Made by a program: the position numbers and the translations under genes
The notes under the pieces: generated by a model
What the model was told of the DNA's origin: nothing
The model's database searches: none
Seen by the model: the letters and a program-made list of their open reading frames with translations, nothing else
Shown: piece by piece, positions 1 through 64,000 of the stretch
Position numbering within the stretch: position 1 is the first letter of the stretch
Layout: the number at the start of each line of letters is the position of its first letter
NCBI GenBank assembly: GCA_964057225.1
Contig: OZ059895.1
Coordinates: 5,580,001-5,644,000 of the forward strand
DNA length: 64,000 bases
DNA from: Auanema rhodensis
Lineage: Eukaryota > Animalia > Nematoda
Direction: 5' to 3'

Positions 1-691
1 AATTGGTTGTAATGAACAAGTTCATAACCAGCATTGAAAGACTATATTGAAGTCAATGACGCATGAGCAACATAGGTTGAATTAGTCAGGTTCTATCTAA
101 GCTTATTCACTTAAATGAATTTTTAGATGGATTAAGTTCAGAAACAAGAGAAAATGGACCAAGCAATAGTAAAAAAATTTAAAAAAAAACATAAAAATAT
201 TATGAAAATATTTGGAGAGATGACCAGCATAAACAAAACTTCACGTGAAAAGTTTAAATTATTAAAAAACAATTAACTATATGGTAACTATATCATAACT
301 ATATGGTTTTATAATATAAAATACAATGTTATAATTAAGATTATAGTATATTCATGTTAACTATATGTATATATGGATATTTACAAAATGAATAGATTAT
401 ATGAAACATGTGGATATTTGACTTATTTGGAAAACATGAAAATACATTTCTCACATATGTATGTTCGTCAAAAACAGAAAGACATTATACTCTGAAGCTG
501 AATGGTGAGTGGATGACTTGTTGGTTAGGATCTCTGAGTGTGCTGGCTGAAATCTCCATCTGGAGAACAGAGCAAGATGGGGAAGAAGAAGAAAGAAAAA
601 GAATTGGCACCAAGTTTTCTTCTTTGTCATATGCATGAGACCGTAGTGATGTGATTGGAGATGCTCCTTTAGGTATTCGGTAGAATGGCAT

Positions 692-774
<83 letters not shown>

Positions 775-786
775 CGAGAGAGAGAA
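692..786 (+). repeat. (GA)n microsatellite, imperfect
   Basis: Direct inspection. Confidence 0.95.
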
Positions 787-2697
787 CAGAATATTAGGCT
801 TACAATCTTAAACGGTTTCTCCAGTTCTCGGGATAATCAAAGCTAAGTTAGGAAATCCAGGTTGTATGGATATGATTGTGTTGACAGCGTGTGTGTGTCG
901 AAAGCGCAGGGTGAGGGTGGAGAGCGGGGGTGTAGGAAGGAGGAGAGATGGAAGAGAGAAAGAAATAGAACCAGAGCAGGCAGGGAAACATTTTTCGAGC
1001 CAGAGTCAGCTAAAGCTGAAACCTGATGAATATGAGAGAGTATTCATGTGTGATGTGAAGCAGAGGAGAGTGTAAGACGCAGCGAGAGACTGCGATTCTG
1101 TTCTCAATGGCTGCCGTAGAGCCGCAGAACCAGAACCAAACGGGCAGCTCGGCAGGCAACCACAGTTAGAAAAATGAAAAAAAGATAATAAGGAGAGAGG
1201 AAGAGAGAGAGAAGGAGGGTGAGAGATATATAGAGAGCGAATGCAAGATAAGTTTTAGATGGGAAGGAAGTAGCGAGCAAGAAGCTCACTACTACACCTG
1301 TAATCAACATCATTTTCAATTTCTCTCCTAAATATTAGCGACAGCATGTGATATAATGAATTCCGATGGGGGGGAAATATTTTCAGCCAAACGTGAAATA
1401 TTTATATTTTTTTTAAATTTTGAAGATGTCACAGCTGTTTTTGATTAAAATCGAAGAAACTAATATGGAGAGGTAAGTAGAAAAAACAGAAGGAAGGAAG
1501 TAAAATTAAGAAGTTATATCATAACTGGAATATAAGACAGTTGATTTATAATTGAATCAGATTATGATTATAAGAAGCTATGAAACATAAAACAAATAAT
1601 AAAATCAAGAATATTGCTCTATTTTTGTTAAAAAAAAAAGAAAAAAAAGAAGATTTCGATAATGATGTTGATGAAAAAAAGCTGGTAATGATCGAGGGTG
1701 GTATTAACGTAAGAATATTGTAAGAACAAAAAAAATGTAATTAATGGTATGTGAGTACGAAAAAGGAGATGATGTGATATAGGTTGTTGGTAAAAAAGTA
1801 AGCGGTGGAAGATGAAACATACATATGTATATATCTTTATATAATTTTACTTTTATTTCATAAAATGAATTAATATTATGAAAATTTATATATTTTATAT
1901 AATATAGTATAAATTATTATAAAATATTAACTATAAGTAACAGTTTAATATAAAAGATTAACAGATGAAAGAGGATAAAACATTAAAAATGCTATTATTC
2001 GCTCTTTTCATCCAAAGAAACAGTCTGAAAAATGAAGAAAAAAGGTTGGTATTTTTCATAAACTTCAAATTCAAAATGTTGTACTCAACATTGTACAGTT
2101 ACAATTATTTTTGAATGATATCTGCAACACAAAATGTTTGATAATTGAGTAGAAGCTGGCTGCTGATGTTGTTGCTACTACAAGAGTTGTTGTATCTTTG
2201 AGCTCACAATATAGAAGCAAGAGAAAAACAAGAGAAAATACAAAAAAGAAATGCAGAAAATGAGATAATGTGTGAAGTATAAGATGAAGAAAAGAAGAAA
2301 GAAGACGTCAATATAGAACTTAGTATTGAGAGATTCTTTTTTTTTCTCATTCTTCATGTATTTCATCTATAATACTCTACTACGTCTCTACAGTTGATTT
2401 CGTAATAATTCCAAGAATATGAAATAATTTTTAGCAAAAATGGAAAGAAATATGATTTCAGAGATCAGTTCTATATGATAACTTGAATATTCTAATATAT
2501 AATAATTAATGAATGAAAAGCATTCAATCACACGGAATTAAATGAAAAAAAAAAAGTTTTTTTGCTTTCGTCTCATCGTCTATTTCCTGCTTTCAAGTTG
2601 TATTATCAATTTGCTTTGAAGCTTGAACTAAGTTGAACGCAAATGATCTCATATATTTGAATAAACTACTACAACCTTTTCTTCGACTGTGAGCTAA

Positions 2698-2746
<49 letters not shown>

Positions 2747-3680
2747 GGTTAAGACAGAAGATTGTACTCAATGTAACTCTAAGTATTATCTTGTAAATTA
2801 CTATAAGATTGCTTGTTTTAATATTTCTCTTTGCAAGCATAGCCACAATAATACTCATAAATGTTGAGGAAAACACAAAAAGGAAAGATTGTTGAGCAGA
2901 ATATTGCTCAGCTGATTCTGGCTTCTCGCTCATCGACGTCAACAACAACGACATGACGACAAGCGAACAGTGAGGCTTCAATCACAAGAGGATGAAGTCG
3001 TTGATACAAAAAATTGAGCATTGCGGATATTCTTAATCATAAACTTTAATTCTAACGATGAATATTAGAAACATACATGATTTGAATTTCTATTCTTTAT
3101 GTCAGTGATGTTGCGAAGCTTGTATGAATCAGTGTCAAGCCAGCTGAACTTGAGCAAGTTGGAATCGTAATGAACTGATAGGAAGGTAAAACGGCAAAGC
3201 TGTTTGAAGGCTGGTTTAGTAGGCTGATGACTAAATACTGATATTGGCTTTCGTTCTTTAGCCATGAAGCTATTGGCTAGATGCAGCTGAATGACGATTG
3301 ATGATATCAGCATTTATCGTCTTGCATTTTATGTTTCAGATGAATGAACGTTGTTAATAGTTAGTTTAACATTCTAACGGTATGATGCTCATGTTTCTAA
3401 AACGGAAATCAAGCTGAATCATATGTGCGGAAGAAGAAACAGCTTCACGTGATTAGCTTACATCCTGTTTTTATAAAATGATGTATCAATAATGAAAGAA
3501 GACGATTTTCAAGATAAAGAATATTATAATATAATTAAATATAAATTTGATACAGTAAACTATAAATGTTTTTGATATAATTTAATTGAAAATGGTAAAT
3601 AAGGAAAATTTGAAGAACATTGAGATAAGTATGATAGAACTTGAAAGAACATACTTATACTGAATAAAGGTAAAGAGTAT

Positions 3681-3733
<53 letters not shown>

Positions 3734-6700
3734 TAGAGAGAGAGAGAAGAGGTAACAAGACATATGAAGTTCAAAAATAGTTTGAATATCATGACGATGA
3801 TGATGTCATTCAACATGATATTTTCAATTTTTGAAAGCCCTTCCATGAAATGAGCAAAATGATTCCGGCCGTCGGGTATAATGTTCCGGTTAGATATCCT
3901 TATCAACCAATCATCCGGAGATAATTGTATTCAGGAACAGTTGGATATATTGGAGAATTTACACCTCATTCAGCATTATAACTGACCACCCTACCATTTC
4001 AGGAAAATGTGATTTGCTTTTCAGGATGTCTTTCCGGAAAACCAAAAAAGGAAGTCTATCCGGTTGAAAACGGTTTGTTGATTTCGATGAAATAGTAAAA
4101 CGATGAAGATAATACGTTTTCTGAAAAGGATTGAAATGAAAGAAATATTTAAATACAAGAATCAAGAGAGAATTTATAAGTAAATAGTTAAAAAATTATA
4201 AAATAAGTTAGTATAGTTAACACATCTAATATCAATGTATGACGATGATGTAAAGAAAAATTATAATAACAAGATGTCATTATTAGATAGAATTCTATTT
4301 ATAGAGGGAGAAGAGAAAGAGAGAAAGAGAGAGAGACAGATTTGGATAACCGAATGAGGGAATTGTATTTGTTTGAATCTCCTATCGAATCAACAACAGA
4401 TCATGATTATCATCAGACGATTTGATGGCATTTTTCTTTAAAGAAATAAAAAGAAAACTATGATGCAATTCAATTGTATACATTATGGTAAAGAATAGTA
4501 AAAATGGGAAAAAGAATGAATGAGAACATGAGACATCGAACATGAGTTTGTTGTTGAAAATCTTTTGTTTAATAAAAAATAAATATTTTTGTTGAATATC
4601 AATTAGAAATACAAATCATATATGATATTTAAAGTAATTTATATAATAAAACATATAATTAATTAATATTTTACAAATAATAATAAAGAATTTACATTTT
4701 AATTCTTAAAAATATATTGAAATATCTGTAAAAAATTTTAAAATGATTACGTCAAAAGGTGAATGAAAAATAGATTTATGATGTAAGAATAAATAATTTT
4801 TAAAACATATATGTATATACATAGATGAATGATTTGAAAATTAAAATATAAATTAAGAAAAGAAATAAAAGAATTTTCTTAAAAAATAATTAAAATATTT
4901 TAATATTAACTATATTATTATTATTTTTCAAAAAGAAAACTATTCTGAGTTCTTTTCGCTTTTCCTTGCTCATGAAATGAAAAGCAAATGTGCTCTTCTG
5001 ATAATTTAACCAAAAATGGCTGGATAGTCTGATATGTTTAGATGGATGACGATAGTTCTTAGGCTGATCTTTATATTTTCTTAGAATATACAATAAATTT
5101 AATTTAATTAAAACGTTAACTATAAATAATAATTAATATAATTATATAGTAGAAAAAAAAATATATAAGTGATAGAGGTGAGAATTAGAAGAAAGATAAA
5201 CTATTAAGAATGAGATAATCCGTCACTGACTTTCATTGAATCTATCTTTCTCTCTCATATCATCTCTTCTTTGTCTATGATTCTTTGTTTGTTATGCAGT
5301 AAAATCTTAGTGACTATTATCACAAAAAATAAATGATCAAAGTTTTTTTTTTGATTATTTTGTATTTTGAATTTCAAAGAAGCTGAAGAATAAAATATTT
5401 ATTATAGGTTTTCCTATTTCATAAAGAGAGAGAGAGAACGAGAGAGAGAGAGAAGTAACTTCATATAAAAAAAATTTTTGTGAGAAAGACGATCAAAACA
5501 TTAAAGTTTGAGTTTTGTGAGGTAGAAAACAGAATAATTATAGAAGATGTATATGTATGTTGGTACAAAACAGGAACAACATCATAAGGTTGTTAAAAGA
5601 TCTAAGCAATTTTGATATTAGATTGTTATATAAGTAAAGTAAAAGATTATTATATTGAATAAAACAATATTTAAATATAAAAAGAGAATTCAAAATAAAA
5701 TTTGAGACCGTTGTAGCCAACATTCTCACATGAAATATCTAAAATTTTGCATATTGAATGAAAAGTAACATTTTTCAAAGTTTAATCTATGAATATTTGT
5801 TTGAATAACAAACTATTCTATGAATTAACTATGTATATATAAGATAATATCATCATTTAATGAATATGTTCTGAAACATTTTTGTATAATCAAAAAGTAG
5901 GCAAACTTCAAAAGAAAGTAAGCTTAGAAGTTTGTAACTTCAAATATGATTCAAAGAAAACTGATGAAAACAAAAGAATAATGTAAATACAAAAAGAAAA
6001 TAATTAAAAGTTATTTTCACCAAATGTCATAGAAATATGATAAGAAGGTTCAGGAAAAAATTAAAAGAGAAAGATATGGAGAGAGGGAGAGAGAAGATCA
6101 ATTGAATTCATTCGCTTTCCTTTCTTTCACTTCATTTTCTGGATAAATATACAAGTTCAATGTGAGTACGAAGAAACGATTGAGATTACGCTGAGGGAAG
6201 CGTATTTCGAGGGAGCAGTGAATGTTAAAGAATTGAAAACTAGAAATAGAGAAGATGAAGGAAGAAGAGAAAAGAAGAGAGAGAGAGAGAGAGAGAGAGA
6301 AAAGTGTTGCTAACAACTAGTCAGCAGAAACAAAAAAGGACAACAATCAACTTTAATGTAATCAAATATTAATTTAATTGGAACCAAAATATAAAGTAAA
6401 TCTAAAAAAGGTAAGGATAGGTATATAAAGAAATAGAGAGAGAGAGAGGGAGAGAGAGAGAGAAAGAAATTCTATATACACATAGTATATTTCGTACTCT
6501 TACTATCTATTTCTATCTTTTCTACTCCATTAATTTATATTTTATTCTCTCCTGTTTTAAAATAATATTCCGTTCAACACGTCCGACCACCCGCTTCAAT
6601 GCTATCATATTGCACTTATCTGATTCCAAATATAGTATTCACAAGCATAATATTCACAGAAAAATCTGAGATATTTAACATGCTTCAGGCTATAGAAGGA

Positions 6701-8206
6701 AGCAAAAGGAGGGAAGATGACAGGATTATATGTATATTTATGAATAATATATAATATAAACATATATAGTTTAGTATTGTTTAAATGAAAAAATACAAAA
6801 AAAAAGAATAAATGATTGAAGGAAGGACAGAAAAAAAGATGAAAAGACATGTGAACTGAGAGGATAGAAGAACGAACGATGAAAGACCTCCTCATTCAAT
6901 TGCTTCTATAAGATGAAGGAAAATGAAATAATTTGCTTATGAAATGATTTTTTGAAAAAGAATAAAAGTAAAAAGACAAGGATTGAATGTATATAGAAGG
7001 ACATTTTTAGTTATTCGAGCTTTTCTTTTTTTTTCCTTTTTGGCCCTTTCCTCCTACCCCTTTTTCCAAAGAGAGAGAGAGAAAAATAGAAATAAAGAAA
7101 GAGAGAGAGAGAGAGAGAAATAGAGAGAGAACGAGAAATTACATCGTCCAGCTAAGGGGAAGACATTCATACTATTTTGGTGTTGTTGTTGTTGTTGTTG
7201 TTGTTCCAGTTGTTTGGTTAAAGCTTACAAGATTGGAAAAAGTGAGGAAAAATAAAGAAAAAGAAGAAATGAGAGGGATAGCTATATACATATATGTATA
7301 TGTATATGTATATTCACATCCATTTCTATACAATATATATAAAATTTTAAAAATCTGAAATCATGTTGAGTATAAAGAGATAATAGATTCTCTTTACCTC
7401 TATCTTAGTTATCTACATTCAACTCGTTTTTAAGGTTTTTTTAGATTTTTGAGCCATTAAATGAAAATGGAAGTTTCAGTTGCAAACGATATGGCTTGAA
7501 GCACAAAAAATAGAATTACCGCCAGCTTGAGTCTGGCATTCACCAGAATATCTCTATGAACTCAATGCTCCTCATCACACCCATGTTTCACTCTCTTCCT
7601 CTTTTCAATATTACGTATTGCTCTCTCCTTTTACTAGATATACCCTAGGGAATTCCCAAAATTATCTTTAAGTGAGAGTGCAAATCACAAACTATATAGA
7701 GCATACAGATCAAAATACGTTTGAACTAAACGAGAGCAAAAAATGATAGTGAAGCTTATGAGGTGGCCAGAGCTAGAAATGAGCTCTCTGCTTTTATCCA
7801 TCTCCCTTTACTCTTTTTCACTCTGTCTCTATCTGTTATCCTATCTTTATCTCTTCTCTCTGTTCTTCTCCCTCACAATTTCTTCTCTCTTTCTATGCCA
7901 TTAAGCTTTCCCATAGCCGATGGCGAGAAACGATGTATCAGCTTGAAAGAGGACCGATAGCATAGAACGGCAGGACACACATGCATTCATGGAAAGTTTA
8001 GAAGAGTATAAGAGAAAGAAGAGAAAATAGGGAAAATAGCAGGGCATGAAGAAGAGAAAATGATGCAAAAAATAGAAAAAGGAGCGAAAACGAGGAAAAG
8101 TAAAGGCGGGATAACGCTAAGGCTAGAGGCAAATGTGGTCTAGTAACCGCAATCGGAACAGAGAGAGAAATAGAGACAGATATGTATATGTAGAGAGAGA
8201 GGGAGA

Positions 8207-8240
<34 letters not shown>

Positions 8241-10043
8241 AAGAGAAGAATAAGATAGACAAAAATGGCACTATAGTAAAAAAAGGGCTGCAGAATTGAA
8301 TAGAACGAAAATAGAACTAGAGGATAGACAACCATATTTGAGGCCCTCCGGCTGTTTCGTCCTTCTGGCATCGAAAAGAAAAAAAAAAAGAAGAAAAAGA
8401 AAACTGAAAGTATGAACGAAAGAAAAGCTACAAACACCATTCTAAATACATATATTGTTCTAAAAATATTTCTTCAAAGCTACAAGTAGTATTAGAGAAT
8501 ACAAACTAACAACATGTGCATATATATATATAATATATAATATATATATGTATATATAGTATAGTTTATCTTAATTATAAAATATTACAATAAGTATATC
8601 AAAATAGTTTTGGTATCATAAGCTTTAGGACATAATCATTAATAAAATTACCGTAATCTCAAATGACATAATTAAGGCATAGTAAACGGAAATAAATATA
8701 CATATAGTATATATATATATACTAGATAGATATAGTTAAATGTACAAACATCTTATATATATACTATACTATACTATATATACTTTGACATAATGGGAAT
8801 GAGGCAATTCAAATTATAATGATTATAAGGAATTAAATAATAATAATATCTATTTAACTATTTGAACTAATAAAATTTAAAATTATTCTACATGTACATT
8901 ATGTTAGTATAATTAAAAATATAAAATATAATATGAACATATACATAGATGTATATATTCAAATTATAATTTGTTCTATAATCCTTACAATACGAAAAAA
9001 AAAAACAAAATTGTATATAATATAATTTATATTATAAATAACTATTTAAACTATTTATTTTATACATATGTCTGTTAATATATATTTTGTTTTAGAAACC
9101 TTCTTCGTTTATCTTAAGTGGTGTATTAAAAATTTGGAATGCATCAATCTCAAATGGCAAAAAGTCATCAGCAATAGCAGTATCAGACATCTAATTCTTG
9201 AAATTTAGATTTTAAAAGATCAGATGAAAGACAAAAAATAATTCGTTTTCTGTCTTTTATTCAAACTTAAATGTAATTAACTATGCATATAGTTAAGAAT
9301 ATTTTATAATTATATATATATATAAAATAATAAAACTATATTAATATACATAATTTATTATTAAAAATAAAAAAAAATAAAATTCAAAAATGGCAATAGT
9401 AGAAGAATTGAAGACAAAGAGATTGAATAAGATATATAGAAAGACAGAGACTTGTGAAACTGCCGTAAACATGCAAAGCAATTAGCTTACTTTATTGATT
9501 AGAAGAAGAAAAAATATTATATATATATATATACTATATATATATAATTAATAATTTAATACTAATTATTATTATATATATATACCTAATTAATATAAAA
9601 AAAATTAAACCAATTGAAGAAACAAAAATTAAAATATAAAATATTCTAATTAGTCACGTGTCACGTATATCATTTTATTTGTATTTTTTATATTTTATTT
9701 ATATATTAAAATAGTTATCTATAAGGTATGTTTATTTATATATTTTATAGTTTGTTTAGTTATTTTTATAAATTTTTGTCGATAAAAATTAAAAACTGTA
9801 GAAATGAACAAGTTCAAATATTCTTAAATAAACTATAAAAACCTTTGTTTATAAAAAAATCAACTTTAAAAGTAAATTTAAACTTTTTCATATAAAGTTT
9901 TATGTAATTTATCTTTGAAGTAAAATTATTATAAATAATAATTAGGAAAACTTATTTGTTCTTGTTAGGTATTCAATTTTTATCGCATAGTTAGTATAGT
10001 TTTTTAATTATTTTAAAAATTATTTTGTTATTTTAATCAAAAT

Positions 10044-11765
10044 ATGTCTATTGATGTATGTTTCATTTATAGTATGATGTATATTTCAATATAGTTATCA
10101 TAATATTGATTATAATATTATTTGATTGATCAATATTCTCTTATATTGACTGTCTTTATTTTACCTTAAATTTATTTTTTTTTTATTTTTAAAAATTATT
10201 TATCTAAAATATAATATTATTCTTAATTATTTGATAAAATTATATTTATATTTTTCTTACAATTTTCTTAATTTATATGATATTGTATAGCTGAAATTGT
10301 AAAATTTTTTTATGATTTTTGTAGATAATTAGAAAAGAAATGCTTGAATCAAGTACAATTGAAGAAGCTTTTACAGCATTCTATACATGTTCTGATTTAT
10401 CTGATAATGTTTGGATGACATTAAGTGAAGGTATAGATCATTTAGTAAGTTATATCATATAATATAAGATATAATTGTATATTATAAACAGGATTTATCT
10501 GATATTGTTAAAGCTAAAGAAATTGAAAGTACAGCATTACTAGGTATTGAGCATTGTGATGAAACTCAAAAAATGGTTTGTTAAATTATCATTTAAATTA
10601 TATTTTTTATTAAATATTTAGATGAATAGATTGGAAAAAGGTTTTGAATATATACGTCCAAAATTTGTATATTTGATGGACAAGTAAGATAATTTTATTA
10701 TAATTTTATTTGTATTATACTATAGAATCACTGAAGCTAAAAGACAAACTGAAGATTTAACTATGAAGAAAAATCAGTTGTCGCGATACTGTACAGAGCA
10801 AGCAGAAAAATTAGAAATGGTATGGTGTTTATAAGATATTTAAATAAAATTATTATTAATTATAAATTTAAAATTAAAAACAAATTATATATTGTATGTT
10901 TCAGTTGAGGATGAAACAACAAGAACGTCGTGAATATCCACGAAAATCTGATACTTATACAGTTGTTTTTCCTGAAACAAAAAAACCAGTAATACGTCAA
11001 TCACGTGCTGTAAGTATTAATATCTTAATATAATGTATAATTAAGATTTAATATTTATAGATGACAAGACAGAATAAAGTTAAAAATGCTATCAAAACAC
11101 CAATAACATATAAAACTCCTATTGTATGTTATTTATTTAATTATATAATATATAAATTATAATATTTAGTCAGATGAAACAATGTATTTCTCAATCTCAT
11201 CTAATAGAAAGGATGTTGTGGTATGTTATAACTTAATTATATATTTTTTTAAATATTTTATGTGTTTTAGAGATTTAACCGTGATAGTATGGATGATGCT
11301 GATATTGATTCATTGAAAAATCAAAATAATTATGTATGTTTCAACATTTTCTATTAATTATATTATAACTATAACTATATGTCATTTAATTTTTATAATA
11401 ACTATTGTATTCGTATAGGATTCGGAACATGCTCATGATCAAAGAAGATATGATGATATTCCTCGATTGGTTAGTTGAAATATTTTAATATTCAAAATTA
11501 TATTATTTAGATTGATGATCCTGAAATTGACTCGGCTTTGGTTCGTTCAAAGCGTAACCGAAGCCGTGGTCTGTCTGGTGCACGCAAGGTGGCGAAAGTA
11601 AGTTGGAGATACTTATTTCGAATAAGTTGCTAATCTATATAACTGCTAAGACGAATTGATGCTGCTAGTTTATTTTAGAAATTGCTACGAAGATCACGCT
11701 CACTATCTCATGCACTTCGTGGTAAAAGAGCTTTACCTACCAATAACCAAGTAGTTGATGTGTAA
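10044..11765 (+). CDS. Uncharacterised ~292-aa protein, 12 exons; N-terminal helical/coiled-coil region and basic RSRS-rich C-terminus
   Basis: Exons 10044-10055 (tentative, MSID), 10325-10444, 10492-10575, 10622-10683, 10726-10819, 10905-11009, 11061-11123, 11170-11220, 11271-11333, 11419-11469, 11511-11597, 11679-11765. All introns are GT-AG and the frame stays open (MSIDIIRKEMLESSTIEEAF...KLLRRSRSLSHALRGKRALPTNNQVVDV*). Alternative start is ATG 10340. No family recognised. Confidence 0.85.
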
Positions 11766-12050
11766 GATTTTAAAGAAAACAAATAATTATCTAAGAAATT
11801 CATATTGTAATCCATATTTTGCAGTTTACTTAATACAACATCATTTTATGCTGTACAATAAGTTTTATTGGATTTTAAATATATATTTCTTTGTTTTTAT
11901 TTATTCATTTTTAAGAAAAATAAATTTTTTTTTGCTTGATATGACACATTTTTGTGATGCAATTAATACATATAAATACATAATTAACTGTATAATCTCA
12001 ATAAATAATATATTCTCTTAACTATATGATATAACATACTATGAGTCAAT

Positions 12051-12357
12051 TCAAATGGAAGCAGTTACTGAACAGGTGTTGTTTGAGTTGTGTGATCGAA
12101 ACGCTTTCACAGTCTGTCGTAATTTTGCTCGTTGATGTCGATATTGTATTCTGAAAAAGTTGTTAACTATACTAATTATAATATATTTATTAATATACGA
12201 ACTCATTTATAGTATAAACAGTATTAATAGTCATAATACCATAAATGAATTTCATAAATGTTGGATTAATTGGTTTGAAGACAGATACAATCAGAATTGC
12301 AGAACAGCCGATATGAGCTAAATCGGAAATAATTTCTAAGTTTCCCGCCGAAACCAT
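12051..12357 (-). CDS. Small 84-aa protein with two hydrophobic segments, 2 exons
   Basis: Exons 12357-12203 and 12150-12051, joined in phase 2 (GT...TTTTCAG). Protein: MVSAGNLEIISDLAHIGCSAILIVSVFKPINPTFMKFIYGIMTINTVYTINEIQYRHQRAKLRQTVKAFRSHNSNNTCSVTASI*. An ATTCAG acceptor lies 7 nt before the ATG with an in-frame stop in between. Confidence 0.65.
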
Positions 12358-12877
12358 TGATTATCTGAATGAGCAACAAGATGAACTTGAATAGAGACAT
12401 GAGATGATCATGAAAAAAAGAAAGGAAAATGAAATATTATAAGGCTTAAAGCTTAAAACTTAAGATATAAGATAAAAAATTATTTATTTAAATTCAAAAT
12501 TTATATTGTTAATTCATTTTAAACAAAATTTTCATTGATTGATAAGATAGTTGTATGATGATTTTTTGGCCCCCAAATGATTGTCTCGCTTTGTCCTGTA
12601 TAGATAACAAACGAAAACAGGCGGTATTGTTCGGAGATGATGATATATGTTAAGATAGCATAGCTTAATATATAAGAATCAAACTATAAAATAGAATATG
12701 ATTAATGATGTCATTTAGTATAGTTAAAAAGGGTAATTAGACAAATCTTGAATGAATTTTATATAAATTAACTGAATAATATTGTTAAATATTCAAAGAT
12801 TAGTTCTTAGGATATGTTTATTCTCTCATGGAATCTGAACTCTTCCAAGAGATAGAGAGTGAGAGATAGAGATATAT

Positions 12878-12891
<14 letters not shown>

Positions 12892-12944
<53 letters not shown>
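12892..12944 (+). repeat. (GA)n microsatellite
   Basis: Direct inspection. Confidence 0.95.
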
Positions 12945-12949
<5 letters not shown>

Positions 12950-13290
12950 GATGCGGAACAGAGATAGATAGAAGTGGGAGGCGAAGGGGGTGGGGGCGTG
13001 TTAGGGGGGAAATGCGAGGCTCTTGGCCTTCTGGCATGCGGCCAACAAAAAAACCGCATCGTTGTCTGACAGCTATCTGTCGTGTTCATGCTATTTCAGC
13101 TGTTTGTCGTCCGAAGTCTGCGTTCTCCGTGAAGTGCAGACTGCCTCGTCCCCTATGGGGGCATTCACATGGCCCTTTTGCCGGCCCTTTCGTCGGTTAT
13201 TGATCGGGGGCCTCAAACCGGGCCCCTCCTCTCCCTCTCACCCTCAAGCGCCTTCAGGCCTCATCATCAGACAGTTGCTGTCTGCTAATT
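12945..13290. promoter_or_regulatory. GC-rich island, probable (bidirectional) promoter region between the divergent genes starting at 12357(-) and 13656(+)
   Basis: Sharp rise in GC next to a (GA)n tract, G-runs at 12976-13008, repeated GGCC words, and a position between two divergent start codons. Confidence 0.45.
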
Positions 13291-13655
13291 GAGAATATCT
13301 ATGTGTTCTGTACATTTGATACAAGCTTCTTTGCAAGCTGATATCACACATTTAAGCTGGACCCTATGACATCGGACATGCTTCTGCCATTGCTTGTTTG
13401 AGATCGTATGGTACCAGAAGTTATTAGATGAGATGATTTAATAATATAAGCTATATCTTTTTTATTTTTCATTATAATGTCTATATAACAATTGAATTAG
13501 TAAAATATCTATCTCTACGTGCAATATCTATTTTCTTTTCTTCGTTTTTTCTGTTCTTCTTACTGTATTTATCGTTTTGTGACCTTTTAATCTCAGCTAT
13601 TCCGATTTACGACAAACCATTGAGTGGATAAAGGACGTTCAGATACTGATATGTG

Positions 13656-15665
13656 ATGATGGATGGAGCTAGTTCGCTAACACCATCCTCACCAGGCGGC
13701 GTCATGCCTTCCAACATTCAACAAGCAACATGCAATCCGATGCGATGGGCCCGTAAACCATGGCGTCATCTAGGTCTTTTTACTCGCGAAGAAGCTGTCG
13801 ATGTATGTTTTACAGAATCCAGTATCACAATGTACTGACATATAAAAAGAGAAAAACACACATAAGAATTTGATGAATGCGCACCATTTTCAGCTTCTTG
13901 CTCAACGATTTGTCTCCCAGAAGCGACGTGTTCAGATGCGTGGCTGCGTTCGAATTATCTATTACTGTCATGTACAACGAAGCAGTGGATGTCGTTATGA
14001 AATGAGTGTTTGTATTCCAAATAAAACTGAAGAAAAGGTGAAAATGATTTGTTTACCGTATTGAAATGAAAAAAAAAAACAAATTTTGTTCTCTATAAAT
14101 ATCTTTTCTATTATCTGGATTCTAATTATAGCTTCGTATTGATGATTACAATGTACATACGTGTAATTTGGATGAATCACGTCAAAAACGTCGAGCTAAG
14201 CCTCAAATTGAGGACTTCAATCGCCCTTTTGAGAAGAAGCGTTCACAAACTACTCAATCTCCTCCAGCTATTCCGAATGGTGAGATCATTTTTCAATTTT
14301 TTAAAACAACAGCTTATCAAGTAAACATCACACCATGAAGCCTAGTTTTTTATATTTTTTGAATATTTTTTCTCGAAAAAAACAAAAATCGACAAGTACA
14401 GCATCCGTTTTTCAGATTTATATACATTAGGAGAATCTGTTGTAAATCTGTTACAAGGACTTGAACGACCACAATCTCAATCCTTATCTGATCATTCCGT
14501 TAGTTTATTTCTTTAATTTGAAAACAATTTTTTTAAAACTAACTATATATATAGTTAAATATTTATAAAATATTATAGGAATTAAATAATGTTACATCTC
14601 CCTTAACAGCAACATCATCTACTAATGATAATCTAGCTTGTTTATTCTCTAATTCAATACTTGATACTAGAGGGGTATTTATTTATTTTTTATTTCAAAA
14701 ATTAAACTAAATTTTCTTCTTTTTGATTATAAAAATTATAAATTAATTATATTTTTAAATATAATGATTATTAAAGAAATTTATATGGAAAGAGGTGGAT
14801 ATTGATGTTTTGGATTTTTCAAATCGACCAGATGGTCAAAATAAATTTGTTTTTCATACAACTGATAAGGTATAATAAAAATAATTTTTATATTAAGCAT
14901 AATTAATATATTTGAATAGGGTTCACACTATTCATATGCTTCTCCTCTTATCTCATGTGAAGCTGATGTTGTATCTGAAGCATTATTAACAATGTTATAT
15001 CAATTTGGTTGTCCAACAACTATCTATGTTGATTTACAGTATAAAAGTAATATTTAATTTTTATAAATTAAATTATAAAAATAATAAATTAGATTCTAAT
15101 TTGGAATCATTAATTCATGAAGCTTTTCCTGATTTACATATCATATATCATCTACAACGACGTAATCAAGCTAATAATATCATAATTCAAAGGTATAGTT
15201 AATATTTTTTATTTTTTATTTTATAATAAAAATAATTTAAGACGTGAAAATATTTTAATAAAAGAACGAATATTAGCTTGGATGATGGAGAAACGCACAT
15301 CTGCTTGGGCTAAATACTTGCCGGCAATAAAATATTCACATAATACTGAATATTTAGATGAATTAGGTTAGTTATATGATATAGTTAATATTAAATAATA
15401 AATAAATATATATATATATATAATAAAATATTTATATAATTAAATTATAAAATGAAAAATGTATTATAGGTAGTACACCTATGAATTTGTTTTTTGCTCG
15501 CAGTCAGAATCAACCAGATGGTACATTAGAAGATGATTCATTAAGTGATACATCAAATGGTAAGATTTTAGAAATTATGTCATTATATTCAGCATAAATA
15601 ACAAATTTAATTTTCTTTTTTTTTCAGATTTAAAATACAATCGTAGTCCCTATCATGAGAGTTAA
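13656..15665 (+). CDS. Domesticated transposon-derived protein, 396 aa, 11 exons: MuDR/FAR1/WRKY-like C2HC zinc finger fused to a SCAND3/KRBA2 (Ginger2/TDD)-like integrase core
   Basis: Exons 13656-13802, 13894-14037, 14132-14279, 14416-14498, 14579-14674, 14777-14869, 14920-15046, 15093-15192, 15242-15366, 15470-15559, 15628-15665 (1191 nt, phases consistent). Zinc finger: LFTREEAVDLL...YYCHVQRSSGCRYEMSVCIPNKTEEKLRIDDYNVHTC. Integrase-like part: EVDIDVLDFSNRPDGQNKFVFHTTDKGSHYSYASPL...LYQFGCPTTIYVD...RENILIKERILAWM...WAKYLPAIKYSHNTEY...GSTPMNLFF. Confidence 0.88.
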
Positions 15666-16655
15666 GAGGTAAAACAAAAACTACTATATGTATAAGCATA
15701 ATATACAACTTAACTATTTGATCCGGTCATATAAAATATTATTTATTTATTATATTATCTTAAGAAATATAGATATACATATGTATATATATAATATAGA
15801 ATATTATAACGGGAAATTATATGAATTTTCATTATTTTATTACTTTATATTATAAAAACAAAATCTTTATTATCATATAGATATCTGTAAAATATATTTA
15901 AAATTCCATTTCTTTTGAAACATAATAATATCAAATATAATATATACTTGTTTACAAAATAACTGAATAAACATGATTTTTACGTAAAATTACGTAAAGT
16001 ATTACCCTGGCAGTATGATCGGACACTATATAAAACATAGATTAACCAAAGAAAATACAAGAACGAACCGAAATATCGAGATCACATAATATTCCATGAT
16101 ATTGATTAATAATATTATATATATACATACATATATATTAATATTATTAAATGTAAAAAATATATATTCAAGAATAAGAGAAAAAGAAATAAAGAGAATT
16201 GAAATTTAAAAAATAAAATATATTAATTATTCAAAATAGGGAATGTTATATCAAAGTGATAATATTCAAATAATGAGATAGAATAACTAACTTAGTTATT
16301 ATATACTTCATATAAGCATATTTAAAATTAAAGTTTTAGTAAAATAAAAATTAAAAACAGATTGTCATAGATATTTAAATAGTCACAAAATAGTCCTGAG
16401 AAGAAATTGCTTATAATTAGATATTTAAGGATTATATTGCAACTACAACCAATGTATCCAAATAAAAGAATAAGGAGAGAGAGAGAAAGAGAGAGAATGA
16501 GGGATAGATGGAGGGGGAAGAGGTTTAGAAACATGTATATACACGAAGATTTGAATGACGTTTGAAAAATGAATTAATGTCAAATTTAGAATCCTTTGCT
16601 CTCGTAATTACAAAGTTTTTATGAAAAGAAATAGAGTCATGCCAGATATGAAAGC

Positions 16656-25076
<8,421 letters not shown>

Positions 25077-25518
25077 CTATGAATGAAGGAACAGAAAAGC
25101 ACCTACGATATAGAAGGTGGAACAGAATGTTTAAGAGAAGATTTAAGTAATTAATAGAATATATAGATAAGTAGAAGATAATATATTTTATTATATAATA
25201 TTAATACTGAATTCTCGATACAATCAATAATGAAACTGAAGACACAGCAGCAGATTCCTTAAGTTATCTGAAATAAAAATTATTTATATGTCTTCAGACA
25301 AAGGTATATACGGCAACGAAGAGTAAAAATAGATTTCAATTATAATTGAACATGAAACATACAAAGATTTTTAAAGAAATTCAATAATGTTTTGAAATGT
25401 AAAGGTGACATTATCGTTTTCTTATTTTCTCTGTGCTTAGTACCACCTCAATGATTACTTTCAAACTTTAGCTTTCAAATTTTGGCTTATCGGGTTTATA
25501 GGAATGTTACAGTTACAT

Positions 25519-25563
<45 letters not shown>

Positions 25564-26140
25564 AGAGAGAGAGAGAGATTGACAGAGAGAGAAAAATAAA
25601 GGAATGTTAAGTCAATCTGGTGTACGGAAGTTCAGAGATATACCTTAAATATAAAATTTAATTGATGCTGTTACTTCAAATCTTCGCAAAATTAAAAAAA
25701 TAAAACTTTCAATGTCCCCAAATTATCTTATTTGGGAAGATGAAAAAAGAGAATAAAGAAAGGAAAATGTAAACTACAATGTAAATGAGAAGCTAAGTGG
25801 CAAGAGAAGAAAACTTCTGCTCTCACGACAGAGGCAGACGATCACGAAATGCCCGTCAACGACATCTACAAGCAGAACGACAATGACGGTGGAGGAGGCT
25901 ATCGACAATGCTCTCATGATGATGTTATTCCTTACTGAATTGCTGACGATAACGATTCAGATAAGGAAGTAAAACATATTAAAGATCGTTCAACTTGATG
26001 CTATGTTATTCAATCAGATTGTGCTTTTCACAAGTAAAATGTTTAGTTTTTATAATAATATTCAAAGAATTATAAGACAAGCGTTCTACGAACTAAACAG
26101 AAAGATATAATTAAAGAGAGAAATATAAAGATAAAGAGCG

Positions 26141-26214
26141 AAAGAGAGAGAAAGAGAGAGAGAGAGAAAGAGAGAGAGAGAAAGAGAGAGAGAGAAAGAG
26201 AGAGAGAGAAAGAG
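26141..26214 (+). repeat. GA-derived tandem repeat, unit about AAAGAGAGAGAGAG (14 bp)
   Basis: Periodic AAA interruptions in a GA tract. Confidence 0.8.
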
Positions 26215-26620
26215 TTGAACTTTTCAGATTTATTGAAACCATAATCCTATACGAAAGACTATTAATGAAACGACTTCAAGAAATTCTTTTCATGCTTTCA
26301 TACACTTCCTCAATTACCTTCTGGTGTCATCATTTCGTTGTATTCGAAAGGGAGGGTCTCTCTGTTTCTCCATCTACTGGATTCTCTCATTTTCATTGTT
26401 TTTCCGTATACGAGAATATTTTGAAATAATAATGAGCTTTGCGACGTGTAAGAAACATCAAGAAAAATAAAGAAGAAATTAAAATAAAAAAAAAGTAAAA
26501 AAAGTAAGAAGAAAATTAAAAGAAATGACGATTCATCTATTTCTTCAGACAACATACATACATACATACATATATGTATATAAGAGGTATGTCATGATAT
26601 ATAAGAAATAGAGGGAATTG

Positions 26621-26671
<51 letters not shown>

Positions 26672-27686
26672 AGGGAGGGAGGGAGGAAGTACTAAGGCAA
26701 CAGATAGATGAAACAGAAAAGAGGGAAAACCAAAAATGAGATGAAAGAAAAGTACAAAATCATTTTAATCTTGAGTAAAAGTGGTAGATGAGGTTCATAG
26801 ACATATTAACTAAACGTATAGTAAAACGTGTATAACATAATTTCATATATACAATACTATGTATATAGCCTGAGGGAGTTATATGTGATCATATTCTGTT
26901 ATGTGATATGCTTGATCAGAGACTAGAAAGAGTTATTAAAGGAAAAAAGGAAAATAACAGTGTACTTTGCTTTGAGTGAAAAGTTTACGTGAATAAAACA
27001 CATACGTATATGAGATAGTATGTATCTCTGGCATCATTCTCTCTCTCTCTCTCTCCCTCTCTCTCTCGTTCCCTTTATGTATTTTTGTATTATTCTGCCT
27101 TCTTAAACTCTTGATATTTAATATTTTCTCTGAATCTGCCTACATTCCTTCTGATGCTTCACCTCATTTTGACGAATATGGGATCAGCTTTTGATGTACT
27201 GGAGATGATGATGTTGGTGTCTGCTATTTTAAAAGTGAAAGATAAGGAGGGAAAAAGGACGAAGATGAGAAACAAAGGTTTGGTTTGATGTATCTTGAGT
27301 ATTCGAAAGAGGAAGACATCAAGATGATGAGAACAAGAAATGGTTAGCTTATTCTTGAAACGAATGACAAACTAGCTGACCCTTCTTCAGTCATTCAGAT
27401 GAGGATTGTAGTTTCATTTTCTCTTACAACCTTCATCTCTTCTGTCTTCTCTACCACCACTTTTTCTCTGTTCTTATTGTCTTTTCTAATGCTATTCCAT
27501 TTCGTTCAACTTTCGAAAGAAGCAAACCATTTTTGAAATTGAAATACATACGTATGCTATGCTGCTAAGAGGCAATGTCAAAAAAACTTAAAAGAAAAAT
27601 GAAGGAAAAGCTTAGAAGATGGAAAGTAAATGTGATAGAGAGAGAAGTAAATTTTTTCAAAGGTGAGATAAGATAATCAAAAGCAA

Positions 27687-27744
<58 letters not shown>

Positions 27745-28165
27745 AAGAATTGAAATAGAAAAGAAGAAAAAAGAGATGGAGAATGTATATTGAAGACGAT
27801 AGAAAGACCATGAAATGAAAGAGACTAAAGACGATACAAGGGTCAAAGGATGTGAGAGAAGCTGTGAAAATATTCTTTTTGGAAAGCCTCGACAAAGATC
27901 ATTATGTCATGATGGACAACAATGACAACGAAGTTGACGTCGGAAAGCATGACGCTATAGGAGTTAAAGAGGAAGGAAAAAAAATTTTCAATAGATTTGA
28001 CGCCAAAGAAATGAATGTCGACGTGAAAAACTTCCAATTCACGTTTCACGTATAACATTTAAACTTCAAATTTTAAGCTTTTTTTGCTTTAATGAGAGAA
28101 AGGTAAAGAATTATTATAAATAATAAAAAGAATATTATAAAAGAATATATTAAACTATAACTATA

Positions 28166-28201
<36 letters not shown>

Positions 28202-28646
28202 TATAAAAAAAATGTTTTTTTTCTCCTCAATTATGAAATCAGATGAGACAAAGGCAGGAAAAATAGGTTTTCAAACGATATATTTCGCTCCATAATTACT
28301 GTGAAGGATAGACGAAATTGCAGTTTCAAAGGATGATTTTGAGCAGATAGTTTTGTTGTTTAAAATCTTTTTTTTTATAAAAAAAAACGAAAATTAAATG
28401 AGAATATTCTGAAATATATTGGACTTTGAGCTCAAGTTGCTGGAAGGAGAAGAAGAAGCTTATGGAGAGGGGGTGGCTGGGTAATGCGGTGTAGTGAGGG
28501 AGGAGGGAGGAGGCGGAAGACTTGCTGATATGAGTTGGAGAGACTGGAACTGGAATGAAGGGCCCATAAAGACATATTCAGTTTTGTGTCTAAAACCATA
28601 ACTTGCTTGAATACTTTCTTCAAAAGAAAATAATGAGAGAGTTACT

Positions 28647-28697
<51 letters not shown>

Positions 28698-31045
28698 TAA
28701 GATCTGAGGAGGTATTACTAGGGAATGATGAAGAAATAATGAGAGAAACCTAGATATATGCAGACAATATTGGAGAAACAGAGGAACATACATATATATT
28801 CAAGGATAATAGAGAAATACTAGCAAATTAGCTGAATTTTAAAAGAAATTGATGCCGTTGATGTCCGTACAAGTGTGCATGTGATACCTAGGCTTGGCCT
28901 CTCTCTCTCTCTCATCTCTCTCTGCCTGTCTCTTGCTTGATCTCTCCTTTTCTTTTTCTTTTTAAATTTTTTAATTCTTTCCTGCTCTCCTTTTTGTTCA
29001 CAATCTTTTGTACCACTGTACCACGTACGGTCCTCAGTACTTCACATTTATCATTCAAAAGCATTTTCCAACTTGCTTCTTCGTCTCCTTTTGCCGCATT
29101 CCCTCTTTTCTTTTTCTGTTTAATTGTGTTGTCATTTTCTTTCTTTTTCACCTTTTGCCTCAAAAAGACAGCTGTTTTCATTAGATTTTCATGCATATAC
29201 CACTTTTTGGTCAAGAAAATATGAAATTATAAATTGAAAATTATTATGACGTCATTCAAAGTAAATCAGTTAATTTGTGAAATTGTAACAAATTGAATAG
29301 TTAATTTTGAATAGAATAACTAAAGAAAATTTAAAATAAATGATGAACTAAATTAATTAAAATATTGAAGAATCATATAGTATGATGTTTCAAAGTTAAC
29401 TATTTGATATTCCTTTGTTTCTGAAAATAAAAATAAATAAAAATATAAATTAGCATAACGAATAAGAAAAAGAAACAACAATAACGATGAAAAGCGACAA
29501 CGATGATGAGGAGGGAGGAGAATGAAAGGTTGTGAAGCAAAGGTACATACACATTCTCGATGTTACTGTGTGTCCTTGACGGGCAGTCTAAGAATTCAGA
29601 AGGATGTGAATGAGAAGAAGAAGAAGGAGATGAGGGAATATAATGAAACATACATGAGTATTTAGTATGAAAAGTAGAAAAGTTATTATTTAAACAGATT
29701 TCAAACTTTATAATTAAGCTGATAACATATTTATTTATTTAAAATATAAAAAGGTTATAATAATTTATATGTAATAAAAAGATTTCTTATAAAATCAAAA
29801 GTTAAAGTTTCATCTGATAAATCCTTTGTTGTACTTGGATTGTATCTTATCATCCTGGATTTCATGTTTCCTTTTATCAGAATTATTTTTAAAAGTTGTT
29901 TAAGAATGCTTAAACCATCTTGTTTGGAAAAGATTACGGTAGAGTTTAGGAGATCAGATACAATGAGATGTATGTGATAGGTTGATGGTGAAGTAAATAG
30001 AAAAAGTAGGTTGTAAGAGTTGAACGGAGAAATGAAATTAAAAAAAAAAGTTTGAAAAAACCTGAAGATAAGAGAAGAAAATAGATTTGGGAGTATGTGG
30101 GTGGTTGTGGTTCGAAAATGAAAAACTACTGGCCAGTGTTAGAGAAATGGATAAGATGAGAGAATAAGAAAGATAAAAAGATGGAAGAATACATGAAAAT
30201 GAAATAGAGAGTAAGGAAGATGAGACGTTTATGTGAAAACATGTGGCTGTAGTGAAGGGTAGGTCGTTGATAAAAAGAACTTTTCATCTTTGCTTCAGAT
30301 TGTTGATGTTTATATGAGAATGTGGGTGGCAAAATCTGTGGATTAGCTGTAAAAGCATCATGAAAGCTAAGCATGTATGTAAGAAATATTCTAAGAAAAA
30401 GCTTCACAAAGATTTTATATACGACAATGATAATGACGACAACGTCAGATGTATAGTTATATATAACTATATATATTATATCCATTTGTTGATGAAAATA
30501 AAAAAAAATAACATTAGATTGAATTCTTAGGGATTGTAGACGAAAAAAAAGTTTTTTTTTTTATTTCCGTCCGTAATTTCTTTTTTTTTCGTCAGTTTTC
30601 TTGCTCGTCTATGTCTTGCTCCTCCTAATTCAAGGAGCCTTTTCTCTAGAGCCTTACTCGCCAGGAAAAGAGAGAACAAGAAAAGATAGAGAGAGAGAGA
30701 GGGAGAGAATATGACTCTTTCCTTGTTTAAAAGAAATAAAAACGTTTTTAATCGTTTTTACCTAAAAAATTGAGGGTGGAAAAAAGAAAGATATTCATTG
30801 TAATAGTTAACTAGTAAACTATGCCATTTTTTCTGGAATAAATATAGAAAAGAAGGCAAAAAGAAAGAAAAACGAAGTAGAAGATGAACATGAAGATGAA
30901 GATGTATTGACAATGAAGGAGAACTGAAGACATTTTTTAAAAATTAAATTTTCCGTCGTTTTTCTCTTGTCTGATGTCAAAAGTGCTCTTTATAGAGTGA
31001 GCGAAATGAGGAAGAGAATGGCATTACGAGACATGAAGAGAATAA

Positions 31046-31114
<69 letters not shown>

Positions 31115-32215
31115 GAGAGAAAATGATAGAATAAGCGAGGGAGGGAGAAAGTACTGGCCAAGAAGATGTCTGCAAAATAGATAGAAATACGCTGTGAAAA
31201 ATCAGCATTTTGCTTCATAAAATATATAAAATATACTGAGAATTTGGATTTAAATCGGATTAATATGCCAATTAATTAACATTTTCGTAATAGTTAATAG
31301 TAGTTAGTCTTCATAATTTGATAATTTATATCTAATCCGTATAGAGATTAGAGTTGAATTGAAAAAAAGGAAAATTTTGACGTTAAAGGAGATAACGACG
31401 TCAATCTGGTAAGATATGTGTATATTGAAGATGATTTAGAATGAATATTAGTAATATAAAAGATACAAAGAAATGAAGAAAACAGAAGAAAAATGAAGAA
31501 GAAAGTCACTAAGCTAATAAGTTGAAGGCAAGTTGAAGACAAACTTCAAAAAAGTATTAGAGAGAAAGAGAGAAAATTAGAGAAATGAGTTGAATTAGAT
31601 AATGCATATTCGCATGCAAATTAGAAATAATTAAAGGAAATATAAAACAAAAAAATCATTTTTTTTTTCAAAAAATTAGAAGAAATGGATAGAAAGAGAG
31701 AGAGAGAAGTAGTTAACCATTCCATTTGAGCAATGTCTGAATATCCGCCGGTTTTCAACTTGTTCTCAAGTTTTAAAGTTTATGAGAAAAATTGTTATAA
31801 AAATAACGATGATAAAGATTAAAAATCATTATTTTCAAGATTCTTTAGTATCGGTCGGAAGGAGATATCTATAATAATGATGTTGATCAAACATATATAT
31901 CATAACTATTAAATTATAAATTATAAGAAAGAAGAGCAATAGAAGATTCTATGATTAAAAGAAAAAAATAGAAAGAGGGTGGAGAGAATAGAATGAAAAG
32001 AGGTGGGAATGAATTGAAATGCAAAAGTTGAACGGACGTTGACGGGTTTGACGATTACAAGGCTTGAACAGGCTTTTGGGAACATACAATCAAAGGCATG
32101 AAGATAATAAAATCATTGGAAGAAGTTGTTTCAAAGCTAAACCAACAATATAACAAAAAAAAACATTTTTTCTGAATAATAGAGGATACTAGCAGAGAGA
32201 GAGAGAGGAGGGGGG

Positions 32216-32273
<58 letters not shown>

Positions 32274-33556
32274 CGGGAGGAGGAAAATCATGCAAAACGT
32301 TGAATGATCGAAAAACAGAAGAAGAGGAAGGATTAATGATTGAAGTAAATGAAATGTTTCTAAAGTACTAAACTGATAATTAATGAAAAGAATATGAGTT
32401 GAGGAACTTTCTCTTCATAAACATGAATGTTTGCAAAAATTATTTAAATAAATGATAAGAAAACATGTGAAATACTTTACCGATAACTTAGTTTATAAAG
32501 GATATGAGAATGATTATCGTTTAGGGCGGAGATTTATATAAAGATGATGATGATGCTGTAGGTTTTCAAACCTTTTAAGACTCATTATCTCTAACAATAT
32601 ATATATATTATAATATTAATATTCTTTCAATATAAGAATAAAGAAAAAGAAAAAAATGAATAAATGAGCTCAAAAGAAGATCAGGATTATCCTAGATTTC
32701 TGACGAAAAGTATGATTGACGATAATTTTTCGTCAGGTTTGACGTTCACACTTGGTGCAAAAGCATTGCCGACGGCTAACAATACGAGATTAGATAAATG
32801 ATTGAATGAAATGAGATTTTGGAAGTTAAATACGTAATTTGGATGATGATTATAATAGTATATAGATTAAAGAACAACATTAATAATAAATATTATATTT
32901 AGATAATAATAGTTAAAAAAGATTTTCTTTTGATTTAAATATGAAATGAAAGTATTCTTGCCACCAATGGACTCGATCTTTTGAACTTTCTCTCTCTTTC
33001 TCTCTCTCTCTCTCTTTGAACCCTTGCCTTTTCTTTTCAAGAATAAAGGAAATTTGAATTGTTGTCAAGGAAGTACTCTAAGCATTGAAGTTGCTTTAAC
33101 CTATTCTGCTCCTGTTTATTGTTGGATGATCTGCTTTTGAGCTTTGTGGGCATGAAATTGAAGACGCTGGGGGCAGAGCACTGGGGAGGTGAAAATGGAA
33201 GACGGGAAGATAAGGCAAATGATATGCTTTCAGCGAGTAGGGCATCGAACGAAGCTTAGGAATTGCCTCTAGGCATCAGGAACAGTTGACATCATTGGAC
33301 AGGCCAGGCGTATAAGAGGCTGAGAGTTAAATCTGATGAATCGTGTTAGCCTTGAGTAGGAAGTAAAGATATTCTAAATATTGAAGAAGAAGGAAGGAAA
33401 GGGGATACGCAGTTTTTTGGCTTAAAGCCAGGTTAGAGTAGTGACTCAGACATCATTATACATCTAATGAAATACTTAGAAGAGAAGGAAATTTAGATAT
33501 ACTAGAATAAGAACATTGATCAACTTGTTAAGGTTTTTTGGAAGATATTTAGAAAG

Positions 33557-33619
<63 letters not shown>

Positions 33620-34238
33620 AAGATGGATATACATAGGTAGTGATCGAAATTGAGGTGTAAAGGAGATATAGAGGTAGTACTAGAAAGATAGAAAGTCATA
33701 AATGAGGGAAACTACTGAAAAACAATATTTATTTTCATGGGAATCCGATAAAACAGTATTCTCAATTGAATTCTACTGCAACTGTAAATATTCAAGATCA
33801 GTCTAAGTTTGTGTGCTCTTTTGAGCATTAATTTCAAGTTTTTGTTTTCTTTTTATTTTCAAATAAATATGACAAGAAAAAACACGAAAAAATGTATTTT
33901 CAGTATTGAGCACAAAAGGTTGGCAACAGAGAAGAAAAAGAAGAAGGAATGCTTCAGATGCAGGAGACGAAGAGGTGAAACGACGAAAATGCATAACGAA
34001 TCAACGATTTTTTTGTTTAAAATATGAAGAAAACAATATGAGAACATCATTGACTATTCAACATCAAGTTTTCGTTTTTTTTTCGGAAACTGAAAACTTT
34101 TTTCTCAACTAATTATTATCCAATTATTATCTCTAAAAATAGAAAAAGGAAGAAAAAGAAAGAGAGAGAGAAAGAGATAACGAGATAGTTGATCAAAGGA
34201 AAAAAGATATATTCATTGACACAGATATATAACTATAT

Positions 34239-34242
<4 letters not shown>

Positions 34243-34302
<60 letters not shown>

Positions 34303-34328
34303 AAGAGAGAGAAAGAGAGAAAGAGAGA
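34243..34328 (+). repeat. (GA)n microsatellite with AAAGAGAGAG tail
   Basis: Direct inspection. Confidence 0.9.
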
Positions 34329-35611
34329 TTAGGAGGAGAAAGAAATAGAAAGTACTATCCTAATGTGCACTATGTGAAAACGATTATGGATGATGTCAAT
34401 ACGTTTAGCAACCAATAGAAACGGGTTGCAACATAGTCCCGGATGAAGTTTACAAGCATCAGCTCTGTATTGAGTATGTAGATGAGCAGGAATGCAGAAG
34501 GAGCTTCAAGTTTACGTTGAGCTCTGCTGAATGCGGCAGACACGTGGACTTGTATGCAGTATGCATGTGTGTATGTGTGTTTTTGCATGAACAGCGTCAT
34601 GTTCATGCTATCGCTGATCTGAACGAAGCATAAGAGGATATGCTGCAGAAGTTTGCATATAGCATCACGTACTACATAATAATCTGCTACTTCATCATTA
34701 AAATGCATAAAGTGGAAGTGAGGATATTCATTGTCGTCGTCATCATCATCATCATCATCAGATTGAATGTAGAATATGATTGTTGTACCGTTCATTATAT
34801 GAAGCCATGCATGTTATCCAGGTGTTACATCATTATGTATGAAGTGATAGTGATCATTATAAGCTGCTAACTAATTTGGCTTCGATACATCACACAGAAA
34901 CTTGATCACATGCCTGATAAACGTAGCAAAAAGTGATATAGAGAAAGATTTGAAGAGAAAGAGAGAAGCAGAGATTAAGAAAGAGGGTAATATCTAATGT
35001 CGTCTGCCGTTTTAGCGACCTCATAATGATCATCCTAGCTTTTTCTTCTCCTTCCTGTATTTGATGGCAAAAAAAAAAAGAAAATAGATGAATTGAATTT
35101 ATCTCTAATATATATTTTTTTCTATATACATATATATAAAACCTATAAATAGCTTATAAGGTTATAATAATAAAAATAAATTATATAGTTAGCTGATTAG
35201 TTAGTTCAAAGCTATTAATAGTTTTTTTTTTCTAATTTTTTTCTTTTAAAAGAGTTTTAATTCGATTTCGTATATTGTTTCAAGACGATGTCATCGAATA
35301 CGAATGAATAAATGGAATGAAATACTAAAAAATCTTGATTTTTGAATTTCCCAAATTTTGATTTTAAGAAATAAATTTTTCTTTTATTACTTGTAAAAGC
35401 AGAGAAATGGGAATAAAGAGTAATTCCCATATGTAGTTATGATATAAGGTAAAGAAGAATATTGATATTTGATTTTTATTTTTATATTTCCTTCAAAGGA
35501 CATAATAATCGAAAAAAAGTTGAAATATACGTGAAATACACGTGAAATATAAGTGAAACTATTCAAATTTTAATGAAGCACAAACGGCAAACGTTGAGTC
35601 GGATTCATGGT

Positions 35612-35613
<2 letters not shown>

Positions 35614-35685
<72 letters not shown>
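35614..35685 (+). repeat. (GA)n microsatellite
   Basis: Direct inspection. Confidence 0.95.
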
Positions 35686-35688
<3 letters not shown>

Positions 35689-36778
35689 AGGAGGGAGGGA
35701 GAAAATGAGCGTTTTGCAGCTAGCTACTAGCAAGCTTTTCTCTGAAACAGACTTCAATACAAAAAAATTATTTTTTTTTGAAATCGACGAAAGACAAAGT
35801 TGAAAACGAAAAGAAAACAAACAAATGAAGAAAATATTTTGGAAAATCTAATGTTGAGAAGACGATTACATAGAAAAGGAGAAAAAAAAACGAAAAACTA
35901 AATATCATAATAATAATAATATGAAAATTTGTAGCAAAAACAATTCGCATACAATATTTGGAAAGTACGGAAAAAACAACAAATAGTTCATTTGAAACAT
36001 ACACGAAAATGAAAATATTTAATACAAAATGGTAAATAGAGATTATGAGGAAAGGGGTGAAAGAAATATGAAGTAATATTGAGATAAAGAGTATTCGATA
36101 AGATGAGTAAGTAGTAAGCTTGGTCAGCTAAGAGAAGTTGATTGTTGCATTCGTCATACTAAGTCTAAACTGATCGTTTTAGATATGACGTTTTATCGTG
36201 GCTGGACCTATTTTGTGAGACATTTTTGGTCTTAGATGCCAAGAGAGGAAACGAAAGAAAGCTGCGCTAGCTGATGATGAGATTATGAAAAATTTATGAG
36301 AAAAGAGGCGGCTGAAAAAATGTGTTGTGCTGGTACCACATCTGGGATTAGATAAGTTGTTTTAGCTTTTTTTGCTCCCTTGCACCCTTTTCTCTATTTC
36401 CACTTTCTTTCTTTCACTTTCTCTCTCTCTCTTTCTCTTTTATCTTTCTCTTTTTCCATCACCTTCTATCTCCCTCTTCTCCCCTCTCTCTCTTATTCTT
36501 CTACTATTTTCATTTGTTGGGCTATCTCTTTGGACTCATTTGTTAAGGTATAACCGGAAGAGGAAAGAGACCGGAGAAGGGTTTGAGGTATATCTTTCTT
36601 GGAGTGTGTTACGTGAGATTTCCTGTGAAAACAAGATATTCGTTGTAGACAACGTATGATCAAGTGCACAAACGGTCTGCACTTTTCTAAATAATTCAAA
36701 GAATTCTTTAATTTGTCTTTGTCAAATTGATCTTAAATTTTTGCATTTGAAGCACAAAAAAATACACAGAAATGGGTG

Positions 36779-36781
<3 letters not shown>

Positions 36782-36855
<74 letters not shown>

Positions 36856-36878
36856 AGAGAGAGAGAGAGAAGGAGAGA
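36782..36878 (+). repeat. (GA)n microsatellite
   Basis: Direct inspection. Confidence 0.95.
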
Positions 36879-39800
36879 AAGGGGGGAAGTGAGAGAAAAG
36901 AAAGAAAGAGAGAAAATGAAAGATGAGTAAAATAAGAAGGAATCCGAACTAATTTAATGAAATATGGATAAAGAACAATAAGAGAGTAAAGAGAGAGAGA
37001 TAGAGAGATAGAGAGGGAGGAGAGAAAGAGAAAGAGAGGTTTAGAAGGTGATCCTAAAAGCTAAACAACAATTCCTTTTTCAGAACATAAAAACCTTTTT
37101 ACACGAAAAGACAGAAATTTCGATCAACGTGAACCCTTTTCAAGATCAAAAAGTTTGAAAAACTTATTTAATAAATCACATTATATTGAAAAATTCCATA
37201 ATGGATCTCTGTTTCTCCTTCTCTCTACCTCTTTGAAAACTTCAAAAATTAAAAGAATAATGAATATAAATGATTTTAAATAATTAATAATAATTAATAA
37301 AAAAGAAATATATTTATGTATATTATATATAAAATATTAAAAAATTAAATATAAACGAGATGGCATGTTGATGTTCTAGAATTGAGATCATTGACGTAAT
37401 ACCTCCAGCATAGATAATGTTATCATCGTCGTTGTTGTTTGTTTTGAAATATACAATATTAACTAAAATGAGAAGCCAAATAGTTGTTTATATTTTATAA
37501 AAAATTATATAAATATATTAAATTAGAACAATAAATATAAAGAAATTAATAAAAAATATAAAATAATTAATATTTATAATTAATTGGAAGTAAAAACAAA
37601 AATTCTTATATTACCTCCTTCTCCTCCTCCTCCTCTTCTTATTCTTCCACATGAAGTTTTTGGATAAAAAGTGCATTGAAATACAATGATAAAAAGCTTT
37701 TGCACATCGTGAGGTAAAGCATAGAAGTGGTATATAGAGAAAGTAAGGAAGAAAGAAAGAAAGAGATATATAGAGGGAGAGAGAGAGATAGAGAGAGAGC
37801 AAGAATTCAAAAGAGGAAAAAGTGCAAAGAGAGTGCAAATGTCACAAAAAATTCTCACGTCTGTTTCAATTTTTTTCTAAATACTTCGATAAATTTTCTT
37901 TATTTAATGCAAAAAAATTAATAATTATATATTTCAAATAAAATTATTTTTGAAAATTTAAAAAAAATTAAAGAACATTAAAGAAGAGAGGGTTGGAATT
38001 ACATAGGACTTTAAAATGAAATTCGAATAGGCCGATTCAGATGGCTGAAGATGAGGATGTCAGCTTTAATCCAAAAAAAAAAGATAAAATGTGCGAAAAG
38101 TTCATTCATTATTTTTTAGAAAATGATGGATAAGCATATTTAAAGAAATTGAACTTATGCGTTTAACATCAGATAGCACGAGGAGATAGAGAGAGGCACA
38201 CGCAGAGATAAAGAAATATTGGGAGAGAGAGAGAGGGAGAGAGAGATTGAAAGAGAGGGAGAGAGAGAGAGAGATAAGTAGTAGAAGAAGATTACAAGTT
38301 AAACGTTTTATAAGAAAGTGTTGGAGAGAATGAGGGTGGATAGGATTAGGAAAGGTAAAGAGAAAAAGAGAGACACAGAGAGTCTGGAAATCCCAAAAAA
38401 AGCTGTTTTGAGAATTTAGTTCAAAAGTTTGGATTAAAAGCAAATGTTTCAAATAAGCCCACCATGTTTTCATACTCCTCGGTCTTTTGGAACGATGAGA
38501 TGAAAATTTGAGAAAATATTGTGAATAAGCGGAAACGAGAGATAGAGGGAGAAGGTGAGAGAATGAAACTTACAGCTTATCCTGTCGATTAGAAATGTTA
38601 AGAGAGGCATATAGAGGAAGGATGAAAGACAACGATAAAGACATTGATCTCAATTTGAATGACCTGAAGTTATGACGTCATTAGATGTATGCTGTCTCAT
38701 TTGAAGTCTTTTTGGTTCATTCGTTAGTTATTCCACGAAAGCGTAAATTGAAAATGGACAATGAAATGCTGAGAAGGTGAATATAAACTTTAATAAAGAA
38801 ATTAAAGTTTGTAACAAAACGTGAATGAATATCATAAACAAGTTGAAAATGCTGAAACAACAATGTTGATTCTTCCTATATTTCTCTTTTCTAATTGAAC
38901 TTTTAGTCATATCAACAGAAGTATTGTCTTTCTAACAAACATATGCGGTATTTTGCTACAACTTGAACTTAAATTCTAAAACCTATTTTATGGTCAATGC
39001 TGTTGTTAAGCCTTTTTTTACTTTCATATGCTTTAACATGAGCGTAAGAACATAAAAAGTATAAGATACACATATAATCATTTCATCAGAAGAAGCACTT
39101 CATATAGGCATTCCCTTTCTCTTCTTTTTTCATCTTTTTGATTATTTAGTCATGTACATACAGCACAAGCATCATGTTCACATCTTGGCAACGAAGTCAC
39201 AATGCCATCAGATGACGATCACGTTCAACACATTCGACATAGATGACCAATTTGAAATTCTGAGGAATTTGATACTTCATGAAGACGAGGCCCATTCTCA
39301 TTCACGATTTCTAGGTGATGCTGAGAGAGAGAGAGAGAGAGAGGAGGGGGGGGGAGAGAGTGAGATATGTCAGTAACACACATCTAAGATGTCATTTTAA
39401 AGCCAAACGTAGAACATAAAAGCTTGTGTTAGATAGACAATTATATTATTTTATAATAATCAGTATATTATATATTATATGATATAATATATTTTATTTT
39501 ATTTATAGAATATAGAGATTTACAATATTAGACGATTGAAGCATCAAATGAAATTCAAGAGGTGAGAATATCGATGTTGATATCCCTGGACGACGATTCA
39601 AAAGCATTTTTTCCCCTTTTTGGGGGAGAAAAATACGACACTTGTACTTGTATTTGCAAGCAGGTTTCCATTTTGTATTCAAAATAAAGGGCAACAAAAA
39701 GAAAACAAAAAAGGCTGCAAGTACATTGAAAAGGCAAGAAAAAAAAGAATTGTATAAGAATATCTTTGCAAATAAGTTGAAAAATCATTTTAGTGAATTG

Positions 39801-42800
39801 AGTTCTCTTCTCTTCATCCTCTCCACCCTATATATAGACATTCATATTGATGCCTCATTATAATTATTTATACGTATAGTATAACTGAGTGTTTGAGACA
39901 TTTTTTTTTGTTTGAATAGAATAGGAAGAAGAGTGAACGGAGGCAAAGGGAATCAGAATATCTTTGTGACTTCGAGGCTCTTGTGTGAATCCATCCATCC
40001 TTTTAAGGCAAAGCGACCCCCAGCCCTCTTCCCATCTTCCTTTATCCATCATCATCATCATTTCTCTCCCACCCTCTCTCTTTCCTCCCAGCTTACTACT
40101 TGAACCACCTTCCTCTATTCTTTCCACCCTCCTCTCCTAACTCATTATTGATTGAAATTTGAATTTTTTCAACTTTGAGAAGGAGGTGAAGCTGATGTAA
40201 GAGGTGCAGAAGGGTAAATTGAAGCAAAGAAAAGGCTGTATTAAGAAGAAGTAGAGGAAGAAACAGTGAAGACGATGATGAAACATTTCAAGTTCATGAG
40301 TTCAAAGACACAGATCAATCATAACAGTTCACGGGAATATATATTGAATAGGTGAAGAATGAGATGAACAAGTGCTAAGTTTAAGTTAAACTTGAAACTT
40401 TGTAAAAAACTTGAAAACGAAATAATAGAAAAGAATGAATCTACAAAACTCATGAAAGGGAGATAAAGAGGGAAAGAGGGAGAGAGGTTAAAGAAAGATA
40501 AAGACGAATGTTTCAATCAGTGGTGATAATGAGACAAAGCAGATGGTAAAACCTGATGATAATGATAATTAATGAAACAAGGAACATATAGAAGAATAAA
40601 GTTTATAACAGTTAGAGAGAGAAAGAGAGAGAGAGAGGGAAGGAAGGATGATAAGCAGGTACAACATGAAGCATGAAGCATGAAGCATGAAGAGAATGTA
40701 TGAAAAGGACATCGAAAGCAAAAGATGGGAGAAAAGAATCATCTGAAATTCGTTTGTTGCACCTTTCCCTTGTTCCTGAATATTAAAAGCTGTAAAAGAC
40801 AGGTAGATGTAAATGTTAAATTGAATAAAATTATTTAAAAACTTAGAAAATAAAATAAAGAAATATAATATTAATTATAATAAAATTATATAAAAGAATA
40901 AATAATAAAATATATATTATGTGGTAATGATACTTATACTCTTATCCCAAAAACAGAGAATAGATAGACGAAAGAATGGATAAAGTTCTAGCTGTTTCTC
41001 ATCGAAGCCATTGTCGTCGACATTGCTGCTCCGACGGCTTTCAACGCTCTTAGTCTATTCTCCCTGCCATCTATGTATGTTTCAAAAGAGTATATGAAGT
41101 ATAAAGCGGAAACAAGGCTGCGCTATGTGATTCAGAAAAGATGAACTGGTGGCGCGAAGAAACTTCCGTGGCCAGTAAGGAGCAAAAGTATGACAGAGTA
41201 TAATATCTGGCTCATCTGATTCAGATATAGTCAACTCAATCAATCAAAGCCTTTGTGTAGATGAATCAGAAGGAGAATGTAGCTACATCGACTATGAACT
41301 GAAAAGTCAAATTTATAAATTTGGTTCTGGAACGAAAGGAAAAGAGCTTCAAGTAGAAAAGTAAATGGCATTTGCTGATATAAGTCTGTTTCTGTCTATG
41401 TCTCTCCGTTTTGCCTGTGTTTTCATTAGTTCTTCACTTCTGTCCTTGCCCCAGGCATTCTTCTGCTCCTCCCATTTCTCATCGTTGTCTCTTGTTGTCT
41501 TCTCCATTTCGTTTGTGGAACCATTGTTATTTTGGCTTCAACCCTCATCGTCTGTTCTCATGTTCCGCTATTCCCTCATTTCCATATATAGGAGTGAATA
41601 TGCTACGGCCGCCTTTGCTCTTTTAACCATCCAACTCATCGTTATGGACATGACGTAGTTTGTCATCATCTTCTCTACCTATTCATTCGTCTAGCTAGCC
41701 CTTAACCGATTACACGTCGTCCACATCGTCGTCGTAGGACTCACACACACACATACACACAGCATAGTAATCTTACTTAGTCATGTATGAGTATATGTTA
41801 TATACTCTTATTTGAAAACGAAAAAGAATATAAAAGACATTTGTATATACTTATATCCTTTAGGTAACGTATATACATATAACTGAAAATGGGAATAGCA
41901 TTCAGAAATAATTCACACCAAATGACGTCATCATTCCTTCTTGTATCTTCATTATCCGTTATCTTAAGCTCGAGTCAGTTCATTATGATCTCATCAATGG
42001 ATGTTGTTGAACGGATGATGTTGCTGTTTCTTTGGTTGACCGACTGGATTTATCCTCTGCCGGTGCACCAAGTGACAGACCAGCTGGTATAAGAATCACA
42101 TTTGTTTTCTTCTTCTCCTCCCCCCCCCCTCCCCACCTCCTTCTCTTCCCCTCTCTTTCTCTCTTTGCTACCAAAACCTTTATTTCTAAGATACATATGA
42201 TTGTTTTTTCTCTTGGTCTCGATGTTTACCCTCAGAGGTACCTACTCACTCTCTCTCTCTTTTTTTTCTTCTCCCTCCTTTTTCCACTTCTTCCATCTAG
42301 TCCCTCCCTCATTCTTCTCACCTAAACTGCCCAATCTCTCTCTCTCTCTCTCTTCTTTTTTTCTTCCCCTCTCTAAAACTCTCAAATTCATTCCTTTTAC
42401 TTCGGTTATTTTTCTCAATTTTCTCTTCAAAAACATCTTTTCCCTTTCCCTCTTTACTAACTTTTTCTCTCTGTATGTTTCTTGTTCTTCGAAATAAAAA
42501 AAGATACGAGTAGGAGGATAGAATTGAAATCTCTTTTTCTGTTTCTCTCCCAGTCTTCTTCAATAGTTTTCACTCTCTCTCTTACTCCTCCTTCATTTTC
42601 TCTCATTTTCTTTCGTTCAAGCTGAGATGATCAGAAATCATGTAAACCATAATTTGCATTAGCTGAACTTTGCTGGAACTCAGGTTCCAAGAATAGATTG
42701 AGCATGCAGGAAAATAGTTTTGGAAGAAAAAAGGTATTACCTGAAGACATAGTACGGAAATAGAATAGAGTAACAAACTTTCAGCATATCCAAAAAGAAA

Positions 42801-42861
42801 AAATATTGGAAAGAATTGAAGTAAAAGAATAAATGGAATTTACGGAGAGAATATGAGAGGC

Positions 42862-42904
<43 letters not shown>

Positions 42905-43629
42905 AATACGTTTTTATGAAAAGTAAGATAAGACAATCAAAAGCAAAAACCATTTCTAGAATTCGATCGGATTAGAAATATGCAAAAGTACAAATAATTT
43001 TCGGGAAAAGTATTCCAAATCAGCAATTGAGCTTGAAACTTAAAATGCTTTTTGTTTGTTAGGTTTGAATGATACAAACTCAAAATTTGAATGAAACCGA
43101 TAGATTATCGTAATGGATATTTGAGATTTCTTTTAATTTTGAATTCTTATCATCTCTTCTCTACACCTACTCCTCCCACTAAGTTCCTAAGTATTATCTG
43201 TTATCACCCACACTAAAGTATCTAAAACTCTCATTTCTACAATTCTCTTTATCTATTTCTTTCTATTTCTTTCTCTTCTTCTTTTTCTTCTAATTTCAAA
43301 ACGAACTTTAGGTGGTTTAACACCTGTTTCTCTCCGATTCAACTTTCAAAGCCCATGGGTAAGATGAGGAGAAAAGATAGGTAGGTAGGTGTTGTTAGTT
43401 AGAACAGAGCTGATATTCTTTCTCAGCTTCGCACAAGCAACAGACATCAGACTATGTCTCGAAGACAGACAGAGCATCAGCGAATCGTTGACCAGATAAT
43501 GAAGAAACGTTCAACCTAGTTTCTGAAGTAAAGGGAGGGGAGGTAGATGAAATTTCATCATAAACTAGGGACTGAAAAACCTAGAAATGCATAAGTGTTT
43601 GGGTGGGTTACTGTATCTCCCATTCTCTC

Positions 43630-43667
<38 letters not shown>

Positions 43668-44271
43668 GCTATCTCTGCTAACTATTTAAATAATAAAATA
43701 ATATAGGAAGAATAGATGAAATAAACGTCGGAAAAGATGAAAAGAAATAAATAAAAACATTAACGTTTAATGATGTTTTTTTGAAATAAAATGTATTTTT
43801 TTAATAATTTTATTTGTTTACATAACAAATAAATATCTTTTTTTTTCTTTATAATTTGATAATTAAAATAAAAGATTAAAAAGTGAAATATATCATATAA
43901 TATTTATAAGAAATATATATTTATTTGAAGGAAACAGCAAAAAATGATAAGAAAATATGAAGAAAATGTAAAAAGAAAACGAAGAAGATGAAGATAAAGA
44001 AGAAGATGAAGCATAGATCTCATGAACATGATCACTAATCAGCAAAATATTTGTTTCAAATTCTATTTTGTACCACAAAATGTACGGAACAAATGAAATT
44101 TAAGCCTTCTAATTATAAGTTTTGGTAAGGATGAAGGGGTAAAAACTTAATATTATAAAGAATTATAAAGAATATAATATAGTTAAGAAAGATATAGTTA
44201 ATGATACAATTTATTGTCATCATTATCATTTATAATTAAAATTTGGTGGTAACCGGCTGATCTTGCGTGTT

Positions 44272-44603
44272 ATGACAGAAGAAAGGTTAAGCTTTATGTT
44301 GGAGAATTCAACTTATTTATCCGAATATGCTCAATATTTAGAAAAAAAAAGATTTTTTTAGACATTCAGAAGATGAAGAATGTAATAATGATTGTCCAGA
44401 TGATATACCTGAGGTATATAAATATAATAAATAAATATAAATAAATATATTTAAGATGAAATATGGTGATCGTCTTTTAGATGATTTAATTAATACATTT
44501 TGTGATAAATTAACTTCTGTATGTCCATATAAAATTGAAGGAATGTTAGCAATTCAATTTTTAATGGTAAAGTTATTTATTATTATTATTATAAATAATA
44601 ATA

Positions 44604-44638
<35 letters not shown>

Positions 44639-45436
44639 GATTGATCCAGAACAAGTTTGTCATTTAATAAGTGGTGATAATCGGGTAATTCAAATCTTAT
44701 ATGATTCCATACGACAACATTATATTTTAATTTATTATAATAATGAAAAAATATTTTTATATGATTCAGTGTATGCTAAAGATCGTAATTTATCTGATGT
44801 GGTTGGTTTTAAATTTAAAATTCAAAAGAAAAAAAAAGAAATATTTAGATGAATGAATGTGTATTAAGACAAATAACATGTTTATTTGGTCATTTATTTG
44901 AAAATCATATTGTACCATTATATGTTGTACGTGATCTTAATGCTCAAGTATGTTTGTTAGAACTTGGTCAGCTTAAACTTAAATTAGAACGAATGTTATG
45001 AATAAAGAATCAAAAGTTTTAAAGTTGGACTATTTCAGCATGATGATTGGTCTTGTGGATATCGTTCAGTAGCATCACTTGTAGAATTAGTATGTGGTAG
45101 AGATCCAAGCATGTATGTATAATCTATATAATCTATAATACATATAATTAATAATAAAGGACTATATATTCAAGAAGAAGAATTTTTAAATTTCTTCATG
45201 AAGTATTATGTTCATCTGAAAATTTAAGTTGGAAATCATTTCTTAATGCTCAACTTGGAATGTAAGTTGTATTATCTATATTTATAATTATTTTATTTTT
45301 AATTATATTTAGTGAACGTCAACGAAATTATGAATCTGCTATACATGTACATGTTTTTCCTAATGGAACTTATCATCAACATTTGAATTTGGATGAGAAA
45401 AGCGAGTTGTCAGCTAAAGATAGCAGTGAAAATTAA
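44272..45436 (+). CDS. Ulp1/C48-like (clan CE) cysteine peptidase, ~245 aa, 8 exons
   Basis: Exons 44272-44285 (tentative), 44362-44413, 44456-44566, 44640-44801, 44849-44947, 45039-45112, 45160-45261, 45313-45436. Motifs LLDDLIN, IQILYDSIRQHYILIYYNNEKIFLYDS and AQHDDWSCG place His, Asp, Gln and Cys in Ulp1 order. Confidence 0.82.
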
Positions 45437-45660
45437 AAAAAAAAACTTTTATTCATAGGTTTCTTTATAGAATATTTTGTATAAAACATAATTTAAATAT
45501 TGAAAGTAATGTACTTACTTAGAAATTGCTTTAAACACATGAACTTTGATGTTTCTTAGAAAAAAAATATAAATTCAATACATATTCATTGAAAAAAATA
45601 CAAAGAAACGACTATATAATTGGAATATTTTCATGTATGTTTCAGTATTTACTACTTAAA

Positions 45661-46017
45661 TCAAATCATTTGGTTGGCTTCAATGATGCGAGGCATAGAA
45701 CGCATATCACTTCTGATATGTTGGAAGACAGGAAATCCACGACCATACTTGTTCTCATGAGTTGCAAAGTAAGGGAATCGTCTATTGAGAACTTGTCCCT
45801 CATTACGAACGTCAAGAGATAATAAACCATGGAAGTCTGGCATTCCGTTACGCATGAAGATAGGAAAAGCCCGTTGGTTGACCATTGTACGACTTTCGAA
45901 AGCCTATTATAAGGACAAATTGATGTTTTGATGTGTCAAGAGATAACTTACATAGATAGTAACTGCCAAGAAGATGGCACAAAGCATCAAACATCTGCCG
46001 GTATGTCTCATCCACAT
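45661..46017 (-). CDS. Secreted 102-aa neuropeptide-like precursor, 2 exons
   Basis: Exons 46017-45952 and 45903-45661 (GTAAGT...ATAG intron, phase 0). Signal-peptide-like MWMRHTGRCLMLCAIFLAVTIYA, followed by RAFPIF, RRFPYF and RGFPVF repeats. Confidence 0.75.
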
Positions 46018-46577
46018 GATATGAAATGAATTTGAAAATGAATGAAGAAACTACTTTATATACTAATCTCTTGTTATCAATTAATAATTATATTAATCTT
46101 TATGAGTAATTTTTATTATTTTTAATGTTTATTAATTCATAAAATACAAGAAATTGTTGATTATTATTATCATCTTATCATTTTTATTTTTTATATATTA
46201 AAACCATTTTCACACGTTTGAAAGATAAGAGAAAAAACATTTAAAAAATTGTTTTTCAAATATTAAATATAATTCTGAATTCTATCTATTATGATTATAA
46301 AGATTTATTGATATATTACATATTTTTAATTAAAAAAATTCTAAATCTTCTTCAAAACTTTAAAAAATGTAAATGAAATCGAATAATATCAATTTGAGAA
46401 ACTTTTCAAAAAAAAACAACTTATACTATAATCTATTGAAACATACATTGATTGATAATTTAATTTTTATAATAAATATTTTTTAAATTTTATGTTAACT
46501 ATACGTATAATGAAGAACATCATCATCATTATGTGTTCATGCTCAATGGATTAGAACTGATTTGATCTTGTTACATC

Positions 46578-46624
46578 AATAGTATATAATAGGTATAAAG
46601 GGAGCTAGATGGTCCATCCATTCA
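46578..46624 (+). repeat. Left terminal inverted repeat of the mini-Maverick
   Basis: AATAGTATATAATAGGTATAAAGGGAGCTAGATGGTCCATCCATTCA; matches the reverse complement of 47878-47924 except at positions 2 and 5. Confidence 0.92.
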
Positions 46625-46662
46625 CTGATTCTCACTTTTCAAAACCTTTTTTTTTGAATATT

Positions 46663-47064
46663 TTAATTCACAAAATCATCAAATCTGTTGTAACTTAATG
46701 AAAATGTTTCTTTTCTATAAAAGTCTTGAAGATATGATGAACTAACTTTAACATCTCCCTTGAGCCTTTGAAGCATATCAAGACCATTGAAACTTTTGAG
46801 AGTTTGAGCTATTTCATTTTTTTCATCTATGATCTCTTCTTGTAATTTCTTATTTGATTCTACTATTGGTTTAATAACCTCAATCCTATGATCTTCTATA
46901 TTTTCCAAATTGCTACGCTCTTTTAAATTTTTGAATTTGTGTTTTTTTCTGTTTTTCAAATAATTTTCAATAATCTCATATCCTTTGTAAGGATCATAAA
47001 CTTGTACTAATCCAAGAGATCTAGGAATCTGAGATTCTACTAATCCAAAGGATCTAGAAGACAT
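46663..47064 (-). pseudogene. Truncated Polinton/adintovirus-type coiled-coil ORF
   Basis: 133-aa ORF containing VYDPYKGYEIIENYLKNRKKHKFKNLKERS...VIKPIVESNKKLQEEI, which resembles the DP.KR..IV.DYL...ER...FKPI.E N-terminus of a common Polinton ORF (recalled, not searched). Lies inside the TIRs. Confidence 0.5.
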
Positions 47065-47133
47065 TTTTGAAATTTTGAAAAAGTAATTAATTTAGAAAAT
47101 ATTTATATTTATAAATAGAGGAAATTACTAATA

Positions 47134-47289
47134 ATGTACTCTTTATTAAAATATGAAAATGATGAGGATATTAAAACAATCAAAGAGATCAAGAAATTGA
47201 GTAGAGACGAAGTTCGTAAAGAAGGTTTTAATAAGTTGAGATCTTTGATTCTACAAGCACGTGAAGTGCACGTGAAGTTATTGTTTTAG
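47134..47289 (+). pseudogene. pPolB fragment (KMYS/thumb region), degenerate
   Basis: MYSLLKYENDEDIKTIKEIKKLSRDEV resembles Polinton pPolB KMYS....E.K..KG(I/V)KK. Confidence 0.45.
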
Positions 47290-47478
47290 TAAGAAGTTCT
47301 ATGAATTCCGAGAATTTAAAAAAATGATGATAAATTGTTTTTCTTAGTAAATAAAAAAGATTGTAGGCTCCCTTACTTGAAAAAGTACTTTATTCTTACA
47401 AAATGGATTATTTCAATAGAATATCTAGAAATGATCTTTGTAAAGAAGTTATAAAACTTCTTTATATAATGTCTGAAT

Positions 47479-47547
47479 ATGGAAAATTTAAAAACACGAG
47501 GATCAGGTTGGACTATTCCAGAAGTCAATTACCTTGAGATGAATCTT
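47479..47547 (+). pseudogene. pPolB N-terminal GSGW fragment
   Basis: MENLKTRGSGWTIPEVNYLEMNL matches the GSGW motif N-terminal to Polinton DNA polymerases. Confidence 0.7.
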
Positions 47548-47614
47548 CCGAAAACAGTGGATGAGTTTTGGGATAGTCGCAGAAATCAAAGTTCTTCCTA
47601 AAAGCTGAATCTAT
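47543..47614 (-). pseudogene. pPolB fragment downstream of motif C, inverted
   Basis: DSAFRKNFDFCDYPKTHPLFSED corresponds to the Polinton pPolB FD.SDYP..HPL(Y/F)S motif. Confidence 0.75.
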
Positions 47615-47616
47615 CT

Positions 47617-47727
47617 GAAAACAATGTCAGTTTATGTTATCAAGATACAGATTCCTTGATGTACCACATAAATACTGAGGATCTTCACGCTGATATTGAG
47701 AAAGATTCAGATTTTAAGGAGCTTTTT
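47617..47727 (+). pseudogene. pPolB catalytic motif C fragment (YxDTDS)
   Basis: ENNVSLCYQDTDSLMYHINTEDLHADIEKDSDFKELF. Confidence 0.85.
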
Positions 47728-47729
47728 TC

Positions 47730-47877
47730 ATTTTTTAAATACTCTTGAAGTTTTAGTGGTGGATCTAACCTAAAAGAATCAAAGTAATAAATCTCCTTAT
47801 TGTTCTTGGAGAAACAAACCCAATGAGTTCCTTTACCATCTGAAGAATTTAGATTGACAACACCTACTTCTCTTTCT
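47730..47877 (-). pseudogene. Adenain-type (Polinton PRO) protease fragment
   Basis: EREVGVVNLNSSDGKGTHWVCFSKNNKEIYYFDSFRLDPPLKLQEYLK; His and Asp motifs present, Gln/Cys half missing. Confidence 0.85.
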
Positions 47878-47924
47878 TGAATGGATGGACCATCTAGCTC
47901 CCTTTATACCTATTATATAATACT
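47878..47924 (-). repeat. Right terminal inverted repeat of the mini-Maverick
   Basis: Reverse complement reads AGTATTATATAATAGGTATAAAGGGAGCTAGATGGTCCATCCATTCA; the TSD TACATC follows immediately on the + strand. Confidence 0.92.
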
Positions 47925-50281
47925 TACATCTTCATGCTGATTGATATGGTTGACAGGGTGAAAAACATGGAAGAATGAGAAAAGTATAGTCTTGTTGCTC
48001 ATTGTTTGAGCATATTCTAAAATAGGTTGGAAAATAAATCAATTCACTTAATAGCTTTTTCCTTTATTCATTTATATTATTGACCTCTGACTATACATAT
48101 ACATACATATGTATATGTATGTATGTATTCCTTATATAGTTAACTTATTCATATTAAATATATATATATATATATATAACTATTTAATAAAAATACTTTT
48201 ATATATTAAATAAATAAAGTTATGTTTAAGAATTTCTTAGAATTGCTTTCAGAAAAAGCTATAAAATCGCAGGAAAAACATAGCTTAAACTATTACATGT
48301 TTCTATTATAAAATATTATAAAATTGCATAATTAACATATTAAACTCAAATTCATTTGACCTTTATTCTCTTGTTTCTCTCAATTTTAATGTTCTGATAT
48401 TGAAACCTACACACATGTATATTCAATTGAAATATCAATTAACTAACTAACTAAGTAAGTAGTAATCAAAATAATTATTATAACTATATACATATAATAA
48501 AATTTTTAAAAATAGCTATATCTATATATTGGATATTTCATTTTCAACAAAATCTTAATTGTGTTGTCGGTAGCGGAAAAAACAATCCTTTAAGGACAAT
48601 GAACTCATAAAAAAATGTTTTTTCTTCGTTTACCCTAAACTCTCCACCCATTCTCATCTTAACTATATGAACCTTATATAGTATATATAGTTAGTTATTC
48701 AGTATTTCAGTACTATATGTCTTATATCAAATCATATAGAACGTATTGCATGTCTAGATGCTGTTTACTACTAAACTGCAATCAGGCTTAATCGGGAGGA
48801 GTAACAGAAGGATCGTCATCAGTATAAGCCCAGTGGTCTACCTCCCTCTCTCTCTCAATCTTAATTTTTCTTTTTTTTTTGATTCAAATACTGTTCTATT
48901 GTTGTCCAATAAATTAAAAATACTCTTTTTTTTAATATTATCTTAACTATATGTAAAATAATTACACTATATGTATTTATAGAATTAAAATTATATAATT
49001 TATTTAAAAATTTATTTTTTATTTTCTTAAACTGAATTAACTATTATAAAAAAGAAAAAAGATTTTCTTTTATTTCTTAATTCGTTCCTCTCATCTTGAT
49101 TACCTTATCAGATTTTTTAAAATTTACTAAAGGATTCCACTTGTTTCGAGGTGAATTTTTGTTATTTTCCATAGAAATAGTGTTCTAAGAGGTAATACGA
49201 GTTAAAAAGAGATATCTACTATATATAGAGAGAGAGAGAAAGAGAGAGGGAGAGAGAGAGAGAGAAAGAGAGAGGGAGAGAGAGAGAGAGAAAATGGAAT
49301 ATTGTGAAACGTCATTCCACAAAATTTCTATCATATCTATATATCTATAGTATATATAAATATATATTAAATATAATTATTATAAATAAGTATGAAATAA
49401 ATAGAAATTTAATTTATAATATAAAATTTCAAATATTTGCAATCATTTTGATCATAAATTAATTTTAGATATTCTTGTTTTTGAAACAAATCTTTACCTT
49501 CTACTTCTTCAATTTTATTCATTTTATCAATTTTAAAAAATCTATTAGCTCTCTACTATTACAATATATTCTAAGAGCTCATTGAGCTTAAATGGGAATA
49601 TTTTTTTGTTTTTTTGTTGTTTTAATTATCTAATTTTCCTTTTTTTTTCATTTTTCCTCTTTTCTATATCTTTCTCTTCCCTTTATATTTCTTTTTTTTT
49701 TCTTCGTATTTCTTATACATATAGTTAAATAGATAGATAGTTAGATATATATATATAGTTTTAAAATATTTTTTTAAAATTATAAGATATAGTATATCAT
49801 TTTAATAAAATGAAAAAATTAATTTGAATGCCTAAAGGGCATTATGTGTACACGATTTCACACTTGTTTTGTGATCTTGAACTCTGCAGATTGCCAATTA
49901 ATTTGAAAGAAAGTGAGGGAAAAAGGAAAAAAAATTTTAGAATAGATCACATATAACTAAAGTAACTGAAGTTAAGAGGGAAATAGAAATAAAGAGAGAA
50001 TATATACAAAGAGAGAGAGAGAGAGATAGGAGGGAAAGAGAAAGGAAATGAAATTATTCAAAGAACAGAGTGAATGTTGGTTAGGAAGGGAGGTGCGGTA
50101 GTAACCCTCGTAAAAACTGTTTAAGACGTTTTAGAGAGCAAACTGGAAAATTAAAAATAAAGTACTTGCTTAAGGCAAATTACTCGTTGAAAATTCTTGT
50201 TTTTATGATAGAACTCGGTAGTATACAGACTGAAATTAGAATAAGAGTTTCTCTCTTTTTCATTCTCTCTCTTTCCCTCTA

Positions 50282-50316
<35 letters not shown>

Positions 50317-52126
50317 TTATCTCTCTCTCATTCTTCATCATCCCCTTTATCAAAATTCTATCGTTTTTCATTTTTGCTACTCATTAACGAGTGTATCATA
50401 AGGTTACTAAGTGAGTAAAGGGAATAGAGTAAGAGACAACTCTATTGAATCATTCTGTCATCACATGTAATCATTGATAAAGATATATTTTATATATAAA
50501 TTATATTTTATACGTATAGTTAAGTATAGTTAAGTATATAATGTAATATAATCAAATATTTATTTTATAGTTTACATAAATGGCAAATACTTATATATGT
50601 ATATGTATATTTCGAGAAAATATTTATTTTTCTTAATTTTTCACAATAAAACACAAATTGACTGACCGTTTTCTTTTGTTTTTTTACTTTTAAATATGTA
50701 TAATATAGTTATATGTATGTATGTATGTATTATTGTTGTTTGTTTATTTTAATTTTAAAATTCATGAAAACTATACAAATGATTTTATTTTTGTTTTGTT
50801 ATTTATAGATTTGTTTATGTTTTGAAATCTGTGTGAATCTCTGACCTTTTCAGCAGCTATTCAAATTTTAATAAATTGATTTTCTCTCTCTCTCTCTCTC
50901 TCTCTCTCCCTCCCTCTCTCTTTATCTCTCTCTCTCTCTCTCGTCCCTCTTAAGCTTGTATTATCAGGTTCAATAACTCAACACATAATTCAGATATGGT
51001 CATCATCATCGTCCACTTTCCATATATAGCTTCATCAATTATATTTTTCAGAATGTTTAGATATATGCTCTTGAATGAAAATTTCAAAAAGGGCTTTCCC
51101 AACTTAAAGCATACTCTCTATCTATTAAAACTACTCTGTTTCGTCCTTGTTCAGCTATTTCTGTCAATTTTTACTTTTTTTTGTTGAAGAAAATAAATAT
51201 TTTTCGTGTACTTTTTGGTTGACGCCTATCCTGACTATCAAAACTTCATATTGTTAACGTTATTGTTGTTTTCATTTCTGTTTACTTTTTTATTTTATTT
51301 TTTAAACAGAAGAAAAAAAACATTTTTTTTGTTCTGAAAAATGTTCTGAAAAATTCTTTTGAAGGACAAGGCGAGAAAAAAAACTTTTTTTAGTGTATTC
51401 TCGCAACAAGATATTCTCAATTCATCTCAATAATAGATACATTTTTATATTTTATTTATATTATTCTGAAGATGTTTAAGAAAGATTTCTTATATTCTTT
51501 CTTTCTTATATAATATCTTATTTCATATTCATTTTAGTTTATTCTTTTCAAATATTTTATTGAATTTACATATTTAAAACTAAAAATTCGTATTATTTCT
51601 TATTTTAAAAAATCTTTTTATTATATTTTTGTTTTTAATTGATTCAATACTATAGGAAAATGAAATTTTTTCTTTTTCATATCATCATGTCACAAACAGA
51701 TATTCGTACTCCTCTTATTCCTATATATCTGATGTGTTATGATCAATTTCTGAAGGATATCAAGTACAAGTATTCAGAATTAGCTTCAATCTTTATCACG
51801 ATTCCCTCTATTTTTCATATTTTATTTCTTTTTTTGGTATTCTTTTCATTTATTTTCTATCCACCCACTTTATATCCCACCATTACCACTAAACTATATC
51901 ATATATCTTTAAGTTTAGGTTGGTGTCATCCAATGTTCCATTAAAAGGTTTTCATAGTTTTCAAATAAATTGATCAACTACCAAAGTTTATTCGATTGAA
52001 TTTGCATCTTTCTAGAAGAAAAATGTTGTATTTTATGTTTTTGAACTGTGTTGTATAGCTTCAAAGATGGGAAAGATCATTCGATATGCATAGATAAGTT
52101 CTGATTTGCATTTAGAGAGAGAGAGA

Positions 52127-52171
<45 letters not shown>

Positions 52172-52663
52172 CGATAGTAGTAGTAGTAGAAGACGTGGCA
52201 AAACTGATCATCATATCCACTCATGTCTTCTCTATATCTTCATTTCAGTCTTGATTAATGATTTTTTTGTTGAAGAAATATGCTTTTCGGTATTGACAAT
52301 GACCTCAAAATGCTTCAGCAAAGACCAATGAAGGAATGTAACGAAACAGCCAATTAGTTGGAGACATCGTTTAGATATCTATATGGAGCTGATCTGTAGT
52401 CAAACTAATGAAGAGGAAGATATGAATATGAAGTTAAAACAAGACAAAACTGAAAAAGAATGATAGATATTGCGAGAGCAATTGAGAGAACGGTTGAAAA
52501 TGAGAGGAGGGAGTCTGAAAAGGAAAAAATGCTGCAGTTTGCATTGTTCTTCAGATGAGGATACAGACCAAATTCTCAGAAGCTCATGAATTCACATACC
52601 AAGCTTCCTGGTCTTCTTCACCGGCATTCACCCCTCAACCCCCCCCCCCCTCCTCTGCCTCCC

Positions 52664-52694
<31 letters not shown>

Positions 52695-53303
52695 TGTTTC
52701 GCAGCTTTCATATTCTTGCATCTACGTAGTTTCGCGGAAAACCATACCAACAACCAATGTTATTCTGCTTTGTTCCGATTTTCCATAAGCCGCAATCTGT
52801 TCCTTCTTCCTTCCCTTCATCCTTCTCACTCTTTAGAACTTCTTTTCGCGATCTCTTTTGTTGATTTGTAGCATAAAAGTTTTTGTTGAAAATAAAAAAG
52901 AAAACATTTTGTCTCATCAACTTTTTCTTCTTTTTCTTCCATAAAAATGACAATTTTTATTCTAATTTTTCACGTAAATTTACGTGAATTATATGATGTA
53001 CAATCTTGTAATACTAATTATCCTGACCTATGTATCTAACATGAACGGTTGTTGTTTATTCCATCATGTTCTACTAGTTCAGCACATCATTTAGCCACCA
53101 AACTTGGCTTCTCATAGCATATATTCACCATACAACATTTTTCAAATTTTAAAAAATGAGTTTGAGGTACATTCATACTATATATGGTTAGCCTAGATAG
53201 ATATTCGTAATGATCTCAGACTTTTAGCTTCCTATCAATCTTTCCTTCACTTCTTCTTTCTCTCTCTCTCTCCCCTACTCTCCCTCCTACTCTCTACCTC
53301 CTA

Positions 53304-53477
<174 letters not shown>

Positions 53478-55170
53478 CTCATTTGTAGAGTCTCATTATG
53501 TTAATTTGTTCCTTTTCAACTAAATTCTGTATTACATTTTATGTATTTTCAACCATTTTCAATGTAATTTATATAAAATAAGTACATTATGTATTTATTT
53601 TCTTTTAATTATTTGTAAATATACAAATTTATTTTAAATAATCAATTTCAATAGTTAACTATATACATACATACATACATACAAGTGTATATGTTTATTT
53701 GTTTGTTTGTTTGTTTGTTTTAAATATTTAAAATATAAATATAATAGTAAAAGATTTTACTATTTCTTCAATTAACTATACATAATATATACTATATGTA
53801 TATTTATGCATGTATCTTCTTATCATTTACTTAAGATTTTCTTTTTTTTTTATTTAAATTTCAAAAAAAAAAAAAAAAAAGAAAAAACAACAAAATTATT
53901 TTGAATGTAATTGTAGTAATATGAAGACATTTGAAGTGAAAAACACAATTAATCCAAATAAGCAATGTTTTCAGGATATCCGATCTTTATTTTTTTAAAT
54001 TTTTGATTTTAAAATATAAAAAAATATTTAAAGTTTTTCTTGTACATATAATTTAGAATAAAATATACAACTTCATCTTAACTATAAAATTAATAAATTA
54101 TATAAAATATATATATCAATAGTTCAATAATTTTATTTATTTATATATTTTTCTTATAAGAGTAAGGTTTAATTGAATTGTTTTTGTATTCTGATAGATT
54201 TATAAAGTAATTTCAAAATGTGGGTAAACATTAAAAATTTGTATAAATTAATAAAAAAAATTTAAATTTAATTATTAACTATATATTTAAAATAATTTCA
54301 CTCTCTCTCTCTCTCTGTTATCTACTTTTATAAAATTAGATGATGTCAAAGAAAAATCATTTCATAGATACTTTCTAATTTGTAATTTCAAATATTTAAA
54401 ATATAAATTATATTTAACGTTAGCTATACGATATTGTGTATCATATTACGGTAAAAAATAAAATACTAAGATGTTAAATACGTAAATAGTTTGAACATAG
54501 ACAATGATGTCATGTAAGAAACTCCTCCAGACTCTTAGCGATATTTCATTTTCATTCCTTCCTCCATGTCTCTCTTTCTCTCTCTTTTTATTTTTTTACT
54601 TCTCATATGATATTAACTGAGAGAAATTTTAAAATATAATGTGTTATAATATTATATGAATTGTCTATTATAACTATATAAGTTTTATTATATTAATCTA
54701 TAATATTCAATAGTTTTATAGTTATAATAAAACAAACTTTTTGATTATTTTACTACATATAAGATGAGTTTAAAGAACTTAAATAGTTAAAGAGATCTTC
54801 TATTCTATAATATATATAAAAATAAAAATATCTTCTCTTATTCTTCAATATATTAGAAGAATAAAATTCAAAAATACCGTATACTTATATCATTTTCAAC
54901 TTTTCTTATGAACAATAATGATAATTTATAATTTTTTGTTGTTAATTATACATATACTATTTACTATATAATATAATTTACTAATTAAATACAATTTACA
55001 AAAAGATACATATCAATACATGGATTTCTTTATTCGTATTTCGTGGTATTTGTGTTTTATCAGATTTCAAGGAAACTATTAAGATTTCATTCAATTGCTT
55101 CGAAGATAAGACAATAGAATTCAATTGATGTCTTTTCAATCTTTAGCTTTTCTGTTTCTTTTTTTCTTCT

Positions 55171-55233
<63 letters not shown>

Positions 55234-56049
55234 TATCCTTTATTGAACATTACATGACATACGTACATAGTGTTGCAGAGTATTTATTTCAAAAAAAAAA
55301 GTTGAAGCTTTATCCTTCTATTACAATCCAATTAAATATTTTGTAATAATTAGTTTACTTCACAATATTATTCCTTAAAATTATTGTTTCTTAATTGCTT
55401 CTTCGTTATTTCAATTTGAAAAAAAATTTCATCTAAGTTTTAAACTTAAACGATTATCATAATGAGTATAAGCATCATGTTTTGTAATCATTCTTTGTGC
55501 AGGCAACAACTACGAAACATCTAAAGAGAGGGATAGAGAAGGAGAGAGAGAGATAGAGAGAGCGAGGGAGAAGAGAGAGAGAGAGGGGAGAGACAGAAGA
55601 ATAACCATAATTCAACTTAATATGCAGTTAGTTTTAACATAATTATACGTTTTGTTTAATTTACAGTGTCTTGAGATGATTTTTATATAAATTGATTAGA
55701 AACAATATTTCAAAAGTATCATAATCTCTTAGTTTAAAAGAAAAAGTTTTTAGTTTTCAAGTTCTCTTAAAACTTGGCTCATTTAACTTTAACAAAACTT
55801 TATAATTCAATGACCTTTTCGTTACTTCATTCATCTTATCTTTTATATTTGAGAATTGCTTGTGTTGTGTAAGGATAAGTGAGATTTGTTTTCAGTTCAC
55901 TAATTTACTTTCAAAAAAGGTTTTTTTTTTCTTTTTTTTATTCTTTTGTTAATTTTTTTTTGTTTTCTTAACCTTTCCACCTTTTACATCATATAAAACA
56001 AAACACAAATAATTTAAATATGAAGAGTTGTAGTACATATCTCTCCCTC

Positions 56050-56088
<39 letters not shown>

Positions 56089-59000
56089 TCTTTTTTGGTT
56101 TTACATATAATTATTGGATATCAACATCTAATATACTTATTTATATTATAGGGCAAGAACAATTTAACTATACTAACTATAATAAATAATTTTTAATATA
56201 CTATCTACCATTTCTTAACTATTTTTATCATTTTTTATCCTTTTTTTGCAGCTAACTATATCATATATTCATGTATTATGTATTTAGTTATATATGCTAA
56301 ATAGGTCTTTTTACTTAGCAAAGTTTGACATAACATCTAAAGGTATAACATACATTTCATACCTAAAGCACCCTCACACGTTCCCTCCTCCCACACCCTT
56401 TTATCTTTTACCCTCTCTCTCCATTTCTATATATTTTGTAAGTTATATCCGTGGATCTCTATTTCAAGCTAACTATATCAACATTAAAATTTGGAAACTT
56501 AACTATGCTAATGATAGTGCTAATGTACCAAAAGCATAAACAGCTTGAAGCTTACCCATAAAGACTTTAATATTTTTCATTTTCTGTATTTTTTTCTTAC
56601 TTGTTCTACCGTAACATATATTAAATATTAAATATATAGTAAAACAAATTATAATATATTAACTATATGGTATTTAACTAGTTATATAAGTTTTTATAAG
56701 TCATATTACATTCATATACTTTTCATCTTTTTCTTTAACTCATCTTCATTTTCATTCGTCTTCTATTTCTTTTCTCCTTATCTTCCCTCGGGATATATCC
56801 ATCAGATTTGAGTAAAAGCAATCTTTACTGACATCATTGAAATATAGAAAAATAATTTTTTTCTTTTTTTTTTCTTCTACAGTTTCTTGTTTCTTTCATA
56901 TGTTTTATACATTTCCTATATCATATATACAATCTTCCTTTATGAATTTCTAATTAAAGATTGTTTATAATAACTTTTTAACTATACCATATAATATATT
57001 TTATTTTATTTTGAAAAAAATGATTTGAGTGACATACTAACAATGATAGATTTCATTCCTTCCTCTTACAACCTTCTCTCCCTCCACTTCTCAACTTCCA
57101 TATACACAACTTTCAACCTACCCTCCCCCCCCCCCAACCCTTTTCGGCAACCAGACGCCCCCTCGCGTCAATTCCACCCATGTGTTTTGATCTCTAACCC
57201 CTGATTAGGCTTGATCTTTGAAAAAGCACATTTGCTTTACATGTATTTCATTTGATTGTCTGAGATACAGCAAGATGTGATGTTGTTGTACAAAACATTA
57301 TTTGACTTCTTCAAATTTGTTTCTATTAATATAAAAATATTTTAAGATTTCATTGAAGTATTTCTTATTATTATTCTGTAGTTTTTAATTATTCTAAACT
57401 ATATATACATATATAGTTATATATATATATATATATGAATATGAATATGTGATGGTCATCAGCTGTTGTCAAGGATATTTTTCGATTCTTTCATGTTATT
57501 TTCCAACTTTTCTATTTTACTACTAAGAATACTCCGGTGGTGCACATCTACAGTAGAATCTCTTATGAGCTTCATCGCTCAGTGAAAAAGAGTAGGATAG
57601 AAGATGGAGAGAAGACATGAAGAAACAAAAGAGAATAGAGCGGATCAAGTTGATCATAGTTGGAACAAAGTTGTAACTGAGGTGGTCACTATTTCGTTGT
57701 CAAAAGAAAATGAAAAGAAACAATATAAGCTATTGTATTCAACTGATGTTTTCTCTTATTTACCTCTGTCATCAACATTACCTTCATTTCCTTAACCATG
57801 CTTTGTCTCTAAAAAAACGACATAGTAATATGAATATGAAACATACACAATATATATATTTTGAACAAAAAAAAAGAAAAGTTGAATATAGGATTTTTAG
57901 TTTAAAAAAAAATTTTTTTTCTAAATTAAATTAAAATGTTTTATAAAACTTTACATATATACATATATATTATATTTAATTTTATTCTTCTTCTTCTTCT
58001 TTTTCTCTTCTAAATCTTTTTTTTTGCCAACAATCTTTCAATGTCTCATCTTATCAGAGTGCGAATTTCTAGAATCTGAGGATCAATATGCTTGTACCAA
58101 AAACTTTTTTTTTTGATTTTTCAACATTTTCTGTCCCAACTTAATCATATATACACATATGTATATATATATATATATATAATTTCTTTTAAAATAAAAA
58201 AAAACTTGTTGTAAAAGCTTCTTTGGTCATTATTCAATAAATTCTTCCTCATTATGATTTATAGAGAAATGTGAAAATTTTAATTATATATCAGTAGATT
58301 ATGCATAATCATTCATGAATTACTATTCTATAAAATTTTTATTATATATATATATATATACTTAATATATACTATCAATAGATTTCTAATTTCTTGGAAA
58401 CCTAACAACATTTAAAGCTTCACCAACTTAAGGCTTAAATTCCTTTTTAATCATTTAAATCAATCAGTACAAATGCTTTTCAATAACTCTCTCTCTCTAT
58501 ATATATATATATATATCTTCTTATAACTATATATATATATAACCCATTTTATTCTTCAATGTTTCTATTTTTTTTTCAAATGTTTTCCTCGATTTCAAGA
58601 ATTAATTTTTTATTCAAAAGTTTGTATTAATAATGCGTGATTATGGTCAGACAATCGAAGAATGTGTGAATGTTCCACCCAAACTAAAGAAATTGAACTG
58701 ATAAAAGCGAGGATGAGAGACAAACTTGTCAGTATTTACTTGGTTCAACCTAATTATATATCATCCCACTCTTGCAAGTGATCACAACCTTTCCATTGTC
58801 TCTCTATTCGTACACAAATATGCCTTCCTCTCCCTCCCTTCCTCCCTCTTTTCCCTTCTTCCCTCCCTCTTTGCTAGTCATCCCATCACCCGTATTTTTA
58901 CTTTTTCATTGTTACCTCTATTCTTTGAACCTCATCTTCTTCTTCAACTCATCTGATTTTTTTCTTGATACTCCTTTCTTCACAACAGTTTCATTCTCAC

Positions 59001-60716
59001 TACCTCCCACCCTCCTTTTCTTCGTTCTCCTTATGAAGCTTGTTAGGCTATTCATTTTAGAATTTGCACATCTATTTAGTTCTTCTAACAATCTGATGAC
59101 GATAATAATGATGATGATATGTAAACTCAATTGATTAATAACCTTATTATCAATCAATTATAATATTTTTTATTATTTTTCATTCAAAATGTTGATTTTA
59201 CTACTTCTTTTACTACATTCTATATACATCATGTGAAACATCATTCATACATCCTATCATTGTACATCAATTATTCTAATTACATGAATGTAATCGGAGA
59301 ATCTGGAGAAGCTTCATCAGCCACGTCTTTATCATCGTATTCGTCTGCTTAAATTGGATGGCAACATCAGACCAAATGAAGTGAATGCATATATCAATGC
59401 TAAATGGCCTAGTTCTCTTCATGCTTGAACTTTTCAATCTTATTCATCATTTCGTATTCGTCGTCATTCCATTTTTCTTTTTTTTTCTGATTCATCTCTG
59501 TTGCTTCTTGTTTCCAACTTGAGATGAGTTGGTCAAGCTGGTCTACATCAAACACCCCCTCACAGCCATATTTTAAGTGTAAAAATTCTATTTTTCCAAT
59601 TTTTTTTGTTCAAAAAAAATATATTTGTAGCATTTTTTTCTCATTAATGCTCAGTTTTGATTCATCTAAACTAACAGTGATGATGCTATTTCTTAATAGC
59701 CTTTGGGCATGCAAAGATTAGAACGAAGAATAGGACTGAATGAATGAAATGAATTACTTCATTGTGAAAATCTTTTATCCTTTTCAACGGTAATACTAAT
59801 CATGTTCAGATAAAAACTGTTAGAAATGAAGAAAGAAAGAGTATGAAAGATGAAGAAATAGATGTAAGTGGAACATCTTAGTCAAACTACCAACTGAAGT
59901 ACTCATAACATCTCAGAACTCATCATCATCATCACTAAAAGTCATTTTGGTTTTTACTGACTCTTATTGTCACCATTTTGTTGATGAAATAGAGAAAGTC
60001 TATTAAAGTACGGAGATCATTAATCTTAAAACTTAAGGTTAATTAGTCAAAAAAAATTTTTATTATTAAACAAACGAATTTTTATTAAAACTAATAACAT
60101 ATGACATCACTAATTCATTCAAAACAATCGAAATATTTCAAAAAAAATGTCTTTAACTTTCAAAATTAATTCAAAACAATTAAATAAAAATAAATATTTG
60201 ATAAATAAAGATGAACATTGTTAGATTCCGAAAAAAAATACAATGAGATGGCATATGAACATTAAAAGTTCAAAATTCCTCCTCTTTTCCCCTCTCTCCC
60301 TCTCTCTCTCTCTCTATTCCTTTAACTCTCTTAACGCTACTACTTCTTGATATCTGAATGTATCAATTGTCATCTTCATGTCAACATACATAATGATTAG
60401 AAGAACGTCAGATTTGCTTCTTATGTTGATGGAAGGCTATAGCATTGCCGTTGTCGTTGCCATTGTCACGTCATCATCACATCTTCATTTTTAGCCATCA
60501 ACCCCTTCTCTTCATCCTTCTCTCAATAATTCAAATACAATATTTTTCTTTTCTCTTTGTGTGTTCAAGACCTCTAACAGGATTCTAATTGGCTTACTAA
60601 ATTAATTCTCGATTTTCTTTTTGAAAACTACATTATTGGTCTGACGATGTCAATTACTTCTATAGGGTATATAAAGCTTAAATAGATCCAAATACTCACT
60701 ATTACTATATATTATC

Positions 60717-60764
<48 letters not shown>

Positions 60765-62099
60765 TCTAAAAATCATGTTTATATAACAATATATAAGATG
60801 ACGTCATCATAGATTCCCAAATATTATTCCAGATCATACCCCCTACCTATACTATTCATAATTCATTTAAATTTTTTTTAAATATAAGTATTTATAAATA
60901 AATATAATATTACAGAATTAGGTTCATCTTAAACAAATAAATCAACAATTTTTTGAATTATTTCATTTTCTATAAAAATTTGAAATTTTTGATTTTAAAA
61001 TGAGAAAAAAAAACATTTTTTTGCTTTAATTTACATATATTTTGCAAGATTTATATAAAGTTTTAAAGAAAGAAACTTCAAACTTAGATTAGCAATTAAA
61101 TAAATAGAAAAAGATGTAATGTATCATCATTTTAATTTATTTAATTATATATATATATAATAAATACATCATACTATATTGATGCTAAAGGACTAACTTC
61201 AATTCTGAAGATTCTACTTGACTATAAGTATTGTTAAAAGAAAAAAAAAGAAAATTTTCTATATTACTAAGTTATATAAATAAACTATACATATAGTTAG
61301 TAAAGAATATATACTATATATGTATATGTAATAATCAATGATATTGATTATACTACTTAATAATCATTTGAACTTTGAAATAGTTAATTTTATATTTTAT
61401 AATATTACTATTTCATATAGTATATACTATATATAAATCTATTTCTAGAATTAGATTTCTTTATAATCGGACTCAGTCAACCAACAATGAGTGCTTTTCA
61501 ACATTCTTTTTTTTTTTTTGATTTTACATAGACACATACATGTAACATGAATGAAGATGTTTCAAGAAAACGACGATAGATTCTGATGTTTGAATGACAT
61601 GGATGTTACTTTTGATGATGATGAACATCATCATGTTTTTCTTATATATATATATATATATACGTAGATATTTATTATATACATATACTTAAAACATACC
61701 TCCTCCCCCCCTTCCCTCACCTCTGATCCCATAAACTTCCTTTGAAATTTTAAAATCAAATAATTTAAAAAGGAAATTTCATTGGAGATTTTTACATTTC
61801 TTATTTATTTTTTAAATAAAATAGAATATGATATGAACTTGTAGATGAACAATACAAAAAATAAAAAGAAGAAGGAGTGAAGCGATGACCACTCATGTCA
61901 AATGCTGTTGAAACGACGTCATCGGTGAGCTGCAGCTTGAATAGATAAACCCCAGGCAAATTCCAGGCCGAAATTGACCTCAGCAAAGACAGTTTGTTAC
62001 CCTTGACTTCATATGATTTCCAACTTTCATATGCCTCTTTCGTCAAAGTATTCCAGATTTTCTTCATTGTGTACAAATTTCCTTCTTTTATTTTTCTTC

Positions 62100-62103
<4 letters not shown>

Positions 62104-62191
<88 letters not shown>
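62104..62191 (+). repeat. (TC)n microsatellite
   Basis: Direct inspection; dozens of shorter GA/TC and TA tracts are not listed. Confidence 0.95.
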
Positions 62192-62197
<6 letters not shown>

Positions 62198-62313
62198 CTT
62201 CTTATTAATTTCTTTCTTTTGCGGATAGATGTTATGCCGTTTGTGCAGTTGATCCTTACTGCATGGTGTCATTCATAATATTTTATCATCAGGTTTCGTT
62301 GTATCGTATCTCC

Positions 62314-62373
<60 letters not shown>

Positions 62374-64000
62374 CATTTTTTGTCATCTTATTTCATTTCT
62401 ACTTATATCTATCTATATATATGTATCTCCAATATTTTATTTAATAACGTTATTCATAAGAAAATATTAAAATGACCAAGCAGTATAATACTAAGCTAAG
62501 CTTAGTTATTGCCTCCGGCAGTTACTGCTGTTTTTGTCCTTTTTTGGTCATAATGTGTTGATAATAATGACGACGAACGCTACGAAAATGATGGACAGAT
62601 GAAAAGCAAGAGACAACCTTAAATTAAAGTAGAATAAGTTAATATAATGATAATAAATAGAAGCTTGTAGTCATTATATTTATATAATATACTATATAAC
62701 ATACTGATAGCGTAGTTAAATTGTCTTAAATCATGTTATTACTAATTTTTTTTAAGTTTTAGTCGGCACTAATTCCAAAAACTCTAATTCGTTTTGAGAA
62801 AAAAAAAGAAAATATAAGACAAAACACCTTAACTATGCTATTTATGCAGATTATATATATATTAAAAAATGGCTGTGTAACCCTGTCTCATGCTCTTTCT
62901 CTCTACTTAACTTAATCCTCCCCCCCCCTATGCTCCCTTCAAGCAATAAATTCTTCATATTTAGATGAAGTACAAATAGTCATCTCTTATTCAATCTATT
63001 TTCTAGTATAATTATATCTTATACTAATTAATCTTAAGGTAAAATTATTATCAAATTTACTTTTCGTTATTCTTATAACACGTGTTACAACCTTTTCTCT
63101 CTTTTTCTACAAACATTTTTATAAAATTTAAGGTTTTATCTAATATGTATCAGATTTTCGTTGATCTCATATATACATGTTTTCATCTCTTTCTCTCTCT
63201 TTCTCTCTCTCCCTCTCTTCGTTCTGAATTATATTAGCCGTTAAGTTACAATTTCGAAGTTTTAACATTTTCGTACTGAACGGCTGTATTCTTCAACATT
63301 TTCCTCTCTTCACAATCTTTAACTCTCTTCTCTTTCCTTCTTTCATCTTGTAACTTCCTTTAGACTCTATCGTCTTGTATACAACTTATCTAGCTCTTCT
63401 CTCTCTCAATCTCTTCATTTGTTTCTCTCTTTCTCTCTTACTATTCCCATTATCTATCACTCTTTTTCCTATTCAGTTAACTTCTTCTTCATCCTACTTC
63501 CTTCTTCACCAATTCGTCTTTATACCAATCTACATCATCTAGTAAATCATTTACCAATATCTGATGACGTCCATAGATCTCATACGGATCACGTGAAAAT
63601 GTGAGAATCGTTCACAAAATCCCCATTCTTCAGAATATTCTTCCTGTGCCATTATTCGTTTTCTCAACCTACCCCTCTCTCTCTCTATCTCTCTCTCTCT
63701 GTCATCAGCTTACATTCCCATACAATTTTCTAAACATTACCTTCCTAATCACTGAAACTAGAGATCTCTTTTTGAACGTTTTGTGTTGCTTTATTCACTA
63801 TTCTCATCAATCTGCAAAATATTTTTCAATGAAACTTCTTCTTGTTTCTGATTTTCGTTCGTCGTTTTCGTGTGCATCATATAACTTTGATCTTTCAAAG
63901 CATCTTGTCTGACGATATGTCTTTAAGATCATACACGAACTTTATTCGTAAAAGGCTAATCCTTCAAGCATTTTTTCATTCAAATCATATCCATTAATCT

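Follow-up and report, generated by a model that had tools for sequence, protein, structure and literature searches.

A probable ancient domesticated integrase gene of Auanema rhodensis and other clade V nematodes, with a predicted WRKY-GCM1-type finger

Does a gene of the nematode Auanema rhodensis that couples a small N-terminal finger to an integrase-like C-terminal half belong to a mobile element or to its host, and what would its protein do? The gene lies in a stretch of 64,000 nt (assembly GCA_964057225.1, contig OZ059895.1, positions 5,580,001 to 5,644,000; hereafter the window), and the original prediction, made from the letters alone, described it as a host gene fusing a Mutator/WRKY-type zinc finger to a Ginger2/SCAND3-like integrase. 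Our analysis favours, with a probability of about 80%, an ancient domesticated two-domain integrase gene of rhabditine (clade V) nematodes, consisting of a WRKY-GCM1-type finger and an rve core. Literature searches returned no nematode integrase-derived host gene, and none with a WRKY/FLYWCH-type finger replacing HHCC.

The predicted open gene of 11 exons was borne out, with the exons joining into a single frame of 1191 nt (Table 1) and all ten introns being of the GT..AG type and 46–136 nt in size. The spliced product aligned unbroken across the junctions to ten independently predicted orthologues (41–54% identity), and the exon 2 product was 85% identical to the Auanema sp. protein; Pfam searches of ten single exons gave nothing useful. 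Among 31-mers sampled from positions 13500–15800, a share of 0.43 was present in each of four runs labelled 'RNA?' from one study, which is close to the share of exons plus part of the UTRs (0.38–0.51 expected by arithmetic). The share for 31-mers of intron 3 was 0.00 in three runs of the same study (two of these four and a third), and 1.00 in DNA runs. The gene is real, single-copy and expressed, with the exon junctions and the joining of both halves in one mRNA predicted from these word shares and from homology.

Table 1. Features of the finger-integrase gene and its downstream neighbour (positions in the window)
Feature	Position	Strand	Description
Whole coding span	13656..15665	+	11 exons, 10 introns, 396 codons plus stop; colinear with orthologues
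'cgttcag', 15 nt 5′ of the ATG	13635..13641	+	Possible trans-splice or 5′ UTR acceptor, read from the sequence
Exon 1, aa 1–49	13656..13802	+	Variable N-terminus, then conserved MRWARKPWRHLGLFTREEAVD (first strand and start of helix)
Exon 2, aa 50–97	13894..14037	+	Basic strand VSQKRRVQM, then RIIYYC74 and C82RYEM; finger strands 1–3, first two putative Zn ligands
Exon 3, aa 98–146	14132..14279	+	LRIDD strand and H106-T-C108 (last two putative Zn ligands), then basic tail KRRAKPQIEDF
Exons 4 and 5	14416..14498, 14579..14674	+	Acidic/Ser-rich linker, poorly conserved
Exons 6–10	14777..14869, 14920..15046, 15093..15192, 15242..15366, 15470..15559	+	Integrase (RNase H-fold) catalytic core, aa ~206–365
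Exon 11	15628..15665	+	Short C-terminal tail and TAA stop; preceding intron common to Dictyocaulus
Tail-to-tail downstream neighbour	16909..24941	−	Multi-exon C2H2 zinc-finger gene; provisionally mnm-2 in the original prediction

Profile and predicted structure identify the C-terminal half as the catalytic core of a retroviral-type (rve) integrase. All elements of the described integrase pattern are present (W..VDIDVLDF..RPDG.NKF, FG.P, D, AWM, W, L, HN), and the model has an RNase H-like fold with integrase topology (b1-b2-b3-a1-b4-a2-b5-a). The top 50 Foldseek matches in the PDB were all integrase catalytic cores (PFV, ASV, RSV, MMTV; E 3e-6 to 6e-5, probability 1.00), integrases were also the sole matches in a profile search of the PDB, and in the Atlas the core matched rve at 0.95 and, by structure, KRBA2-like at 0.88 and GIN1 at 0.82. 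The Pfam rve family (PF00665) gave 15.8 bits, below its cut-off of 32.6 bits, with a weak match in 5/10 members (best E 0.0024). Sequence homology to genuine integrases was found in the reverse search: run against 146 ORFs, the family HMM matched LTR-element integrases of this genome at 21–29 bits (E 6e-9 to 1e-6). The alignments spanned as many as about 150 columns and paired the D1 and D2 columns of the family with those of these integrases. The proposed Ginger2/SCAND3-like affinity was upheld as far as the rve core and its nearest structures are concerned, which include KRBA2-, SCAND3- and GIN1-like proteins (TM 0.81–0.88), but this list does not single out Ginger2, as Maverick-type chromo-integrases and viral integrases were almost as close (TM 0.81–0.85).

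A homodimer of the core was predicted with a score of 0.80, against 0.00 for the best of three controls; the runs agreed in at least 88% of contacts, with a partner pLDDT of at least 85. This mark is reached by 21/30 solved pairs of a single chain and by 0/23 solved single chains; for eukaryotes it is reached by 17/29 pairs, but by only one of the seven lacking an older solved relative, and since integrase core dimers have already been solved, the score may reflect model memory.

The protein might still be an enzyme, a domesticated nuclease or recombinase that, like RAG1 and PiggyMac, cuts or joins host DNA, using its core for the reaction and the finger to find the sites. The window protein itself retains D216 and D275, with E315 near the third position, every orthologue is acidic at D1 and D2 (11/11 sequences) and has a Glu at or beside position 315, and the predicted dimer would also suit such an activity. 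R322 is invariant and follows E315 by seven residues, a spacing reminiscent of K159 in HIV integrase. Several lineages have nevertheless exchanged Asp for Glu, each of the two columns being Glu in 3/11 sequences (D1 in Haemonchus and both Trichostrongylus copies, D2 in Auanema sp., Necator and Cylicocyclus), and D/E swaps at the catalytic carboxylates inactivate retroviral integrases. When the HMM is aligned to genuine integrases, Ala or Pro occupies the canonical Glu column and the conserved Glu lies 3–4 residues further on (D2-E spacing of 37–39, versus 35 in canonical integrases), and the loop before the helix bearing this Glu was modelled at a pLDDT of <50. Because of the carboxylate swaps and the shifted third residue, integrase-type catalytic activity appears doubtful on sequence grounds, and we consider an enzymatic role rather unlikely.

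The N-terminal half contains the motif C74-x7-C82-x23-H106-T-C108, preceded by LGLFTREEAVD, exactly as had been described, and the four putative ligands are invariant in 11/11 sequences. They thus form a Cys-Cys...His-x-His/Cys set with WRKY-like spacing that is conserved in relatives, as is typical of WRKY-GCM1 fingers. An AlphaFold2 model of the finger (pLDDT 80, pTM 0.72) shows a helix (residues 18–27) preceding a four-stranded antiparallel sheet (30–38, 41–49, 56–65 and 72–76), with the ligands at model residues 48, 56, 80 and 82. In Auanema sp. numbering C83 ends strand 2, C91 starts strand 3, and H115 and C117 follow strand 4, which are the places expected of the WRKY-GCM1 topology. A fold search of 48,161 chains placed WRKY33 (Z 5.2), AFT2 (4.8), WRKY1 (4.5) and another WRKY domain (4.4) all within the top 13, tied with unrelated sheets, and Foldseek matches (E 0.4–1.4) were likewise tied with generic beta sheets. 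The nearest named Atlas clusters were FLYWCH host factors by language-model features (0.88 and 0.86, followed by FAR1 at 0.82) and WRKY by predicted structure (TM 0.65, followed by MULE at 0.60 and BTB-FLYWCH at 0.59), and all named eukaryotic neighbours (FLYWCH, FAR1, GCM, WRKY, MULE, ZSWIM3_N) belong to the WRKY-GCM1 clan.

None of the Pfam families of this clan (WRKY PF03106, FLYWCH PF04500, FAR1 PF03101, GCM) matched the finger sequence, whether in four family proteins searched at E<=10, of which two were full length, or in ten members at E<=1. A genome-wide search with PF04500 did not match the locus, and a finger profile found only chance matches among PDB sequences (coronavirus proteases). 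Together with fold scores in a range common to any four-stranded sheet, this would suit a small zinc module built on a beta sheet but unrelated to WRKY-GCM1, or one invented within this lineage, with a likeness in spacing only. Such a module would, however, have had to arrive at exactly the spacing of group III WRKY domains, carry its ligands on the expected strands of the model, place four WRKY and AFT2 chains among the top 13 of 48,161, and draw all of its named eukaryotic Atlas neighbours from a single clan, and we regard it as unlikely. The evidence supports a WRKY-GCM1-type finger at the level of motif, predicted fold and language-model features, so that the WRKY part of the original prediction is retained at these levels and not at that of a Pfam WRKY, FLYWCH or FAR1 sequence match. 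Its derivation of the finger from a Mutator element was not sustained, with no Pfam match, FLYWCH host-factor clusters as the closest by features, and no similar finger elsewhere in this genome. The absence of the usual HHCC (H2C2) finger did hold, as neither Integrase_H2C2 nor zf-H2C2 gave a Pfam match, and the WRKY-type finger stands in that position. The proposed fold check of both halves thus returned a WRKY-GCM1-type model for the finger and an RNase H integrase fold for the core.

Given these two domains, we propose that residues ~28–125 would form a zinc-binding WRKY-GCM1-type finger, with an N-terminal helix, a four-stranded sheet and C74, C82, H106 and C108 as ligands, in the place taken by the HHCC finger in retroelement and Ginger integrases. 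The basic strand VSQKRR and the finger may read a specific DNA sequence, and residues ~206–365 would form the rve core, predicted to be a symmetric dimer. If the core dimerises the protein in vivo, as modelled, the protein would therefore bind paired or palindromic sites. The DNA-bound dimer would most likely act as a regulator, chromatin or recruitment factor; cutting or joining of DNA by the protein is possible but less likely than such a role.

Orthologues from Auanema sp. JU1783, Heterorhabditis and some ten strongylid parasites aligned with the protein over its whole length, and the two-domain layout is common to the aligned full-length orthologues. The searches yielded 14 proteins, 12 from Auanema sp. 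JU1783, Heterorhabditis and strongylids (Necator, Ancylostoma, Haemonchus, Trichostrongylus, Cylicocyclus, Dictyocaulus, Strongylus and Cooperia) and two from public-read assemblies, with further members found separately in Ostertagia and Heligmosomoides. In the searches made the family is known only from clade V nematodes and was not found among Caenorhabditis or Pristionchus proteins; profile searching of 5.8 billion proteins (E<=10) recovered no relatives outside the family, and no large Atlas cluster combined the two domains when the whole protein was searched. Twelve extra matches to exon 2 in an exhaustive search were taken as compositional noise, as 0/10 scanned with Pfam carried a finger or integrase family (seven were ankyrin-repeat proteins, and three had no or only scattered weak Pfam matches). 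Public records label family members 'uncharacterized' or 'DDE_Tnp_1_7 domain-containing'. The latter UniRef label, which denotes piggyBac and is attached to Haemonchus and Heterorhabditis proteins, was not reproduced, with no PF13843 match at E<=1 and no piggyBac protein among the top 50 fold matches.

The original prediction had proposed copy number, neighbour synteny and selection as checks, and all three came out in favour of a host gene. A DNA search and a protein profile both gave one copy in the 181-Mb genome, and tblastn, with the window divided around positions 15040–15091 for local BLAST, matched the tail-to-tail C2H2 neighbour exon by exon to the gene 3′ of the orthologue in Auanema sp. 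JU1783, Cylicocyclus nassatus and Dictyocaulus viviparus. This neighbour is therefore common to four species with the window included. Introns were compared by an exact spliced aligner with a minimum exon length for Auanema sp. and Dictyocaulus: 9/10 are common to Auanema sp., and in Dictyocaulus the phase is kept at 10/10, with 7/10 at the identical alignment column. Purifying selection on the gene is evident from the coding comparison, with pN at 0.13 in the finger, 0.32 in the core and 0.40 in the linker, against a pS of 0.72–0.88; pN and pS are given instead of dN/dS because the synonymous sites are saturated. Single-copy syntenic orthologues across several genera, common introns and purifying selection are what is expected of a host gene.

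A more specific role is suggested by the biology of the host. In the programmed DNA elimination of Auanema rhodense every internal chromosome break falls on a palindromic motif of 29 bp (bioRxiv 10.64898/2026.08.27.747507; 10.1101/2025.08.21.671558). The finger-integrase protein might read this palindrome and either cut it or recruit the cutter, as a nematode counterpart of ciliate PiggyMac. A domesticated DDE-type protein with a putative sequence-reading finger and a predicted symmetric dimer would be suited to this, and the family is present in two Auanema species and was missing from the Caenorhabditis and Pristionchus proteins searched. To our knowledge, neither C. elegans nor P. pacificus eliminates DNA. 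The family is, however, equally conserved in strongylids and Heterorhabditis, for which we know of no report of elimination, and the catalytic residues are non-canonical, making this role a long shot.

It is less probable still that the two halves are separate neighbouring genes, joined in error by gene predictors and by the present model. The linker is poorly conserved, as could be expected of such an error, but a single open frame runs through all 11 exons with phases that fit at the junctions, gene models built independently for at least ten species contain the same fused protein, the phase of the linker introns is maintained in Auanema sp. and Dictyocaulus, and the only lone halves found in any species were clear fragments lying on short contigs. 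An active or recently active transposon gene with a native finger and integrase architecture, to which a DNA-binding-type finger N-terminal to a DDE core would correspond, is refuted for this locus by its single copy, the lack of TIRs (only 12-nt chance inverted matches in the 1.5-kb flanks), ten conserved introns, synteny kept across genera, and the contrast with at least 150 canonical rve copies in this genome (58–72 bits, nearly all in open frames without internal stop, many of 2,000–3,100 aa).

This agrees with the intron-rich host gene of the original prediction, and we consider the gene to be an old domesticated integrase because it is single-copy, lacks TIRs, is syntenic, has kept its introns and has a constrained finger. 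Its history may have been a chimera of two transposon superfamilies, fusion to a host finger exon, or descent from an unsampled element with this native architecture; sequence searches reached no transposon family, and the Mutator and Ginger2 chimera first put forward is one possible history among several.

The family is conserved in important parasites (Haemonchus, Necator, Ancylostoma, Trichostrongylus, Ostertagia, Dictyocaulus and cyathostomins), and may have gone unstudied because it was not found in C. elegans. The gene is a clear example of one domain taking the place of another as a transposase was domesticated, and its host, Auanema, is tractable in the laboratory and amenable to knock-outs. 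The gene is also an inexpensive candidate to examine for the DNA-elimination machinery of rhabditine nematodes, although this link is speculative. With respect to that reading only, PiggyMac/Tpb2 and RAG1 are likewise domesticated DDE proteins kept as single host genes, but they derive from other superfamilies (piggyBac and Transib, respectively) and their catalysis has been demonstrated, whereas that of the nematode protein is doubtful.

GIN1, KRBA2 and SCAND3/ZBED9 are vertebrate host genes derived from Ginger or Gypsy-type integrases, and like the nematode gene they are single-copy and keep an rve-type core. The predicted structures closest to the nematode core are those of the KRBA2-like, SCAND3-finger and GIN1 clusters, but no sequence search joined these genes to the nematode family; they are not orthologous to it and carry H2C2, KRAB or SCAN modules, whereas the nematode gene carries the WRKY-GCM1-type finger. 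Ginger2/TDD elements, known from the nematode Trichinella, likewise have a DDE integrase-type core that is followed by neither a GPY/F module nor a chromodomain (Bao et al. 2010, PMC2836005). Their transposases are associated with an H2C2 finger, 50–300-bp TIRs, 4–5-bp target-site duplications and several copies (PMC2836005), none of which, including an H2C2 finger N-terminal to the core, is present at the nematode locus. The FLYWCH factors (C. elegans PEB-1 and FLH-1/2, Drosophila Mod(mdg4)) are likewise animal host proteins with a WRKY-GCM1-fold finger, and among named clusters those of FLYWCH come closest to the N-terminal domain in language-model features. They lack an integrase core, however, and their motif ends in H-x-H, whereas that of the nematode protein ends in H-x-C, and Pfam FLYWCH matches neither the family nor the locus. 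MULE transposases and their derivatives FAR1/FHY3 follow the same logic, placing a helix-preceded WRKY-GCM1 finger ahead of a DDE domain with the RNase H fold (Babu et al. 2006, PMC1702500). One family of MULE fingers shares the HxC ending, and was described from plants, fungi and a microsporidian rather than from animals (PMC1702500). The MULE catalytic domain is of the Mutator/TnpA type with a helical insert, whereas the core of the nematode protein is of the retroviral integrase type.

The window gene consists of 11 exons separated by ten GT..AG introns of 46–136 nt, and the exons, read from the sequence and joined by script, form a single frame of 1191 nt encoding 396 residues, which reproduced the coordinates, motif and intron count of the original prediction. 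The N-terminal part of the protein contains LGLFTREEAVD followed by C74-x7-C82-x23-H106-T-C108, while the C-terminal part reads W..VDIDVLDF..RPDG.NKF...FG.P...D...AWM...W...L...HN. Homology supports the predicted exon chain, since the spliced product was colinear with ten full-length or near-full-length relatives (41–54% identity), with every junction undisturbed. An indirect sign of expression and splicing came from word shares: 0.43 of the 31-mers sampled from 13500-15800 were present in each of four runs of one study, presumed to be RNA, where by our own arithmetic 0.38 would be expected from exons alone and 0.51 from exons plus both UTR pieces. Words from intron 3 had a share of 0.00 in two of these four runs and in one further run of that study, and of 1.00 in seven DNA runs with the same or a sibling label.

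Features of the window gene, its surroundings and loci used for comparison
Feature	Location	Strand	Basis or remark
GA/AG dinucleotide microsatellite	12880-12947		flanks the gene; direct orientation, not a TIR
Window gene	13656-15665	+	sequence reading and scripted exon joining
GA/AG dinucleotide microsatellite	16475-16497		flanks the gene; direct orientation, not a TIR
Multi-exon C2H2 zinc-finger gene, putative mnm-2, tail to tail with the window gene	16909-24941	-	protein matches to same-position genes
Bona fide FLYWCH-domain exon (locus L017 of the searched Auanema genome)	G000:C6:4295208-4295339	-	38.8 bits, over cut-off
Dopey/DOP1 gene, upstream neighbour in Dictyocaulus viviparus	L016:1-9109

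The window gene is a host gene rather than a transposon, and the proposed domestication is borne out by its single copy, missing TIRs, common introns, synteny and purifying selection. Its DNA occurs once in the 181-Mb genome, with other matches limited to short AT-rich intron pieces, and searches with exons 2 and 9 and with the profiles of finger and core matched no other locus; near-identical copies flanked by TIRs were not found. Comparison of the 1.5-kb flanks showed no inverted repeats beyond 12-nt chance matches, and their only common sequence was the GA microsatellites, in the same orientation. Exact spliced alignment placed all ten introns in Dictyocaulus in the same phases (7/10 at the identical alignment column, 3/10 inside the gappy linker formed by exons 4–5), and nine are common to the window gene and Auanema sp. 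Downstream of the orthologue, and in tail-to-tail orientation to it, Auanema sp. JU1783, Cylicocyclus nassatus and D. viviparus likewise have a C2H2 zinc-finger gene; its exons come in the same order as those at 16909-24941 of the window, with 50–94% protein identity between the counterparts. No match to the D. viviparus upstream neighbour was found upstream in the window; as far as tested, the synteny is thus conserved on the downstream side only. Synonymous sites were saturated (pS 0.72–0.88), with a pN of 0.13 for the finger, 0.32 for the core and 0.40 for the linker, which means that finger and core are both under strong purifying selection. In contrast, the same genome contains at least 150 canonical integrase cores (406 candidates) scoring 58–72 bits, nearly all in stop-free open frames, many of which are 2,000–3,100 aa long. 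Many of these cores have identical scores, and the set suggests young, possibly active LTR-retrotransposon families concentrated mid-chromosome.

The assignment of the C-terminal half as an integrase core, as originally predicted, is secure because Foldseek, ESM Atlas, PDB profile and reverse HMM searches all gave integrases. The model (pLDDT 72, core blocks 85–95) has the order b1-b2-b3-a1-b4-a2-b5-a-a, a predicted element order that is that of the integrase catalytic core. The top 50 Foldseek matches in the PDB were all integrase cores (foamy virus, avian sarcoma/Rous, MMTV; E 3e-6 to 6e-5, probability 1.00), and integrases were the only matches in a PDB profile search. Atlas features gave rve clusters (0.93–0.95), and Atlas structures gave KRBA2-like proteins (0.88), a SCAND3 finger plus rve cluster (0.88), GIN1 (0.82), chromo-integrases (0.81–0.85) and a giant-virus integrase cluster (0.84). 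The reverse search, in which a family-core HMM run against 146 ORFs matched the LTR-element integrases of the genome at 21–29 bits (E 6e-9 to 1e-6), some across the whole core, is convincing at the sequence level. Pfam rve was sub-threshold in 5/10 members, and Pfam scans of family members lacked an HHCC finger, GPY/F module or chromodomain; the evidence picks none of Ginger2, Maverick or Gypsy as origin of the core.

Modelled as two copies, the core gave an ipSAE of 0.80 (highest of its three controls, 0.00), a mark passed in the benchmark by 21/30 one-chain pairs and 0/23 solved single chains (17/29 in eukaryotes, and only 1/7 with no older solved relative). Runs agreed in at least 88% of contacts, with a partner pLDDT of at least 85, and in the predicted interface the copies meet through the last helices and the end of helix 1, which is also the pairing surface of retroviral integrase cores. 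Since integrase dimers of this kind are among the solved structures, the score may reflect what the predictor had already learned, and the result shows likeness rather than binding.

The first aspartate of genuine integrases aligns with D216 of the window protein (W210+6) and the second with D275; the invariant D219 of 'LDF' was rejected as first aspartate, as it aligns with 'GP' of genuine integrases. An acidic residue stands in both columns throughout the orthologues; the first is E in the Haemonchus protein and the two from Trichostrongylus, and for the second this is so in Auanema sp., Necator and Cylicocyclus. The position of the canonical glutamate is taken by A or P, with a conserved E315 (in RRE) 3–4 residues later (spacing from the second aspartate 37–39) behind a poorly modelled loop. 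The alignment points to an acidic pocket that is kept and to canonical chemistry that is doubtful, and we consider it unlikely that the protein is enzymatically active.

The four proposed ligands of the N-terminal finger are invariant in 11/11 sequences, as are RIIYYC, GCRYEM and RIDD. Modelled by AlphaFold2 from the family alignment (pLDDT 80, pTM 0.72), the Auanema sp. domain consists of a short strand, a helix and four antiparallel strands, with the first Cys ending strand 2, the second Cys beginning strand 3 and H-x-C right after strand 4; this predicted placement is the geometry of WRKY-GCM1 fingers. The basic and nearly invariant VSQKRRV forms the first core strand and, by its placement in the model, occupies the position of WRKYGQK, which contacts DNA in WRKY domains; VSQKRRV may likewise contact DNA. 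The preceding helix is shared with the transposase-linked WRKY-GCM1 families, of which a helix ahead of the sheet is a trait (Babu et al., PMC1702500).

Fold searches with the finger model were suggestive, not decisive. The best Foldseek match had an E of 0.36, with WRKY domains and AFT2 recurring in the list, and the top 13 of 48,161 chains in an exhaustive structural alignment included WRKY33 (Z 5.2), AFT2 (4.8), WRKY1 (4.5) and a further WRKY (4.4), at scores shared by propeller blades and other sheets. Atlas features gave FLYWCH (0.88 and 0.86), FAR1 (0.82), GCM and ZSWIM3_N/FAR1, Atlas structures gave WRKY (TM 0.65 and 0.62), MULE/SWIM (0.60) and BTB-FLYWCH (0.59), and our own finger model also matched a MULE cluster. 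Pfam families of the WRKY-GCM1 clan had no sequence match to the finger, and a PDB sequence search returned chance matches only. The FLYWCH model run over the genome matched another gene but not the window gene; the L017 exon was the only clear match, and is unrelated in sequence to the window finger. With its invariant ligands, fitting predicted fold and WRKY/AFT2, FLYWCH and MULE neighbours, the N-terminal domain agrees with the WRKY-GCM1-type finger originally predicted, and we put the probability of this fold at about 0.85, although the finger is filed in no named family of the clan.

Word-indexed searches with the closest orthologue (P0001, from Auanema sp. JU1783) and with a family profile gave 14 proteins of the family. 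Twelve are named, all from clade V nematodes (Auanema sp. JU1783, Heterorhabditis, Necator, two Ancylostoma species, Haemonchus, Trichostrongylus with two copies, Cylicocyclus, Dictyocaulus, Strongylus and Cooperia), and two are from public-read assemblies without a name. Exon 2 by itself, as query of an exhaustive phmmer search, gave two full-length proteins and two fragments as true relatives; its remaining matches were rejected as noise (of ten scanned with Pfam, seven were ankyrin-repeat proteins and three had none or scattered weak matches). A cluster look-up added Heligmosomoides and Ostertagia, the latter being one of the exon 2 fragments. The profile search of protein databases gave no further relatives, even at E<=10, and no Caenorhabditis or Pristionchus member was present among the proteins searched. 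Trichostrongylus colubriformis has two distinct copies on two contigs of one assembly (P0021, P0025), which are either products of a duplication in that lineage or haplotypes left uncollapsed. A divergent 111 aa member (P0004, 65% identity in exon 2), from an ENA metagenome contig of 855 bp, probably derives from an otherwise unsampled free-living rhabditid. UniRef names the Haemonchus (P0022) and Heterorhabditis (P0023) proteins 'DDE_Tnp_1_7 domain-containing protein' (piggyBac transposase), a label that looks wrong, as the Pfam scan had no such match and the fold is integrase-type; other database records are hypothetical or uncharacterized.

The window protein would most likely be a dimeric, sequence-reading DNA-binding protein from a transposase/integrase ancestor, in which the finger would supply specificity and the core pairing, perhaps with DNA or metal contacts; selection has most likely kept the gene since before the Auanema/strongylid split. 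Gene regulation, chromatin marking, factor recruitment and DNA processing are each possible roles. Auanema rhodense removes two thirds of the germline DNA from its somatic cells, and a 29-bp palindromic motif is present at all 28 internal breaks, with the machinery 'as yet unidentified' (bioRxiv 10.64898/2026.08.27.747507; 10.1101/2025.08.21.671558). A dimeric finger-integrase protein, found in no Caenorhabditis or Pristionchus protein searched, is an obvious kind of candidate for this machinery, but such a part is very improbable given the irregular catalytic residues and the equal conservation in strongylids and Heterorhabditis, for which we know of no report of DNA elimination.

For the origin of the gene, a chimera of two transposon superfamilies, as originally proposed, exceeds the evidence, since no Mutator relative was detectable for the finger and the core is not assignable to Ginger2. 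A genome-wide profile search gave no similar finger elsewhere in the genome, and the nearest named neighbours are FLYWCH clusters by language-model features and WRKY by predicted structure; FLYWCH proteins in animals are host factors. The literature searched on WRKY-GCM1/FLYWCH plus integrase, Ginger2 and domesticated transposases in nematode DNA elimination contained no such family or architecture. Membership in Ginger2 fails on three counts, as Ginger2 transposons have an H2C2 finger, TIRs and several copies (PMC2836005), whereas the window gene is without all three. A domesticated integrase gene is of a known kind, and is here joined to a finger class previously unseen with such a core.
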